A stretch of DNA of 63,306 nucleotides from an uncultured Coprobacillus sp. (GCA_964434915.1 CAYSWW010000001.1:1-63306); one strand, 5' to 3'; counted from the first letter of the stretch, positions 1 to 63,306 are shown. Translations and numbers: made by a program. Notes: generated by a model not told the origin, from the letters alone.

Positions 1-24
1 ATCAAAGATGATTAATCACCCAGT

Positions 25-52
25 GGACAAAATTTATTTTGTCCCTTTTTTA
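25..52 (+). terminator. Rho-independent terminator of an upstream plus-strand gene
   Basis: Stem GGACAAAAT/ATTTTGTCC followed by CTTTTTTATT. Confidence 0.6.
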
Positions 53-124
53 TTCTAAATTTCTAGAATTTCCGTTGTCAAAAAGAGATGTATTGTGTAT
101 AATATACAAGAAAGTGAGGCAATT

Positions 125-649
125 ATGAAAAAAGAATTTATCGTCAAAGCAAATTTCACGGTAGGCCTATTTTTGTTTGTTTATTTTTTATATACTGCAT
201 TTTTGTTTTTTGCTAAAGTTTGGCAAAGTTTTTTCCCAGTTCTTATTGCGGGTATTATTTTCTATATTTATTTTTTAGGTTTTAGACCATATCGATATAT
301 TGTCGATCGAAAAACGATTTATATCAAGTATAGACTTTGGAAAACAAAAGAGATAGATTTAATGCAATGTGAAACAATTTGTGATCCTGTTGAAAGATTT
401 ACTGAATTTGTAAGACGTGCTCACGCAATTGAGATTTATACAATGAATAGAAAACGTCATTGTTTCTTTCCGAAGGATCGTGTTGGTTTTGTTGAAGCTG
501 TTGTAAGAGGAAATAAAAGAATTCATTGTACTGTACAAGATTATACAGATGTGCATAGACAACTGGCTAGACAACAAAGAAAAGAACAAAGAAGAGCAGA
601 AAAAAGGGCCGCAAGAGAAAAACGAAGCAAACAGGAAGAAAAAAATTAA
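125..649 (+). CDS. Small membrane protein with bacterial PH-like domain and basic Lys/Arg/Glu-rich tail
   Basis: ORF 95..649. ATG at 125 follows a GTGAGG RBS. Two N-terminal hydrophobic helices, then RPYRYIVDRKTIYIKY...AIEIYT. Product is family resemblance only. Confidence 0.5.
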   Translation: MKKEFIVKANFTVGLFLFVYFLYTAFLFFAKVWQSFFPVLIAGIIFYIYFLGFRPYRYIVDRKTIYIKYRLWKTKEIDLMQCETICDPVERFTEFVRRAHAIEIYTMNRKRHCFFPKDRVGFVEAVVRGNKRIHCTVQDYTDVHRQLARQQRKEQRRAEKRAAREKRSKQEEKN

Positions 650-790
650 TTTTATGATAATGAAGGTATCGCTTATTTTGGTGCCTTTTTTATTTTTGGC
701 ATATTTTAATGAATGTAACATAGTTTATAAGGTGAGAGGAAGTTGCTTTGATAAATATATTTTAATATGATAAAAAAAAGTTATTTTATA

Positions 791-819
791 TTGACATGAA
801 TCATATTACAATATATAAT
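791..819 (+). promoter_or_regulatory. Sigma-A type promoter for the glutamine synthetase gene
   Basis: TTGACA (791-796), 17-nt spacer, TATAAT (814-819), about 80 nt upstream of ATG 900. Confidence 0.65.
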
Positions 820-899
820 AGCTTCATGAACACGAATCGATTTATGTGGACAAGCATGATATAAATTGATAAAATGTGTGAATAAGGGGGAAGTATTTA

Positions 900-2978
900 A
901 TGGAAATGAAAAAATTACTAGAAAATTATGGTTGTTTGACATTTAGTGATGATGTGATGAAGGAACGAATTCCTAAATCAACATATAGAGCTTTTCATGA
1001 TGCTTTGGATAAAGGGGAACCTTTAGCAAAAGAAACAGCTACTGTTATTGCCAATGCAATGAAAATTTGGGCAGTTGAAAATGGGGCAACACATTTTACT
1101 CATTGGTTTATGCCGATGACTGGTTTAACAGCTGAAAAACATGATGCTTTTTTGGAACCTGATGGAAGTAAAGCCGTTTTAGAGTTCAGTGGCAAGACTT
1201 TAAGAAAAGGGGAGCCTGATGCTTCATCTTTTCCTTCTGGAGGATTGCGTGCAACTTTTGAGGCAAGAGGATATACTGCTTGGGATTGTACATCTCCAGC
1301 GTTTGTAAAGGATGAAACATTATATATTCCAACATTGTTCTGTTCTTATACAGGAGAAGCATTAGACAAAAAGACACCTTTATTGAAATCAGTAGATGCA
1401 TTATCAAAAGCATCTTCTCGTTTATTACCTTTATTAGGGTTAGAAGGTGTTACAAATGTTTCTGCATCTGTAGGTAGTGAGCAAGAGTATTTCTTAGTTG
1501 CTGATGAGTTTTATCAAAAGCGTATGGATTTAAAATTAACTGGTCGAACTTTATATGGTGCAATGGCTCCAAAAGGTCAAGAATTGGAGGATCATTATTT
1601 TGGAAGCATTAAACGTAAAGTTGCGGCATTTATGAAAGATTTAGATAAAGAGTTATGGAAATATGGTATTCCTTCTAAAACAAAACACAATGAAGTTGCT
1701 CCTGCACAACATGAAGTTGCTTGTGTTTATCGTAAAGTAAATATTACTAGTGATAACAATCATTTGTTAATGTTATTAATGCAAGATATTGCTAAGAAAC
1801 ATGGATTAAGATGTTTATTACATGAAAAACCATTTGAAGGAGTAAATGGTTCTGGTAAACATAATAACTGGTCAATTATTACAAATACAGGAATTAATTT
1901 GTTTGATCCTGGAAAGAATCCAGTTGATAATTTACCATTTTTAGCTACTTTTGCTTGTACAGTAAAGGCAGTGGATGAATATGCTGATTTATTACGTATG
2001 TCTATTGCATCTGCTGGAAATGATCATAGATTAGGTGCTAATGAAGCTCCACCTGCTATTATTTCTATGTTTATTGGGGAAGAATTAGAAAAAATCGTTG
2101 AAGCAATTGTTGATGGTAAAGAATTAGTTGATATCGATACTGGACGTTTTAATACTGGTGTTTCTGTTGTGCCTGATTTTTCTAAAGATAATACTGATCG
2201 TAATAGAACTTCTCCATTTGCCTTTACAGGTAATAAATTTGAATTTAGAGCTGTTGGTTCTTCACAATCAGTGGCTGGACCAAATACTATTTTGAATGCT
2301 ATTTTAGCAGCTGAAATGATAGAAATGGCAGATGAAATTGAAAGTGGAAAGACACCTATTGAAGTCATTAAATCATTCTTATCTGAACATAGACGTATCA
2401 TTTTTAATGGAGACGGTTATTCAGCTGAATGGGAAGAAGAAGCGAAAAAACGTGGTTTAGCAAACAATAAAAATACTGTTGATGCTATGAAATGTTTAAA
2501 AGATGAAAAGAATATTGAAATGTTAGATTGTTTAGGTGTTTATTCTCGTGTAGAATTAGCTTCAAGATATGAAATTTTATTAGATAATTATAATAAAACA
2601 ATTCAAGTAGAAGCGTTAACTGCAGCAAAAATGGCAAGAAACGAAATTTATCCTGCTGCTATTCGTTATTTAAAGGATTTAACAAAAACAGCGTTAGAAG
2701 TTAAAGAATCTGGAGTTGATAATGCATTCTTGGTTGAGGATGTAGAAACATTATCTGGATTATTATCAGAAATGAAAGTGCATATGGATGATTTGGATGC
2801 CAAAATTACAAAAGCACAAGCTTGTGATGGTGATGTTATGGATCAAGCTATATTATGGAGAGACGAAGTGTTTGCTGCTATGAATGTTTTACGTGAAGTT
2901 GCGGATACAATTGAAACTAAAGTTGATGCGAAATATTGGCCAATGCCAACATATGTAGATTTGTTATTTGGAATTTAA
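900..2978 (+). CDS. Glutamine synthetase, type III (about 690 aa)
   Basis: 692-aa ORF with AAGGGGGA RBS. GS motifs KHNEVAPAQHE and NGSGKHNNWS. Length and N-terminal region are typical of GSIII rather than GSI. Confidence 0.9.
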   Translation: MEMKKLLENYGCLTFSDDVMKERIPKSTYRAFHDALDKGEPLAKETATVIANAMKIWAVENGATHFTHWFMPMTGLTAEKHDAFLEPDGSKAVLEFSGKTLRKGEPDASSFPSGGLRATFEARGYTAWDCTSPAFVKDETLYIPTLFCSYTGEALDKKTPLLKSVDALSKASSRLLPLLGLEGVTNVSASVGSEQEYFLVADEFYQKRMDLKLTGRTLYGAMAPKGQELEDHYFGSIKRKVAAFMKDLDKELWKYGIPSKTKHNEVAPAQHEVACVYRKVNITSDNNHLLMLLMQDIAKKHGLRCLLHEKPFEGVNGSGKHNNWSIITNTGINLFDPGKNPVDNLPFLATFACTVKAVDEYADLLRMSIASAGNDHRLGANEAPPAIISMFIGEELEKIVEAIVDGKELVDIDTGRFNTGVSVVPDFSKDNTDRNRTSPFAFTGNKFEFRAVGSSQSVAGPNTILNAILAAEMIEMADEIESGKTPIEVIKSFLSEHRRIIFNGDGYSAEWEEEAKKRGLANNKNTVDAMKCLKDEKNIEMLDCLGVYSRVELASRYEILLDNYNKTIQVEALTAAKMARNEIYPAAIRYLKDLTKTALEVKESGVDNAFLVEDVETLSGLLSEMKVHMDDLDAKITKAQACDGDVMDQAILWRDEVFAAMNVLREVADTIETKVDAKYWPMPTYVDLLFGI

Positions 2979-3012
2979 GGAAAGAAGTCTGAACTTCTTT
3001 CCTATTTTTTTT
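2979..3012 (+). terminator. Rho-independent terminator
   Basis: GGAAAGAAGT-ctga-ACTTCTTTCC followed by a T run. Confidence 0.85.
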
Positions 3013-3052
3013 GCTTATGTTATAATAAGGATTAGGTAGAGGAGTGGTAGTC

Positions 3053-3514
3053 ATGAAGTTGAAACTATATAATCCTAACGATTTGGAAACAATCATGGAG
3101 CTTTTTTATAAGAGTGTACATGAAGTGTGTGTGAATGAATACACTTTAGAACAATTAGATGCTTGGGCACCTAAGGAACCAGATGCTTTAAGATGGCGAA
3201 ATTCATTGAATAAAAATCATACTATAACGGCCGTTATTGATGGGAAGATTGTTGGATTTGGTGATGTTGGTGAAACAGGTTATTTAGATCGTTTATATGT
3301 TGATAAAGCATATTTACATCAAGGTGTTGCATCAATGATTTTAAATAATTTAGAGAAATATGCTAGAGCAAAAGGAATAAAATTTATGCATACTGCATCA
3401 TTAATTACTGCAAAACCTTTTTTTGAAGCAAAAGGATATCAGATTTTACAAGAACAAATTGTTGAACGCAGAGGTGTGAGAATAAAACTTTTTTTAATGG
3501 AAAAGAACCTTTAA
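3053..3514 (+). CDS. GNAT family N-acetyltransferase
   Basis: ORF 3044..3514; ATG 3053 follows GAGGAG. Motif LYVDKAYLHQGVASMILNNLEKYA matches the acetyl-CoA binding Q/RxxGxG/A region. Confidence 0.8.
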   Translation: MKLKLYNPNDLETIMELFYKSVHEVCVNEYTLEQLDAWAPKEPDALRWRNSLNKNHTITAVIDGKIVGFGDVGETGYLDRLYVDKAYLHQGVASMILNNLEKYARAKGIKFMHTASLITAKPFFEAKGYQILQEQIVERRGVRIKLFLMEKNL

Positions 3515-3573
3515 TGTGTTTTGATTTAAATTGAACTTGTGAAAAATATTAATATGGGATAAGGAGAAATTTT

Positions 3574-4419
3574 ATGAGCAAAATTATATTTTTAGATGTT
3601 GATGGAACTTTGATTGATTATGATACAAAATTACCGGCATCAGCTGCAAAAGCTGTTGATCTTGCAAGAGCAAATGGTCACAAGGTTTATATTTGTACAG
3701 GCTGTTCAAAAGCGGAAATTGAACAAAGACATCTTTGTGATTTAGATGGAATGATTGGTGGTAATGGTGCTTATGTAGAAGATCATGGTGAAGTGATTAT
3801 GCATCAGGGATTAACGAGGGAAGAGGTTAAACATATTGTAGATTGGTGTAATCAGAGACATTTGGGCTTTTATTTAGAAGCTAATAGTGGTATGTATTGT
3901 AATGATTATATGTTAGAGCAAGGACCCGAAACGATGATTAAATATGCTCAAGGAAAAGGTGCTGATTTATCTAAGGCAACAGAAAGTGCAAATAGTTTCA
4001 TTAAAGGATTCATTCATTTGACGGGAGAAGAATTATATCGTGATGATGTAAATAAAATTAGTTTTATCCTAAGTGATTATCAGGATCATTTAGATTCAAA
4101 AGAAGAATTTCCAGAATTAGAGGCAAATACTTGGGGTGGTAAAGGAGAACTTGCTTTATTTGGCGATCTTGGACCTTCAGGTATTACTAAAAGACATGCT
4201 ATAGAAGTATTGTTAAAACATTTGGGAGCAGATGTTAAAGACACAATTTCTTTTGGTGATGCAAAAATCGATTTGTCTATGTTTGAATTATGTGCATATA
4301 ATGTAGCAATGGGAAATGGTGGCCCTGAAATAAAAGAGGCTGCTGATTATATTACAACTGATGTTAATGATGATGGTTTATATAATGCATTTAAATATTT
4401 GAAGCTTATTGACGATTAA
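3574..4419 (+). CDS. Cof-type HAD-IIB family phosphatase
   Basis: FLDVDGTL motif I, a cap domain, and GDAKIDLSMF...GNG motifs. Confidence 0.85.
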   Translation: MSKIIFLDVDGTLIDYDTKLPASAAKAVDLARANGHKVYICTGCSKAEIEQRHLCDLDGMIGGNGAYVEDHGEVIMHQGLTREEVKHIVDWCNQRHLGFYLEANSGMYCNDYMLEQGPETMIKYAQGKGADLSKATESANSFIKGFIHLTGEELYRDDVNKISFILSDYQDHLDSKEEFPELEANTWGGKGELALFGDLGPSGITKRHAIEVLLKHLGADVKDTISFGDAKIDLSMFELCAYNVAMGNGGPEIKEAADYITTDVNDDGLYNAFKYLKLIDD

Positions 4420-4470
4420 AAAGAGGTAATCTAAAATAACACGAGGTTGTGGCGCTTTGGATTATAAGAA

Positions 4471-4504
4471 ATGGTGAGAAGAATAGAGCCTTCTCACCAT
4501 TTTA
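4471..4504 (+). terminator. Rho-independent terminator
   Basis: ATGGTGAGAAG / CTTCTCACCAT stem, 8-nt loop, TTT tail. Confidence 0.7.
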
Positions 4505-4559
4505 TAACTGTATAGGAGTATCATGATTTGATGATGAGTCATCGTTTTTTCCATTAGTT

Positions 4560-5240
4560 TATCTAACTTCATATTGATTTCTTGAGTCAAATCATCCAGT
4601 TAACATATTGAGTTTGTACGGTATGTCTTCGAGCACTCGCTATCTGTTGACAATGCTTATATCTTGATTATCCACAATCAATGTATAAATCTTTCTTCTG
4701 GGTATCATTTTATAAAATAGTCCTTGTTTTTTCTTTCTATAGATTTTAGAATATATAAAGATATATTCTGATATTACTATTATAGAATTTCCAGTGAAAT
4801 TTATTCGTTTTGGGAAACCTTAAAATATATTCATAGATTATCACCAAAGCTCTTGATTTTCCGCCATATTTAGGGACTTAGAGCATTGGAATTATACGAT
4901 TCATTGACGACAACGGATTGAACTTTGATACGAGGGGAAGTTCTGATTATGCACAGATATGACATAGCACATCAGTATGTCAATTAGCACATGGTAGGGG
5001 TTATCGTTTTTTAGATAACAACACCATTCTAAAAAGATTAATAAAAAGGAGAAGCAAGTTGAGTTATCTATAGACCTTTCTTTGTGACATCAATAAGATA
5101 TGAGAGAAGTCGCGACAACAATTATTCATGATCCACGTAAACAGATAGTTAGAACTTATTTGAAGAACTATTAAACTTGGAGTAACAATCTTCGTATAAC
5201 AGAGTGGTTAACTGTCGATAAATCTCATATTTTGTGGCTT
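4560..5240 (+). mobile_element. Degraded IS3-family-like transposase remnant (multiple stops and frameshifts)
   Basis: No ORF of 60 aa or more. Shifted frames give fragments resembling the IS3/IS150 integrase core (RG.R.LDNN...LK; YNNLRI...L). Weak, by-eye only. Confidence 0.3.
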
Positions 5241-5330
5241 TTTTATGCTATTGATGATAAAATTAAATAATTCTTATTATTGAATGTGTAATTTATACTT
5301 GACAAAGGTCACTAAAGGAATAATTCTTGA

Positions 5331-5750
5331 TTATTCCTTTCTTTTTTGGCATTGTTTTATCAAAACAATAAAAACAACAGCAAGAATACCGCCACAAGTA
5401 TCAATCATAACATCTGTCAATTGCCCAGCACGTCCAGAAATAAATAATTGATGCAATTCATCAGTACAGGCATATAAAAAAGTAATAAAAATTGTAAAAA
5501 AGGAAACATGATATTGAGAATGTTGAATATGTGAAAAACCATAGTATAAACTCAACGCTAATAAAGCATATTCAGTCATATGAGCGACTTTTCTAATAAT
5601 AAATTCAGTTATTGGGATATGTAAATGGTTTTGAATCCAAATCATGATTTCTGTACTAAAATGAGATGATTCTGTTCCGGTTTGTTGCGAAAAAGAAAAT
5701 ATGAGTATCATTAAACAAATCGATGGAAGAAAATATTTTATTTTTTTCAT
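5331..5750 (-). CDS. VanZ family membrane protein
   Basis: 139 aa, four hydrophobic segments, KVAHMTEYALLA and DELHQLFISGR motifs typical of VanZ-like proteins. Confidence 0.75.
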   Translation of the reverse strand: MKKIKYFLPSICLMILIFSFSQQTGTESSHFSTEIMIWIQNHLHIPITEFIIRKVAHMTEYALLALSLYYGFSHIQHSQYHVSFFTIFITFLYACTDELHQLFISGRAGQLTDVMIDTCGGILAVVFIVLIKQCQKRKE

Positions 5751-5799
5751 ACTTTCACCTCGTCGACATTATAAAAGAACTTGTCTTAAATGACAAGTT

Positions 5800-7248
<1,449 letters not shown>

Positions 7249-7286
7249 TTATTATCTTTTATATCTTTTTTCCAAAAATTGAAAAA

Positions 7287-8102
7287 TTAAATTTGATTTT
7301 TGGTTAGGATCATTTCTGCTTTTTGATAGCAAGCATAATAAGGTTTTCCAGTGGAAAAGGCAGTTGCTTTTGTATCTTGAAATTCAACTTCATTTTGCAA
7401 GAGACGTTCACACAAAATTTTCATATCACATAATAATTGGAAGTCTAAACGGTTGTATGATGAAACGTGAGACTGATATTCTTGATGAGCATGACCACCA
7501 TAAAATGTCCATTGATGATCTATATGATACTCTTTTAATAACATTATTGTATGTTGCAATGAATTAAGATATTCTTGAATAGATAAAGCGCCATCAACCT
7601 GCATCCAAACACCACATCCTGATCCAATTGCATCACCTGTAAAAAGACAATGGGTGAGCATATCAGCAAATAAAAAACTTCCAGGCGTATGGCCATAGCA
7701 TGGAATAGCAATGATTTTTCTATCACCTAGTGAGAAAACTTGTTGTTGATGAATATCTTTTATATGATCAAAGCATTGAAAAGCTAAACCAATTATATGA
7801 AAATGATCATTTGGATTTGTCGAGAGATGAGTATGCTCTTGATATATCTTTTGATCATGATGAGACATATAGACTGATGGGAATTCCTGGCTACGACCTA
7901 TATGATCAATATGGCCATGTGTTAAAACAACTGCATATGGTGTTGAAATAAGATTATCGATAACTGGTTTTAATAGTTGACGTGACATACCGGTATCAAT
8001 GATAAGTCCTTGCTTTTCACCTTTAATAGCATAGATACAGCCATCATATTCATCTAAAATTTGATAGGTTGAAGAATTGATTTGATTGATTTGATAACCC
8101 AT
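7287..8102 (-). CDS. MBL-fold metallo-hydrolase
   Basis: THGHIDH (HxHxDH) motif with downstream His/Asp ligands. Confidence 0.8.
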   Translation of the reverse strand: MGYQINQINSSTYQILDEYDGCIYAIKGEKQGLIIDTGMSRQLLKPVIDNLISTPYAVVLTHGHIDHIGRSQEFPSVYMSHHDQKIYQEHTHLSTNPNDHFHIIGLAFQCFDHIKDIHQQQVFSLGDRKIIAIPCYGHTPGSFLFADMLTHCLFTGDAIGSGCGVWMQVDGALSIQEYLNSLQHTIMLLKEYHIDHQWTFYGGHAHQEYQSHVSSYNRLDFQLLCDMKILCERLLQNEVEFQDTKATAFSTGKPYYACYQKAEMILTKNQI

Positions 8103-8134
8103 AAGTGAATGAAAAGCTTGTCATATGACAAGCT

Positions 8135-9589
<1,455 letters not shown>

Positions 9590-9633
9590 TTATAGCATGG
9601 ATTTTATTGAACGGAGAGAAATTTTATTGATTT

Positions 9634-9665
9634 TACAAAAAAAGAGCTGAACTTTTTATTCAGCT
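9634..9665 (-). terminator. Terminator of the ABC-F gene
   Basis: AGCTGAA/TTCAGCT stem overlapping the stop codon, followed on the minus strand by a T run. Confidence 0.55.
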
Positions 9666-11535
9666 AGTTAATTTGGAGTTTTTCCCATTCATTCATAAGT
9701 TGTTCCAATTCAAGATTGGCTTGATCCATTTGTTTAATCATTTCATTATATTTTTGATAATCATTGAGAACATTTTCATCTTGAATCATTTCATTATATT
9801 GATTAATTTGATTTTCTAATTCTGATATTTGTTTTTCAATCTTTTTTATTTGATTTTTTTGTTTACGTAATTCGGATTGTGATTTTTTCTTTTCTAGATA
9901 AGCAGTATTATTTTCTTTTTCCACTTTAGGTTCAGTTTTATAGCTCAAAAAATTTGTATAATTTCCAGTATATGTATTGGCTTGATAAGGTGTCATTTCC
10001 ACAATTTTTGTAGCTAACTTATTGATAAAATAACGATCATGACTAATAAAGAGAATTGTACCTTGAAAAGCTAACAAAGCATCTTCTAAGACTTCTTTTG
10101 ACTCAATATCCAAATGATTTGTTGGTTCATCAAGGACCAAGAAATTACATTGCGATAGAAGTAATTTCATCAAAACAACACGACCTCTTTCACCACCAGA
10201 TAAAACATCAATAGGTTTAAAAACATCATCACCTTTAAACTGGAAAGAAGCACAAACATTTCTAATTTGAGTATTATTCATTTGTGGATAAGCATCACTG
10301 ATTTCTTGGAAAATTGTTTTATGAAATGATAAAGAAGTATGTTCCTGGTCATAATATCCAATCATAACTTTACTACCTAACTTGATTTTTCCATCTATTG
10401 GTTTTAAGTCACCAAGTAAAATATGAAAAAGTGTTGTCTTACCGATACCATTAGGGCCTATTAAAGCGACCCTTTCTTGTTTTTTTACTTCAAAATTAAT
10501 ATGATCAAACAATGGTTTATCAAATGCCATAGCAAGATCTTTTATTTTTAAGACATCATATCCAGATTCAACAAGAGGATTAAATTGTATCTTCATAGCT
10601 TCTGGTAAAGCATCAGGTTTTTCTACTTTCTCCATTTTTTCTAATGCTTTTTCTTTGCTTTCAGCTCTTTTGACTTGTTTTTCTCTGCCGAAAGATTTTA
10701 AAAGATCGATACTTTCTTGCATACGTTTTATCTCTTTTTGATTATTGATATAATGTTTTAATTCAACATCTCGGTTATGTTTTTTGATTGTAGCATACTC
10801 TTGATAAGAACATTTATAAAGAGTGGATTTTCCATTTTCTATTTCAATGATCTGATTAGTCACTTGATCGATAAAATATCTATCATGTGAGACCATAATA
10901 ATGGCATTTGAATAATTCTTTAAATAGCTTTCTAACCATTCTATTGATTCTACATCCAAATGGTTAGTTGGTTCATCCAATAATAAAAGAGATGGTTTTC
11001 GTAATAACAATCTTCCTAAAGCAATTCTTGTTTTCTGTCCACCTGATAATATCCCCACTGTCATATGCCACATTTCTTCAGAAAAACCAAGTCCCTTTAA
11101 AACACCTTTTATTTGGCTTTGATAAGTATATCCATTATCTCTTTCAAATTCATAAGTTAATTGATCATATTCTTTCATAATAGATTCTAACTCTTGAGTA
11201 GAAGACATCAGTTGTTCTAATTCACGTAGACGTTCTTCTTTTTTGATTAAGGGTTGAAATACGTCTAATAAGGCATTATATAACGTCAATGAAGGATCGA
11301 TAGTATTATGTTGTGATAAATAACCAATAGTGACATCTTTAGGTTTAGAAATAACACCACTATCATAACTTTCTTCATTACATAGAATTTTTAATAACGT
11401 TGTTTTGCCTGCACCATTAACACCAATAATAGCTATTTTATCATGTTCTTCAATTTTGAATGTAATATCTTTAAGTAAATCCATTCCTTGAAAAGATTTT
11501 TTTAAAGATGAACAAGAGAGTATCATTTTCATCAC
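9664..11535 (-). CDS. ABC-F family ATPase (two ABC domains, no membrane domain, C-terminal coiled coil)
   Basis: Two Walker A sites (GVNGAGKTT, GPNGIGKTT), two LSGG signatures, two LLLDEPTNHLD/LVLDEPTNHLD Walker B sites, and a KQ/E-rich tail. Confidence 0.9.
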   Translation of the reverse strand: MMKMILSCSSLKKSFQGMDLLKDITFKIEEHDKIAIIGVNGAGKTTLLKILCNEESYDSGVISKPKDVTIGYLSQHNTIDPSLTLYNALLDVFQPLIKKEERLRELEQLMSSTQELESIMKEYDQLTYEFERDNGYTYQSQIKGVLKGLGFSEEMWHMTVGILSGGQKTRIALGRLLLRKPSLLLLDEPTNHLDVESIEWLESYLKNYSNAIIMVSHDRYFIDQVTNQIIEIENGKSTLYKCSYQEYATIKKHNRDVELKHYINNQKEIKRMQESIDLLKSFGREKQVKRAESKEKALEKMEKVEKPDALPEAMKIQFNPLVESGYDVLKIKDLAMAFDKPLFDHINFEVKKQERVALIGPNGIGKTTLFHILLGDLKPIDGKIKLGSKVMIGYYDQEHTSLSFHKTIFQEISDAYPQMNNTQIRNVCASFQFKGDDVFKPIDVLSGGERGRVVLMKLLLSQCNFLVLDEPTNHLDIESKEVLEDALLAFQGTILFISHDRYFINKLATKIVEMTPYQANTYTGNYTNFLSYKTEPKVEKENNTAYLEKKKSQSELRKQKNQIKKIEKQISELENQINQYNEMIQDENVLNDYQKYNEMIKQMDQANLELEQLMNEWEKLQIN

Positions 11536-11689
11536 CGCACATATTGTAACATATTTATAATGAAGATGAAAATAGAAAATAGGGATTATGAATTGAGTTG
11601 ATTATGAGAAGTATAGACAATATATGACTTTAATAAGTATTGCGAGGGTATGACTTGTAAAAAGGAATTAATTGCGATTATGTGATGAT

Positions 11690-12190
11690 TATTTCTGCTC
11701 GGTTGTCAGCAACAAAATACCGATATACAAGATTCGCAAGATGAAACGGGAGAAACACCAATACAAACGCAGATAGATTCAACATCTCAAACAAAATTGA
11801 CAATACCACTTCTTCTAATCAACAAACAACAAAAAAGAAGAAGTATCAATAACATCATATCTAGAAACAACTGGAAATAGCCAACTGGATCAGATTGGTG
11901 ATACGATTTGAGATTTTATTATTATTTCCTAAATGAATGAACACCAATATAGTGGTAGTGTTGAAATAAATGATTGGACTCAGGAAGCAATGAAAGCTTT
12001 TAATTCTCGCAAGAGAAATTGTATAGCATTTTGTTATACTTCTAAAGCGTTGTTAACATGTTTGGGTTTTGAAAATTTAGAAGTCCGTGGAAAAAATGAT
12101 AATCGTCGTTGGAACATGGTGAAAGTAAATGAAAATTGAGATTATTTTGATATGACTTATCTTGTTACTCTAGCTTAATGAGCATAGCAA
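11690..12190 (+). pseudogene. Degraded lipoprotein with transglutaminase-like domain
   Basis: Lipobox-like LLGCQQQ readable near 11700. ORF 11933..12139 holds the fragment NCIAFCYTSKALLTCLGFENLEVRG...WNMVKV. Several frame breaks. Confidence 0.5.
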
Positions 12191-12377
12191 AAACATGACA
12201 AGTGATTTTATATGATCATTTGCTTTAATTTTACAAAAATATCAAGTGTGATATAAAAAAAGTTATTGAAAATAAACGAGAAATAAAAGGGGAAATATTG
12301 CATTTTTATGTGAAAAATGTTGTCTTTTTTGAAACGAATTTTCTTAATATAATAAAGATAGGAGGGAGGTAACTAAA

Positions 12378-14279
12378 ATGCGATTATATTTGATAATGAA
12401 AGATTTTATCGAACAAGCTACTTATCTCTCTATTGATTATTTTATAACTAAATATGATGTATCAAAGAGAACAATTCAAAAAGATATTTCTTATTTGATG
12501 CGTATATCACCTCGAAAAGGATTTCGACTTCACATGAAAAGAGGTGAAGGATATTTATTAGAAGTGACTAATAGAGTATTGCTGGAAGATTTTATGGAAA
12601 CATTAAATGAAAGTTTTTTTGTGCCAACAAAGGAAAGGCCCTCTCAAATTCTATCTTTTTTATCTGTACAAAATGGATATGTTTCTATGGATAAAATTGC
12701 AGATATGCTACAAGTATCAAAAACAGTAATTAAGAATGATATGAAAGATGTGGATCAATTAGCTCAACATTATCATCTTAAAGTCGAAAGGAAGCATCAC
12801 TATGGTGTTAGAATTATAGGTGATGAAAAATATATCAAGAATTATTTGGTTGAAGAATATTTGGAACAGAATTTTATTATACAAACTGCCATCAATGATG
12901 TTGTGAAAGATTTTAAAGTCGTAGAGGATTATTTTGCTGACTTATTAATACATGAAAATTTGAATGTCAATTATAATGAGTTACTAAATATAACAGAATA
13001 TTTAAAAGTGATGGTATATATAGCGGTTTTAAACCATGAGAATGAAGATGATAGGATTGTTGAAAATGATACTTTGCATCGTATAGCAAGATCGATAATA
13101 GTTTTATTAAAGAATATATATCATGTTGAATTTTCTTGGCAAAGTATTCAAGAATTAATAAGTGTGTTAAATAAGAATGTCAGAAAACGTATAGAAAATG
13201 TTAGTTTTAGTACTACTCTCGAAAGCGATATTAACGAATTTTTAAAGAATATAGATCAAACATATCAAACAAAATTTTTGAATGATGAGGATTTTAAACG
13301 ATTTTTAATTACACATGTCACACTATTAATTGATCGTTTACGAGATAAAATCTCTTATAAAAATGAATTGGCTAACAAATTAAGTATTACGAATCCAACA
13401 GTTTTTAATATTGCTATTCAATTTTGCGATATGTTATCAGAAAAATACAATGTTGAATCTACTTTTGATGAAATAGGATTTGTGGCTATGCATTTTGCAG
13501 GTCACATGGAAAAAGAAAAACAGTTAAAATTACAATCTTATAATCGTATTGGTGTTATTTGTTCATCTGGTGGTGGTAGTGCTTATATAATAAAGCTTCA
13601 AATTGAGTCACTATTTCCATCTGCAACAGTTCAAACCTTTTCTTTTTTGCAACCAAAAGATTTGCTGGCATATCATCCAGATTTGATTTTTACAGTTATA
13701 CCGTTATCATTTGATGTTCAAGTTCCTATTATCTATATCAAAGAATTACTAGATGATAAAGATTTAATACGTATTAAACAGATTTTGCAAACAGATGAAT
13801 ATGATCCTTATACATTAATACATAATGATCCACCCTATGTTGCTTTCTTTTCTAAAGACTTTTTCAAAATTGTTGAAGAAAATGATTATGAACGTTTAAT
13901 TTATACCATGGCTATGGAGTTAGAAGAAAAGCAATATGGAAAAAAAGGATTTACAGATATGGTCATGCAAAGAGAATCTTTTGTCAGTACGATTTACTTG
14001 AATGGTATTTGCATTCCTCATCCTATTGAAACAAATGCACGAAAAAATATGATATCTGTTTGTGTCTTAAAAAAGCCATTTGTATGGGATGACAAAGATG
14101 TCAAAATTGTTTTTATGGTTTGTTTAAAAAAAGATCAAATAGAGATGTATAAAGTTCTAACAATACAATTATATAAATTGATGTATGAAAAGAAATATAT
14201 CGATCGTATTTTAAAAGGAAAATCATTTGAAGAAATGATGGCAGTTATGAAAGAAATAGGAGATGTTGATCATGAATAA
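12378..14279 (+). CDS. PRD-domain transcriptional regulator with EIIB-like and EIIA-like domains (BglG/MtlR/LicR type)
   Basis: N-terminal HTH, central PRD region, GVICSSGGGSAY (EIIB-Gat-like Cys) and a C-terminal IPHP EIIA-Ntr-like region. No AAA+ module. Confidence 0.8.
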   Translation: MRLYLIMKDFIEQATYLSIDYFITKYDVSKRTIQKDISYLMRISPRKGFRLHMKRGEGYLLEVTNRVLLEDFMETLNESFFVPTKERPSQILSFLSVQNGYVSMDKIADMLQVSKTVIKNDMKDVDQLAQHYHLKVERKHHYGVRIIGDEKYIKNYLVEEYLEQNFIIQTAINDVVKDFKVVEDYFADLLIHENLNVNYNELLNITEYLKVMVYIAVLNHENEDDRIVENDTLHRIARSIIVLLKNIYHVEFSWQSIQELISVLNKNVRKRIENVSFSTTLESDINEFLKNIDQTYQTKFLNDEDFKRFLITHVTLLIDRLRDKISYKNELANKLSITNPTVFNIAIQFCDMLSEKYNVESTFDEIGFVAMHFAGHMEKEKQLKLQSYNRIGVICSSGGGSAYIIKLQIESLFPSATVQTFSFLQPKDLLAYHPDLIFTVIPLSFDVQVPIIYIKELLDDKDLIRIKQILQTDEYDPYTLIHNDPPYVAFFSKDFFKIVEENDYERLIYTMAMELEEKQYGKKGFTDMVMQRESFVSTIYLNGICIPHPIETNARKNMISVCVLKKPFVWDDKDVKIVFMVCLKKDQIEMYKVLTIQLYKLMYEKKYIDRILKGKSFEEMMAVMKEIGDVDHE

Positions 14280-15327
14280 TCAATTATTAAAAAGATTGAG
14301 TAACGCTGATGGGATTGCATCTTATGAAAAAGAGGTCCGAGATATCCTTTATGAAGAATTAGGAGATTATTGTGATGAAGTATTTTGTGATGCATTAGGT
14401 AGCATAATCTTTCATAAACGTGGAATATCTGAAAATGCCTTGAAAATAATGATTTGTGCTCATATGGATGAAGTTGGTTTTATTGTTCGTCATATTTCTG
14501 ATATTGGATTTCTTTATGTTATGTCAGTTGGAGGAGTCATTGATAAGAGCAAAGAAATGCAAATTGTCAGAATTACAACTGATCAGGGAAATAAGGTTGA
14601 AGGTTTATTAAATGTCACAAGAGATGAACATGGACATGTGAAAGATATGTATATTGATATTGGTTGTGATAATCTTCAGCAAGTTGAAAGCTTAGGAATA
14701 GAAGTTGGTAATATGGTTTGTTTTGCAAGTGAAATGAGAACGCTAGCCACAAAAAATGTTTATATGGGTAAGGCATTTGATGATCGCAGTGGTTGTTATG
14801 TTTTAGCAGAAACGTTAAAAAAGGTTGCAAAAAATTCAGAAAATGATCTTTATTTTGTAGCAACAAGCGGTGAAGAAGTGGGATTACGTGGGGCTCAAAC
14901 TGCAACATATAAAATTGATCCGGATGTAGTTTTTGCTATTGATGTTGCGAATAATCTAGAATTAATTAAGAATTATACGAATCATCGTTTAATTGGGAAA
15001 GGACCTATGATTGTTCATTATGATAAAACAATGGTACCGAATCGTCAATTAGTTCGCTATGTCAAGTTTATAGCTGAAAAATTTCAGTTACCTTATCAAA
15101 ATGATATGTTAAGCGGTGGAGGAACTGATGCAGGTCAAGCTCATTTAGAAAAAGGTGGACGTCTAGCTTTGGTTTTAGGAATACCACTTCGTTATTGTCA
15201 TGGAGCTTATTCTATGGTTCATGGTGATGATTTGGATCATTTGGTAGAATTGCTCATACATTTACTACAAACAGATGCCACAAAATTTTGGAATATGAAA
15301 GATTATTTGGGAGGAAGAGAAAAATGA
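14272..15327 (+). CDS. M42 family metallopeptidase (FrvX/YpdE/CelM-like)
   Basis: ORF 14263..15327; ATG 14272 sits 12 nt after AGGAG. Motifs AHMDEVGF, DDRSG, SGEEVGLRGA. Confidence 0.85.
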   Translation: MNNQLLKRLSNADGIASYEKEVRDILYEELGDYCDEVFCDALGSIIFHKRGISENALKIMICAHMDEVGFIVRHISDIGFLYVMSVGGVIDKSKEMQIVRITTDQGNKVEGLLNVTRDEHGHVKDMYIDIGCDNLQQVESLGIEVGNMVCFASEMRTLATKNVYMGKAFDDRSGCYVLAETLKKVAKNSENDLYFVATSGEEVGLRGAQTATYKIDPDVVFAIDVANNLELIKNYTNHRLIGKGPMIVHYDKTMVPNRQLVRYVKFIAEKFQLPYQNDMLSGGGTDAGQAHLEKGGRLALVLGIPLRYCHGAYSMVHGDDLDHLVELLIHLLQTDATKFWNMKDYLGGREK

Positions 15328-15647
15328 CAGAAATGGAAAAAAACATTATAGGAATGATTTCATCTGCTGGTCAAAGTAAAGCCAAAGCATTTGAATCATT
15401 AAAAAAAGTGAAAACTGGAGAGTATGATGAAGCAAGAAAAATCCTTGATGAAGCAAGAGAGGCAGATATTCAGGCTCATACTATTCAAACAAAGCTTATC
15501 CAAGCAGAAATGTCTGAAAGTGAAGATAAGCCAGAAGTTGGGTTATTAATGGTTCATGCACAGGATCATTATATGACATCTCAATTAGCAAGAGACTTAA
15601 TTGAGGAACTCATAGAGATATTTGAAGCAAAGGAGGGGAAAAAATGA
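15324..15647 (+). CDS. PTS lactose/cellobiose family EIIA
   Basis: ATGA overlap with the M42 stop. MVHAQDHYMTS contains the conserved His. Confidence 0.85.
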   Translation: MTEMEKNIIGMISSAGQSKAKAFESLKKVKTGEYDEARKILDEAREADIQAHTIQTKLIQAEMSESEDKPEVGLLMVHAQDHYMTSQLARDLIEELIEIFEAKEGKK

Positions 15648-15976
15648 AAATAGTTTTGTGCTGTGCAGGAGGTTTTTCAACAACTATGTTAATGGATAGT
15701 ATGAAAAATACTGTAAAAAATAGTGCCAAATTAAATGAAAAAGATTTTGAATTTGTTGCTATACCTGTTGACATATTACAGAGTGAAGTTGAAACTTGTG
15801 ATGTATTAGTTATTGGACCGCAAATTGCACATAAATTGGATTATATTAAACCAATTATCGAACCATACAATATTCCATATGTTATTGTTGATCAAGATAC
15901 TTATGGAAAAATGGATGGGGCTACAGTTTTGAAAAAAGCACTTGTTGAAAGAAGAAAAGCAGATATGAAAAAATAA
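15644..15976 (+). CDS. PTS lactose/cellobiose family EIIB
   Basis: ATGA overlap with EIIA. MKIVLCCAGGFSTTML active-site Cys. Confidence 0.85.
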   Translation: MKIVLCCAGGFSTTMLMDSMKNTVKNSAKLNEKDFEFVAIPVDILQSEVETCDVLVIGPQIAHKLDYIKPIIEPYNIPYVIVDQDTYGKMDGATVLKKALVERRKADMKK

Positions 15977-15992
15977 GGAGTAGGTGAGATTT

Positions 15993-17315
15993 ATGTTTAA
16001 CAAGTTCGAAACATTTATGAACAAATATTTAACACCTTTAGCAAATAAAATGGATAAACAAGTTCATTTGAGTGCTGTAAAAAAAGCAATGGTTGCAATG
16101 ACACCATTGTTAATTATAGGAAGTTTCTGTTTGATTCCGGAAGCTATTCCTAATATGATTGGTGAAAATAATGCTGTATCTCAATGGATTTTAGCAAACT
16201 TAGATATTATTTATATTCCGTATAATGTTGGTATGGGGTTAATGTCATTATATGTGTCTGTTATTATTGCCTATCATCTGGCAAATTCATATAAGCAAGA
16301 TATACCAGGAAGCGTTAGTATGGGATTAATTGCTTTTTTGATGATGACTGTTCAGTATACAGAAGATGGTGGAATTGATACAACATATTTTGGAACAAAA
16401 GGTTTATTTGCAGCAATGTTTGCTTCACTTATTGCTGTTGAATTATATCGTTGGTGTAAAAATAAGAAATTTACAATTAGGATGCCTGAATCAGTTCCTG
16501 ATTTCGTATCACGTTCTTTTGAGATGATACCTATTTCAATTATTGTTATTGGTTTTTTCTTAATTATTCGTATAGTATGTGTTAATGTATTTAATACAAT
16601 GCCACCTCTTATCTTTACGAATATATTAGCACCATTAGTAGGCTCTATGGATAATCCTTTTGCATATACATTCTTAAAGATGTTACATTGTTTATTATTC
16701 TTCTTTGGAATTCATCCATCAGTATTAAGTCCAATTACGAGTCCAATTTCAACACAATTCTTAGCAGAGAATATTGCTAATTATCAAGCGAATTTAGAAA
16801 TGGTACATTTCTTTACACCTGGACCCGAATCGGCATTTGGGAACTTTACAGGTACAGGTGTTACTTTTGGACTAGTATTCTGGTGCTTGTTATCTAAGAA
16901 TAAGGCTTTAAAACAAATTGGGCGTGTTGCTTTAATTCCAGCATTGTTTGGAATTAATGAACCAATTTTATTTGGAGCACCAATTGTATTAAATCCAATT
17001 TTCTTTATTCCATATGTTATTTTTGGTGGTATTATAGGAAGTTTAGGTGGCTGGGCTCAATATCTTGGTATTATGAGTTGCTCATTCTTTACACCACCAT
17101 ACGTAGGAGTTTTCCTAGAAGGATATTTAACAAATATGGATGTGATGTCTATTGTTGTCAACGCAGTACAAATGATTCTTTCTATCCTTATATGGTATCC
17201 ATTCTTTAAAATGTATGAAAAACGTTATGGAAAGCAAGATACAAGGACTAATGAAAGCTCATTGTTAACTAAAGAAGATGAAGAAATTCTTGATGATTTA
17301 GATTTAGACTTTTAA
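15993..17315 (+). CDS. PTS lactose/cellobiose family EIIC permease
   Basis: ORF 15984..17315 (GTG 15984 is an alternative start). About 10 hydrophobic segments. GINEPILFG motif. Confidence 0.85.
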   Translation: MFNKFETFMNKYLTPLANKMDKQVHLSAVKKAMVAMTPLLIIGSFCLIPEAIPNMIGENNAVSQWILANLDIIYIPYNVGMGLMSLYVSVIIAYHLANSYKQDIPGSVSMGLIAFLMMTVQYTEDGGIDTTYFGTKGLFAAMFASLIAVELYRWCKNKKFTIRMPESVPDFVSRSFEMIPISIIVIGFFLIIRIVCVNVFNTMPPLIFTNILAPLVGSMDNPFAYTFLKMLHCLLFFFGIHPSVLSPITSPISTQFLAENIANYQANLEMVHFFTPGPESAFGNFTGTGVTFGLVFWCLLSKNKALKQIGRVALIPALFGINEPILFGAPIVLNPIFFIPYVIFGGIIGSLGGWAQYLGIMSCSFFTPPYVGVFLEGYLTNMDVMSIVVNAVQMILSILIWYPFFKMYEKRYGKQDTRTNESSLLTKEDEEILDDLDLDF

Positions 17316-17316
17316 T

Positions 17317-17345
17317 AAAGGCAAGCTATTGCTTGCCTTTCAAGT
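17317..17345 (+). terminator. Hairpin/attenuating terminator after EIIC
   Basis: AAGGCAAGC-tatt-GCTTGCCTT; weak T tail. Confidence 0.5.
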
Positions 17346-17362
17346 ATAGGAGATAGGGTAAT

Positions 17363-18451
17363 ATGGCAAAAAGAGTTAAAAAAGTACAAGAATTTTTGGA
17401 GAAAAAGAATATTGATGCATTATTGATTCAAAGTAAAACAATGAAAAAGTGGATGTCAACAATGTTAGGAAGTGGCTGCAAAGTTCTCATTACTAAAAAG
17501 CATGGATATTTGATTTTGGATGGACGTTATTTAATTGAAGCAAAACAGACTGAACATGATTTAGAAATTATTCTTCATGATCCTCATACTACTGGTAAAA
17601 GTTATTTAACAGTTGTAAAAAGAATTTTGAAAGAAGAAAATTGTCAATCTTTAGGGGTCGAGGCAAACGAAGTCTTAGTTAAAGAATATCAACAAATGCA
17701 AGGAATGGGTTTTGATATTTGTTTGTTAGATGAGGAAATTATGAATTTAAGAATTATTAAAGAAAGTTCAGAAATCCAAGCTATGAGAAAGACAGTCGCT
17801 TTAACTGATGAAGTCTATGCTAAAGTTCTTCAACATATTCGAGTTGGGATGAGTGAATATGAGATTAGTGCATTGGTTCAATATTATGCTATTGCTTCAG
17901 GAGCTCAACAGATGTCATTTGATACAGTTGTCACAAGTGGAGAAAGAACTGCTTTGCCACATGGACGACCCTCTTCGCGTAAAGTAAAAGCCCATGAACC
18001 AATTATGATTGATTTTGGTCTTCAATATCAAAATTATCAATCAGATATGACAAGAGTATGCTTTATCGGAGAGCCTTTAAAAGAATATAAAACAATTTAT
18101 GATTTAGTCTTAAAAGCACAATTGGCTGGTTTGCAAGCTATTCGTTCAGGAGTTAAGGCTTGTGATGTTGATGCGACTGCCAGAAGTGTCATTGAACAAG
18201 CAGGATATGGTGAATATTTCGATCATGGATTAGGTCACGGGATAGGTGTGACTGATAGCGGGGAAGGACCTATTTTAAATAGCCAAAGTCAGACCATTTT
18301 ACAAGATGGTATGATGATGTCATGTGAGCCGGGAGTTTATATTCCAGGATTGGGGGGTATACGTATTGAAGATGATGTTGTTATTATAAATGGAAAAGGA
18401 GTTCCAATGAATCAGACAACTAAAAATTATATAATATTGGAGGAAAGATAA
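17363..18451 (+). CDS. M24B family Xaa-Pro aminopeptidase/dipeptidase
   Basis: Creatinase-like N-domain plus pita-bread motifs DFG...D, HGLGHGIG, EPG, IEDD. Confidence 0.85.
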   Translation: MAKRVKKVQEFLEKKNIDALLIQSKTMKKWMSTMLGSGCKVLITKKHGYLILDGRYLIEAKQTEHDLEIILHDPHTTGKSYLTVVKRILKEENCQSLGVEANEVLVKEYQQMQGMGFDICLLDEEIMNLRIIKESSEIQAMRKTVALTDEVYAKVLQHIRVGMSEYEISALVQYYAIASGAQQMSFDTVVTSGERTALPHGRPSSRKVKAHEPIMIDFGLQYQNYQSDMTRVCFIGEPLKEYKTIYDLVLKAQLAGLQAIRSGVKACDVDATARSVIEQAGYGEYFDHGLGHGIGVTDSGEGPILNSQSQTILQDGMMMSCEPGVYIPGLGGIRIEDDVVIINGKGVPMNQTTKNYIILEER

Positions 18452-19632
18452 TGAAGTATGATTTTGATGAGATTCATAATCGTTTAGGAACCTATTGTAC
18501 ACAATGGGATTATATTGAAGATCGTTTTCATAAAAAAGATTTAATTCCTTTTTCTATTTCTGATACTGATTTTATTGTTCCTAAACCTATTACGCAAAAA
18601 ATTCATGAAGTAGCTGAACATCAAATATATGGATATACGAGATGGAATCATCATGATTTTAAATCTGCTATTACAACTTACTTTCAAAGAAGATTTCATA
18701 CCTATATTGAAGAAGACTGGATTTTATACAGTCCTAGTGTAATGTATTCAGTTTCTTTGCTTATTCGTTTATTGAGTCAACCTAATGATAAAATTCTTAC
18801 GATGGATCCTATGTATGATGCTTTTATCAATGTTATTTTAGAGAATGATAGAGAATTAGTTTCTCACCATCTTATAAATAATGATGGTACATTTGAAATT
18901 GATTTTGATGTTTTTGAAAAACAAGCGTCTCAGTGTACAATTCTCTTGTTGTGTTCTCCACATAATCCAACCGGAAGAATTTGGAAAGATGAAGAATTGA
19001 AGAAAATCATAAAGATATGTAAAAAATACCGTGTAAAAATCATCTCTGATGAAATTCATATGGATATTCAAATTAAAGATTTAAAGCATCGTCCATTATT
19101 GGGTTATCTTTACGAATATAATGAGTTGTATACAGCTAGTTCTTCAAGCAAAACATTAAACACACCAGGTTTAATTGGATCGTATGTCATGATTCCAAAT
19201 GAAAAAATAAGAGATGCTTTTATCGGTGTGACAAGAAGAAGAGATTTCTTGAATTCGGTAAATATTTTTGGGATGTATGCAACAATGATCGGATACACTC
19301 AATGCGATGATTATATCGATCAATTAAATGAATATATAAGTGGAAATATGGATTTTTTAGAAAATTTCATACAGGAAAATTTACCTGATTTTCATTTTCG
19401 AAAACCCGAGGCAACTTATTTAGCGTGGATCGATGCAAGAGATGTTCCCTTTACCAGTGATGAGATTCAAGATGCCTTAGTGAATATCGGAGGTATTGCT
19501 ATTATGAAAGGTGAAACTTATGGAGAGAATGGAGTAAAATATTTAAGGATGAATTTAGGGTGCCCACGTTCAAAAATAAAAGAAGGTTTAAAACGTTTTA
19601 AAAAAGCTATGGATGCTTTATATCATAAATAG
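18451..19632 (+). CDS. MalY/PatB family PLP-dependent C-S lyase (class I/II aminotransferase fold)
   Basis: Start overlaps the preceding stop. SSSKTLN PLP-lysine motif, SPHNPTGR, RMNLG. Confidence 0.8.
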   Translation: MKYDFDEIHNRLGTYCTQWDYIEDRFHKKDLIPFSISDTDFIVPKPITQKIHEVAEHQIYGYTRWNHHDFKSAITTYFQRRFHTYIEEDWILYSPSVMYSVSLLIRLLSQPNDKILTMDPMYDAFINVILENDRELVSHHLINNDGTFEIDFDVFEKQASQCTILLLCSPHNPTGRIWKDEELKKIIKICKKYRVKIISDEIHMDIQIKDLKHRPLLGYLYEYNELYTASSSSKTLNTPGLIGSYVMIPNEKIRDAFIGVTRRRDFLNSVNIFGMYATMIGYTQCDDYIDQLNEYISGNMDFLENFIQENLPDFHFRKPEATYLAWIDARDVPFTSDEIQDALVNIGGIAIMKGETYGENGVKYLRMNLGCPRSKIKEGLKRFKKAMDALYHK

Positions 19633-19642
19633 GAGGTGTTTT

Positions 19643-20299
19643 ATGCAAAAATTATGGAAAAAACTTACTTTTTGGATTGATCAAAAACCTTCAAAAGTCA
19701 GTTTTTTAACTCGATTGATTGCTTATGGACTTGATTGGGTAATTGGAGGAATCATTGCAGGCTTTCCCGCTGTTGCTATTTACGGCTTGGTTACTGGAAG
19801 TAGTGATATGTTTAGCGATTTATACGTTTTTCCATCTTTAGGCTTTTCAGTTTGTTGGGGTTATATAGCCGGTTTTTTGTGCCTTCTTTTTGCTTTTTTA
19901 TATTTGATTTACATTCCATATAAAAAATATCCAGGACAAACATTAGGAAAACGGATAATGAAGATTCAAATTGTTAGAATGGATCATAAACCACTGGATA
20001 TAAAAACATTATTTATAAGACATATTATAGGATTCATGTTATTAGAAAGTGTTTCGGTTGTTGTTGCAAGATATTATCGACAAATGCTAACAATAGCAAC
20101 AGGTATTTATTTTGAATACTATTTAACAGCTATTGGTGCATTTATAACAATGATCTCAACTATTTTAGTTTATAATACACCGTCAAGAAGAGCAATCCAT
20201 GATTATATTGCAAATACGACAGTTGTCAATATTGGAGACAAAGCTCCTAAAGAAAAAGTGCAAAATAGAAAAAATAGACATAAAAATAAACGCAGATAA
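19643..20299 (+). CDS. RDD family membrane protein
   Basis: ORF 19613..20299; ATG 19643 follows AGGAGG. RLIAYGLDW...GKRIMKIQIV...RAIHDYIANT pattern. Confidence 0.7.
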   Translation: MQKLWKKLTFWIDQKPSKVSFLTRLIAYGLDWVIGGIIAGFPAVAIYGLVTGSSDMFSDLYVFPSLGFSVCWGYIAGFLCLLFAFLYLIYIPYKKYPGQTLGKRIMKIQIVRMDHKPLDIKTLFIRHIIGFMLLESVSVVVARYYRQMLTIATGIYFEYYLTAIGAFITMISTILVYNTPSRRAIHDYIANTTVVNIGDKAPKEKVQNRKNRHKNKRR

Positions 20300-20311
20300 T
20301 GTATAAAAAAG

Positions 20312-20353
20312 GAGAATGGTTTATCAAAATAAAGATTAACCATTCTTCTTTTA
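20312..20353 (+). terminator. Rho-independent terminator
   Basis: AGAATGGTT / AACCATTCT stem followed by TCTTTT. Confidence 0.7.
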
Positions 20354-20405
20354 TATATATCATATTTTCAAATATTTAAAAAAGCAGAAAATTAAAAGGA
20401 TGTTA

Positions 20406-20444
20406 TTGATTGTTTAAACGAACTCATGTATAATTGTATACAAT
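20406..20444 (+). promoter_or_regulatory. Promoter of the acn-icd-gntR operon with an overlapping 12-bp palindrome
   Basis: TTGATT (20406-11), 17 nt, TATAAT (20429-34) preceded by TG. ATTGTATACAAT palindrome at 20433-20444. Confidence 0.6.
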
Positions 20445-20462
20445 AAAAAAGGGGGTATATCG

Positions 20463-22382
20463 ATGAATTTGGCATATAAGATTTTAAATGCGCATTTAAA
20501 AGAAGGAAAGCTTATTGCAGGTGAACAGATTTGTATTCAAATTGATCAAACTTTAACACAAGATTCCACAGGAACGATGACTTATTTGCAGTTAGAAGCA
20601 ATGGAAGTGGGGCATGTTGCAGTAGAAAAAGCCGTTGCTTATATAGATCACAATATGTTACAAACCGGATTTGAAAATATGGATGATCACGAATTTATTC
20701 GTAGTGTTGCGAGAAAACATGGAATTACGTTTTCGAAACCAGGAAATGGTGTTTGTCATCAATTACAATTAGAAAATTTTGCGAAACCTGGAAAAACTTT
20801 GGTAGGAAGTGATTCTCATACACCAACTTGTGGAGCCATGGGGATGATAGCGATTGGAGCAGGGGGATTAGATGTTGCAGTCGCTATGGCAACTGGAAAA
20901 TATTATCTGCAATGTCCAAGTGTTATTCAAGTGAATTTAGTAGGAAAAAAGGTACCTTGGGTGAGTGCGAAAGATATTATCTTAAAGATTTTACAAGAAT
21001 TGACTGTCAAGGGTGGAGTCAATAAAATTGTTGAATATACTGGAGAAGGAATGACTTCTTTATCATTAACTGATCGTGCGACTATTTGTAATATGGGAGC
21101 AGAATTGGGAGCAACGTGTTCCTTATTTCCTACTGATGAAAGGACTTTGGAATATTTGAAACAACAAGGTAGAGAAGATGATTTTATTGAAATGAAAGCT
21201 GATGATGATGCTGTTTATGATCAGAGATTGGATATTGATTTATCTACATTAGAACCAATGGTAGCCAAACCTCATAGTCCTGATGCAGTTGTATCTGTTA
21301 AGAAATTAGAGGGAATGCATATTCATCAAGTTGTCATAGGATCATGTACAAATTCATCTTTTGCAGATATGATGAGAGCTGCTAAAATTTTAAAAGGAAG
21401 AAAAGTTGCAGATCATGTATCATTGGTTATTGCACCTGGTTCTTCTAGTATTTTAGCAATGTTATCAGTTAATGGTGCATTAGCGGATATGATTCATGCC
21501 GGAGCGAGAATTCTTGAATGTGGATGTGGTCCTTGTATTGGTATGGGACAGGCACCATTATCGAAAGGTGTTTCTTTAAGAACGATTAATCGTAATTTTA
21601 AAGGACGTTCTGGAACAAATGATGCCAGTGTTTATTTGGTTTCACCTGAAATTGCGGCTTTATCAGCAGTTAAAGGATATTTGTCTTGTGAATTTGAAGA
21701 TGAGATGTATTTAGATGATATTTCTTATACACCATTTATTAAAAATGAAAATTTCTTTATTAATGAGTATGATCCTTATACTGAGGCTTGTATGGGTCCT
21801 AATATTAAACCGGTACCTAGAGGAGAAAAATTATTAGATGATATTCATGGAAGAATGGTGTTAAAAGTGGGAGATAATATTTCTACAGATCATATTGTTC
21901 CTTCTGATTCTAAATTATTACCATATCGATCAAATATTCCTTATTTAGCAAAATTCTCATTTAGTAAGGTTGATTCGAATTTCTATCAAAGAGCAATTGA
22001 TTATCACGGTGGATTTATTGTTGGTGGAGAAAATTATGGACAAGGATCTTCAAGAGAACATGCAGCATTAGTGCCTCAATATTTAAAGATTAAAGCAGTT
22101 TTTGCTTTATCATTTGCTAGAATTCATCGTTCTAATTTGATTAATAATGGAATTCTTCCATTAATTATTGATCAAAAAGACTATGATTTTTTCAATAATC
22201 ATGATGAATATGTGTTGTTAGATGTTAAAGAAGCAATTGAGCAAAACAAAGATATTGTTGTTGAAAATACAACAACAAAAGAAAAAATAACAGTGCAATT
22301 AATCTTGTCACCACGCGAAAAGGTGATGATCCTACAAGGTGGATTATTAAATGCAATTAAAGAATTAGGAGGAGATTTCTAA
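20463..22382 (+). CDS. Aconitate hydratase (about 640-aa form)
   Basis: GSDSHT, IGSCTNSS and CGPCIGMG Fe-S ligand motifs; C-terminal swivel domain. Confidence 0.9.
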   Translation: MNLAYKILNAHLKEGKLIAGEQICIQIDQTLTQDSTGTMTYLQLEAMEVGHVAVEKAVAYIDHNMLQTGFENMDDHEFIRSVARKHGITFSKPGNGVCHQLQLENFAKPGKTLVGSDSHTPTCGAMGMIAIGAGGLDVAVAMATGKYYLQCPSVIQVNLVGKKVPWVSAKDIILKILQELTVKGGVNKIVEYTGEGMTSLSLTDRATICNMGAELGATCSLFPTDERTLEYLKQQGREDDFIEMKADDDAVYDQRLDIDLSTLEPMVAKPHSPDAVVSVKKLEGMHIHQVVIGSCTNSSFADMMRAAKILKGRKVADHVSLVIAPGSSSILAMLSVNGALADMIHAGARILECGCGPCIGMGQAPLSKGVSLRTINRNFKGRSGTNDASVYLVSPEIAALSAVKGYLSCEFEDEMYLDDISYTPFIKNENFFINEYDPYTEACMGPNIKPVPRGEKLLDDIHGRMVLKVGDNISTDHIVPSDSKLLPYRSNIPYLAKFSFSKVDSNFYQRAIDYHGGFIVGGENYGQGSSREHAALVPQYLKIKAVFALSFARIHRSNLINNGILPLIIDQKDYDFFNNHDEYVLLDVKEAIEQNKDIVVENTTTKEKITVQLILSPREKVMILQGGLLNAIKELGGDF

Positions 22383-23374
22383 TGAAAGCTATTTTAATAC
22401 CGGGTGATGGAATTGGACCAGAAATTGCAGAAAGTGTAAAAAATATTTCCGAGGCAATGAAATTAGATATTGAATGGGTTGAATATAGGGCAGGAGCCGA
22501 ATATGCAGCTAAAACAAAAGAAGTTTTTGAACCAGGTCTCGTCGATGCTATTTACCAATATAAATGGGCTTTAAAAGGGCCTACAGCTACGCCTATTGGT
22601 ACAGGATTTAGAAGTGTCAATGTCGCATTAAGACAGCAATTTGCCACTTATGCTAATGTCAGACCAATACGTTCTTTTAAAGGTATTGACACCAAATATA
22701 ATCAGATTGATTTGGTTATTATTCGTGAAAATACGGAGGATTTGTATAAAGGAATCGAATATAAAGTTAATGATAATATGGCACAGGGTATTAAACTCAT
22801 TACTAGAGAAGCAAGTGAAAAAATATGTCATTATGCATTTGAATATGCTAAGGCAAACCAAAGACATAAAGTGACTGCTATCCATAAAGCCAATATTATG
22901 AAATTGACGGATGGTTTATTTTTGGAAGCATTTAGAAAAGTTGCAAGTGATTATCCTGAAATTGAAGCACAGGAAATGATTGTGGATAATATGTGTATGC
23001 AATTGGTGTTAAGGCCAAAAGAGTTTGATGTTTTGGTCGCACCTAATTTATATGGTGATATTATTTCTGATTTATGTGCTGGTTTAATTGGGGGATTAGG
23101 ATTTGCTCCAAGTGGAAATATTGGAGACGATTATCGTATTTATGAAGCTGTTCATGGCAGTGCACCGGATATTGTAGGAAAAAATATTGCTAATCCAAGT
23201 GCGTTATTATTGGCTTTTGCTTTGATGTTGGAAGATTTAGGACAACTCAATGAAGCGAATCATTTGAGAGATGCTTTAGCATCTGTTGTTGAGGAAGGGA
23301 AATGTGTTACGCCGGATATTGGTGGTACAGCTTCAACAACTGCTTTTACCCAAGCGATTATAGAAAGGTTATAG
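22382..23374 (+). CDS. icd: Isocitrate dehydrogenase (isocitrate/isopropylmalate dehydrogenase family, 330 aa)
   Basis: Start overlaps the aconitase stop. [24 protein letters not shown] motifs. Confidence 0.8.
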
Positions 23375-23387
23375 GAGGGAGAGAGTC

Positions 23388-24077
23388 ATGCCGTCTCATA
23401 GTTTATTTGAACAAGTTTCACATGGGTCCTTAGGAAATAAAATTTTTGATATTCTAAGAGATCGTATTTTAAATGATGAATATGAGCATGGCCAAAAGCT
23501 TAATGAATTGGCTTTGGCTAAAGAATTAAAGATAAGTAGAACACCTATACGTGAAGCTTTAAAACAATTAGAATTAGAGGGATTAGTTGAAAGTATTCCT
23601 AATAAGGGAGTTTATGTTAAGGGATTTTCTCCCCAAGACATTGATGATATGTTTGAGATACGTTTGGCCCTAGAAGGTTTAGCAATTCAATTAGCGATTG
23701 ATCGTATGGATGAAGTTCATTTAGCAAAAATTAAAGATGTTTTTGAACTGATGGAATTTTATACTTCAAAGAAAGACCAAGAAAAAATTAATGATTTGAA
23801 TATTTTATATCATGAAACAATTTATCAAGCTACACAATCCCAATATTTTGAACAATTATTAAAAGATGTTCATTATTATGTTTCTGTAACAAGTCGACAT
23901 TCGATTAAGCAACCAGAAAGATTAGAAACAGCAATTGTAGAACATCGTGCTATTTTAGATGCGATTATCGCTGGTGATAAAGAACTTGCGAAAAAGACAA
24001 TTCAAAAACATATACGTAAAACACAAATGTTAGTACGTAATTATTATGCTAATAAAAATCAGAAGAAGAATAAATAA
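23388..24077 (+). CDS. GntR family (FadR/FCD subfamily) transcriptional regulator
   Basis: N-terminal wHTH (LAKELKISRTPIREALKQLELEGLV) plus a helical FCD-like C-domain. Confidence 0.85.
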   Translation: MPSHSLFEQVSHGSLGNKIFDILRDRILNDEYEHGQKLNELALAKELKISRTPIREALKQLELEGLVESIPNKGVYVKGFSPQDIDDMFEIRLALEGLAIQLAIDRMDEVHLAKIKDVFELMEFYTSKKDQEKINDLNILYHETIYQATQSQYFEQLLKDVHYYVSVTSRHSIKQPERLETAIVEHRAILDAIIAGDKELAKKTIQKHIRKTQMLVRNYYANKNQKKNK

Positions 24078-24429
24078 CGCTCTTTTTTCATTTATAAAGA
24101 ATTTGAATTCGTCAGAAGTTAAAAAGAAATAGATAGCTATTAAGCATTTTTATTGCTGTTGGCTATCTTTTTCTGTCATTAAAAAAGGACAATATTCTAT
24201 TTCTCTTTGAACATTCAACAGTTACCTCTTTTTTACCATTTCCTGTCGCTATATCTTCTTCCCTAAATTCTCCATATAACCAGTCTGGTAACAGAGAATA
24301 TCTATGTGCAAAATAAACAAAGCGGAATCGAAACTAAAAACATTGATAAATAATCTAAAGTCAAAAAAACAAAAAGAAACAAAAGATAGATTCTTCAAAA
24401 TGGCATATGCTAAATAGCTAAAAAATCAT

Positions 24430-24960
24430 TCAAATAACAACACACTGTCAAAGTATGAGACATATCGTTGAGACTTTGGTTGATGTTTCTCATGGTGACA
24501 CGATTAACTATTATCTTGAAAGAGTCAGTATTGAGGAACTAAGCAGTAGATATGATGTGGACTTGTTCATGGACTTATGATACGATTTACTCACATCAAA
24601 AAAGCGATAGGTGCATTATTTGAAACATAACGTAAAATTTCCTCGAATTATCTGCAAGCTTTCTTGTTTTCAGCGGATGTTAAATATTTTTTGCGTTGTT
24701 TTCCAGTCCTTTTCTCGTGAATATCATCTTCTGCTTGATGACTCCAAATGCTTATTCAACCTGTATGCTTCTCTACTTCTTTAAATTTCTTTTAAATTCC
24801 GCTGATAGATTTTTATCTACAACTGCATACAATTCATCCAACATAGTTTGTTAGGACTTTCTGATGGTTACAGCATTCATCCATGAATGAACATCTTTTA
24901 CAGCTCTCTTTACTTGTCATCTTGTTTGAGAATTGTTTCGTTTTTATTAATATGTTAAAC
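24430..24960 (-). mobile_element. IS1182-family transposase remnant, C-terminal portion, degraded
   Basis: The minus strand from about 24930 reads MTSKESCKRCSFMDECCNHQK..., then broken frames resembling the IS1182 C-terminus. No intact ORF. Confidence 0.45.
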
Positions 24961-25074
24961 CTATAACATTACGAACGAAAGAGGATTGATTAATGAAAAA
25001 AGTTTATGAATCATTCATTTTAGTTGTGAAAAAAGTTTGAGTATGAGATACTTTAATAAAATGGAGGACATGTT

Positions 25075-27381
25075 ATGATTAAGTATATTAGAAAAAGAGA
25101 TGGTCGAATGGATGCTTTTGATGTCAATAAAATTGCTGGTGCAGTATATAAGGCATTTCAAGCAACAGAAGCGAAATACGATTTAGATAAAGCGATTGAG
25201 GTTGCCAAAGAAGTTGAAAACAAATTAGAATCTCGACATACTGAATTGCCAACTGTTGAATTGGTTCAAGATACTGTTGAGGAAACCTTAATTGAAAAGG
25301 GGTATGTACGAATTGCTAAGGCATATATTTTATATCGTGCTGAAAGAACGCGTTCACGTGATCGTAAGTCGCGCTTAATGAAGACTTTAGAGGAGATTAC
25401 TTTTCAGGATGCGAAGGATAGTGATTTGAAAAGGGAAAATGCGAATGTCAATGCTGATGCACCAATGGGAACAATGTTAAAATATGGAGCTGAAGCCGCG
25501 AAACAGTTTAATGAAATGTTTGTTTTGAATCCTTTGCATAGTGTCGCACATAAAAGTGGGGATATTCATATTCATGATATGGACTTTTTAACGTTGACAA
25601 CCACTTGTACACAAATAGATATTATCAAACTATTTAAAGATGGTTTTTCAACGGGTCATGGTGTTTTAAGAGAACCGAATAGTATTACCACTTATTCTGC
25701 TTTAACTTGTATTGCGATTCAGTCAAATCAAAATGATCAGCATGGGGGACAGGCTATTGTTAATTTTGATTACGGAATGGCTGATGGTGTCCGTAAATCA
25801 TATAAAAAGACTTATTTTAAAAACTTAAAAAAAGCTTTATTATTGTTGACTGATTTAGATGCGTTAAAGATTGTTCAAAAGGTTCTACTTTTTAATAAAC
25901 AACCTACATTAGAAGACCAAGGTTATCTTTTATTGGAAAAAGAACTTTTGTTGCAATCTGGGCTAGATGAAAAAACAATCAGTAAAATACAGGATTTTGT
26001 AGTTGAACAAACTTATGAAGAAGTTAATCAAGAGACATATCAAGCGATGGAATCACTTATTCATAATTTGAATACAATGAATTCTAGAGCTGGAGCACAA
26101 GTTCCATTTAGTTCTCTTAATTATGGAATGGATACTTCTCCAGAAGGAAGAATGGTTATGAAAAATGTTTTATTAGCGACAGAAGCTGGTTTGGGGAAAG
26201 GGGAGACACCTATTTTTCCAATTCAGATATTTAGAGTTAAAGATGGAATCAATTATTATCCTGAAGATCCGAATTATGATTTGTTTAAATTGGCTTGTCG
26301 TGTTTCTGCGAAACGTTTATTTCCGAATTTTTCTTTCATTGATTCACCATTTAATCTACAGTATTATAATGGTAAACCAGAAACTGAAATTGCATATATG
26401 GGATGCCGTACAAGAGTCATTGGGAATGTGTATGACCCTCATAAAGAAATCTCACCAGGAAGAGGAAATTTAAGTTTTACATCAATCAATTTACCAAGAT
26501 TGGCAATTAAATCAAAGGGAGATATTGATGAATTTTTTGATAAATTAGATCAAATGATTGATTTATGTATTGATCAATTATTAGAACGTTTTGAAATTCA
26601 ATGTAAACGACGTGTTATGAATTATCCATTTCTAATGGGACAAGGTGTTTGGATTGATTCTGAGAAGTTAAAGCCTACTGATGAAGTCAGAGAAGTATTG
26701 AAACATGGTACATTAACAGTTGGTTTTATCGGCTTAGCTGAAACGTTAAAAGCTTTGATTGGTTATCATCATGGTGAAAGTGAAAAAGCACAAGTTCTTG
26801 GCTTACAAATTGTTGCTCATATGCGTAAACGTATAGATGAGGCTTCACAAAAATATCAATTGAATTTTTCTTTGATTGCTACACCAGCCGAAGGACTTTC
26901 AGGACGTTTTGTCAAACTTGATCGTGAGCTTTATGGGAAACTAGAAGGAATTACAGATCGAGATTATTATACTAATAGTTTTCATGTTCCAGTTTATCAT
27001 CCTATAAGTGCTTATGAGAAAATCAAGATAGAAGGGCCTTATCATGCTCTTACAAATGGCGGTCATATTAGTTATGTTGAGATGGATGGTGATCCAACTA
27101 AGAACTTGCCTGCTTTTGAAAAGATTGTTCGTGCTATGCATGATGCTCAAATGGGATATGGTGCTATCAATCATCCTGTAGATCGTGATCCGGTTTGCGG
27201 TTATAATGGTATCATTAATGACGTATGTCCGAAATGTGGTCGTCGCGAGGAAGAACATGTTGGCTTTGAAAGGATTCGTCGTATAACTGGATATTTAGTA
27301 GGGACACTTGATCGTTTCAATGATGGCAAAAAAGCTGAAGAAGCTGATCGTGTGAAACATGGGTTAGATGATGTTGATTAG
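25075..27381 (+). CDS. nrdD: Anaerobic ribonucleoside-triphosphate reductase
   Basis: N-terminal ATP-cone, C-terminal CPKCG Zn ribbon and glycyl-radical motif RIRRITGYL. Confidence 0.95.
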   Translation: MIKYIRKRDGRMDAFDVNKIAGAVYKAFQATEAKYDLDKAIEVAKEVENKLESRHTELPTVELVQDTVEETLIEKGYVRIAKAYILYRAERTRSRDRKSRLMKTLEEITFQDAKDSDLKRENANVNADAPMGTMLKYGAEAAKQFNEMFVLNPLHSVAHKSGDIHIHDMDFLTLTTTCTQIDIIKLFKDGFSTGHGVLREPNSITTYSALTCIAIQSNQNDQHGGQAIVNFDYGMADGVRKSYKKTYFKNLKKALLLLTDLDALKIVQKVLLFNKQPTLEDQGYLLLEKELLLQSGLDEKTISKIQDFVVEQTYEEVNQETYQAMESLIHNLNTMNSRAGAQVPFSSLNYGMDTSPEGRMVMKNVLLATEAGLGKGETPIFPIQIFRVKDGINYYPEDPNYDLFKLACRVSAKRLFPNFSFIDSPFNLQYYNGKPETEIAYMGCRTRVIGNVYDPHKEISPGRGNLSFTSINLPRLAIKSKGDIDEFFDKLDQMIDLCIDQLLERFEIQCKRRVMNYPFLMGQGVWIDSEKLKPTDEVREVLKHGTLTVGFIGLAETLKALIGYHHGESEKAQVLGLQIVAHMRKRIDEASQKYQLNFSLIATPAEGLSGRFVKLDRELYGKLEGITDRDYYTNSFHVPVYHPISAYEKIKIEGPYHALTNGGHISYVEMDGDPTKNLPAFEKIVRAMHDAQMGYGAINHPVDRDPVCGYNGIINDVCPKCGRREEEHVGFERIRRITGYLVGTLDRFNDGKKAEEADRVKHGLDDVD

Positions 27382-27886
27382 ACTTTATGGTGTTGTTAAT
27401 GATTCAATAGTAGATGGACCAGGATTAAGGTATGCTATTTTTGCTCAAGGTTGTCCTCATCGTTGTGAAGGATGTCACAATCCACAAAGTCATGATATGA
27501 ATGGGGGATATGAAGTTGATACTTCTGTGTTGTTGGCAGAAATTGATCAAAATCCACTTTTAGATGGTGTAACCTTTACCGGAGGAGAGCCGTTTATGCA
27601 ACCTGAGCCTTTTATTGAATTGGCACGTGAAGTGAAGAAAAGAAAATTGCATTTGATGGTTTATAGTGGTTATACGTTTGAAGAAATTTTATCTTTAGGA
27701 CAAAAGCATAGAGAATTGTTATCTTATTGTGATACTATGGTAGATGGACGTTTTGTTTTGGCTTTACGAAGTTTAGATTTATTGTATAAAGGATCTTCTA
27801 ATCAAAGAATTATTCAGGTACAAGAATCTCTTCAACAAAATAGCATTGTTTTACAACAAGTGAATGAATATGGAGAATTGATCTAA
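27368..27886 (+). CDS. nrdG: Anaerobic ribonucleotide reductase activating protein (radical SAM)
   Basis: Overlaps the nrdD end. CPHRCEGCHN cluster motif, GVTFTGGEP. Confidence 0.9.
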   Translation: MMLIRLYGVVNDSIVDGPGLRYAIFAQGCPHRCEGCHNPQSHDMNGGYEVDTSVLLAEIDQNPLLDGVTFTGGEPFMQPEPFIELAREVKKRKLHLMVYSGYTFEEILSLGQKHRELLSYCDTMVDGRFVLALRSLDLLYKGSSNQRIIQVQESLQQNSIVLQQVNEYGELI

Positions 27887-27909
27887 ACATTAATTCTCCA
27901 TATTTTGTT
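27871..27909 (+). terminator. Rho-independent terminator
   Basis: TGGAGAATT / AATTCTCCA stem overlapping the nrdG stop, followed by TATTTTGTT. Confidence 0.65.
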
Positions 27910-27965
27910 AACATAAAAGACATACTTGCTTTATAGAATAAAATATGTGAAGGGAAAGATGCATA

Positions 27966-28607
27966 ATGAAGAAGTTTGTAGATAAATACAATATTTATAA
28001 TTTAATTTGGATTTTTATTATTTGTTCATTTGTGGGGAGCATTATAGAAATCATCTGGTGTTATTTCACGATGGGTAAATTAATGAGTCGAAGTAGCTTG
28101 CTATATGGACAATTTTCTGTTGTATGGGGTTTTGGAGGCTTATTGTTAACATTGCTTTTACAAAATAAAAAAGAAAAGAAAGTCAGTTGGATTTTTGTTA
28201 TAGGGAGTCTTGTTGGGGGAATATATGAATATTTATGTAGTTTTTTAACTGAAAAAGTATTTGGGGTGAGATTTTGGGATTACAGTCATTTACCATTTCA
28301 AATTAATGGGCGTATTAATTTGTTATTTTGCTGTTTTTGGGGGATTGCTGCAGTAATTTGGATCAAAATAATATATCCATTTTTATTGGAATTTATTGAC
28401 AATATACCGATGCATTTTGGAAAATCTCTTACCTGGTTAATGAGCGTTTTTTTAGTCTTTGATATGGTATTGTCAGCGATGGCGTTAATTCGTTCTTATG
28501 AACGTTCTCAAAATATTCCACCAAATTCAATCATTGAACAATTTCTGGATAAACATTATTCTGATGATTATTTACAAATGCGTTATCAAAATATGATAAG
28601 GAAATAA
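27966..28607 (+). CDS. Polytopic membrane protein (resembles the 'putative ABC-transporter type IV' family)
   Basis: 213 aa, 5-6 hydrophobic segments, RFWDYS motif. Confidence 0.6.
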   Translation: MKKFVDKYNIYNLIWIFIICSFVGSIIEIIWCYFTMGKLMSRSSLLYGQFSVVWGFGGLLLTLLLQNKKEKKVSWIFVIGSLVGGIYEYLCSFLTEKVFGVRFWDYSHLPFQINGRINLLFCCFWGIAAVIWIKIIYPFLLEFIDNIPMHFGKSLTWLMSVFLVFDMVLSAMALIRSYERSQNIPPNSIIEQFLDKHYSDDYLQMRYQNMIRK

Positions 28608-28640
28608 AATCTTGGTATAACTGCCAAGATTTTATTTGTT
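28606..28640. terminator. Bidirectional hairpin terminator
   Basis: AAAATCTTGG / CCAAGATTTT stem flanked by A-rich and T-rich runs. Confidence 0.7.
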
Positions 28641-28649
28641 GCAAGAGAT

Positions 28650-29440
28650 AGCTGTAAACGATTTGATGATTGGTTTCATTGAGGATTTCATGATGCGTAT
28701 GATCAATGAATCCCTTTTTCCCATAAAAGAAATTGATTCCTGCCTTTTCGTTGATAATATTAAGATCATCCTATCTCGCTATAAATAAGATAGGAAGTTG
28801 ATGATGAAGTAGCTACTAATTAGCACTGTACAGTTCCATCATCAGTTGAAATAAACATTCAAATCTATTAGTGGTAAAAGTAAAATGATAAATGACAATC
28901 TGTTGGTCGTTACAAATTGGCTATTCATGAGTTTCTGATCAAAATTTTTATTGAATGCATCAAAACCAATTTTCTGAATGAATTGAGGACGATGATGACT
29001 CCCGAAAAGTTGGGATAATATTTTGGTTAAAGCAAGAACAATAGGAATGAGAGGATTATAGGTGGAATTGTTATGAACAATCAATCCATCAATTAACATA
29101 GTAGCACACATCAAAAACCTCATACTATGCCCAAAAAGATGGAAGTTCATGATAGCGTTTTTGATAAGTTGTGTGAGTTGGTTGACATCTTCTACGATAC
29201 CAATCTCGTCATGAGAATAGAAATATTCAAGGTCTTCATTTTTTCGAATCCTTTTCCATGACCTCGATGATCATGAATAATACGACATAACCTTGTTTAC
29301 TGAGATAATCTATGAAATCCAAATACCTTTCTTATGCCCTGAGCAATTTGAATAATCCCTCTCGGATGAGAAAGACTCATAATAATGACATCTAATGGCA
29401 GATAATCAAAGTTAGGTTTTATTGTAAAATGTTCTTTCAT
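28650..29440 (-). pseudogene. Alpha/beta hydrolase (lysophospholipase/monoglyceride lipase-like), frameshifted
   Basis: The minus strand from ATG 29440 reads MKEHFTIKPNFDY...GIIQIAQG...DHRGHGKG. ORF 28842..29150 holds a degenerate nucleophile elbow, FGHSMRF. Several frame breaks. Confidence 0.6.
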
Positions 29441-29489
29441 GTATGTTCACTTCTTTCTTATATACATGAAAATGATAGGAAAATCATGT

Positions 29490-29505
29490 TTTTTCTTGTA
29501 TAATA
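29490..29505 (+). promoter_or_regulatory. Probable -10 region (TGTATAAT) for the HAD gene
   Basis: TTTTTCTTGTATAATA lies about 20 nt upstream of the RBS. Confidence 0.4.
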
Positions 29506-29524
29506 ATGTCTAGAGGTGAAAATA

Positions 29525-30295
29525 ATGGAAAAACCAATGCTATGTTTTGATGTTGATGGGACATTAAGGGACAATGTGAATCATCAAGTGAGTATTTCAA
29601 CCCAAAAAGCTTTGCATTTGTTGAAGAATGCTAGATATAAAATGGTTATTTCTTCGGGAAGAGGGATTGACTCTTTAAAAGCAACCGGACTTATGGAAAT
29701 GTTTGAATGGGATGGCTTTGTTTGTAATAATGGACAGGTTGTTTTAGATCGAGAGGCTCATGAAATTTTTCACGCCGCTCTTTTACCTTCGGCAATTAAA
29801 CAGACTCTGACTATTGCGAAAGAACTTCAATATGCTGTTGTTTTAAAATCTCAGCCGCGAGTGATTTCTAAGGAACCTGATGAATATGTATTAGAGTCAC
29901 AAAGATTTTTTAATAATGTTATTCCTGAAGTTGGTGATTATCATGGTCAAGAAGTAAGTGCAATGATTGTCTATGGACCAAAAGGTTATGATTATGCACC
30001 TTTTTTTCAGATTGAGGGGATTACTGTTTTGCCAGGAGAATCAACTTATGCTGATTTAACGATTGCAGGAGTAACGAAGGCAACTGGTATTCAACAATTG
30101 ATGGATTTATATGGTATTGAAAAATACATTGCTTTTGGCGATTCATTAAATGATATGGATATGTTTAAAGCAGCAGATTTTTCAGTTGCTATGGGACAAG
30201 GGAATGAGAAGCTTAAAGCGATAGCTTCTTATGTCACAACGTCTATTGATGATGATGGGATTTATAATGCTTGTAGGCATTTAGGATTGATTTAA
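29525..30295 (+). CDS. Cof-type HAD-IIB family phosphatase
   Basis: ORF 29516..30295; ATG 29525 follows AGAGGTG. CFDVDGTL, SGR, GDSLNDMDMF, GQGN motifs. Confidence 0.85.
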   Translation: MEKPMLCFDVDGTLRDNVNHQVSISTQKALHLLKNARYKMVISSGRGIDSLKATGLMEMFEWDGFVCNNGQVVLDREAHEIFHAALLPSAIKQTLTIAKELQYAVVLKSQPRVISKEPDEYVLESQRFFNNVIPEVGDYHGQEVSAMIVYGPKGYDYAPFFQIEGITVLPGESTYADLTIAGVTKATGIQQLMDLYGIEKYIAFGDSLNDMDMFKAADFSVAMGQGNEKLKAIASYVTTSIDDDGIYNACRHLGLI

Positions 30296-30467
30296 GAGTA
30301 AAGACAAACGCAAAGATGAGTGAGAATATACTGTTGCAACAAACTTATTTGGGTATAAAACACGCCTTGAATAGAGGATCAAGTCTTTTAGAAGCGGAAC
30401 ATAACGAAGGATAAAAGATAAAACCTTAATTTAAACTTCTATACAGATTATACGAGGAGAAAGTGAA

Positions 30468-30707
30468 ATGACAATAAAAGAAGCTATGAAACAAGCACAT
30501 GAGATGTATGCTTATGAAGTAAGTGAACAAGCTGATCGTGATAATCAGAATTTTGATGCTTTATGGCAAAGCATTTATGATGTTTGCCAACTGGCGACAT
30601 ATGGTATTTTAGATTTGGAGGAAGAAGAAATTAATGAAGCTTTGCAATGGCTTAAAGAAACCCAATCAATGACAAAAGATTATCAATCGACAGAAATCTA
30701 TTTTTAG
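30468..30707 (+). CDS. Hypothetical small acidic protein
   Basis: 79-aa ORF with GAGGAG RBS, immediately upstream of the dipeptidase gene. Confidence 0.5.
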   Translation: MTIKEAMKQAHEMYAYEVSEQADRDNQNFDALWQSIYDVCQLATYGILDLEEEEINEALQWLKETQSMTKDYQSTEIYF

Positions 30708-30719
30708 GAGGAACGGAAA

Positions 30720-31709
30720 ATGAAAGTTGTTGATATGCATTGTGATACTATTTTTGAGGTTGATCGTTTACAAAGAGAGGGGCAAGATATTGGCATAAGA
30801 TCAAATCATCTTAATATCAGTTTAGAAAAGATGAAAAAGGGAGATTATCTATTGCAGAATTTTGCGGTGTTTACACCACTGAAAGAAGTTGATGATCCAA
30901 TTTGTCATGTTCAGCATTTGATTGATACGCTATATAATGAAATAGAGAAAAATCAAGATATGATATCATTGGTTTATCGTTATCATAATATTTGTCAAAA
31001 TATTGATAATCATCGAATGAGCGCTCTTTTGACATTGGAAGAAGGGGACGTTGTGAATAATGATTTAGCTTATTTAAGAAATTATTATCGTTTAGGGGTT
31101 CGTATGATAACATTGAATTGGAATTATGAAAATGGCATTGGATTTCCTAATTTTTCTAAGGATGATCCACATCATGGTTATCATACTTGTGATGAGATTC
31201 ATGGTTTGACAGATTTTGGTAAAGCATATGTTCAAGAATGTGAACGTTTAGGAATCATTATTGATGTTTCACATTTATCAGATGCTGGTTTCTATGACGT
31301 GTTGTCTTTGACGACAAAGCCTTTTGTAGCCTCTCATTCTAATGCTCGTGCAATGTGTCCACATGCTCGTAATATGAGTGATGATATGATAAAAAAATTA
31401 GCTCAGCGTGGTGGTGTAATGGGAATTAATTTTGCTGCTGGATTTTTAGATGAAAGTAAAGAGTCTAATCCATTATCTAAAGTTTCTTCAATGGTTAGAC
31501 ATATTATGTATATTAAAAAGATTGCTGGTATTGATTGTATTGGACTAGGCAGTGATTTTGATGGGATTGCACAAAATCTGGAATTGAAAGATGCTTCGTA
31601 TATGCCGAAGCTTTATCACGCTTTGGTTGAGGCTGGGTTGAGTGAAGAAGAAATTGAAAAGATTTTCTATAAAAACGTGTTAAGAGTATATCGTGAAGTT
31701 TTGCAATAG
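30720..31709 (+). CDS. M19 family (renal-type) dipeptidase
   Basis: VVDMHCDT, DVSHLSD, SHSNARA, GSDFDG motifs. Confidence 0.85.
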   Translation: MKVVDMHCDTIFEVDRLQREGQDIGIRSNHLNISLEKMKKGDYLLQNFAVFTPLKEVDDPICHVQHLIDTLYNEIEKNQDMISLVYRYHNICQNIDNHRMSALLTLEEGDVVNNDLAYLRNYYRLGVRMITLNWNYENGIGFPNFSKDDPHHGYHTCDEIHGLTDFGKAYVQECERLGIIIDVSHLSDAGFYDVLSLTTKPFVASHSNARAMCPHARNMSDDMIKKLAQRGGVMGINFAAGFLDESKESNPLSKVSSMVRHIMYIKKIAGIDCIGLGSDFDGIAQNLELKDASYMPKLYHALVEAGLSEEEIEKIFYKNVLRVYREVLQ

Positions 31710-31723
31710 AAACAAAAAAAAAC

Positions 31724-31752
31724 AGACCAGATGGGAAATCTGGTCTATTCTT
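31724..31752 (+). terminator. Rho-independent terminator
   Basis: AGACCAG / CTGGTCT stem followed by ATTCTT. Confidence 0.55.
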
Positions 31753-31974
31753 GATATCAGTTTGGGAAAGGATATCATGAAGTAGTCATATTTGAAGGGA
31801 AAACAAATATTTTTGACTACAATATTTAGTATAGTATAATTCTATGGGTAAATTATATCAAAAATAACGGAAAATATGTGATTTTAGTTTTAGGTTCTAT
31901 AAAAAATGATTTTTTGGATAAAAAAGATGTGCTTTTATGTCAGATATAGGTTATAGTATTGTTAGGTGATGTCA

Positions 31975-32300
31975 TTTTGAAAAAACTATATTTTGGGTAT
32001 GTTTGTTGTTAATAGGATGTCAAGCGACACCTTTAGATACGGTGGCTGATGAGAGGCAATGAGAAGGGACAATATCATTGTGGTCATGTAACTTTATCAA
32101 TTGAGAAAGAATATGACTATGATGGCCTTGTTTTTAATATCGAGTATAATCTTGAAGGATATCAGGATTATACCTACTTTTAAAATGATCAACATCATTT
32201 AGAGGCAATCAGTCATTTGACAGAAGATGGTCATACACTAGAGTTCACTTTACAGGAGAATAAAGTGATTGTCGAAGAATCAGGAAATCAAAGTTAATTA
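31975..32300 (+). pseudogene. Small lipoprotein-like gene, degraded
   Basis: KKLYFGYVCC...GCQAT lipobox-like start, then coding-like text broken by stops and frame changes. Confidence 0.3.
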
Positions 32301-32346
32301 GGTATTGAACTTTCAGGTGAATATATCAAAGAATAGGAGAGTTGGC

Positions 32347-33171
32347 ATGAAAAATTTGTTTTATCGGTTAATTATTTTTTTGGATACAGCTCCAGAAAAT
32401 GATACAAATTATAATATTGCTTTATTTATGGCAAATAATTTTTATCGTATCGCAAATATGCGTATTAGTGAACTGGCAAGTGAATGCTTTGTTTCGCCGG
32501 CGACGATTTCTCGTTTTTGTCGGACATTAGGGTATGAAAATTATGCTCATTTAAAACAAGAATGCTATACTTTCCATTCTCATAATAAAAAGTTTAATAA
32601 CTTAATTAGTATTCCTTTAGAAACGATGCGTTATCATCCTCAAGAAGCAACTCAACAATATATATGCCAAGTTACTGAATATATAGCTGATCTTCCTCAG
32701 ATATTAGATTGGCATGTGATTGATCAAGTTTTACAATTGATTCATGACAGCCATTCTGTTGCTTTCTTTGGTATGCAGTTTTCTCAAAGTGCTGCTTTAC
32801 ATTTTCAAACGGATTTATTGATGTTAGAAAAATTTACAATGGCTTATATGGATTCAGCAAGACAATTGGAATGCGCCAAATCTTTAACTAAAGAAAGTGT
32901 TGCAATAATTATAACAGTTAATGGTTATTTTTCTAATAGTGGCCATAAAATTTTACAGTATATAAAAAAATCAGGTTGTCATGTTGTGTTAATGACTTGT
33001 CATCCGGAACTAGATTTAAAGATACCAGTTGGACATCGAATTTTAATGGGGAATAAAAAGAATCGTAAGACTGGTAAACATAGTCTATTGACAACAGTAG
33101 AATTAATGTCTTTAAGATATTATTCACTTTATTACCCTTCATTACAAGAATTAAAAGGTCATATCCTTTAA
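32347..33171 (+). CDS. MurR/RpiR family transcriptional regulator (HTH_6 + SIS)
   Basis: ORF 32305..33171; ATG 32347 follows AGGAGAG. SPATISRFCRTLGYENY HTH. Confidence 0.8.
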   Translation: MKNLFYRLIIFLDTAPENDTNYNIALFMANNFYRIANMRISELASECFVSPATISRFCRTLGYENYAHLKQECYTFHSHNKKFNNLISIPLETMRYHPQEATQQYICQVTEYIADLPQILDWHVIDQVLQLIHDSHSVAFFGMQFSQSAALHFQTDLLMLEKFTMAYMDSARQLECAKSLTKESVAIIITVNGYFSNSGHKILQYIKKSGCHVVLMTCHPELDLKIPVGHRILMGNKKNRKTGKHSLLTTVELMSLRYYSLYYPSLQELKGHIL

Positions 33172-33230
33172 TTCTTTTCTTGTTCTCTGATATAAAATTA
33201 TATATAATGATAAAAAAAGAAGGGATGAAT

Positions 33231-34073
33231 ATGAAAGAAATAAGTCAAGAAATAATTATTAAAGAGGTTAAACGCTTATGTATGGAAGCAAATTATACGT
33301 TACCTTGCGATGTTACCCAAGCTTTGCATGAAGCTTATCAAAAAGAAGACGGCAAAATTGCCAAGCAGACGTTAGAAGTCTTAAGTGAAAATGCAAAAAT
33401 TGCGATGAATTCATCATCACCTATTTGTCAGGATACAGGAATGGCTTGCATATTTGTTGAAATTGGCCAAGATGTTCATATTAGCGGAAATTTGAATGAA
33501 GCTATCCATGAAGGTGTACGACAAGGATATCAAGAGGGGTATTTACGAAAAAGTGTGGTTGATGATCCTTTGTTTTCTCGTATAAATACCCAGGATAATA
33601 CACCGGCTATCATTCATTATGAAATTGTACCAGGAAATCAATTAAAAATTATCGTAGCACCAAAAGGGTTTGGAAGTGAGAATATGTCTCAGGTCAAAAT
33701 GCTCAAGCCAAGTGACGGAATAGAGGGCATAAAAGAGTTTGTGATGAAGGTTGTTGAAGATGCCGGGCCTAATGCTTGTCCACCGATGGTGATTGGGGTA
33801 GGTATTGGAGGTTCTTTTGATCTTGTGACATTGCTTGCGAAAAAGGCAATGCTGCGGGAAATTGGATCACATCATTCAGATGCTCGTTATCAGGATCTGG
33901 AAGTTGAATTGTTAGAAATGATTAATCAAACGGGAATAGGGCCCGCTGGTTATGGTGGTTGTACGACAGCGCTATCTTTGAATATTGAAACTTATCCAAC
34001 GCATATTGCTGGACTTCCGGTCGCGGTTAGTATTTGTTGCCATGTTGCGAGACATAAGGAGGTTATTTTATAA
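33231..34073 (+). CDS. Class I (Fe-S) fumarate hydratase / L(+)-tartrate dehydratase, alpha subunit
   Basis: ORF 33180..34073. CQDTG and other Cys ligands; size typical of the split alpha subunit. Confidence 0.8.
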   Translation: MKEISQEIIIKEVKRLCMEANYTLPCDVTQALHEAYQKEDGKIAKQTLEVLSENAKIAMNSSSPICQDTGMACIFVEIGQDVHISGNLNEAIHEGVRQGYQEGYLRKSVVDDPLFSRINTQDNTPAIIHYEIVPGNQLKIIVAPKGFGSENMSQVKMLKPSDGIEGIKEFVMKVVEDAGPNACPPMVIGVGIGGSFDLVTLLAKKAMLREIGSHHSDARYQDLEVELLEMINQTGIGPAGYGGCTTALSLNIETYPTHIAGLPVAVSICCHVARHKEVIL

Positions 34074-34639
34074 TGAAACATATAACAACTCCCTTCACAA
34101 AAGAAGCGGCTTTATCATTAAAAGCAGGCGATCAGGTTCTCTTATCAGGAACCATTTATACAGGACGTGATGCAGCACATAAACGTTTAATGGCTTTACT
34201 TCAAGAAGGCAAAAAATTACCTTTTGATGTGAAAGATCAAATAATTTATTATGTTGGTCCAACACCAACAAAGCCAGGAGAAGTTTTTGGCAGTGGTGGT
34301 CCAACAACATCAGGGCGTATGGATGCCTATGCTCCTTCTTTGTTGGCTCTGGGGTTAAGAGGAATGATTGGAAAAGGATATCGACAACAGTCTGTTAAAG
34401 AGGCAATGTGTGAATATGTAGGTGTTTATTTTGGAGCTATTGGTGGTGCAGGTGCATATATTGGCCGTTGTGTAGAATCTTGTGAAGTGATTGCTTTTGA
34501 AGATTTGGGGCCAGAAGCAATTCGGCGATTGGTTGTGAAGGATTTTCCTTTAACGGTAGTTATTGATGCTTATGGGCAAGATTTATATGAGATGGGAAGG
34601 AAAAATTATTTAAAGGAGCATAGCAATGGAAACAAATGA
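34073..34639 (+). CDS. Class I fumarate hydratase / tartrate dehydratase, beta subunit
   Basis: ATGA-type overlap with alpha. GTIYTGRDAAHKR, GPTTSGRMD motifs. Confidence 0.8.
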   Translation: MKHITTPFTKEAALSLKAGDQVLLSGTIYTGRDAAHKRLMALLQEGKKLPFDVKDQIIYYVGPTPTKPGEVFGSGGPTTSGRMDAYAPSLLALGLRGMIGKGYRQQSVKEAMCEYVGVYFGAIGGAGAYIGRCVESCEVIAFEDLGPEAIRRLVVKDFPLTVVIDAYGQDLYEMGRKNYLKEHSNGNK

Positions 34640-35450
34640 TTATAATGAGGTAGATATTTTATATGTTTTATTGTCTTATGTCAATGTATCTTCTAACCAG
34701 GATATGTATTATACAATTGCTCATACGATTTTAACGCATCTTGATAAAATCCCTGATATTAGTATTAATGATTTGGCTGATTTATGTTATACTTCTCCAG
34801 CAACTATTTCCAGATTTTGTAAAGATTTGAATTGTAAAAATTTTGCTAATTTTAAACATGAAATGGCGATTGCTTTAGAAATTGCTAAAAATGAAATTCA
34901 TATGAACGATGACGATATTTCTCAGATTACTAAAAATCCACAGTTTTTAGTTGATAAAATGTATCAAGAAACAATATCATCACTACAGCTTGTCTATCAA
35001 AGTATTAATATTCATGAAATTGATAAAATTTGTCAAATGATTCATCAGGCTAAAAAGATTCATTTGATTGGTTATCAGTTTAATAAGATTATTTCTAATG
35101 ATTTTCAGATGAAAATGTTGAAATTAAAAAAGTTTATTTATGCTTTTGTTGAACGTGGTGATGAAATTCAAAGATTAGATATGATTGATGAAGATAGTCT
35201 TGTGATTATTATTACGGTGCGTGCTAGAGAAGAATTAATTAATCCATTGATTGAAAAAGTGCATGAGCATCATCCTTGTATATTATTGCTGACAATGAAT
35301 AGATCATATCAAAATGAATTAATTGATTATATTTATTGTATTGATGGAACGGAAAGTAAATATACTGAGTCATCGATACAAGGTACTATGAATTTCTTAA
35401 GTTTATTGAATTTAATATATGTCAGATATGGTTTATTATATAGAAAGTAG
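34626..35450 (+). CDS. MurR/RpiR family transcriptional regulator
   Basis: SPATISRFCKDLNCKNF HTH plus a SIS-like C-domain. Confidence 0.8.
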   Translation: METNDYNEVDILYVLLSYVNVSSNQDMYYTIAHTILTHLDKIPDISINDLADLCYTSPATISRFCKDLNCKNFANFKHEMAIALEIAKNEIHMNDDDISQITKNPQFLVDKMYQETISSLQLVYQSINIHEIDKICQMIHQAKKIHLIGYQFNKIISNDFQMKMLKLKKFIYAFVERGDEIQRLDMIDEDSLVIIITVRAREELINPLIEKVHEHHPCILLLTMNRSYQNELIDYIYCIDGTESKYTESSIQGTMNFLSLLNLIYVRYGLLYRK

Positions 35451-35458
35451 GGTAGAAT

Positions 35459-36478
35459 ATGTATAGTTTTTTAAATGATTATAGTGAAGGAGCACATCCG
35501 GTTGTTTTAGAGGCTTTAGTGAATACAAATCTACAACAAAGTGTTGGTTATGGAATGGATGAATATTGTCAAAAGGCAACAGATGTCATTCGTCAAAGAA
35601 TAGCAAATAAGGAGGCTGATGTTCATTTTTTAGTTGGTGGAACACAAACGAACTTAACTTTTATTTCATTTGTTTTAAAAGATTATCAAGCGGTCATTGC
35701 AAGCGATGAAGGACATATTCATGTTCATGAAACAGGAGCTGTTGAAGCAACAGGACATAAAGTTTTAACTGTTACTCATCAAAATGGAAAAGTGACAATT
35801 GAAGGTATACAAGCAATTATCGATTCGCATCCTGATGAACATATGGTGCAGCCTAAAATGCTTTATATTTCACAAACTACTGAATTAGGTACATATTATA
35901 CCAAAGCAGAATTAGAAGCGTTACATGCTTACACTAAAGAAAATAATTTATATCTTTTTTTAGATGGAGCACGATTGGGAAGTGCGCTTGTGCAAGAAGA
36001 TGCACCAAGTTTAGCTGATATTGCTAAAAATACCGATGCCTTTTATATCGGTGGAACAAAGATGGGCGCATTGTTTGGAGAGGCATTGGTTATTGTCAAT
36101 CCAGCATTACAACCGGATTTTCGTTATCAAATGAAACAAAAAGGAGCAATGTTAGCCAAAGGGCGTTTATTAGGTGTACAATTCTATGCTTTATTAAAAG
36201 ATGGTTTGTATGAAGAAATTGGAAAGCATGAAAATGCAATGTGCATGATCATGAAAGAAGCGCTTGAAGAAAAAGGATATACTCTTTATTGTCCTTCTAC
36301 AACCAATCAAATTTTTGTCGATATGCCTAAAGATGATTTACAAAAGATTGAAGAAGAATTTATGGTTTCTCACATTCAATCATTAGATGATAACCATATC
36401 ATAATTCGTCTTGTTACATCATGGGCAACATCTGAAGAAGAAGCAAGAAAATTTGCAACAATGATACGTCAATTATAG
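35459..36478 (+). CDS. Low-specificity threonine aldolase family PLP enzyme
   Basis: FLNDYSEGAHP, VGGTQTN and GGTKMG (PLP Lys) motifs. Confidence 0.8.
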   Translation: MYSFLNDYSEGAHPVVLEALVNTNLQQSVGYGMDEYCQKATDVIRQRIANKEADVHFLVGGTQTNLTFISFVLKDYQAVIASDEGHIHVHETGAVEATGHKVLTVTHQNGKVTIEGIQAIIDSHPDEHMVQPKMLYISQTTELGTYYTKAELEALHAYTKENNLYLFLDGARLGSALVQEDAPSLADIAKNTDAFYIGGTKMGALFGEALVIVNPALQPDFRYQMKQKGAMLAKGRLLGVQFYALLKDGLYEEIGKHENAMCMIMKEALEEKGYTLYCPSTTNQIFVDMPKDDLQKIEEEFMVSHIQSLDDNHIIIRLVTSWATSEEEARKFATMIRQL

Positions 36479-36505
36479 TATAGATAGAGAAATGGAGGAT
36501 ATGAT

Positions 36506-36790
36506 ATGAATAGAACTGAATTAGTAGAAAAAGTGGCAATGCAAGCTGGTTTAACGAAAACACAGGCAGATGCGGCTATAAAAGCTTTTGTTGAAACAGT
36601 TACAGAGGCTTTAAAGGAAGGAGATAAGATTTCTTTAAAAGGATTTGGAACTTTTGAAGTAAGAGAAAGAAATGAAAGAACAGCCCGTAATCCAAGAACC
36701 GGAGAAACAATCATTGTTCCAGCTACGACAATACCAGCATTTAAAGCCAGTTCAGCATTAAAGAAAGAATTAAAGGTACCCCACAAATAA
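36506..36790 (+). CDS. hup: HU family DNA-binding protein
   Basis: MNRTELV...GFGTFEVRERNERTARNPRTGE...PAFKAS, a classic HU signature. Confidence 0.95.
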   Translation: MNRTELVEKVAMQAGLTKTQADAAIKAFVETVTEALKEGDKISLKGFGTFEVRERNERTARNPRTGETIIVPATTIPAFKASSALKKELKVPHK

Positions 36791-36817
36791 AGTGGAGTTG
36801 CCCTATATTCTGTAAGG

Positions 36818-36850
36818 ACAGAAGTGATAGCTATCACTTCTGTTTTTGGT
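36818..36850 (+). terminator. Rho-independent terminator of hup
   Basis: 13-bp stem ACAGAAGTGATAG/CTATCACTTCTGT followed by TTTT. Confidence 0.85.
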
Positions 36851-36859
36851 GTTAGAATT

Positions 36860-37480
36860 TGATTGGGATATCATCATTGAGTATAATACTTGATTCCTAA
36901 ATCTTGACCAACAGGTATAGCCATTTGCACTATGCTTGATCAGTTTAATGGCTTTGTTGTAATTTTCTATTTTGAATATTAGGCAAAGATGACTGAATAT
37001 CTTGAGGAGCTCGAAATATGCGAAGACAGAAACAGATGCCACTTTTATGCATCATTATGGTGGAACTAACCTATTTTCATGCTGCATATAACATACAGAT
37101 CATAATACATAACACATGTAGGTATTTTGATATTGCGGATTGATACAACAACTTTCATCCCCATGATGAACAACTATAGGGATGTTGTCTATGGAGAGCT
37201 GCAATGAGATCCTGTGGCAGATGCAGGATATGAAAGCTATGCCCATTATATGTATTGTCTGAGCAATGAAGTCGCTCTTGTACAGAAGTTCAATGTCTAT
37301 AGCATTAAAAAAAGCACAAAATATAAAAAGAAGATTTTCAACAAAGATAACTGGCACAGGGACGAAGAGACAGGCGACTATATTTTCCCCAACTGAAAAA
37401 GATTCGGGATGGAAAGTGAAAGGAGAATATCATAAAATCAATTATATAAGAATTGATCAAATAGCTATAGATTATCTTGT
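36860..37480 (+). mobile_element. IS1182-family transposase remnant, central portion, degraded
   Basis: ORF 37214..37396 reads ADAGYESYAHYMY...KKKIFNKDNWHRDEETGDYIFPN, the DDE 'DAGY' region of IS1182-type transposases. Flanks are frame-broken. Confidence 0.55.
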
Positions 37481-37844
37481 TTAAAAATATTGATATAGAT
37501 ATCGTTTGTATTTGACAGTTTATACGATGACTTTATTGTTTAGTGAATTGATTTTAAAACAAATGAAGAATTTTTTCATGCCAATAGTTGTTTTTTTCAT
37601 GGTTGTTTTAGAATTCCTTTTGATAATCGTTTATACCAGATGGTTAAAATCAATTATTTTTTAGAAGAAGAACTTATTCCTTATATACCTGTTGAAATCT
37701 ATACTCATCAGGATTAATTCAAAGAGATAAGTCATGTTGAGTATCAGATTTTAATTCACAATTAAGTCATTATATTTTCAGCTAGACCATTTCAAGCTAT
37801 GGAATATGAAGAAGGAAAAACAACTCCATTTCCAGGTCATGTAG

Positions 37845-38307
37845 ATGGCTATGTCCAAGATGATCATTAGTGAGATTCAAAACATGCAAGATTATATAGA
37901 GACTCTAGATTTTGTATTAAAGGTTTATGATGAGAATAAAGAGGGTTATTATCAGCCAATGTCGACTTTAGAACAGGCTTCATCCCATAGTTATCGTTAT
38001 GATGATGAAAACATCTGTATAGAAAACTTGAGATATGATATGAATGTTACAGATAACATTAAAACAGAATCAAGATTCAATAATATATATCCTATTTTAT
38101 ACAGTTAACGAAGATCAACAAGAGAACTTATTTCTTAATTATGATAATACCCTTGATCAAAATCATTATATAAGTTTGATTATTGATACAAATCAACGTT
38201 TTGTTCATCTGTCATTTGATTATCTATCAAAACTGAAAATAGAGGATCGTGATGATAATGATCAGGTTATTGATTCTTATATCTGTGAATTGGAGAAAGT
38301 CTTATAA
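37845..38307 (+). pseudogene. Unknown-function gene split by a frameshift
   Basis: ORFs 37845..38108 and 38044..38307 overlap in different frames and read on as one sequence. Confidence 0.4.
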
Positions 38308-38339
38308 AAATCATATGTGCATCAGATTATCTTGATGTT

Positions 38340-38640
38340 TTAAAGTTTATGTTAAGAGAAAATCAGAAGTTAAATATGGTGATTGTAGATAAAGATTTTA
38401 ATTATGAAGGTATGTGTTATTATTTTCTATGGAACATCTTCAATATCAGATATACGAGAAGCCTTATGGTTTTGTTAGAATTAAGAAATCAACTTTGGGC
38501 AATATTCACAAGATAGAAAATATGATACTTGAAATTCAAAAAATATATATTTTGATTTTAAAAAGTCAGAAAAAGCTGTCATCAACACGTTATGATGTGA
38601 AGAATTTTATGGAAACGTTAAAGAGATATACTTTATGAAA
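38340..38640 (+). pseudogene. LytTR-domain regulator remnant
   Basis: ORF 38414..38638 contains GFVRIKKSTLGNIHKIENM (LytTR-like F.RIH.S.IVN..I). The upstream part is frame-broken. Confidence 0.4.
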
Positions 38641-38852
38641 GAGAGAAAAGGAATTCGTTATGAAATCAGTTTTATTTATCTGCTCATTATGAGAAGTCTG
38701 GCAGATGTTTAAAGAAGTCTATATACATCATGTCAAGATTTAAGAAGTTATTCTATCCATATGTCTGATTGCAGTCATCGTATTATAGGACGATGATTTT
38801 GTTTTTGGTCTTTTATATAAGTCGAGACATCAAATAAATAAAACATTATAAA

Positions 38853-38869
38853 AAGGGCTTTAGCCCTTT
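38853..38869. terminator. Bidirectional hairpin terminator next to the LacI stop
   Basis: AAAGGGC-ttta-GCCCTTT flanked by A and T runs. Confidence 0.7.
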
Positions 38870-39892
38870 TTATAAGCTTGTAGAATCTCTTTGAATCAAT
38901 TCTACAGGTAAAATATAGTGTTTTTCATCACTATTCACAGTTTCGTCATTCATTAATGATAATAATAAGCTGGAGGCTTTTTGGGCAAGCTGTTTGGTAT
39001 TTTGATGAATTGTTGATAATGATGGTTGGCAGGCATAAGAAATAGAAATATCATCAAATCCAATGATTTTGACGTCTTCAGGAACACGAATATGATTTTC
39101 TGATAAGGCAACTAAGACACCATAAGCTCGCCAATCATTGGTTGCAAATATACCATCAAAAGGAATACCTGATTGAATGAGCTTTTCAGTCGCATGTTTT
39201 GCACCATCATAATTAGAAGATGAAACATCTAATAAAATCTGTAATTCTTTATGAGCGACAAGTCCATAGTCTTTTAAAGCCTGGCGATATCCTTCCAGTC
39301 GTTGTTGATTGACTGATAAGGATTTATTACGTGAAACAATCGCAATCCGCTTACAGCCTTTATTGATTAATTCTTTGGTTGCCAGATAACCACCGCTATA
39401 GTGATTAGATTCTACATAATAAACATTGTTGTGATATTTAGGTTTTCGATCAATACAGACGATAGGAATATCTCTTGTGATGATGTTGGTTGGTAATTCT
39501 TCACTACCTGAGATACACATGATTCCATCTACTAGTTTAGAATCAAGTGATTTAAAATAAGCAATTTCTTTTTCTTCAGTCTGAGAAGTATTGCATATAA
39601 AAACAGAATAATTTTTTTCAAAAAAATATTTTTCGATTTCTAAGACAAGATGGGAAAACCATTCATTGTCGATATTAGGAACAATAACACCCACTGTTTT
39701 TGATTTTGACATTCTTAAGCTTTTTGCAGCCATATTGGTTCTATAGCCATATTGATCAATTATTTTTTGAACTTTGATTCTTGTTTCTTCAGAAAAGCGA
39801 CCATTATTATTAATCACGCGTGAAACTGTAGCCACAGATACATCGGCTAGTTTTGCTATTTCTTTTATTGATAACCTCTTTTTTTTATTCAT
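38870..39892 (-). CDS. LacI family transcriptional regulator
   Basis: SIKEIAKLADVSVATVSRVINN HTH plus a periplasmic-binding-protein-like domain. Confidence 0.9.
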   Translation of the reverse strand: MNKKKRLSIKEIAKLADVSVATVSRVINNNGRFSEETRIKVQKIIDQYGYRTNMAAKSLRMSKSKTVGVIVPNIDNEWFSHLVLEIEKYFFEKNYSVFICNTSQTEEKEIAYFKSLDSKLVDGIMCISGSEELPTNIITRDIPIVCIDRKPKYHNNVYYVESNHYSGGYLATKELINKGCKRIAIVSRNKSLSVNQQRLEGYRQALKDYGLVAHKELQILLDVSSSNYDGAKHATEKLIQSGIPFDGIFATNDWRAYGVLVALSENHIRVPEDVKIIGFDDISISYACQPSLSTIHQNTKQLAQKASSLLLSLMNDETVNSDEKHYILPVELIQRDSTSL

Positions 39893-40102
39893 AAAATGTC
39901 AACTCCTAAATTTATTATATATTTTTTTTAAAATTTTTCCTAGAAAAAAACATATTTTGTGGTAGAATATTTTTTTAGTCATAAATTTAACCCTAGTTAA
40001 ATGTTGATAATTGATTCAACTCCGTTAAAACAGTGTGAAAATCAATTAAAATGAAACATGATATTTTCATCTGTGATATACTTATATCGTGGTAAAGATA
40101 TT

Positions 40103-40312
40103 ATGACTGATAAAATATTTCATGATATTATTGATTCCATTATCAATCGTTCAACTGATGATGAAATTGAAATTATTAGAGAAAAACTCAATAACCTTAC
40201 CCCCAATCATGTTCACAGTGAGGACAAGATTGTACGTAATCGCACTACTATATCATTAAATATGATAAGGATAAAAAGAAAATTAAAGATATTTATGCAA
40301 ACACTGTCATAA
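40103..40312 (+). CDS. Hypothetical small protein, possibly a fragment of a degraded gene
   Basis: Part of ORF 40058..40312. No recognisable motifs. The downstream 350 bp is coding-like but broken. Confidence 0.25.
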   Translation: MTDKIFHDIIDSIINRSTDDEIEIIREKLNNLTPNHVHSEDKIVRNRTTISLNMIRIKRKLKIFMQTLS

Positions 40313-40681
40313 GACATTATTGTCCATGATTAGAACCTTGTCTTCATATTCAAAGAAGCAAATCCATCAATGGTATCAGTATGTGGAATCACTCTTTCGT
40401 GTTAATATCATTGTTCAATCTACTCATATTATAAGATACTGAGTATATGTGCTACTCTCACAGCTGAAGATCGCATACGAGATGGAGTTGTTTATTTTGA
40501 TGAAAAAGCTAGGAGTCAAATGAATTAAGATTTTAGGAAAGAAGAGAAAGATGGGTATACATTGGATAAGTTCAATAGACGACATTCGTCAATTGAATTG
40601 TTTTTGCATGGATATAAAGGGGGGATCAGACAAGTATTTAAAGAATTACATTGGACATATTTTAATTAATGTATTTCAGAT

Positions 40682-40731
40682 ATAGTTGTCAACTATCTAA
40701 GGTTATATTTTCGTCATAAAATATGACGAAA
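40682..40731. promoter_or_regulatory. Two palindromes upstream of the oxidoreductase gene (candidate operators)
   Basis: ATAGTTG-t-CAACTAT (40682-40696) and TTTCGTCAT-aaaat-ATGACGAAA (40709-40731). Confidence 0.35.
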
Positions 40732-40790
40732 TTTCACATAGATGAGATATATCAAAAAAGATATAATAAAGTACAAGGAGGAATGGACTT

Positions 40791-41747
40791 ATGATTCAAT
40801 GGGGAATACTGGGAATAGGAAACATTGCACAACGCTTTATAAGAAGTTTAGAAAAAAGTGAAAATGGTCAACTTTATGCTGCAGCCTCTTATACAGAAAG
40901 CAAATGTGAAAGATTTTCAAAAGACCATCCGAATGTGTTGGTTTATCATGATTATGAAGCATTATTAAATGATGATAATGTTGATGCAGTGTATCTTGCT
41001 ATGAGACATATTGACCATTATCGTTGGGCAAAAAAAGCCATTCAACATCATAAAGCAGTTCTTTGTGAAAAACCGGCAACACTTTATAAATGGCAGATGG
41101 AAGATTTAAAACAGGAAGTTTTGAAGAATCAAACTTTTTTTATGGAAGCTATGAAAACACGTTTTATTCCTTTGATTCAGGATATCAAAGAGTGCTTGGA
41201 TCAAAAGAAGATTGGTGAACTGTTAAGTGTTGAAACACGATTTTGTTATGATAGGGATTATTTAGAGGGACATTATTTGTTTGATCATCAACAAGGTGGA
41301 ATTTTAAATGATGTGGGCAGTTATAATGTTGCTAGTACTTTGGATTATATTCATTCTGCAGTGACTTCTATCGATTCTCAGGTACAGATTCGCTATGGGG
41401 TGGATAGTCATGATCAAGTGATAATCACTTTTGAAAGTGGTCAAAAAGCTTTGATGGAAATGGCTTTTGATGAAAAGAAAGCTCCTATTTTAGAAATTAG
41501 GGGAACTAAAGGAAAAATTTTGGCACAGCCTTTTTATCGTCCTACAGAGGCTACTATTATAGATGTTGAAGGCAATGTGCATTATATTGAAAAACCTTAT
41601 GTTAATGATGACTTCTTTGGAGAAATCGAAGAAGTTCATCGCTGTTTTAAGGAAGGACTCGTGGAAAGTCCTCGTATGAGTTTGCAGGATTCTATTGATT
41701 GTATTGATTTGATTGAAAAAATAAGAAACAGTTTTTCAAAGGAATGA
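40791..41747 (+). CDS. Gfo/Idh/MocA family oxidoreductase
   Basis: GILGIGNIA Rossmann start and the CEKP motif. Confidence 0.85.
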   Translation: MIQWGILGIGNIAQRFIRSLEKSENGQLYAAASYTESKCERFSKDHPNVLVYHDYEALLNDDNVDAVYLAMRHIDHYRWAKKAIQHHKAVLCEKPATLYKWQMEDLKQEVLKNQTFFMEAMKTRFIPLIQDIKECLDQKKIGELLSVETRFCYDRDYLEGHYLFDHQQGGILNDVGSYNVASTLDYIHSAVTSIDSQVQIRYGVDSHDQVIITFESGQKALMEMAFDEKKAPILEIRGTKGKILAQPFYRPTEATIIDVEGNVHYIEKPYVNDDFFGEIEEVHRCFKEGLVESPRMSLQDSIDCIDLIEKIRNSFSKE

Positions 41748-41779
41748 TTTCTTCTTGAGAGGAAATCTTTTTTTGTTTA

Positions 41780-41795
41780 TGGCACACATTGTGCC
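41780..41795 (+). promoter_or_regulatory. Sigma54-like -24/-12 element, or a palindromic operator
   Basis: TGGCACACATTGTGCC: GG and GC have sigma54 spacing, and it is also the GGCACA-cat-TGTGCC palindrome. About 75 nt upstream of the GH1 start. Confidence 0.4.
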
Positions 41796-41868
41796 GATAA
41801 CATATATCGAAACGAGGGAAAGAGTGATTTACAATAGAAATATCAAAAGATAAAGGAGGAATACAATC

Positions 41869-43335
41869 GTGAGTTTTCCTAAAGATTTTTTATGGGGTGG
41901 TTCAGTAAGTGCTGCCCAGATTGAAGGAGGATGGAATGAAGGTGGAAAATCACCTGTTTCTGTAGATTATTGTACGGCAGGATCCACAACTGAGCACCGT
42001 CAGATATGGTATTTGGATGAAAATGGTCAAAGAGCACATATGACTTGGGAACCTGTTGATGAGTTACCAAAAGGAGCTAAATATCAGCTTTTTGATGATT
42101 TGCATTATACAAATCATGTTGCTAGTGATTTTTATCATCGTTATAAAGAAGATATCGCATTGATGGCAGAAATGGGATATACCACATTTAACACATCTAT
42201 CTCATGGGCGAGAATTTATCCATATGGTATTCAAGGTGGAGTGAATCAGGAAGGTGTTGACTTCTATCGTGATGTTTTTACAGAATGTCGTAAATATGGT
42301 ATGGATCCAGTGATTACTTTATATAAGTATGATGAACCTGTTTCTTTAAATGAACAGCATGGTGGTTGGACAAATCGTGCTATGATTGATGAGTTTGTTG
42401 AATTTACAAGAGTCTGCTTTACAGAATATAAGGATTTAGTCAATAAATGGATGACATTTAATGAAATCAATATCATTATGCCAAGAGAAGATACACCAAA
42501 AGAAAAAGCACAGCGTAATCTGGTTTATTTACATAATCAATTGGTTGCTGCTGCAAAAGCAACAATTGTAGCTCATGAAATTGATCCAAATCTGAAAGTT
42601 GGAGCTATGATTTGTGGAAATATGTCTTATCCTTTGACACCAGATCCAGAAGATGCATTCGCACAATACAAGAATTTCCAGAATTTCTTCTGTTATAGTG
42701 CAGATACGCAGGTCAGAGGGGAATATCCTAGTTTTGCTAAACGTGTATGGAAAGAATGGGATGTGGACTTACATATCAGTGAAGAAGACAAATGTATTTT
42801 GAAAGAAGGAAAGGCAGATTTTTTGGGATTCTCGTATTATGCTTCAGGTGTTGTCACGACACATGAAGCTGAACATTCTAATGTGACAGGAGGAAATGTT
42901 TTAGGTACAGTAAAGAATCCATATTTAAAAGCCAATGCTTGGGGATGGCAAATTGACCCATTAGGATTTAAACATTTCTTACATATTTTAAATGATCGTT
43001 ATCAGGTTCCTTTATTTGATGTAGAAAATGGAATTGGATTGATTGAATCTGAAGGAGAAGATGGTATCTGTCACGATGAAGCGAGAATTGATTATCATCG
43101 CCAACATATTCAACGTATGAAAGAAAGTATTGAAGAAGGTGTTAATCTATTTGGTTATACAACTTGGGGATGTATTGATTTAGTTTCTGCTGGAACAGGA
43201 CAGATGGATAAAAAATATGGATTTATATATGTTGATATGGATGATCAGGGTCATGGTGATTTACATCGTTCAAGAAAAGATTCATTTTATTGGTATCAGA
43301 AAGTTATTCGTTCAAATGGTGAAGATTTAGATTAG
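41869..43335 (+). CDS. GH1 6-phospho-beta-glucosidase (BglA/AscB-like)
   Basis: GTG start after AAGGAGG. FLWGGSVSAAQIEGG, TFNEIN, VENGIG, KKYGFIYVD. Confidence 0.9.
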   Translation: MSFPKDFLWGGSVSAAQIEGGWNEGGKSPVSVDYCTAGSTTEHRQIWYLDENGQRAHMTWEPVDELPKGAKYQLFDDLHYTNHVASDFYHRYKEDIALMAEMGYTTFNTSISWARIYPYGIQGGVNQEGVDFYRDVFTECRKYGMDPVITLYKYDEPVSLNEQHGGWTNRAMIDEFVEFTRVCFTEYKDLVNKWMTFNEINIIMPREDTPKEKAQRNLVYLHNQLVAAAKATIVAHEIDPNLKVGAMICGNMSYPLTPDPEDAFAQYKNFQNFFCYSADTQVRGEYPSFAKRVWKEWDVDLHISEEDKCILKEGKADFLGFSYYASGVVTTHEAEHSNVTGGNVLGTVKNPYLKANAWGWQIDPLGFKHFLHILNDRYQVPLFDVENGIGLIESEGEDGICHDEARIDYHRQHIQRMKESIEEGVNLFGYTTWGCIDLVSAGTGQMDKKYGFIYVDMDDQGHGDLHRSRKDSFYWYQKVIRSNGEDLD

Positions 43336-43339
43336 TTAG

Positions 43340-43372
43340 GAAATCACTCGTTGATGAGTGGTTTCTTTTCTC
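43340..43372 (+). terminator. Rho-independent terminator
   Basis: GAAATCACTC / GAGTGGTTTC stem (one G-U pair) followed by TTTTCTC. Confidence 0.6.
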
Positions 43373-43396
43373 AATGATTATGTAAAGATAAACATA

Positions 43397-43984
43397 ATGA
43401 AGACATATACAAATAAAGAATTAACAGTATATATTGATCATGCTGTACTTGATTTAGATGTGATTGAAATTGCTAAAGATGACATTCATGGTAGTGAATT
43501 ATTATTATGTGTTGTATTGGATTTTTTATTTGGCTCATATCAGAGTTTCACAAAAATACAACAGTGCCGAGATGTGATTCGTGTGGGTGGTATTTTTGAA
43601 ATAGATATGGTTGACAACTATGACATAATCAAAAAACGAGATTTCGATTATATCAGTGAAGAAATGAGACAAGTGAGTGAAATCAGTCATCAAAAATCAT
43701 GAAAGATAAAAGTTATTGTAGAAACGGATGTTTTTATTCAAGAAGCAGCAGAAATAGAAGTGTTAGAATGCTGGGTGAAAGAACATGCTGATTTTATTAA
43801 AACATTTATAGGTTATTTTAAGGTTGCTCATAATGGTGGAACAACACCTGAAATTATTCAATTTCTTGTTGAAAAAGTTAATGGAAGAATGAATGTTAAA
43901 GATTTTGGCTGTGTACGTTCTAGCGAATATCTTATTGAATTAGAAAGGTGTAGGATGCAGTTTTATACAAAAGCTATTCACTGA
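43397..43984 (+). pseudogene. Unknown-function gene interrupted by a single in-frame TGA
   Basis: ORFs 43358..43702 and 43760..43984 share a frame. The only stop between them is TGA at 43700-43702. Confidence 0.5.
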
Positions 43985-44001
43985 TTAAGGGGGTATGAAT
44001 A

Positions 44002-44655
44002 ATGGCTAAAGCTGTTATTTTTGATATGGATGGATTGATGATTGACACAGAAGTCGTGAATTATCGATTTTTCAGGAGATTTTTTCAAACGATAGGCTTT
44101 CATCTCTCACTTGATGATTACTGTCTTTGTTTTACTGGTAAATCTATTGATGGTGGATTGAATTCGGTGAGAGAACTCTATCATCTTGACTTTCAAAATG
44201 AAGATTTCAGAAAATATTTTCAAAACTTTCATGAAGAATGGGAAAATCAGGTTGTTCCCTTAAAACCAGGATTGGAAGAGCTCTTACAAGACTTAAAAAC
44301 ACAAGATATGAAATTGGCTGTTGCGACTTCTAGTGATAGACAAAGGGTTCATCGTCTTTTTCAACCTTATTCCATTTTCAAATATTTTGATGCAGTTGTA
44401 TGTGGAACAGATGTCAAAGCCGGCAAACCAGCTCCTGATATTTTTTTAAAGGCTTGTGAGAAACTTTCAGTTAAGCCAAATGAGGCTTTGGTACTAGAAG
44501 ATAGTGAAACGGGCATTGAAGCAGCCTATCGTGCTAATATACCTGTCATTTGTATTCCGGATTTAAAGCAACCAGACGAGAAACATGCACGTATGACTAT
44601 GGATATTTTACGATCTTTAAGTGAAGTGATTGATGTGTTAAGAAGGATGAAATGA
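44002..44655 (+). CDS. HAD-IA family hydrolase (beta-phosphoglucomutase/sugar-phosphatase-like)
   Basis: AVIFDMDGLMIDTE, TSS, K...EDSETGIEAA motifs. Confidence 0.85.
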   Translation: MAKAVIFDMDGLMIDTEVVNYRFFRRFFQTIGFHLSLDDYCLCFTGKSIDGGLNSVRELYHLDFQNEDFRKYFQNFHEEWENQVVPLKPGLEELLQDLKTQDMKLAVATSSDRQRVHRLFQPYSIFKYFDAVVCGTDVKAGKPAPDIFLKACEKLSVKPNEALVLEDSETGIEAAYRANIPVICIPDLKQPDEKHARMTMDILRSLSEVIDVLRRMK

Positions 44656-45700
44656 TGCCAAAGAATTTTTTATGGGGAAGTTCTATTAGTAGGGGCGACT
44701 TGAAGGAGCGAGAAGTGAAACTGTCGTCGATTTAATTCCTGCTGGTAAGGATACTTGGTTTCAATATTGAGATAATCCAGGCATCTATATGGTAAGACTG
44801 GCAGACTTTTATCTTTTATAAAAAGGTCTGGAAATTTATGAGAATGATAAGGAAGACATTGCTTTATATGCTCAATGGGATTCAAAGCTTTACGTTTTTC
44901 AATGCTCTGATCAAAAATCTTTGATATCCAATAAAGAAGGATTATAGCTTTATGATCATGTCATTAACGAATAAATCAAACATCATATTGAATTTATTAT
45001 TATAACGATTTATTTTGATATACTGGTATAGGTGGTAGAAAAATATCATGATTTTCATATAAAAAAGGTGTTGAACTTTATGAACATTATGTCGAAACGA
45101 TTGTTCAAAAAGGACAAAACAGGGAGAAAATCCTTCACCAATGTGCCCACCATTAACTGCTAGCCAATGCTATTTGAGTCAAAGTATGTCATGAGATAGA
45201 TAATTCACCCAATGTTGGCTGTGAGGTAGCTAGGGTACCATGTATCGTCAAAGGATTATCAATTGCTGATAAAAGCAGATTGTTGTAATTATCGATATAT
45301 GGATGTGATGGTGAAAGGTCATTTTCCTTATTGTTTTAAAAAAACTTTAACAATTTCATATAGAAATGCTTGAAGAAGATATTCAGATCATTCAAAAGAA
45401 TACTTTAAATTTTATTGTTGTTTCATACTATAAAAGTGATGTCGCTTCCAGTGAAAGAATCATAACTGGAGCTAACTCCTTTTGGGTGGACGATAGGATA
45501 GATACAGTGGGATTAATAATTATGCTGAATCAGATATATGAAAGATATGAAATGCTCATCATGATTGTCAAAAATGGATTTAGAACTTGCGATTGAAGAT
45601 ATGTTGATCGCCAAGATGATGGTAGTGATGCATAAAAAGTATTTCCAAGGTTTCTTTATATTGGTATTAGCGTTTCATTAAAGAAAATTCTTAATGGAAA
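44652..45700 (+). pseudogene. GH1 6-phospho-beta-glucosidase pseudogene (many frameshifts and stops, C-terminally truncated)
   Basis: Starts MMPKNFLWGSS. Fragments DKEDIALYAQ and FIVVSYYKS..., then YERYEMLIMIVKNGF in place of the VENGLG nucleophile region. Confidence 0.75.
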
Positions 45701-45704
45701 AACA

Positions 45705-45737
45705 AAAAGTAGGATGCAAAAAATTCTACTTTTTTTG
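45705..45737 (+). terminator. Rho-independent terminator
   Basis: AAAAGTAG / CTACTTTT stem followed by a T run. Confidence 0.55.
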
Positions 45738-45761
45738 ATGTTATGAACACTTTTTTTGTCA

Positions 45762-45778
45762 TGGCACAATGTGTGCCA
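45762..45778 (+). promoter_or_regulatory. Second copy of the sigma54-like / palindromic element
   Basis: TGGCACA-atg-TGTGCCA, with the same TTTTTTGT..ATGGCACA context as at 41780. About 100 nt upstream of ATG 45879. Confidence 0.4.
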
Positions 45779-45878
45779 AGAATATGTGTAGAAATGATTT
45801 CTCATATTTATTAAAATATATATGTAGATGAATATGGAATTTTATCGTTTGAGTAAACGTTTACTTTTGGAGGGTATT

Positions 45879-46529
45879 ATGGAAAAATTATTATGTCCGA
45901 GTATGATGTGTGCCAATTTTGGGTATTTAGAAAAAGAAGTGAGAGATTTAGAAGAAGGTGGTATTGACATTTTTCATTTAGATGTCATGGATGGAAGCTT
46001 TGTTCCGAATTTTGGAATGGGACTCCAAGATATTGAATATATCGTGAAGACAGCAACAAAACCATGTGATGTCCATTTGATGGTGACAAAACCAAGTGAT
46101 TATATTCAGAAATTTGCAGATATTGGTGTTCAGATTATTTATATTCATCCTGAAACTGATCATCATATTACAAGAACTTTACAGATGATTAAAGATGCAG
46201 GTGTCAAAGCAGGTATTGCAGTGAATCCAGGAACATCTTTTGAAACTGTGAAAGAAACATTAAGTCTTGTAGATTATGTTTTGGTTATGAGTGTGAATCC
46301 AGGTTTTGCAGGACAAAAATATTTATCTTTCGTTGATCATAAATTTGACCAATTTTGTGAGGTTAAAGACCAATACAAATATAAGGTGATGATTGATGGA
46401 GCGTGTTCACCAGAAAGAATTGCGACTTTATCCAAAATAGGTGTTGATGGTTTTATCTTAGGAACATCAGCTTTATTTGGAAAAGAAAAGGGTTATCAGG
46501 AGATTTGTCAGGAACTTAGAAAACTATAA
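45879..46529 (+). CDS. Ribulose-phosphate 3-epimerase family enzyme (AlsE/Rpe-like)
   Basis: ORF 45828..46529; ATG 45879 follows GGAGGG. HLDVMDG, VHLMV, MSVNPGFAGQ motifs. Confidence 0.85.
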   Translation: MEKLLCPSMMCANFGYLEKEVRDLEEGGIDIFHLDVMDGSFVPNFGMGLQDIEYIVKTATKPCDVHLMVTKPSDYIQKFADIGVQIIYIHPETDHHITRTLQMIKDAGVKAGIAVNPGTSFETVKETLSLVDYVLVMSVNPGFAGQKYLSFVDHKFDQFCEVKDQYKYKVMIDGACSPERIATLSKIGVDGFILGTSALFGKEKGYQEICQELRKL

Positions 46530-46549
46530 AATAAAGGAGGAAAGTTATA

Positions 46550-46849
46550 ATGAATATTTTATTAGTATGTGCAGCAGGAATGTCTACAAGTTTACTTGTG
46601 ACACGTATGGAAGGTGCTGCAAAAGAGAAGGGATTATCTGTACATATTGAAGCTCATCCTGTTGGAAATATTGATAAATATGGAAATCAGGCTGATATCA
46701 TATTGTTGGGACCACAAGTACGTTATCAATTAAAAAATATTCAAAAGAAATATGCGGATAAACCAGTAGAAGTCATCGATATGCGAGATTATGGCATGAT
46801 GAATGGAGCGAAAGTTCTTGATCATGCTTTACAGGTTTTAGGAAAGTAG
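46550..46849 (+). CDS. PTS lactose/cellobiose family EIIB
   Basis: MNILLVCAAGMSTSLLV active-site Cys. Confidence 0.85.
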   Translation: MNILLVCAAGMSTSLLVTRMEGAAKEKGLSVHIEAHPVGNIDKYGNQADIILLGPQVRYQLKNIQKKYADKPVEVIDMRDYGMMNGAKVLDHALQVLGK

Positions 46850-46856
46850 GGAAACT

Positions 46857-47789
46857 ATGACTATAACACGTTTAATAAGTGCTACAGGTGAAGATATTGA
46901 AAAAATGTCACCAATGGAGCTCAAAAAATCCATTTTGAAATCAGAAAGGCGTGTTGTCATGGGTCAACATCTCTTGTTTGCAGGGAATGGTTTAGTGAGA
47001 GGTGTGACGAATAGTGAACTGATGTTTGCTTTTGGGGCAGATATGGTGATGTTGAATACTTTTGATTTAGATCATCTTGATCAAAATCCTGGTCTTTGTG
47101 GTTTGTCTTTTCAGGAATTGAAACAAAAATGTCGTCGACCGATAGGTATTTATCTAGGATGTCCAAAAGTTGGCAGTGATGATGGAGGAAAAAAGGTTCT
47201 CTATCGTAGAGAAGGTATGCTGGCAAGTGATGAACACGTTCAAAAATGTATTGATTTAGGTGTGGATTTTATTGTCTTAGGTGGTAATCCAGGAAGTGGA
47301 ACTTCGATTTGTGATATTGTAGAAGCAACAAAAAGAATTAAAGCTAAATTTCAGGACTCAATCTTTGTGTTTGCAGGAAAATGGGAAGATGGGGTTGATG
47401 AAAAAGTTTTAGGAGATCCTCTTGCTGATTACGACAGCAAGACTATTATTAAAGAATTGATTGATGCAGGTGCAGATTGCATTGATTTACCTGCACCAGG
47501 ATCTAGACATGGTATTACAACAGAAATGATTAGAGAATTGGTTGAATATATTCATCGTTATAAACCAGGAACATTGGCTATGACGTTTTTAAACAGTTCT
47601 GTCGAATGTGCAGATCTAGATACAATTCGTTTGATTGCATTAAAAATGAAAGAAACAGGTGCTGATATTCATGCCATTGGTGATGGTGGGTTTGGCGGTT
47701 GTACTTCACCGGAAAATATCCATCAGTTATCTGTTTCATTAAAAGGGAAACAATATACATATTTTAGAATGGCAAGTGTGAACAGATAG
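46857..47789 (+). CDS. Conserved protein of unknown function (predicted alpha/beta-barrel-like), paralog of 50907..51842
   Basis: 310 aa. Shared blocks ELMFAFGADMV, GIYLGCP, LGGNPGSGTS, FAGKWEDG..EKVLGDPLADYD, PAPGSRHGIT, HAIGDGGFGG. Confidence 0.7.
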   Translation: MTITRLISATGEDIEKMSPMELKKSILKSERRVVMGQHLLFAGNGLVRGVTNSELMFAFGADMVMLNTFDLDHLDQNPGLCGLSFQELKQKCRRPIGIYLGCPKVGSDDGGKKVLYRREGMLASDEHVQKCIDLGVDFIVLGGNPGSGTSICDIVEATKRIKAKFQDSIFVFAGKWEDGVDEKVLGDPLADYDSKTIIKELIDAGADCIDLPAPGSRHGITTEMIRELVEYIHRYKPGTLAMTFLNSSVECADLDTIRLIALKMKETGADIHAIGDGGFGGCTSPENIHQLSVSLKGKQYTYFRMASVNR

Positions 47790-47801
47790 GAGAAAGTATA
47801 T

Positions 47802-48260
47802 ATGATGAAAATAGGAATTGGAAATGATCATGTTGCTGTGGAGTATAAAAAACAGATTAGTGAATATATCAAAGAAAAGTATGGCTATGAAGTCATTAAT
47901 TATGGGACTGATTCTACAGAAAGATTCAATTATCCCGTTGCTGGAGAAGCTGTGGCTAATGCAGTTGTCAGTGGTGAAGTGGATAAAGGCATTATCATTT
48001 GTGGAACAGGTATAGGCATTTCATTAGCAGCTAATAAGGTTAATGGAATCAGATGTGTGACATGCAGTGAACCATACTCAGCATTGTTGTCACGTCAGCA
48101 TAACAATACCAATATGTTGGCATTTGGAGCAAGAGTTGTTGGTATGGAATTAGCAAAAATGATTGTTGATGCATGGCTGAGCGGTGAGTATGAAGGTGGT
48201 AGACACCAGGTAAGAATTGATATGATCAAAGATATTGAAGAAAGACAAAAAAGTCGTTAG
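47802..48260 (+). CDS. RpiB/LacA/LacB family sugar-phosphate isomerase
   Basis: KIGIGNDH and CGTGIGISLAANKVNGIRC motifs. Confidence 0.85.
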   Translation: MMKIGIGNDHVAVEYKKQISEYIKEKYGYEVINYGTDSTERFNYPVAGEAVANAVVSGEVDKGIIICGTGIGISLAANKVNGIRCVTCSEPYSALLSRQHNNTNMLAFGARVVGMELAKMIVDAWLSGEYEGGRHQVRIDMIKDIEERQKSR

Positions 48261-48291
48261 TTTTCAATATCTTAAGCATATATAAAGTATC

Positions 48292-48429
48292 TATAATCAA
48301 CAATTGGAAACGACTGATTGAAAATGTTTATGCAAATGTGCTTATCAGTGAAAATCTAAACATCTCCTTGATTGATATAAAGATAAACAAAACAGTCAGT
48401 GTGATATTTTGACCCAATTGTTGATTATA
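48292..48429 (+). promoter_or_regulatory. 138-bp element bounded by 16-bp perfect inverted repeats in the GH1 leader
   Basis: TATAATCAACAATTGG (48292-48307) and CCAATTGTTGATTATA (48414-48429). An internal CTCCTT (48364-69) is complementary to the AAGGAG RBS (48443-48). Confidence 0.45.
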
Positions 48430-48436
48430 AATGTAA

Positions 48437-49912
<1,476 letters not shown>

Positions 49913-49925
49913 TATAGAGTGAATT

Positions 49926-49968
49926 TGTATCTGAAATATTGAGATAATATTTCAGATACATTGTTATT
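49926..49968. terminator. Strong hairpin terminator between convergent genes
   Basis: 15-bp stem TGTATCTGAAATATT / AATATTTCAGATACA. Confidence 0.8.
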
Positions 49969-50031
49969 GGGAAAAATATGAAATGGAGAAATAAAGATGA
50001 GTATTCCTGATGGATTTCTTTTGTGTTCAAG

Positions 50032-50823
50032 TCACACTAGAGGATCATAAGTATTATTCTTTTTAAAATATAAAGCCATATAGAGAACATCGATAATGTA
50101 ATGAATGGACATGCCATATAACGTAATTCCAAAAGGTAAATGATGACGATAGGAGTCAATATATAAACTTTCATTGCAAATTAAATCTAAAGTAGGGTCT
50201 AATTTACCTGTGATTCCAATCACGCGAATACGTTTTTTTCTTAAGGCATATGCAGCATCAACCATTGTTTTGTTGTTGCCGGAATGACTAACCACAAAAG
50301 AGAGAATATCAGCAGGACGAATGGTTTCTAAATAAGAAGTGTTCAAGGTATTGAAAGCTTGAGCACGAATACCTATATTAGAGAGTTTCAAACAAGCTGA
50401 TTGAATCTCAGAATAATTGTTGTCATTAGCGTAAAAATCAATCTGTTTGGCTTCCATCATGTAGTTGACCGTTCTGATAAAAGATTCAGTCTTTGTCAAT
50501 TTCTTGGTTCTCATAAAAACATGATAATAGATGTCTGGTAAGACATCGATGATATCTTTGATTGAACTGTTTTGATCAATACGATAATCTTTTGTTTCAT
50601 TGAACATCATATGTTCCTGACTATAAGTTAATTGAAAATCATGATAACCTTGAAAACCTAATTTTTTAACGAAACGAACCATTGTCGGCGGACTGACATA
50701 AATGAGCTTGGAAAGCTCTTTCGCGTTATGCTGTAAAACGGATTCGGGATGTTCTTGAATATAGCTGACAATAGCTTTTTCTTGGGGTGTCAGTTTAACG
50801 TGTTGAATATAATCTTGAATCAT
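50032..50823 (-). CDS. MurR/RpiR family transcriptional regulator
   Basis: SPPTMVRFVKKLGFQGY HTH plus a SIS domain (VVSHSGNN). Confidence 0.85.
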   Translation of the reverse strand: MIQDYIQHVKLTPQEKAIVSYIQEHPESVLQHNAKELSKLIYVSPPTMVRFVKKLGFQGYHDFQLTYSQEHMMFNETKDYRIDQNSSIKDIIDVLPDIYYHVFMRTKKLTKTESFIRTVNYMMEAKQIDFYANDNNYSEIQSACLKLSNIGIRAQAFNTLNTSYLETIRPADILSFVVSHSGNNKTMVDAAYALRKKRIRVIGITGKLDPTLDLICNESLYIDSYRHHLPFGITLYGMSIHYIIDVLYMALYFKKNNTYDPLV

Positions 50824-50863
50824 GAAATCACCTCGTTATGATTTTAACATAGAACAAGCAAAA

Positions 50864-50879
50864 GAGAAAACGTTTTCTC
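50864..50879. promoter_or_regulatory. Perfect 16-bp palindrome (cre-like / operator) in the divergent intergenic region
   Basis: GAGAAAACGTTTTCTC. The core AGAAAACGTTTTCT is close to the CcpA cre pattern TGWAANCGNTNWCA. Confidence 0.45.
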
Positions 50880-50906
50880 GTAAAATGAAGAAAGGAAGAA
50901 TACATA

Positions 50907-51842
50907 ATGGAATTACATGACACTATTACAAGATTAATAAGTGCTAAGCCTTCACAGATTTCTACTTATTCAGGAAGAGATTTAAAAGAATCTATCTTGA
51001 AATCAGAAGGACGTGTTCTGATGGGCCAGACATACTTAAAAAATCCAATTTTATTTCCCAATTGTACCATTACGGAATTAATGTTTGCTTTTGGAGCGGA
51101 TATGGTTTTATTAAATGGTTTTGATCTTCACAATCCTCAAAGCTGTCCGGGTTTACAGGGCTTTGATTATCAAAGTCTTAAAGATTTGGTAGGAGGTAGA
51201 CCGGTAGGTATTTATTTGGGATGCCCTCGTGCTGATATTGATTTGAATAGTTCACGTTTTGATGAGTTAAAAGGAATGGTTTGTACACTTGAAAATCTTC
51301 AGAAAATTAAAGAATGGGGTGTATCGTTTTTGATTTTAGGTGGGAATCCAGGTAGTGGAACTTCCATTGAGAATGTTATCAAATGGACCAAAATCGCTCG
51401 TGAAGTTTGTGGAGATGATATGTTGATTTTTGCTGGAAAATGGGAAGATGGCATTGTTGAAAAGGTTCTAGGAGATCCACTGGCTGATTATGATGCTTAT
51501 GAAATAATTGATCAACTGATTCATTCTGGTGCCGATATTATTGATTTTCCAGCTCCAGGATCACGTCACGGAATCACTGTTGAACGTATTCGTGAATTGA
51601 TTGAGCATACGCATCGTCAAGGAGCTTTAGCGATGTCCTTTTTAAATAGCAATGTTGAAGCAGCTGATGTCGAGACTATTCGTCAAATTACATTGATGAT
51701 GAAGCAGACAGGATGTGATGTTCATGCGATTGGTGACGGTGGATTTGGTGGCGGAACATGGCCTGAAAATATCTATCAGATGTCTATCACATTGAAGGGA
51801 AAAGCGTATACTTGGGCTCAGATGGCAACGCCAAGACGTTGA
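50907..51842 (+). CDS. Conserved protein of unknown function, paralog of 46857..47789
   Basis: 311 aa, more than half identical by eye to the 46857..47789 product, with the same conserved blocks. Confidence 0.7.
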   Translation: MELHDTITRLISAKPSQISTYSGRDLKESILKSEGRVLMGQTYLKNPILFPNCTITELMFAFGADMVLLNGFDLHNPQSCPGLQGFDYQSLKDLVGGRPVGIYLGCPRADIDLNSSRFDELKGMVCTLENLQKIKEWGVSFLILGGNPGSGTSIENVIKWTKIAREVCGDDMLIFAGKWEDGIVEKVLGDPLADYDAYEIIDQLIHSGADIIDFPAPGSRHGITVERIRELIEHTHRQGALAMSFLNSNVEAADVETIRQITLMMKQTGCDVHAIGDGGFGGGTWPENIYQMSITLKGKAYTWAQMATPRR

Positions 51843-51963
51843 TTTTGAAATTGAATTTCATTGTTGAAAATAACGGATGGAATCGAATTTCTTTTTGGTT
51901 TCATTGTCTATTTTTTATTGTTTCTCTTTTATAAAATGAGGATAAATTAAGGAGGAAGATAAA

Positions 51964-52986
51964 ATGTTAGTTGTTGCTTATATTGGTTTTGGTAATAGTG
52001 TGTGTCGTTATCATTTGCCTTATGTTGAAAGAAGAAAAGACACTATTAAGGTCAAATATATTTTTCGTAGAGAAGAAGATAGAGTTGGAGATGAAGAAAG
52101 AGAAACATGGTATCCTAATATCACTTTTACAACAGATATTAATCAGGTAATGAATGATCCAGAAGTGAATTTGATTGTTGTCAATACACCAGATCAGTTC
52201 CATGTCTCTTATACAATGCAGGCATTGGATCATGGTAAAAACGTCTTATGTGAAAAACCATTTGCGATGACTGCTAAGGAAGCTAGTGAAGTTTTTACTT
52301 ATGCTAAAGAAAAAGGATTAGTTGTGATGGCCAATCAAAACAGACGTTATGATGCGGATATGCGGACAGTCAGAAAAGTCATTGCCTCTGGTGTTCTTGG
52401 AGAAATCTTAGAAGTGGAATCACATTATGATTATTATCGTCCATCTATTGCGGATCATGTTGGTTTTGGAATTCTTTATGTTTTAGCTGTTCATCCAATT
52501 GATCAAATTATTGAACAATTTGGTAAACCAAAGAAAGTTGTTTATGATTGTCGTAGTTTTGATCATCCAGGTGAATCAGATGATTATTATGATATTGATT
52601 TTTTCTATGATCACATGAAAGCTATTGTCAAAACGAGTTACTATGTGAAATTGGATTATCCACGCTTTATCGTACATGGACGTAGGGGAAGTTTTTTGAT
52701 GCCAGCTTTAGGACATCAAAGTTCTCAGAAAGCAAAACCTGGACCAGTTGAAATTAGTTTTGATCCTTTACCAGAAGACAAATGGGGAACTTTATCTTAT
52801 ATTGATGAAAATGGGAAGGATATTACAAAGAAAGTTCCTACAGAAATTCAAGATTATGGTCTCATCTATGACAATTTATATGATGTGATCTTCAATGGTG
52901 GAGAAAAAGTTGTCAAAGATGAAGAAGTGATTGAAGTATTAAAAATTATTGAAGAAGCGACAAAAGTCGCTAAGGAGGCTAAATAA
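51964..52986 (+). CDS. Gfo/Idh/MocA family oxidoreductase
   Basis: IGFGNS Rossmann start and the CEKPF motif. Confidence 0.85.
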   Translation: MLVVAYIGFGNSVCRYHLPYVERRKDTIKVKYIFRREEDRVGDEERETWYPNITFTTDINQVMNDPEVNLIVVNTPDQFHVSYTMQALDHGKNVLCEKPFAMTAKEASEVFTYAKEKGLVVMANQNRRYDADMRTVRKVIASGVLGEILEVESHYDYYRPSIADHVGFGILYVLAVHPIDQIIEQFGKPKKVVYDCRSFDHPGESDDYYDIDFFYDHMKAIVKTSYYVKLDYPRFIVHGRRGSFLMPALGHQSSQKAKPGPVEISFDPLPEDKWGTLSYIDENGKDITKKVPTEIQDYGLIYDNLYDVIFNGGEKVVKDEEVIEVLKIIEEATKVAKEAK

Positions 52987-53975
52987 TGAAGGTTGGGATT
53001 TTAGGAGCTGGCATGATTGTTCATGATTTATTGACATTCATTCATCAGGTTGATGGCGTAGAATTAACAGCTATCTGTGCCTTGCCAGAAGAAAAGGAAA
53101 AAATTGAAGATATGGCTAAAGAACATCATATTGCTTCTACATATGTTGATTATGATGATATGTTAAAGGATGAACAGGTTGAAGTTGTTTATGTGGCTGT
53201 CAATAATCATTTACATTATGAAATGAGTATGAAGGCTTTAAAAGCTCATAAACATGTTATTTGTGAAAAACCATTTACTTCTAATCTTGAAGAATTAGAA
53301 GAATTAAATACCGTCGCAAAAGAAGGAAATTTTCTCTTGTTAGAAGCAATTTCTACACAGTATTTACCAAATGTTTTAAAAATGAAAGAATTGTTGAGTG
53401 AAGTTGGAAATGTTAAAATCGTTTCAGCTAATTATTCACAATATTCTTCACGTTATAATGCATTTAAAGAAGGTAAAATCTTGCCAGCATTTGATGTTAA
53501 CAAGTCTGGTGGGGCTTTAATGGATTTAAATATTTATAATATTCATTTATTAGTGGCATTATTTGGTGAACCACAGCATGTTGAATATCATGCCAATATT
53601 GAAAAAGGTATTGATACTTCAGGGATTATTACTTTAGATTATGGAACATTTAAAGCTGTCTTGATTGGCGCGAAGGATTGTAAAGCACCTATTATGACAA
53701 GCATTCAAGGAAATAAGGGATGTTTCGTTTTAGATACCCCAGCAAATAATGTTTCAAGATTTAAATTGTTAAAAAATGATAAAAGTGAATATGATTATGA
53801 TGAGCAACACGGACAACATCGTATGTATTTTGAATTTGTCGAGTTTGTCAAAATCTTTGAACAAAAAGATTTTGATAGAGCTCAAAAAATGATGCAAAAG
53901 AGTTTAATTGCGATGAAAATTGCAACACTCGCCAGAAAATCAGCAGGCGTTGAATTTTCTGCTGATAAAAGATAA
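52986..53975 (+). CDS. Gfo/Idh/MocA family oxidoreductase
   Basis: Start overlaps the preceding stop. GILGAGMI and CEKPF motifs. Confidence 0.85.
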   Translation: MKVGILGAGMIVHDLLTFIHQVDGVELTAICALPEEKEKIEDMAKEHHIASTYVDYDDMLKDEQVEVVYVAVNNHLHYEMSMKALKAHKHVICEKPFTSNLEELEELNTVAKEGNFLLLEAISTQYLPNVLKMKELLSEVGNVKIVSANYSQYSSRYNAFKEGKILPAFDVNKSGGALMDLNIYNIHLLVALFGEPQHVEYHANIEKGIDTSGIITLDYGTFKAVLIGAKDCKAPIMTSIQGNKGCFVLDTPANNVSRFKLLKNDKSEYDYDEQHGQHRMYFEFVEFVKIFEQKDFDRAQKMMQKSLIAMKIATLARKSAGVEFSADKR

Positions 53976-53992
53976 GGAAAGAAGATGAAAAT

Positions 53993-54496
53993 ATGAAATT
54001 TAATGAAATTATGCATCTCTCATTTTATACAGATCAGATGGATGCAATGAGAGATTTTTATGAAAATAAATTAGGATTAAAAGCAAAGATTATTATGCGC
54101 TATGATGCCTATAAAGGCAATTCCAATCGTGGTGCTTGGGCGAAAAGAGCTGAAACAGATCCAACAGGTATTGCCTATATTTTTATTGAATTAGCCCCTG
54201 GACAATATCTAGAACTTTTCCCAAAAGCTGATAGACAACTGGAACATGAAGCACCTGATACAAGACTTGGTTATTCACATTTTGCTTTAATGGTAGATGA
54301 TATCCATGTAGCTAGAGAAGAGCTTGTCAAAGCGGGTGTTGACATAGATATTGAACCTAATAAGGGTCAATCAGAAACATGGCAAATGTGGATTCATGAT
54401 CCTGATGGGAATAAATTCGAAATTATGCAATATACTGAAAAGTCATTACAACATCATGGTAATATTGCAGAAGATCAGAAAAAATATGGAAAATAA
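53993..54496 (+). CDS. VOC (glyoxalase/bleomycin-resistance/dioxygenase) family protein
   Basis: H..F.......FYE..LG ... GYSHFALMVDD ... DPDGNKFEI pattern. Confidence 0.75.
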   Translation: MKFNEIMHLSFYTDQMDAMRDFYENKLGLKAKIIMRYDAYKGNSNRGAWAKRAETDPTGIAYIFIELAPGQYLELFPKADRQLEHEAPDTRLGYSHFALMVDDIHVAREELVKAGVDIDIEPNKGQSETWQMWIHDPDGNKFEIMQYTEKSLQHHGNIAEDQKKYGK

Positions 54497-54529
54497 GAAT
54501 GCAAGATCATCTTGTATTTTAGCTTGTTG

Positions 54530-54562
54530 ACAAAGTGGTAAAATCGCCACTTTGTTTTTTTT
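54530..54562 (+). terminator. Rho-independent terminator ending the sugar island
   Basis: ACAAAGTGG / CCACTTTGT stem followed by T7. Confidence 0.85.
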
Positions 54563-54840
54563 AAATCAACTGATTTGAATTATAGACATATTAAGAGTTT
54601 TATCAAAACGTCTTGGTCGTGTAATCAAGGTTCCGATGGTTTTTCTTTCAAGTAAGACTTTAATCATCAAGATTTTATCAATAATGAAATAATTTTAGAT
54701 ATAAGCTTATGATAATCTATGACATCAATGGGTAAGGATTTTTTTATTGTTAGTAAGTCAATATACAAAATACTTATTGTGTTTTATTTCTTTTAATGAG
54801 AAAATATAAGGTAGAAAAAGTAAATAATGAGGTTATTATC

Positions 54841-57758
54841 ATGGATGAAATGACGACATATGAAGACTTAGAAAAAGAAAATAAGCAACTCAAAAAAAGA
54901 ATAGAATATTTAGAAAAACTTTTAGATACTCATAATATTGTTTATCAGCAATTAAAAGAGAAAACTCATAATTTTTTAATGAATAATGAAATGATTACTC
55001 CAAGACATGCTATTGAATTTTATCGTGTTTTTAAAGGGAGAAAAGATGTCTATAGTCAAAGGCATGTTAATAAAGATGGGAGAATTGGATATTTTCCTCA
55101 ATGTGAAAACTTTTGGAAAAATGAAATTTGTTTAAAAAAAACAAAAAAATAAAATGTAAGGATTGTCCAAATAGAAAATGGAAAGAATTAAATCAAAAAG
55201 TTATTATGGAACATCTTAAAGGAAATGATATCAATGGTAATGATGTCATAGGTATTTATCCTATGTTAGAAGATGAAACGACAAATTTATTGGTATTTGA
55301 TTTTGATAATCACGAAGTCGGCACAGATGGAGAGAATATTGATAATAGTTGGAAAGAAGAAGTCAATGCTCTAAGAAAAATTTGTCAATTACAACAAATT
55401 GATATTCTTGTAGAAAGATCACGATCTGGTCGAGGTGCTCATCTTTGGATTTTCTTTGATAAACCCTTATCAGCTATAACAGCAAGACATTTTGGCAGAG
55501 CGTTATTAAATATAGGAGTCCAATCTATTAATTTAAAAACTTTTAAAACATATGATCGTATGATTCCTGCACAAGATTATTTAGCAGATGATGGGTTAGG
55601 AAATTTAATTGCATTACCATTGCAGGGTCAGGCTTTGAAAAAACAAAATAGTGCTTTTGTAGATGAAAATTGGAAGGCTTATCCCTATCAATGGGAATGT
55701 CTTGAAAAAGTTAAAAAACTATCATTGGAATTTGTAGAAGAGAAGCTTCAATTATGGAAAGATAATGATATATTTAGTGAGAATTATGATTATTCGATAT
55801 CTCAACCATGGATTAATGAAAATCATTTTCATAAAGATGATGTCAATCATCATGTTGATATCAAATTTGCAAATATGGTTTATATTGATACAAGAAATTT
55901 AAAGCCAAGAATTCAAAATCAAATAAGATGTTTAGCAGCTTTTAGAAATAAAAATTTTTTTAAGAGACGAGCAATGGGATTATCTGTTAGAGGGATGAAT
56001 TCATGGATAGAATGTGCAATTGATATAGATTATTGGATTTGTCTACCTAGGGGATGTTTATCAGTACTTCTCAATGAATTAGAAGAAAGTCAAATTACAT
56101 ATCATATAGAGGATCTTAGAAATTCGCAAAAGAAAATAGAAGTTGATTTTATAGGTCAACTATATGATAATCAACAAGAGGCATGTAATGCATTATTGGA
56201 AAATGATATAGGAATTTGTCATGCAACGACTGCATTTGGCAAAACAGTTGTTGGAACAAACTTGATAGCTCAAAGAAAAGTGAATACACTCATTATCGTT
56301 CATACCAATTTGATTATGAATAATTGGGAAGGTGATCTTAATCGTTTTTTAAGTATTCATGAGGAATTACCAACATACATAACTCCATCAGGGATAAAGA
56401 AAACAAGAAAGAGTGTCATTGGGAAATTATTTAGTAATCATAATTCTTTAACTAGTATTATTGATATTGCTATTGTCAATTCGCTTATTACAAAAGGTGA
56501 AATCAAAGATTTGGTTAGGAACTATGGGATGATTATTGTAGATGAATGTCATCATAGTGCATCTGCTATGCTTTATGATGTACTCACTGAGGTTCGTGCT
56601 AAATATGTTTATGGATTTACTGCAACTCCAAAAAGAGAAGATGGTTTGGAACAAAAAATTTTTATGCAATTGGGACCTATTCGATATCAGTTTACGACCA
56701 AGCAAAGATTACAACTTCAAAATGTTAATCATTATATCTTCCCGCGTTTTACGAGATTCATACATTTAAAAAATACAAAAATATCATTAAATGAAATATA
56801 TCAAAAATTAATTAATAATGAAATAAGAAATCAACAAATTCTTACAGATATAAACGAAGCACTTCAAAATAAACGTACACCATTAGTTATTACTAAATTT
56901 AAGAAACATGCTCAATATTTATATGAACAATTAAAGGGACAAAGTGATCATATTTTTCTGTTAGTCGGCGGAAAAGGACATAAAATCAACAAACAAATAC
57001 GTGAAGACATGAAAAATGTCAGCGAACAAGAAAGTGTTATCATAGTCGCAACGGCACAATATGTAGGAGAGGGCTTTAATTTTCCAAGACTAGATACGTT
57101 ATTTTTAACTGTTCCTATATCTGTGGAAAACAGCATAGAACAATATTCAGGAAGATTACATAGAGATTTTGAAGGGAAAAAAGATGTTATTATTTATGAT
57201 TATATTGATTCACATATAAAAACATTGGAAAAAATGTATCACAAACGTATGAGAACGTACAAAAAGATGGGGTATGAAATATGCACAACATTACATGTCC
57301 GTGAAGATGAAATTCAAATGATACATGATAGCTCTGATTATCAAACAATATTTGATAAAGATATTGAATATGCTAATGATAGTATTGTGATTTCAAGTCC
57401 CGGTTTAAGTCACAAGAGTGTTAATTATTATTTAAGATTATTTCAATCTAAGTTAAAAGAAAATATTCCCATAACAATTCTCACTTTAGATTCTAAAAGT
57501 TATCCTAAAAATATGGTTGAAAAAACGAATAAATTGATTCAAACTTTAAAGGAAAATGCTATTCATGTAGTCATTTCTTCTTCATCATATGGACATTATG
57601 CTATAATTGATAAAGAAATGGTCTGGTATGGAAATATGAATTTATTATCAAATATAAAAGAACAAGATTATATGATGAGAATTTCACACCAACAATTAGT
57701 ATATGAATTATTACGAGAAACAACAAAAGTGATGAAAGAGAAAAAACACGAAAGTTAA
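54841..57758 (+). pseudogene. AEP (primase-polymerase)-SF2 helicase-PLD-like fusion protein gene, split by a -1 frame change in an A8CA7 tract
   Basis: ORFs 54796..55152 and 55128..57758. AEP motifs VFDFD, SRSGRGAHLW, DRMIP. Helicase motifs AFGKT, DECHH, TATP, QYSGRLHR. C-terminal GHYAIIDKEMVWYGNMNLL. ATG 54841 follows a GAGG RBS. Confidence 0.8.
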
Positions 57759-57769
57759 AGAATTAAGAG

Positions 57770-59260
57770 ATTTATTAAAATAAAATTGATTAATGATGCG
57801 TTTATGGAAGTTTACAAAGCTTTACCAAACTCAAAAAAAGAAAAGTAGATAGTGTTATTGAAAGTATTGTGAAAATTAAGGAAAAAATTAGTCAAACAAG
57901 AAGAAGTTTCATCAAATCATCTTTGCTTTTTACAAGTCGTTATATTCAATCATGAAATTTATAAGGTGTTAAGTTATGATTAAAGTGTTTACGTTTTTTC
58001 AAGCGATGATCCTTTTACATCTGTCGGTATAGCTCAAAAAGACTTATATGAAGAATATGTAAAACGACAAATATAATCGTTAATCACAGAAGACACAATA
58101 CGAGAGCTGTTCAATGATGTTATACATTTGAGTCGTGAATGTTTACATGTTATGTTATTAGGGGGTTAGCTCATTATATTCAAAAACAGGAATATTAAGA
58201 TATGATTTTAAACTATTGTCAAAGATTTATTGCATTACAAAGAAACTTTATAGTGACAATGAAACGTTATGAGATCGTTTATATGAAGCTAAGGAATTGT
58301 TGAGTAATATGAATTTTTCATAATGATGCTTTTGATAAAGCTTTGCGGTATTATTTTCAAAATGATCCTGAGACCAGTTTATATATGGTATGATGATAGA
58401 CATTTTCTATTCTTGCAAGGAATGGATTGAAAATTATAAATATGGAGTTGAAATTGAGCATATTCAACTAAGGCAAAAACTTATGGATAAATATGAAAGT
58501 TATAAAAATGAGATGTAAACACTGTCAAAAAAATATATAAGAAACGCAACAATGAAGTGATTATTCATCAAATTAAAGATTATTTAGTTGAAAATACAAC
58601 ACACATATATCAACAAATGTTAGATCAAGAAATGAGTGAAGAAAGAGTTATTGAATTATTAGCGTTTTATTTAGAAATGCATATTAAAGATAATTTTCAA
58701 TCTGAAGATTTGGATGAAAAATGGCAGGTATTTTAAACAAAATCAACATGTACCTAGTGAGTATGAGTTTGATGTTCAGGAAGAACGTTGGAACTTAAGA
58801 CATATTCAAAACAATATAGAAAACTCAAGTCTGATGTCAAAGCATTAGAAGATGTACTTTAACTTTAGAAGCTCATTTTCTTGCGATACATACGCTTTAT
58901 CAAATTGATGGTCGATTATACTTGTGCTTAATTGTTTATTAGATTTTATAAATTATTATACAAGTGATTATACTGACTATTCTTATGAAGATTTTTTATG
59001 CTGGGCTGATGATCTAGAATAAATGTACACTTCTTATGTCAATCCATAACTCTATGATTATTTATCAAAGTTTGTTGATTTAAAAGATGAATCAACATTT
59101 GATCATATCTTTAAAAATGTTTGTCTATGTTTAACAAGGATCTTAGTAAGTATTGATATATGTGATAATGAATTATGTGTCAATAGATATTTCTTTTTTA
59201 TTAGTCAGTATATTAATCTTGACGCTTGTATTAGTGGGTTGATCTATATCAAAAAATTAG
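57770..59260 (+). pseudogene. Heavily degraded gene(s) of unknown function
   Basis: 1.5 kb with no ORF of 60 aa or more. Plus-strand frames give long coding-like runs (e.g. IIHQIKDYLVENTTHIYQQMLDQEMSEERVIELLAFYLEMHIKDNFQSEDLDEKW) broken by many stops and shifts. Confidence 0.5.
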
Positions 59261-59269
59261 GAGGCAATT

Positions 59270-60870
59270 ATGGAATATAAAGAATATATGAATCAAGTTC
59301 AACAAAGACTAAAAGAAATGAGTGAAGAAGAAAAGAATCAATGGATTTATCAACATGCTAGAATTCAATCTCAAAAGAGTCGAGAAGATATCTTAAATAG
59401 TTTAAAGTTTCTTCATCCTGCTACTAAAACTTTTAATCGAGTTAAATTCGATCATTTTATTGAAGATGTAAAAGAAGGGATTTTACAAATACCTGCTTAT
59501 GAAGAAGAAATCTATGATTATGGATATGATAGAGATTTTGAAACTTACTATACCAGAAATTGTGAGTTATAAGATCGATTAAATGATTATATTTATGATG
59601 CTTTTCAATATGTTAACAGTTGTCAGTACAATTTAGCTTTCGATATCTTTCAAAATATTCAAAATCTAGATTATGAATATGTCATGGATTACGGAGATAT
59701 TTATGAATTATCATTCAAAGAATTATTTGAAAATAATTTGATGGATATCAGTATTCAAAAATACTGTCTTTATTATCTCTATACAGCTTTTCAATTACAT
59801 TTTGATGTACCAAAAATGTATTCTTATTTAAATCAAAGTCAAGTTCAATATGTTCTCAGTGATTTGATGGCCTTTGGTCCAGAAGAAATCATACTCAGTG
59901 AAGATGAATATAAACAATGGATGACATTTCTAGAAAAGCAGCCTAGTGTATATGCAGCTAAACTATTAAAAGACATATGTCTTTTTTATGAAGATGTTCA
60001 TCAATTAACGAAAATAACTTTAAAAATAGGTGTACAGCATCCTTCTTTATATCTTGATATGATTGAAAATGATTTATCAAATGATCAATTAGAAGATGCT
60101 AGAATACTAGCTACACATGCTTTTAAACAATTAGATAAAAAATTGATCATACGTTCAAAAATAGCTGAGATACTCATTCCTTATTTTCAAGATAATCAAG
60201 AATTATATGAAATAGCGTTTTTATCAAATCCTCAAGTCAAGTATTGTTTACAATTATATAAATTGAATTGTGATGTAACTTCTATAAAAAATACATTTAT
60301 CAATATAGATTATGCACGATACAATGATATGATGGATGCTGAACAAAAAACAGCAACCTTAACATCTAATCAAAAACAGGTTTTGAACTTTTTATTAGGA
60401 GATTATAAAGAAGTTATTAATAAATGCCAAGAAGATCAGAGTTATTTAGGGTGGACAACAAGTTTAAAAGGTATCATTGTACCGTTACTTCTTATGTATT
60501 TAAAACCAGAAAAAATGCATTATGTAGCTGATGCTGTTATTATGAAAGATTTAAGCCAAATGCTGATGGATGATGAAAAAGAATTTAATCAATTATTTCA
60601 TATTTGGAAAGAAAAATATATGATGGATGAAAACTTTAAGAAAAAATGTATACACTGGTTAGAAACTGAAATGAATAAAAGAACTGAAGCCATTGTGGGT
60701 GGAACTCATCGCCGCAGTTATTATAAAGTGGCTAAATAATTAGTTGTGCTGGCAGAAATTTTATATGAATACAAGAAGATATCGAATATTGATATTTTTA
60801 TTAAAGATTACATCAAAATGTATTCACGTAAATCTGCTTTTAAAGCTCAAATGTTAAAGTATTTTAAATA
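59270..60870 (+). pseudogene. Unknown helical protein gene (about 533 codons) with two in-frame TAA codons
   Basis: ORFs 59270..59572 and 59684..60739, plus a tail to 60870, all share one frame. The only interruptions are TAA at 59570-72 and 60737-39. Confidence 0.55.
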
Positions 60871-60920
60871 AAGATAATACGGTAATGTTATTATCTTTAT
60901 TGTTATTTTTGTTTTTTAAG
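60871..60920 (+). terminator. Rho-independent terminator
   Basis: AAGATAATA / TATTATCTT stem followed by a T-rich tract. Confidence 0.75.
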
Positions 60921-61357
60921 TGAACATTACTTTATTCATATATATATAATGGAAGTATAAAAAAGATGATATTTATGGATCAAATTAAAGAATGGTGATT
61001 TATGGAAAATGAAGAATTCAATGGGATATCAGCTTATTATTATCAACTACAAAAAACATCTGAATTAAAAGGAGTAGTTAATGACTTAAAAATGATAATA
61101 TTGTTTCATATCACATTTTAATCAGAATATATACATGTTTTTACCATAAGATATCTATATAAAGATTCTTCATAGGTTTATAAATATTTAATAATTGCAT
61201 ATATGATAGTTTATATTATTTTCACTGAAAATAATTAATTAAATATGTATCTATTAAATAGATTGATCAATATAATAATATATGTAGGAAAAACTATCAA
61301 GAACTGTAGAGTATACACACAAATTAAAATATTGCTACTTTTTAGTGAAAAAGATTG

Positions 61358-61373
61358 TTTTTCTTGTATAATA
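61358..61373 (+). promoter_or_regulatory. Probable -10 region (TGTATAAT) upstream of cas9
   Basis: TTTTTCTTGTATAATA lies 36 nt upstream of ATG 61409. No good -35. Confidence 0.35.
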
Positions 61374-61408
61374 TATTTATATAATTTATTTAAAAAGGAT
61401 GGAAAAAG

Positions 61409-63079
61409 ATGGGAAGATTAGTTTTAGGACTTGATATTGGTATTACTTCTGTAGGATATGGAGTTATTGATATTGATAATAATCAATTTGTTGATTATGG
61501 TGTAAGATTATTTAAAGAGGGGACAGCAGCTTCCAATGAAGAAAGACGTACAAAAAGAGGAGCTAGACGTTTAAAGAGAAGAAAAAGAAATCGATTAGAT
61601 GATATGAGAAAACTGCTTGAGCAAAATGGCTTACTGAGTGAAGGATATGTTCCATTACAAAATCCATATGAAATAAGATTGAAAGGTTTAACACAAAAAC
61701 TTACCAATGATGAATTGTGTTGTGCTATTCTACATATTACCAAAAGCCGAGGAACTGTTTTAGAAATTAGTGCTGATGCCTCAAAAGATGAAGAAACAAC
61801 AAAGGCAGTCCTTTCTAAAAATGCAGATTTGTTAAAAGAACATTTTGTCTGCGAAATACAGTTAGACAGATTAAAAGAAGAAGGTCGACTAAGAGGCATT
61901 GATAATAATTTTCAAACGAAAGATTATCTTCATGAATTGTCTACGATTCTTGATCATCAGGATTTAGATGATGATTTGAAACAGCAGATTCTTCAAATTG
62001 TAACAAGAAGACGTCGATACGATCAAGGACCAGGTAGTGAGAAATCACCTACACCTTATGGGAGTTATCGTATTGTTGATGATGAACTTGTACATGTCAA
62101 TCTTATAGACATGATGCGAGGGAGATGTAGCATTTATCCAAATGAATTTAGAGCACCAAAACTATCATATACTGCAGAATTGTTCAATTTATTAAATGAT
62201 TTAAATAATTTAACAATTAACAATGAAAAGATAAATTTGGATGAAAAAGAAAAAGTTATTCAATTTGTCAATAAAAAAGGGAATATAACAGTTAAGCAAC
62301 TATGTAAATTATTAAATGTAACAGAAGATGAGATTAAAGGGTTTAGAATTGATAAAAATGAAAAACCAATCCTTACAGAATTTAAAGGTTATAAAAAAGT
62401 TTTGTCTGTATTTAAGACTTATCATTTAGAAAATATGTTAGAAGATAAAACGATTGTTGATGAAATTATGGATATAAATACGAAAGCAAAGGGAGTAGAT
62501 GAAAGAAAAAAATCTATTCATCAAATGTATCCTTCTTTACCAGAAGATGTTGTCAATGATCTAGCAAATATGAAAGGAGTTTCAGGATATCATTCATTGT
62601 CTTTTAAAATCATGAGAGAGTTAAATGTTGAAATGATGAAAACTGAATTCAATCAAATACAGTTATTACATCAATTAGAGATTTATGATAAAAACAGAAA
62701 ATCTTTAAAAGGAATGAAGAAAATCTATCCTGATGATGAAGCTATATTATCTCCAGTTGCTAAAAGAGCACATCGTGAAACTTTTAAAGTGATTAATAAA
62801 TTAAGAGAAAAGTATGGAGAATTTGATAGCATAGTCATTGAAACGACACGTGATAAAAATAGCGATGAGCGAAGAAAAAGATTGAATGATTATCAAAAAT
62901 TTAATGAAAATAACAATAAGAAAGTGAATGAATTGCTTAATAAAAACGGATTTGAAAGCGATCATATTAATTCTTTGACAAAATTAAAAGTAAGACTTTA
63001 TGAAGAACAAGAGGGAAAAACTGCTTATAAACAAAATGATATTAACTTCAATCTTTTAATCAATGATCCATATTGTTGA
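61409..63079 (+). pseudogene. cas9: Type II Cas9 (small SaCas9-like), truncated after RuvC-II just before the HNH motif
   Basis: GLDIGITSVGYGVI (RuvC-I), Arg-rich bridge helix RRTKRGARRLKRRKRNRL, REC lobe, IVIETTRDKN (RuvC-II), then ...LINDPYC followed by a stop. No HNH, RuvC-III or PI domains. Confidence 0.85.
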
Positions 63080-63129
63080 ACCGCAAATTTTTTAGTTCCA
63101 AAAGTGATAAATTTATTCAAATTAATGAA

Positions 63130-63185
63130 AACAGCTATATAAATATCATGATTAGAAAATAATCATTTTACTTTATATAGCTGTT
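63130..63185. other. Nested hairpin immediately downstream of the cas9 truncation point
   Basis: 14-bp arms AACAGCTATATAAA / TTTATATAGCTGTT enclosing ATGATT...AATCAT. Confidence 0.5.
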
Positions 63186-63220
63186 GTTGTATTCTATATA
63201 ATATAAATCTAAAGAAAGGA

Positions 63221-63262
63221 AAAGGATAAAGTCATCCACGCCAATGTTTGTCTTTATCCTTT
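63221..63262 (-). terminator. Terminator of a minus-strand gene lying beyond the window end
   Basis: AAAGGATAAAG / CTTTATCCTTT stem, followed by a T-rich tract on the minus strand. Confidence 0.55.
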
Positions 63263-63306
63263 GTTCATAGAACGATATCATGATAACTCTTTTTTTAAAA
63301 ATTTCA

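Follow-up and report, generated by a model that had tools for sequence, protein, structure and literature searches.

A 5′ remnant of a type II-A cas9, recently broken and probably joined to repeated or mobile-element DNA, in an uncultured Thomasclavelia-like gut bacterium

The gene at 61409-63079 on the plus strand of the window (the whole stretch of DNA analysed, 63,306 nucleotides, which is also the entire contig) is a genuine, ordinary and recent cas9 pseudogene remnant: 556 codons and a TGA that, by homology and motifs, form the 5′ part of a type II-A cas9. The explanation that we consider probable is that this dead remnant was recently joined to DNA that is likely to belong to a repeated or mobile element. 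A recent rearrangement would have joined codon ∼556 (63072-63076) to unrelated, palindrome-rich, non-coding DNA, and this DNA, which would occur in multiple contexts in the source samples, would most simply form the terminus of a repeated or mobile element, one that had either inserted in cas9 or mediated an adjacent deletion. As a result, the HNH catalytic residues, RuvC-III, WED and PI, together with the tracrRNA, cas1, cas2, csn2 and the array, would have been lost from the contig, the fragment would be unable to act as a Cas9 nuclease, and the host strain would have lost this CRISPR immunity. We infer that the fragment is without function.

The open reading frame is the 5′ part of a type II-A cas9

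The 556-residue product, which ends in ...NLLINDPYC ahead of the TGA, was matched by SaCas9 chains (PDB 5axw and 7el1; query residues 4-555 against chain residues 5-551 of 1053, E-value 3.6e-99), by the PADLOC Cas9 models (up to 2.7e-90) and by the Pfam families Cas9_REC (2.5e-10) and Cas9_a (9.3e-9), both above their cut-offs. It is collinear with SaCas9 (PDB 5axw, 5czz and 7el1), one of the small type II-A Cas9s of Bacillota, over SaCas9 residues 5-551. RuvC-I, the bridge helix, the REC lobe and RuvC-II are all intact in the product; their limits were carried over from SaCas9 via the alignment, using domain boundaries after Nishimasu et al. 2015. By alignment and motif, the RuvC-I segment comprises residues 1-41 (61409-61531, plus strand, as are all parts of the gene), with the catalytic Asp, D9, in the DIGITS motif that starts at residue 9; this residue aligns to D10 of SaCas9, and no relative departs from it. 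The Arg-rich bridge helix (residues ∼42-74, 61532-61630), placed in the same way, contains RRTKRGARRLKRRKRNR from residue 46, and the α-helical REC lobe (residues ∼75-431, 61631-62701) was delimited from Pfam and the SaCas9 alignment. The RuvC-II segment (62726-62863; alignment and motif) carries IVIETTRD from residue 475, which places the catalytic Glu at E478, aligned to SaCas9 E477. Beyond this, the remnant continues through the L1 linker and ∼30 residues into HNH.

Upstream of the gene, a Shine-Dalgarno-like AGGATGG, read from the sequence, lies at 61396-61402 (plus strand), 6 nt before the ATG. A consensus scan found a promoter-like site (GTGAAA, 16 nt, TATAAT) at 61345-61372 on the plus strand, 37 nt before the start codon, with 10 of 12 consensus matches; since such sites are regionally no commoner than in shuffles, we treat this candidate cas9 promoter as a lead only. 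Transcription and translation of the remnant may continue.

The reading frame stops just short of the catalytic core of the HNH domain. Its last residues are D-P-Y-C, and in a 10-sequence alignment with nine relatives the orthologues add one residue and then continue E-I-D-H-I-I-P, so the frame is cut three codons ahead of the catalytic D-H of the HNH motif, (Y/F/T)-E-I-D-H. The protein alignment stops at Y555/C556, and cas9 homology ends at 63073-63076. Set against SaCas9, the product stops three codons before D556/H557 and has no HNH core, RuvC-III, WED or PI, and the window has no tracrRNA, adaptation genes or array. The original prediction, made from the sequence alone, had the gene identity, the motifs and the breakpoint right, as judged by the SaCas9 match, the motif positions and the 10-sequence alignment; the comparison with full-length orthologues that it had proposed for placing the breakpoint is the one that put it at Y555/C556.

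The remainder of the locus is absent from the contig

The nearest relatives of this cas9 are 66-70% identical to it, and the range discussed here is 53-70%; all are type II-A and Thomasclavelia-like. Their gene order is cas9, tracrRNA anti-repeat, cas1, cas2, csn2 and array, with the anti-repeat between cas9 and cas1 in L004, L006 and L011, with a Csn2 that scores 1e-108, and with a clade CRISPR repeat of 36 nt (GTTTTGTTACCATA-type). For comparison, a Thomasclavelia spiroformis metagenome-assembled genome carries an intact type II-A locus (L011; NZ_JAGZCC010000061.1), which encodes a Cas9 that shares the start MGRLVLGLDIG with the window product and is 64-66% identical to it over the shared 551 residues. 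The L011 Cas9 runs on to ∼1105 residues and is followed by the tracrRNA, cas1, cas2, csn2 and nine 36-nt repeats, and the flanking genes of this locus differ from those of the window.

None of these parts was found in the window. The catalytic D-H...N of HNH is absent: there was no Pfam HNH_4 match and, by tblastn, no HNH similarity in any downstream frame, which bears out the earlier statement that none follows the stop codon. A 12-codon tblastn extension past the stop was weak and at chance level. We also rejected the idea that TGA is a sense codon, as TGA ends 6 of the 37 long open frames in the contig, and read-through would add just 20 codons without HNH similarity. When the C-terminal half of the L011 Cas9 and the L011 Cas1, Cas2 and Csn2 were used as tblastn queries, nothing matched in the 63-kb window beyond the N-terminal half, and RuvC-III, WED and PI were thus not seen there. 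The window holds no tandem array, no tracrRNA anti-repeat and no tRNA; the 36-nt repeat of the clade does not occur there at ≤3 mismatches, and Rfam, at gathering and E-value thresholds, gave chance snoRNA matches only. Because the window is the entire contig, 63,306 nt being the greatest length among contigs with this protein, and its right end lies 227 nt past the cas9 stop, that end bounds every absence downstream. The original prediction that adaptation genes and repeats are missing therefore stands for the 63-kb contig, but not as a statement about the DNA downstream. Given the gene order of the relatives, everything to the right of the break, the tracrRNA included, is gone from the contig.

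Where the missing part went was addressed by searching the C-terminal half of a relative's Cas9 against 5.8 billion proteins. None of the 117 matches could be attributed to a C-terminal cas9 piece of the window species; the good matches all belong to other lineages, and the sample of origin was not filterable. To a small degree, this result speaks against a simple insertion that would have left the 3′ half of the gene close by. It also fits a clean deletion, in which everything from codon 556 through the tracrRNA, cas1, cas2, csn2 and the array was removed in one illegitimate recombination, leaving the 5′ part of cas9 joined to a single-copy native flank made of the trailer and the terminators of a convergent gene. 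We regard this as possible but rather unlikely, for reasons that emerge from the junction, from the DNA that follows it and from a second lineage.

The break is a real DNA junction

The protein alignment and the ends of Logan contigs together place the junction between cas9 and unrelated DNA at 63072-63076. The allele, identical over all 556 residues, also occurs in two Logan assemblies that are independent of each other (SRR7039257 and SRR7039263; contigs L001 and L010). Relative to the window, 1-2 SNPs were counted across 7.7 and 11.3 kb, none of them in cas9, so the three known copies of the allele represent one clone. Since the same allele was recovered in independent assemblies, the junction-spanning k-mers come from reads. 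We conclude that the break is a real DNA junction and not an assembly artefact. The idea that a metagenome assembly wrongly joined cas9 to unrelated DNA draws on the fact that the window is a metagenome-type contig that ends soon after the junction, but the same junction is present in the two further assemblies, from other sequencing runs and at k = 31, and the two sides of the junction share no more than ∼5 nt of microhomology, much less than k, so that the junction k-mers must exist in the reads. We therefore give such a chimera almost no credence.

The positions at which the Logan contigs end carry further information. In Logan, contigs are built at k = 31, each 31-mer is unique per accession, and neighbouring contigs overlap by 30 nt (PMC12424806). 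Both L001 and L010 terminate at window position 63101, exactly k-1 = 30 nt past 63072; their final 30 nt thus correspond to 63072-63101, and this overlap begins 1-4 nt from the end of cas9 homology. Neither assembly branches on the cas9 side, and those samples therefore contain no intact allele that shares this 5′ half. These contig ends, from two assemblies of one strain, are most simply read to mean that the DNA from 63072 rightwards also sits behind another left neighbour, i.e., that it is repeated or multi-context, and from this we infer a repeated or mobile element to the right of the break. In principle, a sequence variant at 63102 could end both contigs in place of multi-context DNA, but such a variant would have to fall exactly k-1 nt from the breakpoint by coincidence. 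A clean deletion to a unique native flank leaves unexplained two contig ends at k-1 with no branch on the cas9 side.

The DNA joined to cas9 is non-coding and rich in palindromes

From 63080 to the contig end at 63306, the tail is non-coding, with 24% G+C, no cas similarity and no database match. The 235 nt from the junction (63072-63306) fold better than shuffles on both strands (z = −4.4), because of two palindromes that were apparent from both sequence and folding. The first, at 63130-63185, is nested, with 14-bp arms AACAGCTATATAAA and TTTATATAGCTGTT around ATGATTA and TAATCAT; the second, at 63222-63261, has the arms AAGGATAAAG and CTTTATCCTT separated by 20 nt. On the minus strand a T-rich run comes after the second palindrome, which may be a terminator of a gene beyond the contig end and is a candidate for that role from its sequence. 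The original prediction of a convergent terminator within 200 bp is borne out to the extent that two palindromes lie there, but a terminator scan called neither, the loop of the 63222-63261 palindrome being too long.

The tail gave no match to plasmids and phages (blastn) or, as exact patterns, to IMG/VR and JGI metagenomes, and a 45-codon minus-strand frame that runs off the contig end has no homologue among 5.8 billion proteins. No transposase, integrase, terminal inverted repeat or target duplication was found in the 235 nt to the right of the junction, and the 63-kb window holds no second copy of the tail.

The layout of the tail resembles an ordinary intergenic stretch between convergent genes. 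A non-coding tail with hairpins is what a clean deletion to the native flank would leave, as judged from the stretch between the array and the convergent gene in L004. Additional, weak support for a clean deletion comes from the first ∼45 nt of the tail, which beat 98-99.9% of windows (i.e., rank in the top 0.1-2%) when compared with the degenerate terminal repeat of L011 and L004, and from a CCATAT microhomology between the cas9 breakpoint and the clade repeat. However, the likeness to the terminal repeat was noticed post hoc, the tail is never the best match in the window under four scoring schemes, and the likeness is lost with the consensus repeat or with stricter scoring. The tail as an array terminal repeat plus trailer was accordingly rejected as a candidate: its local alignment scores were 22-25, compared with 36-40 elsewhere in the window.

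cas9 breakage among the closest relatives

Breaks in cas9 were found repeatedly among the relatives, and they take different forms. In L006, from a widespread relative, the codon for the RuvC-II Glu is changed from GAA to TAA (SIVI-TAA-MTRD; 10368-10373), which splits cas9 into 477 and 626 residues; the same allele occurs in L007, L008 and L009, so that it is known from four contig sources, including ENA, JGI and Logan. The cas1, cas2 and csn2 genes and the 15-repeat array of the TAA-allele locus look intact. This locus also has, at 8825-8853 of L006, a repeat-like sequence (GTTTTGTTACCTTATAAATAGTGCTAGAA), directly oriented, ∼85 nt upstream of the cas9 start and far from the array. A frameshift in an A-run (CAAGAAAAAAAAGAAGAATAA, at about 11455-11476) splits cas9 into 491 and 580 residues in L004 and L005, with the identical lesion in two independent assemblies. 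In L011, the sole locus found here with a full-length cas9, it is csn2 that is split, into 143 and 132 residues (12049-12894).

Other relatives lose cas9 homology abruptly. In L002 (10001-13538), a cas9 of 636 residues ends just past the HNH motif, and a convergent Tn916-type integrase with Xis lies 155 nt after cas9. Upstream in the same contig is a type I cas3-cas4-cas1-cas2 cluster with an IS21-like element. The relatives also include chimeric reading frames in which cas9 passes into unrelated sequence: the P0053 product, from an ENA contig of 5086 nt, is Cas9 over its first ∼294 residues and continues into surface-protein-like sequence with a C-terminal membrane anchor, and is another junction-type cas9 break. 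For the closest relatives, an independently broken cas9 is thus the rule.

Inactivation of cas genes by IS elements that inserted naturally is on record (Sheng et al. 2023, PMC10359306). Like these genes broken by IS or mobile elements, and like L002, the window shows abrupt loss of homology within cas9, and the right side of its junction behaves as repeated DNA in assemblies. Unlike them, its 235 nt of tail show no element hallmark, and the remainder of cas9 was not found.

An analogous junction in a second lineage

The closest parallel to the window is the cas9 of P0027/P0028, which is 53% identical to the window cas9 and has a product that terminates in ...YTEI-EALHQ. Here cas9 homology is lost within the Asp codon of EIDH, at L012:11709, past which a MEGAHIT k141 contig ends at +140 nt and a Logan k31 contig at +30 nt; as two values of k agree, there is one boundary. 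For this lineage an intact allele is available (L014), and it is 99.8% identical up to exactly that base (11709/11710 in L012; 1242 in L014). The L012 tail, for which there was no database match, is nowhere in the 12.9 kb of L014, which include 7.8 kb beyond its array. Its absence from both the intact allele and the flank means that the break is not a deletion to the array flank and that foreign DNA was joined at this base, in a recent event.

The P0027/P0028 break resembles that of the window in that a foreign junction lies within ∼10 nt of the corresponding position in cas9 and contigs stop k-1 nt past it. It differs in that it belongs to another species-level lineage (53% identity) and has an unrelated tail, and an intact allele is known for it, whereas none is known for the window's strain. 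The comparison bears on how the window junction arose, as in the lineage with an intact allele the tail equivalent to that of the window is not in the flank, contrary to the expectation for a clean deletion. We lean to a repeated or mobile element because the right side of the window junction is multi-context and because the L012 tail is absent from the intact allele and its flank. On these grounds an element junction, whether made by insertion alone or by insertion and then loss of neighbouring DNA, is favoured over a clean deletion to native flank. The original prediction had listed the right alternatives (a deletion, an insertion and, as least likely, a retained N-terminal fragment), but the order in which it put them is not borne out, as the assemblies point to multi-context DNA on the right, beginning at the breakpoint.

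We considered the possibility that the stretch just before the HNH motif is a preferred or recurrent site at which mobile elements disable immunity in Thomasclavelia-like gut bacteria. Two independent foreign junctions within ∼10 nt in cas9 genes that are only 53% identical, both with the multi-context signature (in the window and in P0027/P0028), would be consistent with this idea. Yet the two tails have no similarity to each other, neither is like the Tn916-like end in L002, and no recombinase was seen; moreover, with approximately five junction-type breaks, the chance that two fall within four codons is, by our rough estimate, 0.07. A recurrent landing site thus seems improbable. A single element common to the window, L012 and L002 was rejected as a candidate, as the tails are unrelated.

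Age of the break and the neighbouring DNA

The fragment shows no sign of decay. In a leave-one-out comparison over 418 columns and 14 sequences, the window fragment has 1 private change at columns that are invariant elsewhere, a count no higher than in intact relatives and, per divergence, lower than in several of them. The lack of excess change at invariant positions argues that the cas9 break is probably recent, which fits the first of the two options that had been offered for the lesion-free frame, namely that the event is recent or that the fragment is constrained.

The second option, that the N-terminal half is kept under selection for a non-nuclease role (RNA-binding, regulatory or dominant-negative), could draw on the same conservation and on the 556 open codons, the good ribosome-binding site and the promoter-like site. 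A recent break accounts for the same facts, however, and all three known copies are one clone. Moreover, this end point is not that of any conserved family of Cas9 halves, the truncations in relatives falling at many positions and arising from different lesions; the tracrRNA and array that such a protein would bind are gone; and a neighbouring defence gene, encoding a PrimPol-helicase, is broken too. We consider selection for the fragment very improbable, and a retained, working HNH-less half less likely than the recurrent landing site discussed above.

The broken neighbour is a primase-polymerase/helicase gene 3.6 kb upstream of cas9 (54796-57758, plus strand), which matches Pfam AEP-TOTE (4e-66) and the PADLOC ‘CAS-associated PrimPol’ model (4e-55). 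A frameshift in an A-run (TTTAAAAAAAACAAAAAAATAA, 55128-55152), identical in Logan contig L010, splits it into 118 and 876 residues, so that cas9 is not the only disrupted defence gene in this part of the contig. Between this gene and cas9 lie open reading frames of 100 and 351 residues (59270-60739, plus strand), for which Pfam gave no match and PADLOC none that was convincing; identical sequences are known from contigs of this strain alone.

The rest of the contig is unremarkable chromosomal DNA from a low-G+C Bacillota, with genes for family 1 glycoside hydrolases, GFO/IDH/MocA oxidoreductases and a glyoxalase. Diverged paralogues of the family 1 glycoside hydrolase, with 75-87% DNA identity, lie at 5800-9553 (minus strand), 41869-43335 and 48458-49912 (both plus strand), and two DUF7916 genes lie at 46857-47789 and 50907-51842 (plus strand). 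These copies suggest duplicated β-glucoside utilisation cassettes.

Meaning of the cas9 break

CRISPR-Cas systems are costly to carry, and cas genes are known to be inactivated by mutations and by mobile elements; the repeated breakage of cas9 in this clade fits both. The remnant described here would mean that type II-A CRISPR immunity has recently been lost from one strain of an uncultured gut bacterium that is Thomasclavelia-like, and it adds another case in a clade whose cas9 is repeatedly broken by different lesions. Alone, its importance is small; it would be larger only if breakpoints turned out to be concentrated at the HNH boundary or the fragment to be expressed and under selection.
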